Positions 1 to 37,355 of a DNA stretch of 37,355 nt are shown here, piece by piece. How positions within the stretch are numbered: the first letter of the stretch is position 1; each line of letters starts with the position of its first letter. The notes beneath the pieces were generated by a model. That model saw nothing but the letters and a program-made list of their open reading frames with translations. It made no database searches and was not told the origin of the DNA. This DNA comes from Chiloscyllium plagiosum (lineage: Eukaryota): NCBI RefSeq assembly GCF_004010195.1, contig NC_057718.1:42754902-42792256 (forward strand). Direction: 5' to 3'. The translations under genes and the position numbers were made by a program.

Positions 1-196
1 GAAAGTTAATAATGCAGTGTTCAGTTCCATTTGTAATTCCTCAGAAAAATAAGCAACATTTGCTCACACATAGTAAAATTTGGACAATATTCAATTCTGG
101 GCTAAGATGTGGCCAGGAAGATTCATGCCACATAAGGGCCAGGCAATGAATATCTCCAACAAGAAACAGACCATCTTCTCCCTTGGTTTTCACTAT
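1..196 (+). mobile_element. Decayed CR1-group LINE (family A) RT fragment, interrupted by the insertion at 197-1404
   Basis: ggacaatattcaattctgggctaagatgtggcc...atctccaacaag...cttctcccttgg parallels the same RT segment in the copies at ~8002-8090 and ~10930-10990. The sequence resumes at ~1405. Confidence 0.6.
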
Positions 197-1404
197 TGTT
201 GTTCCTTTTTTTTCGCATTTTTGGTTTGGAACAGTTTGGTTTGCAGTTGAGAATTGAACTTTGAACAACAGCTTGTTTTCAAAAAAGAAGGAATTAAAAA
301 AAAGTAAACACATTGTTGGAAATTGGCCTGGGAAGATAATGGAGGTTAATTACTGCTATAAGAACATTGGAGACAATTCGGCACCAAGATGTTGTTATGT
401 GCAGGGACTAGCTACTGATTAGATGTTGAATTGGTCAATCCAGGGAGGACTAGTGCTGGGCAGCCAAACACAAAGAACTTTGAAAAAGAAAGAGAAAATG
501 AAGAGTGAACTGGCTCTCATTAGATTTTGGGCAGGCTAATTTTTGGTTTTGCTCTCACTCGTTATTCTCCGGTTATTGACTTGTTGAAAGTTCTGAGAAA
601 ATAACCCCAGTTTGGAGTTACAAGGAAAAATCTGCAGAAGCTTTTTGCATTGATCATAAACGTTGGAATTCAAGCAGATATTCATTCCTATACGACTGTA
701 AGACAATCTTCCAAGGTATTTATCATTGAATTGGTTATCAAACTACCAAATTACAATTTTTTTTTATTAGATTCAATTCCCTACAGGTCTTTGGCCCAAC
801 AGCTCCACACTGACCCTCCGAAGACTAATCCACCCAGGCCCATTTACCTCTGACTAATGCACCTAACACTATGGGCAATTTAACATGGCGAATTCACCTG
901 AACTGCACATCTTTGGACTGTGGGAGGAAACTGGAGCACCTGGAGGAAACCTATGCAGACACGGGGAGAATGTGAAAACTTTCCACACAGGCAGTCACCC
1001 GAGGCTGGAATCGAAATTGGGACTCTGGTGTTGTGAGGCAGTAGTGCTAACCAATGAGCTACCGTGTCACCCATTACAAAATGCTGCCCATTTTGCAAAA
1101 GCTCATCCCTTAACTGTGTCAAGTTTTGAGAGTGTAGGTTTGTAATCAAATTCAGCTTTTGATTGTAGATATTAATTAGATTGTCTTGCTCTCATCTATA
1201 TTCTGCTACAGTTACATCATTAAAAATGAAGTATTGATTTTTGTGTAAGTTATAATCTTAGTGTCCAAGATTTGTTATTTGCAAAGTCTGGTTAAGAACA
1301 AATGAGCAATTTTGAGGCTCATTGAATGGTCTAAGACCATTGTGTTATGAATCCAGTGCTAGTAAGGCAGATTTGATTTGGCTTGCTACCCCTATGTCAT
1401 AACA
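197..1404. mobile_element. Putative solo LTR (about 0.9 kb without the nested SINE) inserted in a CR1-group LINE
   Basis: Begins TGTTG and ends TCATAACA (TG...CA termini) and cleanly interrupts the family A LINE. No exact TSD found and no coding sequence. Confidence 0.4.
766..1072 (-). mobile_element. HE1-type tRNA-derived SINE (V-SINE), nested in the putative LTR
   Basis: The minus strand starts gggtgacacggtagctcattggttagcact (box A) ...tttcgattcc (box B-like). Similar to the copies at 24301-24617 and 31034-31323, with a (aatct)n-like tail. Confidence 0.88.
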
Positions 1405-1930
1405 ATACCACTACCAACATTGAATTTTCCCCCACAAACACCCGGCAGTGTCATCATTGACCAGAAATAAAACAATTGGACAATTCACCCCAAAACTAAT
1501 CATTCAGTAGCAGGTCAGTGACAGAGAATTCTACCTCATGTGGTTCTTCAAAGCTTTTCTACCACTAAAAACACAGGAATTTAACAGTCAATCTCCATCT
1601 TCCTGAATGAGTACAGCTCCAATAATGCAAAAGAGGCTTAACATTCACCAAGAGAAAGCAACCTGCTTTATTGATATACTATCCACTGCCTTAAATGTTC
1701 ACACCCTCTTTCATTCAAAGTGCTATTTGTATACCATCTACATGATACACTGCAGCAATTTGCCAAATCATCAACAGCATAGCTTTCCAAACAAGTAATT
1801 TATATCACCGAAAGAAAAAGTGAAGTAATAGCATGAGGATTACCATCTTCAAGTATCCTTTCACACCACCCCAACTTGGAACTATAACTTCTTTTCTTTG
1901 TCATGGCTAATGACCCTGTCCAACACTGTG
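1405..1930 (+). mobile_element. Decayed CR1-group LINE family A, 3' part
   Basis: cattgaccagaaa, gagtacagctccaataatgcaaaagaggcttaac and aaagcaacctgcttt align by eye with 8100-8600. Confidence 0.6.
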
Positions 1931-1939
1931 AAGGGGACC

Positions 1940-2450
1940 TTCTATTGAGAAAAAAACTGAGGACATGTCAGACACACCGCTGTAGAAGATGTGATGGAGA
2001 AACTGAGGGCTGGATTGGAGTCCTTACTGGAAGCTGACAATGAGAAAGTATAGCTGAGGTAACTGAAGGAGTCAGTGAGCTGGAAATGGATATTGGTGGA
2101 CAACCTGTCTTCAGAAATGGAAAAGTCAATAAAGGGAAGGGAACAATTAGACATGGACCAGATGAAGATAAGAAAGGACAGAAATTAGATAGAAAATTGA
2201 CTATTTTTTCTAATCCCAGATGAGAATTTAGACACAGCATTAATGATGTTGTCATTGTACCAAAGAATGTGTTGTGTTAGAGGGCCCAAGTAGGACTGAA
2301 GCAAGGAATGTTCCATAAATCCCACAGAGTGACAGGCATGACTGGGATCCATTCAGGTACCCATGGCCACATCTTTTACTTGGATGAAGTGGGATGAGTT
2401 AAAGAGAAATAGTTTAAAATGTTAGCAAGCTCAGGCAGGCAGGGCAGACA
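1940..2450 (-). mobile_element. Penelope-like element reverse transcriptase relic
   Basis: Minus-strand peptides FNSSHFIQVKDVAMGT and LPFIDFSISEDRLSTNIHFQLTDSFSYLSY resemble the PLE RT motifs (Q..G.AMG; LPFLD...STDIYYKPTDSHSYL). Frameshifted. Confidence 0.75.
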
Positions 2451-2519
2451 TGGCTGGGATGTATGTGATGCCCTAGCCATACATTTTACTTGACCTAGAC
2501 AATTGCTCAACTCAGAACT

Positions 2520-2853
2520 CAGTCATGGTAAAGTCTCCTGGAAAAACAGCAGAAATATTTTTGGGATGTCTTGAAAGGAACCCTCAAGATGTTGAGCATG
2601 CTACCAATTTATAGGAAACTCTGATTTGTGACCAACGAAATGGAGAATGCTCATTCGGGAAGACATTGAATAAATTAATAGACAAAGTTGAGACAGGGAG
2701 CACATAAACATTAAAACAACCTGTCCAGCCAAGCCTTTCAGTACCATCTGCCCCACATGTAGCAGAGTCTGCAGATCACAAATTGGACCTCTCAGTCCTT
2801 TCAATGATTTGAAAGCAAATCATTCTTGATCTTGAGAGATTGTCTAAAAAAAA
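2520..2853 (+). mobile_element. RTE-clade LINE 3' end
   Basis: C-terminal CPTCSRVCRSQIGPLS (atctgccccacatgtagcagagtctgcagatcacaaattgga) is typical of the RTE ORF end. It is followed by a short 3' UTR and an A-tract. Confidence 0.7.
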
Positions 2854-5800
2854 CACCAAATGGTTTACCTTACTTTTATTCCTGGGGAGCTGTAAGATAA
2901 ACTAAACTCATTATACTCAAAATGCACTGTTGCAGCCACTCCTGACACATTCAAATACAGCTAAATGAATTTGAAAACAATTTACCAAATTTCAGCATTG
3001 CTAGAGTCTAACAGGCTGCCCCACTAATACAGCTAGCACTAAATGCCAGCACTGTAAGCAATCGGGTCAGATTTTATAATAATGATCTACAAGTGGCGAG
3101 GAAATTTCTGAGCAAGATCTCTGATACTCATTTGCATGTAATCTTTATTGTTGCACCCTCTTCAGGAACAGTCAGGTACAGACACTAAATAAAACTTGGA
3201 AGAAGTTTGTGTGCTACTTAGAAGTAAAATACCAACAAAAGATTGGCAAGTATTTTTCAGGAGCTATTTGGAACCATAGCTGGGGAAATCAGCCCTAGTA
3301 TCATCACTCATTTTGTACATCAATGGATAGTAAACTGGCTATCTTCATTAATATCTTCCGCAGTAGTCTGGCAGATTGCAGTACTTCAGCAGCTGAATAC
3401 ACTGATGACATTTTCAGCAAACAAAGAACTGTCCCAGCTATTGGATTGTCTGAACGTGTGTCTGAAACAAATGCGATGGGCTGGATTCTAGTACTGGGGA
3501 CGTGACCCTGATGTTGAGCACATTTCCATATCCCAACATCAGTTTATTTTACAAATTGGCAATTGGTGGCCTGGGAGTGGGCACAATGAAGGATGGCAGG
3601 CAGGTTCTGGGGCTGGAGGGTCAACAAGACACTTTCAAACCTGAGAAACTGGCCACACCCTACTGTGAAAGGTGGGAGGTACTGATATATGTATGTACAA
3701 GAGGACAGCACCATCTTGAGGCACCCGCTGAAGACCTTTCATAAAATGGGAGGAGAACTGGCCAGAGCTGCCTGATTCTCACTGTGGAGTATGTTACCCA
3801 GCCTCACGGAGCTGCCTATCGCTGTAGCTGCAGTTACCTCGATATGTCGGGAGCAGGGACTGGAGCTTAAAATGCTGCCAAGTCATTTGCCCTCCTGCTC
3901 CCTCTATCCCTCACAGTTTGCCCCAGGAGCCTCCTTAATGCATTGGCTGGGCTTCTGCTGCCATTCAGCCAGATGCCTCAGATCCTGGCGTCAACTTGTT
4001 CTTTAATTGTTTTAACAGACTACCCTTTGCCTGCAGGAAGGTAGCTTCTACCCACCTGAATCAGTTTCTACTTAAGGCAGTAACATGTCCACAAACAAGC
4101 TCGTCACACTCTCTCCCTGGTTCTGTCAATAATAGGAATCAAACATTTAGCCCCATTCCTCTCACAGAGCTATATTAATGAGTTGAAGGTGAGGACAAAT
4201 CTTCCAAAGCACATTCGGGTATGATTTATCAGAGCCGAGATGTGTACACATATTCTCGGAAATGTCATCATACGTACATGAGATGATTACCCAATGAATT
4301 GTCCTCTTCATTTACTTAATGCAGCAGAAAGCGCAAAAAGATTCACAATTCCCTTGCTTTATATACTGCAAATTATACGCAGCAACAATGGAAAATGCCT
4401 GGATGCAAAACAATTTGCTTTCCAAAATTTGCAAAACATACATACAAAAGAACCAAATACAGAATGGATTGGTACTGAACTATTAAGTCACAAAAGAAGC
4501 CGTTACCAATTTCACAGACAACCACTATCTAGTTTTAAGAGGATCAACTCTAAAACAGGTAAGAGCTGTTGTTCAGTCATGCACCCATTTTATAAAGGCA
4601 AAATGACCATTATGACTGGCATACAGATTAAAATAAAGAAATATAATAGCATACTTGATATAAAGAAGTGTTTCATGGAATTGAGGCTTACACTTACTAA
4701 TAGTGTAACATCCTCAGCACTCACAAAATCTGCCCTTGTGCAAAATAGGCAAACAACGTATTACCTGAATTTAAGGAACAAGACTCTGATCTTTCCATAA
4801 CCATGTCTCAAAAATCAGGACATTTTATTCATCACTTCAACTTTTTTTAAGCCTTGTTTGAAAAGATTTTTTTTTTCTCTCTGGTATTCTGCATAGCTTT
4901 ATTTGCAAGATTGGAGTGCTAGTTAAAAAGCACATCTAAAACAAAGCATTCACTTATCTAGAATGTCTAAAGCTAGAGTTCTCTACTGGAATAGGTGACA
5001 AAGGCCTAATTAATCAGTTTGCTCATTCAGACACTATAGCAATTAGTAGATACATTTATTACAATGCACACACTGCCAGCTTGAATCCAGAGTCAATTCC
5101 TGGAATTTAGTGGCTATTACTGTTAAAATGACAGTCTTAGAATGTAAGTCTGAATAATGGCTGCCTGACAGCCAATTTAATTACATTATCTACGTCTTCA
5201 AGATGGACGATGTTTTTCACAACTAGATATAGACCACCTACCTGTCACCTCTTACCCTCTAACTGGACAAACAAGTACCATTAAAAGCATGCTTGAGCCA
5301 CAGTGTGTCACAAACATATCAAATTGTGAGCCTTGTGAATCATACTATATATTTACACGCTGATGACTCATAAGACCAAATGGTTTGCTTTAAGTGCTTT
5401 CTGTTCTGCTGGAAGCTGCATCTCATTTTAAATACCCATTTCTTTTGCTGTTTTTTTTTGCTGCAGTTGATATGCAATTGTCAACTGGACCATGAAGGCC
5501 CCTTCTGCTAGTCTCCTACCAAGCACAGACGCACCTGACATTTTGAGTTGTCCTGGCTTCCATTCTTCACAGTCAGCAACACTAAATGCCAGTTCTCCAT
5601 TTGTATGCTCTAGTATTGCAGCGCTTGGCCTTTTCCATACTTGCAGCTCATTCCTCTGAGTCTTTGCATCCATTTTTAAATTTCCACATGAGATAAATCA
5701 TACTGGTGTTCTATTAATATTATCAGCGGTGCATCTTAAGTTAGACTTTACATAAGTGCCATTCCAAAGTTATAGCATGTCTTTATATTTCACCTGTAGT

Positions 5801-6251
5801 AAACATAGAATCTAAAGCAACTTTCTTTTATTGAGCTTCTTTCAGGAGAAATTAAGCAACCACTCAAATTTTAGGATGATTAAGGAGAATTAAATTATAG
5901 TTGGAGTTAAATTATTATCATAAGTGGGTAATCAAGATGAAACAATAACAGAAATACTGAGCGTGCTGTATGTTTTTTGGAGAATTCTAAAAGCAGTCAC
6001 GCGGAAGCTGCTCCTTGACTATCAGTTTGAGCATCACTGTCTGTCATTGTGATCAATAGCAGCAGTAATATATCAGCTACATCAATGAAATTCACTGAAG
6101 TGTTAGATTAATAGAAACAAAAAGTCAAGAATGAATTTCAGATTGTTTAGAGTTCAAGAACAGTCAAAATTAAACTTTTAAATTATCACCAGTTGCTCTC
6201 CCATGGCAGTCCATCAACACTGTATAAAGTTGAGTGCCAGAGTGCATGGGA

Positions 6252-6700
6252 AGAAAGGCTTGCAATTGTACAGCAGCTTGTCACAGCTTTCTGAAACATC
6301 TCAAAGCATGACATTTTTATATTGACTTCATATAGAAGTAATTGTTAATAAAATACAAACACATCCATTTCTGACAAATGATGCTGAGACATAAAAAGTT
6401 AGCTGTAAACTATTTTTGGTGGTGTTAATTTTATAGCGTTCATTCAGGAAATAGTGCTGGTTAGAGAACAGGATAACTCCCTTTTCTTTTTAGAAACAAA
6501 ACCATGGAAACTTAGCATGCACGTGAAGAAACAGTTGGGGTTTTTGATTAATTTCTTGCCTGAGTGGCAACACCGCTGACAATGAAACACTGAGTTTTAG
6601 TATTGATTGTGTTCACTTTCTCGGATGAAGCTCAAGTACACCACTAACAAGTGGCACTCATCTGTAGGCAGTAGAGAATCTCTGCCAAACAGAATGCCAA
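6252..6700 (-). mobile_element. Highly diverged Deu-domain SINE (SacSINE1/AmnSINE1-like)
   Basis: The colinear blocks cttgcaattgtacagc...catctcaaagc, gataactcccttttcttttt, ccatggaaacttagcatgcacgtgaag and gcaacaccgctgacaatg match the recalled reverse complement of shark Deu-SINEs. Confidence 0.55.
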
Positions 6701-8001
6701 GTGTTCAAATCCAAGAGTTCTGCCATTTGAGTTTAAAGTTAGGTTTGTCAGTTTGTCAGTTTTCTGCTTGGTTGGCAAAAGCAGGGGCCTATTATGGCTG
6801 AATGCTCTATCTACAAGGAGTGAGCTGTCACAAGCAGCTCGTTTCAATATAACGCATTTCCTATTGACCAAGTTTAAAGCAAAATTGGCAGAGTTGTTTG
6901 CAGCTGGATTTTCGGTCCAAATGAGACTGCATGAGATTAAATGGATATTTTCTGGAATCATTCACTGAAGCATATAGTACTAACTCAAGACCCAATCTTG
7001 ACTATGCTGGAACAGTAGAGGCTTTTCATAAATTAAAAGGATATGAGAATGATGAGGTCCCTGGAAAAATGGTAAGTTGCTCCATAACATTCTCCCATCC
7101 ATAATTTTGCTCTTGTCCGTATTGCCTCCCCACCTTTGAAATGTTATTTTCACGGGAGATTTGCGAGACAAATTGACAACATTTCTCACCTTTTTAATCA
7201 GAAGGAGGACTGCTGAAGGAGTTTGGGGAAGACATTTGTAGAGTGCTGACAAATCAATATAAAGGAATTATTGAACATCACATAAATGGGCTAGCTCTTT
7301 TATTAAAATAATAGCCAAAGGAATGTCAGCTAGGAGTATTAAACATTCATTTGGAAATAGTCAACACTCATTCTTAGCCTATTTTTTAAACATAAAATAT
7401 AAACATAAAAAGGAGGAGAATAATTGCTTTCTGCACCGCATTTTATCAGCCTCATCAGGTATCATTTAGATTAATCACATTCAAAAATAAATTGTGTCGG
7501 GTTATGAGAGCTACAGCAAATAACACACTTATTTATCCTTACCTTCCACTCCTACATCACATAGCAACAGCAGCCCCAGTGCAACATATATTACACTCAC
7601 CAATACATTTACCAATCGACTAAACAGCAATCATTAACAACAAATACCATTCAGAATAAGCGTACACACAGTAAACAATACTTCATCTCAAACTTTTTAT
7701 ATTCTATGCAAAAAGTTAAAAAAGAATAAACAGCTTGCAAGCATAGTAGAGTTACTTGTTGCTGTTCGTTTCACAGCTTTTCAAAAAACAAGGCTCGTCA
7801 CCAAGATTCAAACAGAATTTCATAGAAATCTGTATATACACTAAAAAGGCATATTTCGCCTCTATTGAAATTTTGTTGTGGACATGACATGACATCATTA
7901 GATGATGTATATACAAAAGTTACCCATTGAAAAAAAGGTTTCACTTCACTAATGTCTGAAGATTGGGGGTATCCAGCAGTGCCAGATGCACTGCTCACTT
8001 A

Positions 8002-8720
8002 CCAGCTTGGGCTGATAAGTTGCAAGTAACATTTGCAATATTCAACTGCCAGGTAACCAGAAAGAATCTAATCGTCTCCCCTTGTTCACTGGCATTACCA
8101 TCACTGACTCTCCCATTACCCACATCATTGATAGGAAACAGACTTGGACCAGCCTTATAAATGTTGTGATGACAAGTGCAGGTTAGAGGCAAGGAACTCT
8201 GTCACAAGTAACCACCTTCTGAGATTCCAATGCTTGTCCATCATCTCCAAGGCACTGGAGTGTAATGAAACACTCTGTACTTGCCTGGACAGCTTTGTGT
8301 AGTTTCATCTACATTCAAAACACTTGACACAAACCAGGACAAGTAGCCCATTTGATTGGCACCCCATCCACTACCTTCAATATTCACTCCTTTCACCACC
8401 TATGCACAGTAGCTGCAGTGTGCTCCATCCCATCAAGAGTCCTCCAACAGCACCTTCCAAACCCATGACCTCTACCACCTAGATGCACAAGGGAAGCAAG
8501 TGCATGAGAACACCATCACCTGAAATTCCACTTTGTGCCACAAAATCATTCTGACTCGGAACTACATCACCATGTCACTGAGTCAAGATACTGGAAGTCA
8601 TTTCCTAACAGCATTGTGTGTGATTCTACTCCCAAAGAACGGCAGCTGTTCCAGAAGGAAGCTCATAACCACTTTTACAAGGACAGTCAGGGATGCTGGC
8701 CTAAATAGTGACACCCACTG
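8002..8720 (+). mobile_element. CR1-group LINE family A, 5'-truncated 3' end
   Basis: Peptide AWADKLQVTF, then LSIISKA.. and LDTNQDKVAHLIG-like text. The 3' UTR ends gatgctggcctaaatagtgacacccac. Confidence 0.8.
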
Positions 8721-10659
8721 TGGAAAAGTAGCAGTAAAAATGGTGCCAGTGTAACTAATACCTGATTTGCCATTTCTAAAAGCAGTTTCACCAACTTTTA
8801 TTTTGTCAGACTTGTTAATGATACTGCAGTTTCAATGCCTTTCATCGTTCTTGTTGTCTCAGAGCAAAAAATATAGTCACGTGGAATCACAGTCCTCTGA
8901 CTATTCCAGCAACTCTTTCATGCCTTCGAGAGGGATTAGGGGAGTATCATTTGTGACTGCGTTTGAAGATGTAGCTTCTGGAGTTCAGTGTGAACAGGAG
9001 TGGGTCACATAAATAATTGAACTCTTCAGACATGGAGTCCAAGACTGGTAGAAATTCAGATCATATGTTTGCAAATGGAGAATTTTTATTATCATTCAGC
9101 ACATTGGCACAGAAAGGATGTTTCACTGTATTTGCCTTAACTTATTTATTGTAGTCAAAGCCTTACCAACAGATGTATCTGGGATTCTGACTGACTGGCT
9201 GTAGACTAATGGCAATATTAGCTGTGAAATTATTGCCATCTCAATGAAATAAGAATCTACAGAAAGGATCCACAATCTCAGAAAATGGATAACACATGTT
9301 CCCATTGAGGCTTGTGGGAGGATCGATGCAACTTGGTCCACCAATCTCATTCACATAATACCACAAGCTGTGACTGCAGTGACAGGTGGGGTAGCGAGAT
9401 CCACTGGCTAAGAGGTGAACTGAGGTATTTGGTCCAGGATTTGAGGAGGGCATACAATCAGGAGAGACAGGCAGCTGCTCTAAATCTTAGTAATGATATG
9501 CCTGTTTCTCCTGGCACCAGTTTAAGGTGTTTTCATTTAAATGTATGTTTCAATAGCAGCTTCCAGTAACTCCTTTAAGAACCTCTGGTTGAACTGCATA
9601 TAGCCCCAGGTTTGAAAAGTAGCAGGCCCAACTTCTGATGCATTCATTAAACTGATTTCTAACTTAGGCCCAGTGTAATTATCTAGGATCAGTTAGAATG
9701 ATTGACCTAAGTCAATGCCAGCTTTTCAGACAATTGTCACAACACTTTCCTCCTGAGAGAATTCAGGGAAGACAGTGGAATCGCACCAGCTGCTGACTCC
9801 ATTGGGGCAGCACTAACTGTATCAGTGCAGAACCAGGTCACAGTGTTCCATGCAAGCCTCAATACTAGAAGTAATGTATACATTGAACATATGACAGTCA
9901 CCCCACGCTCTCAATGTTCAACTTGTTATATAACAATGCTCTTCTTAATCTGGCTTGCACATTCTGGATTAGTCTTTGGGTACGATCTGAGCATGTCACA
10001 GACAGGGGTCCAAGGCTGGTGGAGGAAGCCAAAGTGTCTGACCCTTGGAAGATTGCTGAAGATCAGGCCTTTGCTCTGTCCCATGCTGCTGGTGAACCTC
10101 TGTAATCAACCGAAGGCACATGTTGGAGTTGCAAGACAGGCAATGGGAACATCAGGCAGAGCTGCCACAGGCTGTGTGTAGACTATAGAGTAGGTTAGAG
10201 AAGTCCATCCAAGGTCAGTTGTAGCTTAGGAATGTGAGGGTTTTGTTGTTTCCAGGGAAAGTTTGGCAGACACCCTATGGACCCTGGCCCAACAGAACAC
10301 TCAGTTGTTTCTAGATATGCACTCAGACCTGCTCTCCTCTACTGTAGCCACACTGTCAATTAATGGTTAGCGGAGAATGAAGCACTCCAATCACCTTTCC
10401 GATGCCCCTTCATTACAATGAGGGCAGGAGCTGCCATCAATCACTCACAGGAAGAAGGAGCGCTAGCCAGGTACCCTAACAGATTCATCTCAGGACACTG
10501 TGCAGTTGTTCTATGGCTCAACTTTCCTTCTGCCAGAGACTCCATTGCTTCTAGCAGATCAATTCAAGAAAGTTGCATCTGCTCCTGTTTATGACCCTCT
10601 CAGCAGGATGGAGTCTTCCACACCCTGAGCCCCCTGAGGATGCCTGACAAAGTCATTTA

Positions 10660-10990
10660 TGCAACAAGGGGCAAACTATCCACTGGTTGGTGTCATATCT
10701 GACACAAAGGAAGATGGATGTAGTTGTTGAAAGTCGGTCATCTCATCCAGGACATCTCTACAGGAGCTCCTCAAGGTAATATCCTAGGCCCAATCATCTT
10801 CAGCTGTTTCATCAATGATCTTCCCTCCGTCATAAAGTCAGAAGTCGGGACAATCGCTGATGATTGTACAATGTTTAACATCATTTGCAAGTCCTCACGT
10901 ACTGAAGCAGTCCATTTCCAAATGCAGCAAACCTGCACAATATCCGAGTGTGAGCTGAGAGGTGGCAAGTCGCATTCATGTCAAACAAGT
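10660..10990 (+). mobile_element. CR1-group LINE family A RT core fragment (resumes at ~11929-11975)
   Basis: GAPQGNILGPIIFSCFINDLP...IADDCT (RT motifs, ORF 10724-11035). Confidence 0.85.
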
Positions 10991-11051
10991 GACATTTTTA
11001 CAAGTAAGAATATAGTTATCACTAAATATATGTGAATATACAAATATAGTT

Positions 11052-11927
11052 ATCACACTAAAATGAGTGGTAAAGCAAAGTGTGCAGAGGACACTGAAAG
11101 TTTGCAGAGGGATATAAATAGGTTTTGTGAGTGGGTAAGGATCTGGCAGATGGAGTACAATGTTGGTAAATGTGAGGTCATCCATTTTGGAAGGAATAGC
11201 AGCAAAATGGACTCTTATTTAAATGGTGAAAAATTGCAGCATGCTGCTGTACAGAGTTACCTGGGTATGCTTGCCCATGAATCATAAAAAGTTGGTTTGC
11301 AGGTGCAGTGGGTAATTAAGAAGCTAAATGGAATATTGTCCTTCATGCAGTTTAAAAATAGGGAAGTTATGCTGCAGCTGTATAGGATACTGGTGCGGCC
11401 ACACCTGGAGTACTGCATACAGTTTTTATCTCCTTACTTGACAAAGGATGTACTGGCACTGGAGGGGGTGCAGAGGAAGGTCACTCGGTTGATTCCAGAA
11501 TTGAGAAGGTTGCCTTATGAGGAAAGACATGGGTAGACTGGGACTGTACTCACTGGAATTTAGAACAATGAGGGGAGATCATTTAGAAACGAATAAAATT
11601 ATGGGGGCAATAAATAGTATAAAAACAAGGAGTTGGTTCCATTGGTGGATGAAACTAGAACTAAAGGGCGTAGCCTCAAAATAAGGGGAAGCAGATTTAG
11701 AACTGAGTGAGGAGGAACTTCTTCACCCAAAGGGTTGTGAAGCAGTTGAGGCTACTTTGTTGAATGTTTTTAAGGCAAAGACAGATAGACTTTTGAGCAG
11801 TAAAGGAATGAAGGGTTATGTTAAGCAAATGGATATGTGGAGCTGAGTCCATGAAAAGGTGAATGGCAGAGCAGGCTCAATGGGCCAGATGGCCTGCCTT
11901 TGTTCCATTTTTGTATGTTGCTATGTT
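11052..11927 (+). mobile_element. CR1 LINE (family B), 5'-truncated 3' end
   Basis: LQRDINRFCEWVRIWQMEYNVGKCEVIHFG and LYRILVRPHLEYCIQF. CR1-type 3' UTR ending tatgttgctatgttc. Confidence 0.9.
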
Positions 11928-11978
11928 CTCCTTGATATTCAATGGCACGACCTTCATCAATTTCAGCTGGATCATTGA

Positions 11979-12135
11979 CAAAACAAAGAAGAACTTCAGG
12001 TGCTGGAAATTTTAAGTAAATGCAGAAATTATTGGAGAAACTCAGCAGATCTGGCAGCATCTGTGGAGAGAAGGCAAATTAACCTGAAGTAAGTTCACTG
12101 GATGTGAAATGTTAACTCTGCTTTCTCTCCATAAA
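11979..12135. mobile_element. Degenerate Penelope inverted-pLTR remnant
   Basis: gaaactcagcagatctggcagcatctgtggagagaa ... ttctctccata inverted arms. Related to 25207-25373, with a decayed hammerhead-like core ctgaagt...gaaatgtt. Confidence 0.65.
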
Positions 12136-12512
12136 TTCTCTTTGACCATGATCTGAATCTGTGGACAGCAGTTGTTCCAACTCTGTGCTGGCCTCCTCAG
12201 TGTTCTGTGTATGACATGCTTAGCCTGTATGAGCGGATTTTCATTCTCAATCTACGAACAAGTCCACACAAAAAGTGTAGCTGGTTTACTCCAACTTATT
12301 CGCTTGGTTGAATGCATTAATTCACCCACACTGATCGCATTGTTGATCAAATATAATAAGTGCACTTCCTCAATTGTCCTACTTAATGATTTTTTTTCCT
12401 TGGCATGATCTCAATTATTGGTTCTTAAGATTCCTGGGAACGTACAGGAATAAAATATTTTGCTTGAATTTACGTCTTCTCAGTGCTGGTCATCAAACTC
12501 AAGTCTTTCATT

Positions 12513-12659
12513 TTTTTTTTGAAGGACACAAGGTGCATGAATCTTTATTCAAATTTCCACCACCAGGAAGAAAGGAAACACCCGAGTGGTCAGTGACAAG
12601 CAGTGCCCTTCACATCAAAGGGCAATGCTGTGTGATCAAACAGTGAAGGGGAGGGCAGG
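12513..12659 (-). mobile_element. 5'-truncated poly(A) retro-insertion (L1/Tx1-type 3' UTR) with 12 bp TSD
   Basis: Direct repeat aagtctttcatt at 12501-12512 and 12660-12671. The minus strand has AATAAA about 22 nt before a poly(A) tail. Confidence 0.8.
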
Positions 12660-13724
12660 AAGTCTTTCATTATTATTTGTTCACCTTGTTGTAGTCTGAA
12701 TTACAACTATTAAAGATGCATTTATTGGTTCAAGTGGAGTTTGCTGTGCAGCAGTTATCTGTTTGATGCAAGCATTTATTCTGAGTCTTATGATCTAAAT
12801 TCTTTCCAGTGTTGTTAGCAATATAAAACTCTTCTGCCAACCCCGCATAGTCATAGTATATACTGACATACAGTCTTTCTGACAGTATGAAACAGGTTCT
12901 TTTGCCAATATAGTTAATCTCAATGGATTCTACATTTTGGTTGGGTTCAGCTGCAAGTCTAGGAAGCCCTATGAATCTTTTACCAGTTGTTCAAGAATGG
13001 AAATTTCTTTGACCTATTTTTGCCTGATTGGCTCGTCCTTGACCAGTTAATCAAAAAATTGGTCATTTCTTCCTTCTGCCATTTGGATATGATTCAGGTG
13101 AAAACACAAATCCATGTTCAAAAATGTAAGTTATGCTTGTAATTTAACTTTAGACTTAAGCACTATACATCCTGAACAATGTTATTGCACTGCTATAGGT
13201 TATAAACTATATTTGTTCAAACACAATCTGATAATATACTGACATTCACCCCTGTATTGACATTAAAATTAAAATCATAAGATATCCATCAACATAAATA
13301 TCCTCTTTGCCAAAAAGCCAGATCTGCTTCATATGTTTCCATTTGGAATGCCTTTGGCTTAATATCTATTGTAGGCTGTTCTCACTTATGAACTTCTTTG
13401 TGAGTGGCTATTTGTCTTCATGCTGCTTTATGTCCTACTTTAGCACATTTTATCAAAGTTTCATATTATTTTACAGTAATAACATTTTTTATTTGTAGCT
13501 GGGCACTTCTTGTGTCCATGAAGTTACTTTGCTTCACAATGCTGATTTTAGTGACTGGTGTCTATCTTATTCTATAATTTGCTTCTGGTGTACATCTTTA
13601 GTAGTTTTATATCCTGAGAACTGAAGTATCTGTTGCTTCTTTAATAGCTTGGCAAGTACTAATGTCAACTATACTTCAAAGCAAATACAAACATGTATTT
13701 ACATGTTCAGCTTCTGGCTTAGTA

Positions 13725-13943
13725 CAGTCAGTTCATCTATAACGCGATGGTTGTGTTCTTGTGCAACCCCATGTTGCAGAAAAATTATGCTTTAGAAACA
13801 ACATTTAAAGTGTTGTCACTGTAATTGCAATACAGCCAACAGATGTTTGAAAAGTTTGTGCTTCAGAAACAGCATCCCCAATTCATCAATTGCGTTACAG
13901 CAAATTCATGTTGCTGCAATGCACATTATAATAGAACGAGCTG
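13725..13943. mobile_element. Tc1/mariner-pogo (Tigger/MER6-like) MITE
   Basis: TA|CAGTCAGTTC..TATAA ... TTATAATAGAACGAGCTG|TA: imperfect TIRs starting CAG, with a TA target duplication (13723-24 and 13944-45). Confidence 0.75.
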
Positions 13944-14542
13944 TATCTAGTTTGGAAGAAATTCCATGTCTTAAAATTATTCCTCGAAGATGTCAAATTA
14001 ATTCTGCAATGGAGCAATGCTTATGCTGTATACATTTATGTATGCACTTGTGTGGCCAACATGGCTGATTCCTGCCTTTTATGAGCATAATGGTGATTCC
14101 TATTCTTTCTATATCTTCTGTCGATGAATTCCTCTAATCATGTCCTTAATAAATGCTTCCCACCTTCTTGACAGCATAACTGAACTAATTCCATTACCTG
14201 TTACTTTACCAAATGATTTCCATGCTTTTAATGGCTTTACTGGATGAAACCTCCTCTTCCAAGCTTTTTTTCCAGGATGATTCCCACTTTCTATGGTGTT
14301 ACTTATAATCCATATTGCTTCATTTTTGTTTTATTCCTGGATGAATACTGTAGTTGGTGCTTTGAACAAACTCTTCGTATCTTTATCACAATTTAACTAA
14401 CAGATCTCATGTAATTTCTGTGACCTCAATTATTTCCCAATTTTCTTCTTCCATTAGATTTTGTCTCCTTAGGCTTCTAATGAGATGACCATGTTCTAAA
14501 TTGTTTCTGTGACCCTTGATCTCCTTTATTGTAATTGTATGA

Positions 14543-14743
14543 CGGCTGTAGAGGCTGGGTCATTAAGCATATTCAAGACTGAAATAGACAGATGTTTAAT
14601 GAGTAAGGGAATCAGAGGTTATGGGGATAAGACAGAAAAGTGGAGTTGAAGATTATCAGATCAGCCATGTTTCATTGAATGATGGAGTAGATTTGATGAG
14701 TCAAATGTCCATCTTCTGCACCCATACTTTATTGTCTTATGGT
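14543..14743 (+). mobile_element. CR1 LINE 3' terminal fragment
   Basis: ggctgtagaggctgggtcatt...ttcaagactgaaatagacaga...agatcagccatg...gtcttatggt. Parallels the 3' ends at ~11740-11927 and ~34716-34920. Confidence 0.8.
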
Positions 14744-15304
14744 GCCTCCTGGCACCCACTTGTCAAGGCAAGAATGCTCAGACTGAGTTATAAGCAGATC
14801 ATGTATTTCTAGACTTTGCAGCCTGAGAACTACACCCCTTTGAAAATTGCCCCTTCCCACCAGGGATTTCACCTCTACTCACGTAGCCTCTAACTTCCGT
14901 TCACTCTCCAGCTGAACCTTGACTTGAGGGCACTCCTACAGATCATCACCACCAGATGCAACCTGTAACTGGCTCGAGTTCCAACCTCAAAGGGCAGGTT
15001 TACTATCCAATCAGGGACAGCGGATAGACAGTGAAAACTGGGCAGCCAAGAGAATTTCTTTAAGCTTGAAAGCAGGACGCCCCGGAATGTATGTCAGAGA
15101 AAGAGGGAGAGTCAAAATAGAGGCACCTCCCTCCAATTTCTTTTACAAATTAAAGTAAAAATAGGATGCAGTGGCCAAACTGTCTTCAGGCAGGCAGTGG
15201 GGGGCATGCCTAGTTTGCCTGGAATATTGTACCTCCATGCCTTGCCTTCCCCATCATACCAAAGGGGTTTTCCCCTGGGAGGCCACTTCTAGACAGGATG
15301 TGGA

Positions 15305-15467
15305 GGAGCCGGTGTTGGACCAGGGCGGATAAAGTTAAAAATCACACACCAGTTTAGTGTCCAACAGGTTTATTTGGAACCACCTGAGGAAGGAGCAGCA
15401 CTCGGAAAGCTAATGCTTCCAAATAAACCTATTGGAGTATTATCTGGTTTTGTGTGATTTTTAACTT
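15305..15467. mobile_element. Penelope inverted-pLTR (fold-back) insertion, second family, with hammerhead-like motif
   Basis: Arms aagttaaaaatcacaca...ccaacaggtttatttggaa (15332-15379) and ttccaaataaacctattgg...tgtgtgatttttaactt (15417-15467). Centre: cac-CTGAGGA-aggagcagcactcg-GAAA-gcta. Confidence 0.75.
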
Positions 15468-16430
15468 CCAGACCGGTAAGCTGTCCCTTGCAACCTGCAA
15501 GGACATGGAAGTAACCTGGAATGTCCCCTTACAATAAGTTTCTTGTGGGTGAGTAGCCTAGCCTTTAACCTGATTCTGGGAAAATGGCCTTGAGTGCAAT
15601 TTTTAGAATCGAGCAGCTGCAGTCTGCAATCCCAGAGAGGGATAAAAGTCCTATCCTTGATTTTCGTCATGGTGTCATGTGCAGTAATAGTCAACAATGT
15701 AGAGGAGAATTCATACTTCACAATCTAGGCATTTCCTACCATCACAAGCCCCGAGCTTCCTTTAAATATATTTTACATATAAATTCAGTAGACTGCTTCA
15801 ACAGTCTTCTTCTTGATAATTCCTGGTGTTTCATTCGGCTGGAATATAGGTGGAACTTATTCGAGCCAGTCAGGGGTTGGCAGGTCTTCATTGCTGGCAG
15901 CAACACCAGGAGCAGTGACTGCAGTTGCTAAAACATCTCAAAATTGGCCGAGGGTTGCCAAGGCCACAGGTGAGTGAAGGTGGGACGGGGATAATGGGCT
16001 GGGATTGCCGGCTGGAGATGACAGGAGTTACGGCTTTCTTCCCCCGCTTACCCTATGCCGAGTCCTTCAATCAGGCATCGGGTATTTTCAAGGGATGACT
16101 CCTCCTGGAAGGCTGCAGTTTCTGGTTTGTCCAGTTAACAAATCCCCTGCTTGTTGAATGTGGCTCTGAAGCAGATAAGTGACATCTGGGCGGGGAGCCT
16201 GTCCACAAGCTGTCCCAGTCCATATCTTGTCTGTATTTTGTCACATGATCAAGTGCTATTCCCACTTCCAAACACTCCTCCGAAGCAAGGGGAGAATTAA
16301 ATACTGCACTCATTCCATTTCTAAACATTGTTATTCTTTCTTTTACGGACTGTGTCAATATAAAAAAAAGGCACTTGATACTAAATTTTTTAATATGCCT
16401 GATAATTTAATTGTATTTTAATTAACTTCA

Positions 16431-17215
16431 GTGAGGACAGTTAGAGGCAATGAGGAATTTACAAGAGCAAGGGGATGTGATGGATGGCAGTTAAAGGAAA
16501 GGGGAAAAGTCTCAGATACAGTCACATAGATGGGTTAACTTCAGGAAAGGTAAGAGAGGTAGGTAGGTAGTGTAGGCGTTTTCTGTGGCTATCCCCATTT
16601 CAAAAAACTATGCTGTTTTGGAAAATATAGGGAGTGATGGATTCTCAGGGGAGTGTAGCACAAACAGCCAAGTTTCTGGTATCAAGACTGGCTCTAATGC
16701 CAGGTTCCAAGAGATCGATTGTGTTAGGGGACTCTGTAGTCCGAGGTACAGACAGATGTTTCTGTGGCCAGCAGCGAAAAAGCAGAATGGTGTGTTGCTT
16801 CCCTGGTGCCAGGATCAAGGATGTCTCAGAGAGGGTGCAGAATGTTCTCACGGGGGAGAGGGGCCAGCAAGAGGTCATTGTACACATTGGAACCAGCGAC
16901 ATAAGAAGGGAAAAGATTGAGATTCTGAAGGGACAATGTAGAGAGTTAGGCAGGAATTTAAAAAGGAGGTCCTCGAGATTAATAATGCCTGGATTACTCT
17001 CGGTGCTATGAGCTAGTGAGGGCAGGATTAGGAGGATAAAGCAGATGAATGCATGGCTGAGGAGCTGGTCTATGGAAGAAAGATCCACACTTTTGAATCA
17101 TTAAAATCTCTTCTGGAGTAGAAGTGACCTGTACAAGAAGGATGGTTTGTTAGAAGGGGACTAATATATTGGCGTGGAGATTTGCTACAGCTGATCAGGA
17201 GGATTTAAACTAGTG
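16431..17215 (+). pseudogene. CR1 ORF1 remnant with SGNH/GDSL esterase domain
   Basis: GDS motif and HIGT.D block in ORF 16634-17011. Disrupted by stop codons. Confidence 0.8.
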
Positions 17216-17339
17216 AGGTGGAGTGGAGGGGGACCCAGGGAGATAGTGAGGAAAGTGATCAATCTGAGATTGGTACAGTTGAGAAAAGAAGCGAGTCAAA
17301 CAGTCAGGGCAGGCAGGAACAAAGCAGAGAACAAGGTAG

Positions 17340-20080
17340 GACTGATAAATTAAACTGCATTTATTTCAATGCAAGAGGGCGAACAGGGAAGACAGATGAA
17401 TTCAGGGCATGGTTAGGAACATGAGACTGGGATATCATAGCAATTACAGAAACATGGCTCAAGGATGGACAGGACTTGCAGCTTAATGTTCCAGTATACA
17501 AATGCTACAGGATGGATAGAAAGGGTGGCAAGAGAGGAGGGGGAGTGACTTTTTTGATAAGGGATAGCATTACAGCTGTGCTGAGGGAGGATATTCCCAG
17601 AAATACATCCAGGGAAGTTATTTGGATGGAGCTGAGAAATAAGAAAGGGATGATCACCTTATTGGGATTGTATTATCGACCCCCTAATAGTCAATGGGAA
17701 ATTGAGAAAAAAATTTGTAGAGAGATCTCAGTTATCTGGAGGATAATAGGGTAGTTATGATAGGGGATTTTAACTTTCCAAACATAGACTGGGACTGCCG
17801 TAGTGTTAAGGGTTTAGATGGAGACGAATTTGTTAAGTGTGTGCAAGAGAATTTTCTGATTCAGTATGTGGACGTACCTACTAGAGAAGGTGCAAAACTT
17901 GACCTACTCTTGCGAAATAAGGCAGGGCAGGTGACTGAGATGTCAGTAGGGGAGGACTTTGGGGCCAGCGACCATAATTCTATTAGTTTAAAATAGTGAT
18001 GGAAAAGGATAGACCAGATCTAAAAGTTGAAGTTATAAATTGGAGGAAGGCTAATTTTGATGGTATTAGGCAAGAACCTTCAAAAGCTGATTGGGGGCAG
18101 ATGTTCACAGTAAAGGAACGGCTACAAAATGGGAAGTCTTCAGAAACGAGATAATGAGAGTCCAGAGAAAGTGTATTCTTAGGATGAAAGGAAAGGCTGG
18201 TAGGTATAGGGAATGCTGGATGACTAAAGAAATTGAGTGTTTGGTTAAGAAAAAGAAGGAAGTGTATGTCAGGTATAGACAGGATAGATTGGGTGAATCC
18301 TTAGAAGAGTATAAAGGCAGTAGGAGTATACTTAAGCGGGAAATCAGGAGGGCAAAAAGGGGACATGAGATCGCTTTGGCAAATAGAATTAAGGAGAATC
18401 CAAAGGGTTTTTACAAGTACATTAGGGACAAAAAGGTAACGGGAGAGAATAGGGCCCCGCAAAGATCAGCAAGACGGCCTTTGTGTGGAACCACAGGAGA
18501 TGAGGGAGATACTAAACAACTATTTTGCATCAATATTTACTGTGGAGAAGGACATGGAAGATATAGAATGCAGGGAAATAGATGGTGACATCTTTAAAAA
18601 TGTCCATATTGCAGATGTTGTGAAACATATAAAGCTGGATAAATCCCCAACACCTGATCAGGTGTACCCTAGAACTCTTGGGAAGTTAGGGCAGTGATTG
18701 CTGGGCCCTTGCTGAGATATTTGTATCATCGATCATCACAGGTGAGGTGCTGGAAGACTGTGGGTTGGATAATGTGGTGCCACTATTTAAGAAAGGTGGT
18801 AAGGACAAGCCAGGGAACCATAGAGCAGTGAGCCTGATGTCGGTGGTGAGCAAGTTGTTGGAGGAAAGCCTGAGGGACAGGATGTACATGTACTTGGAAA
18901 GGCAAGGATTGATTAGGGATAGTCAACATGGCTTTGTGCATGGGAAATCATGTCTCAAAAACTTGACGGAGTTTTTTGAAGAAGTAACTAAGAGGATTGA
19001 TGACAGCAGAGTTAGACGTGATCTATATGGACTTCAGTAAGGTGTTCGACAAGGTTCCCCATAGGAGATTGGTTAGCTAAGTTAGATCTCATGGAATACA
19101 GGGAGAATTAGCCATTTGGATACAGAACTAGCTCAAAGGTAGAAGACTGAGGATGGTGCTGGAGGGTTATTTTTCAGACTGGAAGCCTGCGACCAGTGGA
19201 GTGCCACAAGGATCGGTGCTGGGTCGACTATTTTTCATAATTTATATGAATGATTTGGATGTGAGCATAAGAGGTATGGTGGGTAAGTTTGCAGATGACA
19301 CCAAAATTGGAGGTGTAGTGAACAGTGAAGAGAGTTACCTCAGATTACAAATGGATCTTGATCAGATGGGCCAATGGGCTAAGGAGAGGCAGATGGTGTT
19401 TAATTTAGATAAATGCGAGGTGCTGCATTTTGGGAAAGCAAATCTTAGCAGGACATATACACTTAATGGTAAGGTCCTGAGTAATGTCGCTGAACAAAGA
19501 GACCTTGGAGTGCAGGTTCATGCTCCTTGAAAGTGGAGTCGCAGGTAAATAGGATAGTGAAGAAGGCGTTTGATATGCTTTCCTTTGTTGGTCAGAGTAT
19601 TAAGTATATGGGTTGGGAGGTTATGTTGCGGTTGTACAGGACACTGGAATATTGTGTGCAATTCTGGTTTCCTTCCTATCAGAAAGATGCTATGAAACTT
19701 GAAAGAGTTCAGAAAAGATTTACAAGCATGTTGCCAGGGTTGGAGGATTTGAGATATAGGGAGAGGTTGAATAGGCTGGGGCTGTTTTCCCTGGAGCATC
19801 GGAGGTTGAGGGGTGACATTATAAAGGTTTATAAAATCATGAGGGGCATGGATAGGATAAATAGACAAAGTCTTTTCCCTGGGTTGGGGGAGTCCAGAAC
19901 TAGAGGGCATAGATTTAGGGTGAGAGGGGAAAGATATAAAAGAGACTATGGGGCAACTTTTTCACATGGAGGGTGGTAAGGGTATGGAATGAACTGCCAG
20001 AGGAAGTGGTGGAGGCTGGTACAATTGCAGCATTTAAGAGGCATTTGGATGGGTATATGAATAGGAAGGGTTTGGAGGGA
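17340..20080 (+). pseudogene. CR1 ORF2 remnant (endonuclease + reverse transcriptase)
   Basis: Consecutive + strand ORF fragments (17476, 17757, 18091, 18485, 18747, 19153, 19527) carry the EN and RT motifs in order. Confidence 0.9.
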
Positions 20081-20668
20081 TATGGGCTGGGTGCTGGCAG
20101 GTGGGACTAGGTTGGGTTGGGATATCTGGTCGGCATGGACGGATTGGATCGAAGGGTCTGTTTCCATGCTGTACATCTCTCTGACTTTATGGCTATTCCA
20201 CTAAGAGTTTAATACATGGCTGCCTGCTTGCTGCATTTACAGTTGTGTTTGAAACATAAGCTGCTGGCACATGGTGGAAATATGTGTTTGATATAGTACA
20301 TTGCTGTACAACAAGATGTCCACCCCTACACTGAGGACAGCTTAACAGCAAGACCAGCTGCCCGGTTGTCTGACTGCTAATTGGCACGGCAAGGCAAGAC
20401 AGGGCATGGATGATGCTGGCATGCAAGTAGAGATTAATTAGAGAGTAGAGCAAGAGAGCAAGCAAGCAAGCAGTCCTAAGGTGCAGCTTGGTCCAGTTCA
20501 TGAGTTGCTGGGTACCTGTGCCTGCTGTAGCCTTTCAATGCTAACTACCTATGCAATGCAAGTCTGTGCTTCCAGAGTAGAAAGTGAGGTCTGCAGATGC
20601 TGGAGATCAGAGCTGGAAATGTGTTGCTGGAAAAGTGCAGCAGGTCAGGCAGCATCCAGGGAACAGGA

Positions 20669-20704
20669 GAATCGACGTTTCGGGCATAAGCCCTTCTTCA
20701 GGAA
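20669..20704 (-). ncRNA. Minimal hammerhead ribozyme motif (mirror copy)
   Basis: Exact reverse complement of the motif at 20709-20744. Confidence 0.7.
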
Positions 20705-20708
20705 GGGC

Positions 20709-20744
20709 TTCCTGAAGAAGGGCTTATGCCCGAAACGTCGATTC
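20709..20744 (+). ncRNA. Minimal hammerhead ribozyme motif (PLE type)
   Basis: CTGAAGA(20712-18)-A-GGGC-TTAT-GCCC-GAAA-CG-TC. Core intact, stem III is the palindrome ACGT, predicted cleavage after 20739. Stem I is very short. Confidence 0.7.
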
Positions 20745-20949
20745 TCCTGTTCCCTGGATGCTGCCTGACCTGCTGCGCTTTTCCAGCAACACATTTCCAG
20801 CTCTATGCTTCCAGAGTACACTGGCAATGCATCCAAGAGGTGCCAGAATGATTGTGAGGGGATGACGAATGTCTGTGGATGAAGATTGCATATGCTTGGT
20901 GCCTGTGCATTGCGCCCTGGGCTGCAGCATAGTCATAGGCAATATGAAG

Positions 20950-21162
20950 CAAGATTAGAGTGATGCTGGAAAACCACAGCAGGTCAGGCAGCATCCGAGG
21001 AGCAGGAAAATCAATGTTTCAGGCAAACGTCCTTCCTGATGAAGGGCTTTTGCCTGAAATGTCGATTTTTCTGCTCCTCGGATGCTGCCTAACCTGCTGT
21101 GCTTTTCCAACACCCCTCTAATCTTGACTCTGATCTCCACCATTTGCAGTCCTCACTTTTGC
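20950..21162. mobile_element. Older Penelope inverted-pLTR insertion (related subfamily) with hammerhead motif
   Basis: Arms caagattagag...(20950-) and ...ctctaatcttg (-21126), then a tail actctgatctccaccatttgcagtcctcacttt. Flanking repeat gcaatatga at 20939-47 and 21168-76. Motif CTGATGA-A-GGGC-TTTT-GCCT-GAAA-TG-TC at 21036-21063. Confidence 0.85.
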
Positions 21163-23029
21163 TGTAAGCAATATGAGGGTCTTCAGGGCGAGCAGCAAGC
21201 TGAATCTGCCAGATACATGCTCCGGTTTCCATGTTGATTTTCCTGATGTCTACCTTATTTGGCAAGTTTGCTAAGATGGGAGAGTGAATATTAATGAGGT
21301 GAGTTGTACTGTGTAGCAAGTAGTAATCACTCACTGCTGCTGCCCAACAAGAATCTCACCAGGCCACATGTGGAAAGCTAGAAGATCATGCAAGTTACTC
21401 CTGCAATTGATGTGGGCCGAAGCAAAATTCCTGCCCAATTTTGTCACACATCTAAGCACTGCTTACTTTGCACAGACCTCTACAAGATCCTGCCTCAATT
21501 GTTTTAGTTCATTTTAGGAAGCTAGTATTTTGTAGTAATATTTTATTTTCATGATTTCATGGAAAAATATCCTGAATTATGAAAATAAATGTGACATGGA
21601 TATGTTGTTATAAAATTTCTATATATATAGAAGTACACAAGTATAATTAGCCCTAGCAGGGAAAAACAATTGTGGTGAAAGGGTGATAGATGAATACTGG
21701 TGATTGAATTCTAAAATATCATCTTAGTGTTATTGGAATTTGGATGGGCCCAGTGAGAGATCTGACTGAGGCTACAGAATGTAGTCAGTCACAGGAGATG
21801 AAGGTGTAAAATCAGGACAATCTCCTATTTGGCTGCACTCTAAAATCTGCCAAAGTTCGCAGGGTAACATGAAGAATCCTATGTGATTGACTGTCTATTA
21901 GTCTCAGTGAAGGAAGACAATACGGATGTGAGAAGACAGTAATGGATAACAGTATATTGCAACTCCTTTATTACAGGGATAGGATTAGATCAGAGGAAGC
22001 GGAATTATTTTTATAAATACAACTAGATATTTACTAACAAGCTTGATAATCATTCAGACTAGAATGTGAACTGAATGCCATTGACTCAATAATATTAGGT
22101 TACTTGTGAAAGCATCCCTAAATTCAGCATCTATGTGATCCCAGTAGAAATGTATGGGGGTAGAATGCAAACTAAACAATTAATTAAAGGTCAGGTATCT
22201 CTTATGTATATAATCCTATTCAAAACCTTAAAAATGCTTTACATGGGACCCTTCCTTTAATGGACAAGTAGCAGTGAAAAGTATAAGGGTCAGCTGCCTG
22301 CTGTGTTATATAGCTGTTGTGTTCCCTGCCAGATATATTCCAGAAAATTTGCTGCATTTATAATTTGTTTCCAAAACAAATAATGAACTTTATGACAGGA
22401 CCAGCAAATGGTGCTAAAGATAGTTACAGTATGATCACTCTGGACAACTGTTCAGGACTATGAGAACATTAAGGGTATGTGTTTGAACTCCAGTGAAGGA
22501 ACTCATCATGATATAAATTATCTATGAACTACCATAAAGAGGGGGGTGTTCCTTCATAAATAATCATATTCCACAGAGCTACACTGTTGCCAAAATATGG
22601 CAAGTATGCATCTGAACAAACTGATACTCAACCAGGTTAGGCCTGAACATAACAGGGAAAATGTTGTGATTCCTTTGGCAGTTCATGCACTTTATAAATT
22701 CACTATATATATATCATTAACTCTTGCAGAGCCACTGATGAATTGCTACATTGATTAACTTTCAATTTTGCTCTCAATTTGAAGGTTGTATTCAATTTAA
22801 TTCATGGATAGCCTATGTTCACTACACTCTCATAATTACCTATCAAATTTATTTCAAAACATTTCATGGACTAATACCTCAACTCCTAGCTTTCAAACTT
22901 AAGAAGGAGGCTCACCAAATGATATGTAACAAAGGGAAAATGTATTTAGTTCATTTCTGACAAGTTTACTCATTAGGTACTCATCAGCTCCACATTCCAA
23001 TCAGTTACCACTTTCACTTTCAGTCAATA

Positions 23030-23170
23030 GCCTCAGCTGAGATAATTGGACTGAGCGAGGCCAGCCATAGGGTGCTATACCTATCCTCAGTGGCCCTGGG
23101 TTAGGAAGAGAAAAATCAACCATTTTTCTCTTTTTTTGATCTGTGTCCAACAGATCCTACTGGAAGTACA
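23030..23170 (+). mobile_element. Possible fragment of an ancient SINE, family unassigned
   Basis: agggtgctatacctatcctcagtggccctgggttaggaagagaaaaatcaacca resembles a recalled old shark interspersed repeat. No second copy in this window. Confidence 0.3.
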
Positions 23171-24300
23171 AATTGATTGATGACATAATTGATCTTGGGA
23201 ATGAAGACACTCAAAGGTGGGTGAAATGCAGATTGAAGTTAAAGCCAGATCGTGGTTAGATGCCTTTTCAAACGGCAGATACAAGCCATGCTTTCAGAAC
23301 TGATGGGGAGAAAATCATTGAGGTAAATATGAAGTAAAAATTGCAATATTAACCAAAATCCTAAAATTGGTGCTCCCCCAATAAGCAGTAAAACAATTGT
23401 TCATAACCAAGAGGTTTTAGATTTATGCCCAGTGCTGACCGTGAATACACCGTGTGGGTATGACTTTATACACACATCTGAGAGTTTGTGTTCAAGACAG
23501 ATTGGTTGAGGAGAAGTCAAGGTGAAGAACTCTCTTCAGGCTTAGAAATATGTTATTTGCATATGAATATTACCTACTGCTCCACGTGGTAATCTGAAAT
23601 ATACATCACTCTCACCTGACTATTATTACTAAAAAACTATTCTCTATGTGCTTCTCTCTTCACTCTTCCAATTGCTGTCCGCCTCCAACTATACTGTGAT
23701 ATTTATGCCTAGTGTGAGCTTCCCCTTAACATTGTAAGGTTTCTCCAGGGTCTTAAAGCCTTCACATAACATGCTGTCCCAAGTTTTCCCCAGCTCTCCA
23801 TATCATAAACGTTGAATAACATTTATATGCAATCTCAAATGAGTGACTTAAATAACATTTGCACATTTCCTTTCCTTATATTTCCAACTATTCTCCAGAT
23901 CATGGACTTCATTCATCTGTGCTGATGGGTGGGTAAGGATGAGATATGGAAACTCGGGGTGAAGTTGATCAACTTCCTTTTTCTCTGCTGGCTTCTGTAA
24001 AATTCCATGAAATATTGAACAAATGTTGCTATAAGATTGTCAAATGTAATTTCTTTCTCATCAATCTGTTTTCTATGTAACACATGACCTGATGGTTTTT
24101 TCCATGTAGTCAGGAAATGTGCTACTCTGTTCTGTATTTGATTTGGTGTTCAATTCTGAAACTGCTTGAAATCTTGGACTTTCCACATGTGCCAACTTGC
24201 TATTCTATCCAACAAACCTGAAAGATTCAATTTCTCTATTGGAAAGATTGGTATCAGTGAATTTTGGTGCATTAGCTGTTTGTTGATAGGCACTTGAATA

Positions 24301-24617
24301 TTAGAATAGATTCCTTACAGTGTGGAAACAGGGCCTTTGGCCCAACAAGTCCATACTCACCGCCCAAAGAGTAACCCACCCAAACTCATTTACCCCTGAC
24401 TAATGCACCTAACACCATGGGCAATTTAGGATGGTCAATTCACCTGGCCTGCACATCTTTGGATTGTGGGAGGAAACTGGAGCACCCGGAAGAAACCCAC
24501 ACAGACACAGGGAGAACGTGCAACCTCCACACAGACAGGCACCTGAGGCTGGAATCGAATCCAGGTCCCTAGCATTGTGAGGCAGCAGTGCTAACCACTG
24601 AGCCACCATGCCACCCA
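24301..24617 (-). mobile_element. HE1-type SINE
   Basis: Minus strand gggtggcatggtggctcagtggttagcactgctgcctcaca...gattcgattcc (boxes A and B). Tail gcctgtttccacactgtaaggaatcta. Confidence 0.9.
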
Positions 24618-25206
24618 TAGTGTTGAATATGTTCTTGATTTGGATAATGATTGTTGAGATTTTGGTCTCCTTGTACCACACTCATTTGTGGACATGTTGT
24701 ATTCTTTGTTGGTTCAAGTTGCTTTTGAATCTTTGTGTTGTAAAGATTGTTGCTGATTGTTAACTAGTACTAAAACTGAAAGCCATAAAGTTTTTGCTCC
24801 TCTAGTATTGTTTTTGATGTGAAGTTCAGTACTCCTTTACCAATGTGGCATAACCCAAGAGATAAATGAAGATATTCAGTTCCAAAGTGGGTGAAGGACT
24901 GCCAAAAGGTATGTGGATAGAAACTTCAAATTACTTCAATTTATAAGATTCATAGATTTTTTTGATTGTATGAAAGATGTCTGCCGTGATATTCACACCA
25001 ATGTTTTTCTCGGTTTGAAATAGTTTTGTACGAAATTTGATACACATTATCAGATTTATGCTCATTTTCTTTGATTGCTGTGCCATTTTTTAATAAGTAA
25101 AATTAATTTAAAAAGTTAGTTACTCAACAAAACTTGCATTTCTCAGACAAAACATCAAAACAATAAAGATTTGTCTAAATAAAAACCAAAATAAACTATT
25201 GATGCT

Positions 25207-25373
25207 TAAATCAGAAATAAAAACTGAAATTTCTGGAAAAGCTCAGCAGGTCTGACAACGTCTGTGGAGAGAAATCCTGAGGAAGGGTCACCCGACCCGA
25301 AACATTAACTTTAAGTTCTCTCCACAGATGCTGCCAAACCTGTTGAGCTTTTCCAGCAATTTCTGTTTTTGTT
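25207..25373. mobile_element. Penelope inverted-pLTR insertion (third family) with hammerhead motif
   Basis: Arms ctggaaaagctcagcagg...tctgtggagagaa and ttctctccacaga...gagcttttccag. Motif CTGAGGA-A-GGGTC-ACCC-GACCC-GAAA-CATT at 25277-25306. Confidence 0.85.
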
Positions 25374-25619
25374 AAAGATTTATCTAACTTCACTGTTAGA
25401 GATTCGAAACCCACAAAATGATTCTTATTTCCAATTCTTAAATTCTATATTTTTGTCTGTTTTTGAGGAATTTTCTACTTGTTTGTTTGACGTGGAGTAA
25501 ATAGTCTAAAACTACCAGAAGACTTAACTCTGCTTCCTAGCCAAACTTTCTAAAATCTTCAGCTATGAAGAAATACCAAGAGAAGACTCTATTGATACTA
25601 TTAAGTCAGGATGATGAGT

Positions 25620-27140
25620 GTGTTGGAAGGGAACTTACCAGTGGTGTTGTTTCAATGTATTTGGTGCCCCTGTCCTTCAAGGTGAAAGTGATCATAGGTT
25701 TGGACATTACTGCCTAAGGAGCCTTAATGAATTTCAGTTGCACATCTTGTAAATGGTATATGCTGTTGTTGCTGTGTGACAATGTTGGAAAGAGTTATTG
25801 TTTGTAGACGTGGGGTCAATCAAGCAGAATACTTTGTCAAACCTCTCTAGTATTGAATGAGCTGCACTTATTTAGGCAGTGGGGAGTATTCCATCAGACT
25901 CCTGACTTGTACTATGTAGATGGTGGACAACCTTCGGAGAGTCAGGAGGGGAGTACTTGCTGCAGTATTCCTAGCTTCTGACTTGCTCTTATAACCATTG
26001 TGTTTATGTGGTGAGTCAAGTTGAATTTCTGGTCACTGATAACGCTAAGGATGTTGATGGTGGGAGATTCAGTGATGATAAGGCTATGGAATGTCAAGGG
26101 GTGGTGTTTAGATTATCCCTTATTTGAGACAGTAATTGTCTGTCATTTGTCTGACATGGATGTTACTTGCTAATTGTCAACTCAAGCCTGATATTGTCCA
26201 GACCTTTTCGCAGTTGAACATGGGCCGTTCCAGTACCTAAGGAGTCATCAGCAGTGCTGAACATTGTATAATAATCAGCAAACATCCTGCTTCTGACCTC
26301 ATGATGAAGCAGCTGAAGATAGTTAGGCATAGGACACAACCCTGAGGAACTCCTGAAGAAATATCCTCAAGATGAAATGACTGACCACCAACAACAACAG
26401 CCATCTTCCTATGTGCCAGGTATGACTCCAAAGCGCAGAGAGTGTACCCCAAAATTATCATTGATTCCAGTTTTGCCCAGGCTCTTTGATGCCACACTCA
26501 GTCAAATGCGGCCTTGATGTCAAGGGTTGTCACTCTGGAATTCAGCTCTTTTGTCCATGTTTGAACCAAGCTGCAATGAGATCAGGAACCAAGTGGCTCT
26601 GGCAGAACCCAAACTGGGCATCACTCAGAAGGACATTGTTAAGCAAATGTGGCTTGACAGCACTGTTAATGACACCTTGCATCACTTTACTGATGATAGA
26701 GAGTAGGCTGAGAGGGCGGTAATTGTGGGTTGGATTTGTCCTGCTTTTTGTGTATAGGGCATACCTGGGCAACTTTCCACTTGGTAAAAGCGAGTTTTGT
26801 AGCTGTACCGGAAGAGCTTGGATCAGCATGGAAGGTTCGGGAGCACAAAAGCATTCCAGCAATAGTCCTAAAGATTTAAGGCCCATAGCTTTTGCAATAA
26901 CCAATGCCACAATTTCTTAATATCAGGTGGAATGAATTGAATGGACCGAAGACTGGCACATATGATTTTGGGGCCTTCTTTAGGAGGCCAAAAGATATTC
27001 ATCTGGTACTTCTGGCTAAAGGTTGTTGTGAATTCGTCAGCCTTATCTTTTGTACTGATGTGTTGGGATTCCCGTCATTGAGGATGGGGATATTTGTGGA
27101 GCCTCTGCCTCCAGTGAATTGTTTTGTTTGGGTGACCACA
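25620..27140 (-). mobile_element. CR1-group LINE family A, RT region and 3' part
   Basis: Minus-strand ORFs NYRPLSLLSIISKVMQG...DAQFGF and GVPQGCVLCLTIFSCFI. The 3' portion mirrors 8002-8720. Confidence 0.88.
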
Positions 27141-30100
27141 TTTGGTTAAATTTGTGTGGGTCTTCTTCTGGTATCCTGGGTGGACAATACTAACAAATGC
27201 AGCCTTTAAGACTATTCAACAGTTTCTGCAGTCCCTAGGAAACAGTGACTTGCATTTTTACAGTGCTTTTAATGTAGTAAAGTAGCCAAATCATCTCAAG
27301 TTGAGTTTCTGAATTGATAAACTTAAAATAATTCATTTCTGTGGAGTGAGGAGGAGCCAGAGTATTCCCAATTCTATCCGAGCTCCATATCCCACTCCAA
27401 CATCCTTGCTTCCTCTTCCCCTCTCTCTGTGCATTTAAATAAGAATGGTTGCCAGGAGACAGACACGCTGACTCTGATACCTTTCCTCAGGTAAGTTAAT
27501 TTTCGAGTTTCAGGCAGTACTGGAAGTTCATCCAAAAGACACTGACTGATAAGGCCAATTCCCATTAATTCAGTGAGAATTACACAATGTTAAGCCTGAG
27601 CCTGAAAATCTTAAAATCTTGAATGCCAGGGTAAACCAAATTCTGCGCATTCATACTGACAGTGAGACAAGTGAGTTTGAATGCCAGTACTGCTAATGAT
27701 GAGACTTTGGAGTGACATCTGCACTCAAATAATAATAAAAGGAAGAAAGAATATTCTTTGTCCATGGTTCAGTTGCTATGACTATTTCTAACTGATGTAT
27801 ACACAGTGGAAAAGTCCAAGGTTCAATCTTTGACTACCCAACTTGCAGATCTTAACCATTTCATATTGCCAAATATATTTAGCATTAGCATACCACAAAC
27901 AAAACTGAAAACTATAATTAGAAATGTGCTTTTTTGTCAGAAAATAGCAATGCAAAACATTACAGTTCTTATGGAGCCAAGTCTTAAAATGTTGACAAAT
28001 ACTGATTGTCTATAGGGAAGAAAATAAAATTTATTTGCGTGTGTTCTCACGGAGTCTTATCTGTTTTCCATTTAATTCATCATGTAATGCCTGACACCAT
28101 ATAAAGATATTTTCTTTCTTCATAAATATATAGAAAGTATCAATGTAAATTCTTCTATGTATTTACACCAAAGAAAGGATTGTATAATTGACTAAAGAAT
28201 TTTTAAAATGTTTTTCTGGTTACTGCTATGACTGCAACAGCTCAAAAACTAATTCATTTATCATTTGGATAGTTCTGTGTCCAGTTTTCAGACACAAACT
28301 CGGCAACAAAGCATCCAATATGGCAAGTGGAGCACAAGTTAATTAAATGTCAGTAGTCCTTTGCTTAGCGGACTGAGATATGTTAATGTCAAACATGTGA
28401 AATGTAAGTGAATTCATACAAATGTTGTCTTAAGCTTTCAGAATTGATTCAATTATCAGATGATCCTAGGGCAGTGTCATTCGTAAGAAGACATGTTGGA
28501 CATTAGTAGGTGTAGCAAATGTCCACTAAAATTTAATGGATGGAATATTACAGTGTGAGACTTTGCTAGGTCTCATTGTGTACAATCCCTGTGAATCCTG
28601 AATCACAGACTCACTCTTTAATGTCACTGTCAATCTAAGTAGTCCACAAATACAAGATGGAGCTGAATTTCCTTGGTGCAGCGTCAGTGGCTATCAGTGA
28701 GTGCTAAGTTTCACATCACAACATCATCTTCATGGTATCTTTATTTGTACGTTTATCAAAAATAATGTATAGCCGGGCAAAAGAAAACTCTCTGGTCAAT
28801 ATATCATCACAACAAATCGGTCACATCATTATATAAGAGTAAACATTTTCCTACACAAATTTCTGTTCTACTGGGACGGACTGGATTAGTTAGCTCCTGA
28901 TGTTTCCATAGGTTTTTTGCCCCATTTGATCAATTCTATTATTATTATTTTTTATCTGAATTTCACTACTGGCTTTATGTTGCAACAGTCAGCAGTAAAA
29001 CAAGTCCGGCGGCAAGAAAATTCAGCATTCTTTCTTCTGTTAATAAGTCATTTACACTAGAATCTGAAGATGAGTTGGAAAGGTATGAAGAGGAACATCG
29101 AGCAGTCCTAAACATCAATCTCTGCTTTTCATCCCTAATCCATGAAAGATAAAAACTAGTTTGAAGAAGGTTTCACCTGCTAACCTTCCATCAGAATCAG
29201 GGCTGAAGATCCTATTCATCTTCTTATTTGAATATTTGCAATAAGGGGATTTTATCAAATGTAAGACAGAATCCCAGTCATTCATTTTTTTTTAATCTAC
29301 AACATTAAACAAGACAAAATTATCTGTCTTTGCAACTTTCAACACCAAAAGCTGTTCACTTTGCATGGAAAACAGTAGCCATACCTGTACATGTCTGTTA
29401 ATTTACATTGTAATGTCAAGGGATGATCATTCAAATTTTGGACAATAATTTATTGTTACCATATAGAATGAAATCTAGTCACATTTGTTTGTTATCGAGC
29501 TCTTCACTCACTCACTTTGAAAGCGAAAGTGAAGCACCAAAAGTGAGGTTGAACTAAACGTGCTGTGTTTTCTGTGCATCTTGTACCTTGTGTTTGTATT
29601 GAGCCCCAGTGTATTCATTAGATCCAATGTCAGACCCAAAACAGCAATCACCGGGCATTGGATGTCTCTTTTGCAATTTCATGCAATGATTGAAGTCAAG
29701 CAAGTCAGACGAGCAACTGCAGATATCATTCTGGGCGGTAATACACGGGAAAAATTTGAATTGATTTTTAAAGGGAGAATAAGGCATTCAGGCCAGATGA
29801 TTAGTTATAATCTGGATCATTAGATTTTTGATTTGTTAGGTTCTGAGGCCCAGTTTATTGTATTTTACACATGATGAACACATCTGAAGTGTGAAATAAG
29901 TCTCCATTATTCTCTCTGGAAACATTTTATCAAACTGTATCCTTAAAAAGGCAACATTATTATTCAATTTTGTTGAAACTAGAACTCTGGGAAAGCAGAA
30001 AGAAATGGTCGTTCTTGGCTCTGTCTTTCAAATGCCTCTGTATCTAACCCCCATTTGAGATGACCTTCAGATAGTGTACAGCATTTTAAAATCTGTTAAT

Positions 30101-30267
30101 AGGCTATAAAATCCATTAGCTGCCTCTCTGCAAAAGTAGTTAGTAGATTTGAACTTTTGACCTCTACCTGTTGTTCTCCTCTCCATTCTTTGTTCTCCTG
30201 GGTGTGTATTCAGATGTCCTTGCCAATTCTGCAAAGAAGAGTTGGCTATACTGACCATGCCAATCAT

Positions 30268-30360
30268 GAAGAAGATTGAAATATTAATCTGATTTCTCTT
30301 TCAGATACCAATTGGTCTGTTGTCCACTTGCAACATTTTCTGTTTCTTTTTCATTTCAGA
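30268..30360 (+). mobile_element. Very decayed Penelope pLTR fragment
   Basis: gaaatattaatctgatttctctttcagatacc...gcaacattttctgtttctttttcatttcaga weakly parallels 31324-31385. Confidence 0.4.
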
Positions 30361-30972
30361 AAGAAATAGTTCAGGCACAAAGTGCAATTGCTTTTGCATC
30401 TCAAATACTGACTTGTCTGGATTGTGTTTTGATTTGTATCTGGGACCTAAAGTGGCAGCCTCTTAGCAGTTGAGAATCTCAACATGCAGACCAACATGTG
30501 GAAAATGATGAAGTAAACCCAAAAAAAATCAATTACCCCTCTTCAGCTGATAACAAATCTTTATGGTTGTGGAGTAATGGAAGATTTGGACATCTATTCA
30601 GCTCGGGTCTGGTGTAGATGTTAACCTCTGAATGATATTCATGTGTGAGATATTAAGAGCACAAAAAATGAAGCAGAAGCCAAAACCAGTAAAGTTGTAA
30701 AGGGTTTGGCCTATTTGAGAGACACTTACACCCAATTTACATTTCCACATTTTTGTTGAAGAGCTTATGCAATAATATTGTTGTGAAAATGACCTTCATC
30801 TTTTAAAGTTATACTCCCTAACATTATTATCATGCCGGGATGTTCATTCACCCCTCATCATATCAGTAGATTATCAATATACACAAAACTAGTACAATTC
30901 ATCTCATCAACAAACTCTGTAGGTAACAAGTTATGCCATTACGTTGATTGTCATCCAGACTCTCTTGTTTCT

Positions 30973-31410
30973 TGAAAAGCTCAGCAGATGTGGCAGCATC
31001 TTCTGAGGATGGGTCACCTGTCCCAAAACATTAGGGCAGCACGGTGGCTCAGTGGTTAGCACTGCTGCCTCACAGCACCAAGGTCCCAGGTTCAATTCCA
31101 GCCTCGGGTGGCTGTTTGCACATTCTTCCCGTGTCTGCGTGGGTGTGCTCCGGTTTCCTCCCACAATCCAAAGATGTACAGGTCAGGTGAATTGACCATG
31201 CTAAATTGCCCGCTCGTGTAGTGTTAGGAGGGAAATGGTTCTGGGTGGGTTACTCTTCAGAGGGTTGGTCTGGACTGGTTGGGCTGAAGGGCCTGTTTCC
31301 ACACTGTAAGGAATCTAATCTAAACTCTGATTTCTCTTCACAGATGCTGCCAGACCTGCTGAGCTTTCCCAGCAACTTCGTTTATGAGTTACAGCATCTG
31401 CAGTTCTTTC
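30973..31410. mobile_element. Penelope inverted-pLTR insertion split by an HE1 SINE
   Basis: gaaaagctcagcagatgtggcagcatc ... gatgctgccagacctgctgagcttt arms. Decayed hammerhead ctgagga-tgggtcacctgtccc-aaaa-catt at 31003-31032. Confidence 0.8.
31034..31323 (+). mobile_element. HE1-type SINE
   Basis: Box A TGGCTCAGTGG (31045-55), box B GGTTCAATTCC (31089-99), CR1-derived tail gaagggcctgtttccacactgt and a (aatct)n end. Confidence 0.92.
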
Positions 31411-34069
31411 AGTTCTCTTATTTCGTGAATTGGATTCTATGAATTTAAGATTTATGCTAGTACAGTAGATCCTAAGTTAGTATCAAAAGAGAGGCCATGA
31501 GTGACCATACAAGATGCAGATCTAAATCTGCCATTTAACAGGTTGCGTTTTGAATCCTAAACAATGGAACTCAATCTGCTAATCAGAAAGGATGGTAAAC
31601 CCATTGTATGAAGCAAACCAAAATTCAATTAAATTCAATCCAGATATATTTTCAGTGTTTGGAGCACTGAGGAGAAAAGATATACAAGTACTCCAACAGG
31701 CTGAAAATGATGGATCACCAGCAGTATTAAGTTAACTCTGCCGTGAAAAGCTGATGATGTCACGCCACTTGCTACTATTAACAAAAATATATTAAGAAAC
31801 AATAAATGCCAGTAAAAGAGTGCATTTGAATGTTGTGATTTCACAAAACCAAGCTTTTAACATTCATTAGTCACAAAAGAAGGTCTTTATTTATGATTAA
31901 CTATGTTGCAGTATAATAAACCAATTGAAATTAATGTTTCATTAATATTATTATGTAACCTTTTTAAATAGAATACAGCAAACTTGACAGAAGTGACACT
32001 CACCTTCCTCTGACAGTAATTCTGCCTCCAAAGACAGGCAACAAATCCTCTGGGGAGTAGGATTTTGGTGCATCACGTTCACATATTCCCCATTGTTTGC
32101 ACTAGAGGAGTTGTTTCAAATGGCGAGCTCACCATCAAAGGCAGCCCTGGATGGTAAATGGATGTAAAACATACAGAAGAAGATTTCCATTTAATTTCAG
32201 CCAGCAGCACGCAGTATGTCATCATGACTTGGTGACAAAAGGCTACTAATGATCTCTCCCCACTGTAATCAAAGGCTGCTCTCACTTAAGTAGAAAATGT
32301 TGTTTATACTGATGAACGGTGAAATATTAAGAGTTAGTTAATGCAAAGAACTAGTTACAGGAAGTGTGTTTGATACATATTCAGCTAAATTTTGGAGCTG
32401 GGAGATCCCGTGCATTTTTTTCCCTATCCTGATTATGCCGCTATGATGGGACAGAATTGGGCTGGTTTGTTATGGTGAAGGCATTATAGGTGAAAATGCA
32501 ACTGGTAAATTATTCACATTCATCAAAAAATACTATACTGTAATTCAGAAGGATTAAATTCACTAGATGATGCAGGAGATAAAGCAAACATCCGTGTGCA
32601 TTATGTACGAATTATCTTATGATCATTAGATTAATACAATGTTTATGATACTAAAGAGTTTCAGTCTCTGCAGGTTTAAAGTATCAGAGCTTGTAAGGTG
32701 GCTCAACATAGAAAATTTGGCTTCCAGCATTCTAGTCTGACTGTATACCCTGTATGTCCCAGTATTCTTTTGTTTAAACATAATTATGTACACAATAAAA
32801 GAGAGAGGAATTACAAGGTCTTGTCTTGATAGCATCACGTGACACAGCCAAATGCTTCAATTTCATTAATCTTCCACCTCACTCTAATACAAATTCATGG
32901 AGAAAGAAACTGAATCTGAGCCACACAATATAACACAGGCATTGCTTTGCTTCCAGGCAAGTGGACAGAAGATTTAAAAATTCCCATGAAGGGTGATTAT
33001 TGCTTTTTAATGATGTTCTGACCTATAAGGCTTAAGCCCAGGAGTATTGCTGTCGTACATGTACTTGGTTAAAAGCTGGATTTGGGAGCATGCAGGAAAC
33101 AGCATGCAACTTAAGGCACTTTCTTTGAGCTGGAACTCTCTAGTTTCCTGCGCTGCTTTGTTAACCACTGCGCTAGCAGAAGAAGCACATTTTTTTTCCA
33201 CTGTGTGAGTGATTGTCTGCACAGCAGTGACAGATGTGCAATATAGCAGCTTCTTCAGGAAAAATTAACAGTTTGTCCAGCATGTCATCTCCTTCTTTTT
33301 AGTGCTTCGAGGTCTTGGCCCCATTACGGATGATTTAGAAATTCAGGCAAGCAAAGTACCAGCTGCTTGTGTTCAAAGCTTTAGATGCAAGACCTCATCT
33401 GCATTCTTCTATTCACTTACACATATAAATTGTTAAGGCCCCTCTGGCCTGGAGATGAGTAGAGGATGACAGTGGCTTGATTTGCTGAGAGGATGTATAA
33501 ATGGGTTTTTGGGAAGATGAGGAAATATCACCATTACTGACCAATTTACAGCTTTTTATCTGTTCCTCAAACATGTCACTTTTGTTATTGTGGCTTGGTA
33601 ATTACATAGCAGGCAGGGAAAAATAAATTTTGGTTTATATTCAGATGGACTGCAAAATCCTCTAATCCTGACAAATACCCATTTAAAAATACTAGTGCCT
33701 GAAAGATTAATTTTCATTTTGAATAGCAGAGCAGCTGTAAATAGAAGAATTGTTACTCGGGAATGTGATTGTCTTAAAACATTAACCTCTTGGTTTCTTT
33801 TCTCTTAGGGCTTTGTGCTGCTAGAAATCTTAGCCGTTGCCTTGAGTCTCTCTTACCGAGAGTCCACAGCAGATATGAGAATTAAAGAAACTGAAATTAC
33901 TCCACTTAAATGCAAGTGAATTAATGAGGGATTTTGATGAATACAATTGACATTAGTTAGACAAGAATTCAGAACAAAAGGACTTAGTACTATTACAATA
34001 TGAAAACTAAGACTGCCTGAATTTAGCAGCATCCTGTTAAATAAATGGATTCAGGACAGATCTAGCAGT

Positions 34070-34716
34070 GCAACACTGGTCATCTGTGAGGTGCTGTGGG
34101 CAATCAGTAGCTGCAAAATTATATTCAAGCACAATCTGTAACCTCAGGGCCCAGCATTTCCTCCACTGTACCATTACCATCAGGCTTGTCTCAACAGCAG
34201 AGCATGAGAAGCAGCATCAAGCATACCAAGAGAAAAAATGAGCTGTCCACCTGACAAAGTGACAAAATAGGGTTTTTTTGCCTTCCAAACAGCATCCAAT
34301 GGTCAAATCAAAGCAATGTCATAACCAATGGATCGATCTAAGCTCTGCTATCCTGCCATGTCCAGTTGTGAATAGTGGTGGACAATTAAACAATTAACAA
34401 GAGGAGGAAAAGGCTCCACAAATGTTTCATCCACAATGATGGAGGCCCTTAGCTCATTGGTGAAATTATTTACAGCCAAGAGGGCAATCCATCTCAGCCA
34501 CCCACCGAGATTCCCAGCATTTCCCAGATATCAGTTTTCAGCCAATTCAATACATTCCACATAAAATCAAGAAACAACAGAAGGCATTGGATACTGCAAA
34601 GATTATAGGCCCTGACAACATTCTTGAAATAGCGCTGGAGACGAGTGCTTCAGCACTAGCTGTGCCTCTGGCCAACAGCTCACCCTGACAGTGTACAAAA
34701 TTGTCCAGGCATGTCC
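34070..34716 (+). mobile_element. CR1-group LINE family A fragment (region upstream of RT)
   Basis: IKKQQKALDTAKIIGPDNILEIALETSASALAVPLA resembles the 'KA.GPD.IP..LK.CA.ELA.PL' pre-RT motif. Homologous to ~26820-27140 (-). Confidence 0.75.
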
Positions 34717-36275
34717 TAGAACAGAACGAATAGGAGCAGAGCATTTGTTCTCTCGAGCCTACCTCATCATTCGATAACATCATGACTGGTTTAGCCCAGA
34801 CCTTCATTCCTCTTTCATAAGCTCTTTCCTCTTCCCAGCTCCTCACAACCCTCAGCTCTTGATATTTCAAAGATCTGTCTACCTCCTCGTTAAATATTTC
34901 CAGTGATCTAGCATCCACACTTCAATGGAGTAGAGAATTCCAGACAATTCCTGAGAGAAGAAGTTCCTTCACGTCTCACCTTTAAATGGATGTCCTGTTA
35001 TTCTGTAAGAAAGAATGACCCCTGGTTTGAGAATCTCTTACTAGTGGAAACATCTTCTCAACACTCACCCTGTGTGGCCCCACCTCAAAATCATATATGT
35101 TTTAATTAGATCAACCGCATTCTTCTAAACTTTAATGAATATAGGCTGACTGTTTTGACCTGTTTAGCTGATAAGTCATGACATTCATCCCATGAATCAC
35201 TCTAGTGAATCTCTTTTTGTTTATATCCAATGCCAATATATCCTATATGGAGACCAAATTGTGCACAGTACTTCAGGCACGGCCTTACACAATTGTAATA
35301 AGAAGTCAATACTTTTAAAATCTAATTCCCTAGCATTAAAAGGCCAAAATTGCATTTGCCTCAATAATTACTTGCTGTGCTTCCATCTTAACATTGTGTT
35401 TTGTGCACAAGAACACCCAGATCCCTTTGTGTTGCATTTTACTGGAATCTCTCTACATTTAAATAATAGATTGCCTTTTGATTCTTCCTACCAATGTGCG
35501 CGAGCTTATACTTTCTTATATTAAACTTCATCTGCCAAAGTTTTGTCCACTCCCTCAATCAATTATATCCCCTTTGCAGATCCTTTATGCCATTGGAACA
35601 TGATGTACGACCTATTTTTGTATCAACAACAAATTTGGACACATTGCACTCTGCCCCCTAATCCAAGTCATTCATATAGAAAGCAATTATTGAGGTCCTT
35701 GGACTGAATATTATGGCATTCGACCAGTTATGTATTTCCAATCTGAAAACGACACATTAAACCCAACTCTGTCTTCTGTGTGTTACCAATCCTCAGTCTA
35801 CGCTAATACATTACCCCCAATACTGTGAGTTCCTAACATGTGCAAAAATAACATTTTAAATGGCATCTTATCAGCTGCCTTTTGGAAATCCAAATATACA
35901 CTGTTAGTTTCCTTTTATCAAATGTGCTTATTCTGTCCTCAAAAATCTCTAGAAAATTTGTCAAACATGCTTTTCCTATCACAAAATGGTTTTGACTCTC
36001 ATTGCATTACACTAATCTAAATGTCCTGCTGTTTCTTCATTAATAATGGACTCTAAACATTTCCTCAGTGACAGTTGTTAGGCTAAATGACCTACAGTTT
36101 CTTGCTTTTTGTCTCTCTCTTGAACATTAGTTGTTTTTCAAACTGTTGGAACCCTCTCAGAATCCAATGAGTTCTGGAATATTTTGAATATTACCTCCAC
36201 GATCTCTGTAGCCATTTCCTTTAAAAAAAAACCCTTGGATACAGGCCATCAGCTCCTGATGACTTGATTTGTCTT
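34717..36275 (-). mobile_element. CR1 LINE (family B-like), decayed RT and 3' UTR
   Basis: The 3' end SLEIFNEEVDRSL plus 3' UTR lies at 34717-34920. Reverse-complement RT landmarks tggaaatccaaatatac (YLDFQK) and atcaacaacaaa (F..D) are present. Confidence 0.8.
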
Positions 36276-36282
36276 CCTTCAT

Positions 36283-36878
36283 CGAGTCATAGAGTCATAC
36301 AGCATGGAAACAGACCCTTCAGGCCAACTAATCCATGCCGACCATGTTTCCAAACCAAACTAGTCCCACCTGCCTGCGTTTGGACCATATCCTTCCAAAC
36401 CTTTCCTATTCATGTACTTATCAAAAGTCTTTTAACTGTTATAACTATCTGCATCCACCACTTCCTCTGGCAATTCATTCCACACATGAATAACTATGTA
36501 AAAATGTTACTCCATTTGTCCTTTTTAAGATTTTCTCCTCACAGTTTAAAAATATGTCCTGTAGCTTTGAACTATCTCCGCCACACCCCCCCCCGCCCCC
36601 TCACTATTGACCATATCTATGCCCTCATGATTTCATAAACCTCCCTCAGCCTCCTATGCTCCAGTGAAAAAAAGTCCCAGCCTATCCAGCCTATTTTTAT
36701 AACTCAAAGCCCCACTCCCAGCAACATCTTGGTAAATATTTTCTGAACCACCTCCAATTTAATAATATCCTTCCTATAGTAGAGCAACCAGAATTGCACA
36801 CCATACTCCAGAAGAGGCCTCACCAACGTCCAGTACAACTTCAGCATGACATCCAACTTCTATACTCAAAAGGTCTGA
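36283..36878 (-). mobile_element. HER1-type CR1 LINE, 5'-truncated 3' end
   Basis: gagtcatagagtcatacagcatggaaacagacccttc is the reverse complement of the tail at ~20150-20190. Colinear with ~19600-20190. Confidence 0.88.
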
Positions 36879-36879
36879 G

Positions 36880-37196
36880 GGCATTCAAGAGACACAGAAT
36901 GTAATGGTTAGTAGATTTAAAGAAGTGATTAGTAGAATCAGTCAGATAGATGGGTAACTGCAGGAATAGGTAAGAAGGTATTTCAGAAGTCTCCTGTGGC
37001 TATTCCTCTCTCAACTGGTATTCCGTTTGGGTACTGTTGAAAGGGATAATCTCTCTGAGGAAAATAGAAGTTGCATTTAGATCTTGGGCACTAAGAACGA
37101 ATTTTGTGTTAAACTGGGTTTGTCAAGATTTAAAAGAACATTTGTTATAAGGGGCACAGATAGAATATTCTACAGCCAAGACTGTAAATCCAAGAT
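36880..37196 (+). mobile_element. CR1 ORF1 fragment
   Basis: gatagatgggtaact, ctgtggctattcctctctca and VIRGTDRIFYSQDCKSKM parallel 16440-16790. Confidence 0.7.
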
Positions 37197-37355
37197 GCTG
37201 AAAATGTGTTGCTGGAAAAGCGCAGCAGGTCAGGCAGCATCCAGGGAACAGGAGAATCGACGTTTCGGGCATAAGCCCTTCTTCAGGAATGAGGAAAGTT
37301 TGTCCAGCAGGCTAAGATAAAAGGTAGGGAGGAGGGACTTGGGGGAGGGGAGTCG
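37197..37355 (-). mobile_element. Young Penelope-like element pLTR running off the window end, with hammerhead motif at 37259-37286 (-)
   Basis: 37197-37289 is nearly identical to 20612-20704, then continues into the element body (gaggaaagtttgtccagcagg...). Confidence 0.85.

Follow-up and report, generated by a model that had tools for sequence, protein, structure and literature searches.

Anatomy of the insertion

We analysed a 37,355-nt stretch of Chiloscyllium plagiosum DNA, here called the window. At 20567..20818 lies a 226-base insertion, which consists of two mirror-image arms and a one-sided tail inside a 13-nt TSD (Table 1). The insertion is real. Its palindrome is 196 nt long in total, with a GG loop at 20706-20707 and a single mismatch between the arms, at 20636. 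Re-measurement upheld all the dimensions given in a preliminary description of the locus (97-nt arms, GG loop, one mismatch, 29-nt tail, and 13-nt TSD).

The 13-mer of the TSD occurs exactly twice in the window (20567 and 20806), and the match cannot be extended. The tail is 29 nt long, or 30 nt if the base shared with the TSD is counted. It is element sequence, since an older copy ends in the same sequence at 21128-21159. The arm mismatch at 20636 is a CpG-to-TpG change that places a G-U pair on the + RNA; CG is retained in the mirror arm and in the copy at 37197. In repeat comparisons, family homology stops at 20704 and resumes at 20709. Family sequence begins, in both arms, 3 nt upstream of the hammerhead core. 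The four bases in between form part of a local inverted repeat with 9-nt halves (20688-20696 / 20702-20710), for which a DNA hairpin of -9.4 kcal/mol is predicted. The inserted copy contains no ORF.

Table 1. Features of the insertion and of two related copies, in window positions.
Feature	Position	Strand	Basis or details
Left TSD, 13 nt	20567..20579		Single copy at the empty site of organism B
One-sided tail, 29 nt (3' end of element)	20580..20608	-	Repeat comparison; loose contig ends at 20579
Left arm, 97 nt: element end, antisense on +; CpG-to-TpG change at 20636	20609..20705	-	
Central non-family bases, four, including GG loop	20705..20708		Likely snap-back copy templated on 20688-20696
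Right arm, 97 nt: element end in sense, without tail	20708..20804	+	Loose ends at 20796
Extra A outside both arm and target	20805..20805		Not in the empty site of organism B
Right TSD, 13 nt	20806..20818		Sequence match; empty site of organism B
Minimal type-I hammerhead core, predicted cut after 20674	20674..20701	-	Motif descriptor; cut site predicted
Minimal type-I hammerhead core, predicted cut after 20739	20712..20739	+	Motif descriptor; cut site predicted
Older palindrome, same family	20939..21176		9-nt TSD (20939, 21168), tail on right, 11 mismatches in 86-nt arms
Longer young copy, same family, 98-99% alike over 93 nt	37197..37355	-	Repeat comparison

Empty site and age

Of the 24 listed runs, 4 were compared with positions 20200-21700. 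Three of these have contigs: X2 and X5 come from organism A, and X12 comes from the related organism B. The fourth, a raw RNA run sampled at about 6%, gave 0 reads, which at that coverage does not speak against expression. The preliminary description had suggested looking for an empty site, and organism B has one, with a single 13-mer: an X12 contig joins 20202-20566 directly to 20806-20979 (365 + 174 letters), with nothing between. In X2, contigs of organism A enter the insert from both flanks, with their ends pointing outward. One runs to 20603 (0 other letters) and another starts at 20780, so that they reach 24 and 26 letters inside; both are shorter than the 31 letters required for a bridging contig, and X2 may itself be the sample from which the assembly was made. 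None of the listed pieces of X5, which belongs to a separate study, crosses either junction.

The centre junction is absent among the 24 organism A contig pieces listed (there were 260,737 others), as would be expected if the palindrome were an assembly artefact, either a fold-back read or a collapsed longer palindrome. The available text of PMC8557442 likewise reports that inverted PLE structures trouble assemblies. Such an artefact is nevertheless exceedingly improbable here, given a TSD with a matching empty site and outer junctions that are both present in read-derived contigs. The one-sided tail, the CpG mismatch between the arms, and the non-family central bases argue against it as well.

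Over 1114 aligned letters, organisms A and B show 31 substitutions, a divergence of 2.8%. Even for an insertion dating to the A/B split, one change or fewer in the 194 arm sites has a probability of P = 0.25, and arm identity therefore cannot date the copy. The insertion had been called very recent. That it is young stands, since it is absent in organism B and its subfamily is enriched in organism A, while the finer claim cannot be read from arm identity. Insertion took place after the A/B split, with no finer date, or the insertion may still have been polymorphic in the common ancestor of A and B.

The letters of the window at 20616, 20659, and 20754 account for 33-48% of the summed family depth in both organism A runs vs 1.3-1.6% in organism B, a roughly 25- to 30-fold enrichment; summed depth is not copy number, and the other 3 of the 6 sites in the subfamily table lack this contrast. 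The contrast at the three sites is therefore taken to mean that the subfamily grew in lineage A, and suggests a burst there. A variant at 20613 stands at ~19% in organism A and 0.2% in organism B.

A minimal hammerhead in each arm

We confirm that each arm carries one hammerhead core, on opposite strands, as previously described; the cores start at 20712 (+) and 20701 (-). The + core has a 4-bp stem II, a palindromic ACGT stem III, and a 2-bp stem I. In all three young copies, stem I consists of two standard pairs followed by U-U. A minimal-hammerhead descriptor finds four sites in the window (20712+, 20701-, 21036+, and 37286-), compared with a mean of 0.005 and a maximum of 1 in 200 dinucleotide shuffles of the window. 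Across seven window motifs, 82% of cells are paired vs 11-52% in slid controls (one row is misaligned). Covariation among the same seven motifs, again with one row misaligned, was not above that of shuffles (148-500 of 500 equally high).

The motif resembles the minimal hammerhead of PLEs as defined in the available sections of PMC4209133, with which a review, PMC6765202, agrees. Shared traits include a CUGANGA core, an unpaired base before stem II, a G-C first pair, GAAA, a palindromic 15.2-16.2 helix without loop 3, and an NUH site. This match supports the earlier assignment to the dimer-type minimal hammerhead, for which PMC4209133, in the same sections, reports no cleavage as a monomer and low cleavage as a dimer. 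Helix I is there given as 4-5 bp, or 2 bp in a D. virilis variant, and the 2-bp stem I of the present motif is shorter than the usual helix, as in the variant. Stem II is 4 bp here vs 7-8 bp in the Schistosoma family. Opposite-strand motif pairs, 100-700 bp apart, are also described for Schistosoma in these sections. In the present insertion the two motif copies diverge on opposite strands, so that one transcript carries one sense motif and its antisense.

A search with Rfam hammerhead models, proposed as a check in the preliminary description, gave no hammerhead match at E ≤ 1. On our reading, a motif without loop 3 lies outside those models. The three matches that Rfam did return are all to miRNA-precursor models and lie far under the gathering scores. 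We rejected miRNA precursor identity, as these matches reflect hairpin shape only.

Probable affiliation with Penelope-like elements

The arms are most likely the hammerhead-bearing pLTR end of a Penelope-like retrotransposon. An inverted, 5'-truncated terminal repeat stands beside a direct copy, a tail is present at one end, and a TSD is accompanied by an empty site. The parts of PMC3846280 that are available report insertions in which the pLTR is inverted, the tail measures 31 bp, the TSDs measure 8-10 bp, and the junctions form head-to-head palindromes, and the same inverted-pLTR layout is repeated in available text from PMC8557442 and from a curation guide, PMC8969392. The match to PMC3846280 and PMC8557442 thus supports the inverted-pLTR-plus-tail layout proposed earlier.

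There is extensive likeness to endonuclease-bearing PLE units, as far as these are described in the accessible text of PMC3846280, PMC8557442, and PMC11167929. It comprises a head-to-head 3' repeat, a one-sided tail of ~30 nt (30-40 nt in PLE insertions according to PMC11167929 and PMC8557442), a TSD, strong 5' truncation, a palindromic junction, and a hammerhead in the repeat. Unlike those units, the present insertion is reduced to ~125 + 96 nt without an ORF, and both of its arms hold a full core. The TSD is 13 nt vs the 8-10 nt of the rotifer examples in PMC3846280.

Membership rests on layout and motif because no parent RT/GIY-YIG ORF was found joined to the repeat. Pfam searches of the 150 longest of the 359 stop-to-stop frames in the window gave no match to a GIY-YIG family, and the RT matches among these frames look LINE-type. 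Two peptide searches from the repeat for a PLE ORF gave 0 matches, which, with such short queries, is weak evidence. Palindromic PLE derivatives include the Chompy repeats of crocodilians. Literature searches for Penelope palindromes in a UCON/Repbase context found no match, and those for shark genomes and small RNA found nothing specific.

Family copies and abundance

The rarity implied by the preliminary description did not hold. The window holds five further palindromes of this sort, and the 1.5-kb stretch 20200-21700, which contains two of the six, is matched by 117,195 contig records in X2 (76,443 in X5 and 103,187 in X12). The six palindromes were picked from the repeat lists of the window and seem to come from three sequence families, with cores at 12084, 15384, 20712, 21036, 25277, and 31003.

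The neighboring palindrome at 20939-21176 is a separate insertion, common to organism B. It predates the A/B split, because the empty-site contig of organism B runs into it, and its centre (palindrome at 20950) is an exact single fold-back with a 5-nt loop. Longer family copies also exist, as seen from loose ends at 20704/20709 and from the copy at 37197-37355, which extends upstream of the hammerhead via a pyrimidine-rich stretch to the end of the window. A 33-nt piece at 33250-33282, on the minus strand, resembles the family sequence just upstream of the hammerhead. Loose contig ends pile up at 20579, with 352, 249, and 358 in the three runs with contigs, and at 20796, with 161 contigs in X2 and 155 in X12.

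All six window palindromes differ in their centres, which would follow if each insertion event generated its own mirror half. In each of the six, one arm begins at the 5' edge of the hammerhead (0-3 nt from the core, on its upstream side) and not at its cut site, and the start of the other arm varies. At the TSD-bounded copy 25173-25372, the tailed arm begins 39 nt past the core and the tail-less arm holds the whole core. The palindromes with cores at 12084 and 15384 resemble this pattern but are decayed, one in its right arm; the tail of the other was judged by eye. The palindrome at 30967-31410 is split just after the hammerhead by a ~290-nt repeat at ~31034-31321, likely a SINE, which has relatives at 786-1074 and 24301-24618.

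Formation of the inverted arms

A sequence of steps can be proposed by analogy with published PLE biochemistry. The available sections of PMC11167929 describe an anole protein that nicks and extends both target strands, with RT starting at two RNA sites whose spacing equals the tail. The protein is predicted to be a dimer and assists hammerhead cleavage, which is not needed for insertion in vitro. By analogy, the staggered target cut made by the element endonuclease would span 13 nt. From each nick a cDNA would be copied off element RNA, starting at the tail end (20580) in one case and ~29 nt further in (20804) in the other, and both cDNAs would stop 3 nt upstream of the hammerhead CTGA. The 3' end of one cDNA would then snap back on itself, adding the four central bases, after which the two ends would anneal over 2-3 bases and be filled in. 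Loose ends at both 20579 and 20796 indeed point to two fixed 3' ends, like the two RT starts in the accessible text of PMC11167929.

This proposal has a counterpart in LINE elements. In L1 twin priming, which Ostertag and Kazazian are said to have set out in 2001, one cDNA is primed at each of two nicks, and microhomology joins the pair. As in L1, an inversion inside a TSD would here arise from two primed cDNAs. The two L1 cDNAs copy different parts of one RNA, whereas both arms of the present insertion copy the same stretch, so that two RNA molecules or two passes would be needed.

We consider twin priming somewhat better than an even bet for this insertion, and formation from a single cDNA possible but distinctly less probable. 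In the latter, one cDNA would have stopped at the 5' edge of the hammerhead, folded back (twice in the present copy), and self-primed the second arm, and trimming would have left the tail. The central inverted repeat and its predicted DNA hairpin fit such folding, the copy at 20950 is an exact single fold-back, and joints of this kind recur (20696 to 21033 in 8, 2, and 6 contigs). In the accessible, mostly non-subscription literature on Penelope twin priming or fold-back, only PMC3846280 (Arkhipova et al. 2013) addresses the question; its available text reads the junction palindromes as products of self-priming. For the copy at 20567..20818 alone, double fold-back of one cDNA yields the same centre. 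Self-priming fails, however, at 25173-25372, where each arm holds sequence missing from the other, and it would leave the fixed end of the short arm near 20796-20804 to be explained in some other way. Two separately primed cDNAs are thus favoured because arms start at the hammerhead 5' edge in 6/6 palindromes and because neither arm of 25173-25372 can copy the other, although a later deletion of the centre could mimic the pattern at 25173.

Alternatively, Penelope proteins might copy the palindrome whole, so that it would itself be mobile as a MITE-like or retrozyme-like non-autonomous unit. Among the 15 of 1357 joints listed, some that cross a centre have depths of 100-300 vs ~10 for the flanks, a 10- to 30-fold excess. 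Depths are 204 and 295 for the joint from 20599 to 20711, and 178 and 197 for that from 20695 to 20773; an X12 contig spanning a centre has a depth of 127 vs ~10 for the flanks. The joint from 20697 to 20738 can also be aligned so as to fall at 20740, the predicted cut site. These high-depth joints may reflect the same join made repeatedly, duplication of segments, or movement of entire palindromes, and they count against one-off joining unless the same junction recurs.

Non-autonomous PLE derivatives are known, as described in the available parts of PMC8557442 and of bioRxiv 10.64898/2026.07.22.740005. The non-LTR retrozymes of the latter resemble the present insertion in that they are short, non-coding, linked to PLE pLTRs, and equipped with a type-I hammerhead. 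They are head-to-tail tandem repeats, whereas the present insertion is an inverted pair with a TSD and a tail, and no retrozyme-type tandem repeat was found within the window. The centres of the six window palindromes all differ, which would not be expected of a unit copied whole, and a 97-bp hairpin RNA would presumably be a poor template. Equal depths could also come from segmental duplication or from joins made repeatedly at one fixed edge. We regard movement of the whole palindrome as quite unlikely.

Beyond the general choice of twin priming, we tentatively propose a Penelope-specific form of it, at somewhat less than even odds. It would combine a dimeric protein, two nicks with two start sites, a fixed stop at the hammerhead 5' edge, and head-to-head joining with snap-back filler. 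If true, Penelope twin priming would account in a single step for the inversion of the pLTR, the presence of a tail at one end, and the palindromic junction, and would tie the 5' edge of the ribozyme to the RNA 5' end or to an RT stop.

Folding and likely fate

The palindrome is predicted to fold into an extremely stable hairpin, with z-scores of -25 as RNA and -27.7 as DNA, and energies of -203.7 (+ RNA), -200.2 (- RNA), and -131.9 kcal/mol (DNA). The predicted pairing probability of stem II is ~5e-15 in the full transcript of either strand, vs 0.91-1.0 in a lone arm, and this supports the earlier suggestion that the ribozyme would be sequestered in a read-through transcript. Because each strand carries only one of the two motifs, the pair cannot make a dimer within a single transcript. 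For two stems II with a trans stem III, a rough model gives -18.9 kcal/mol, vs the -203.7 kcal/mol of the full hairpin. Read-through RNA would therefore, on this modelling, form a hairpin of 96-97 bp that would keep both ribozymes from assembling, and it is highly probable from these predicted folds that the ribozymes are inactive in place.

The same stability raises the possibility of a regulatory hairpin, whose read-through dsRNA would be diced or A-to-I edited, or which would form a DNA cruciform. Penelope copies do yield small RNAs in a rotifer, according to the available text of PMC3846280. We consider regulation very unlikely, as the insertion is lineage-specific and one among very many similar copies, and no host gene was identified within the window. 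A passive role as substrate would not, in any case, amount to function. The insertion probably does nothing, and its fate would be that of an inert stub without an ORF, bearing a CpG decay mark. That it is a dead stub of Penelope-like origin is very highly probable. Our overall reading, to which we assign a probability of about 0.8, is that of a TSD-flanked insertion, absent in organism B, composed of two head-to-head pLTR ends, likely twin-primed and likely inert.

Significance of the locus and its class

The insertion adds no new RNA device; it is an ordinary and likely inert by-product of a repeat family that is very abundant. It is a new copy of an already described Penelope-like insertion type, young and, for this genome, commonplace. 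Taken alone, the locus has little importance: it joins a great number of other dead copies, and its use would not go beyond that of a presence/absence marker for two related species. Collectively, the young palindromes bear on how Penelope-like elements form inverted ends and on what the hammerhead does. The available text of PMC3846280 does not settle the template question. For twin priming, the young copies of this genome, thousands in number, would offer a ready test set.

Genomic context and wider searches

A DNA pattern scan of viral contigs gave 0 matches. Metagenome contigs gave 48 loci; these match over 19-26 nt, resemble the family nowhere else, and were rejected as due to chance. A bacterial promoter scan found nothing; its bacterial model is not applicable to this organism.

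An exon scan of the window returned 0 candidates under strict settings and 9 under relaxed settings, and short exons could be missed. Four candidate peptides for a host gene had no Pfam match, and one had no Atlas match. A 36-codon open frame at 33809-33916 follows a pyrimidine tract and AG and has a hydrophobic start; it has no match in Pfam or Atlas and could be a last exon.

Within the 150 longest of the 359 frames, Pfam matches consist of LINE-type RT/endonuclease pieces and two weak matches below cut-offs. A broken, long LINE-like element occupies ~16576-20190 on the + strand, with RVT_1 and exonuclease-endonuclease-phosphatase matches and a strong G skew. Further RT fragments lie at 10724-11035 and 26542-26916.
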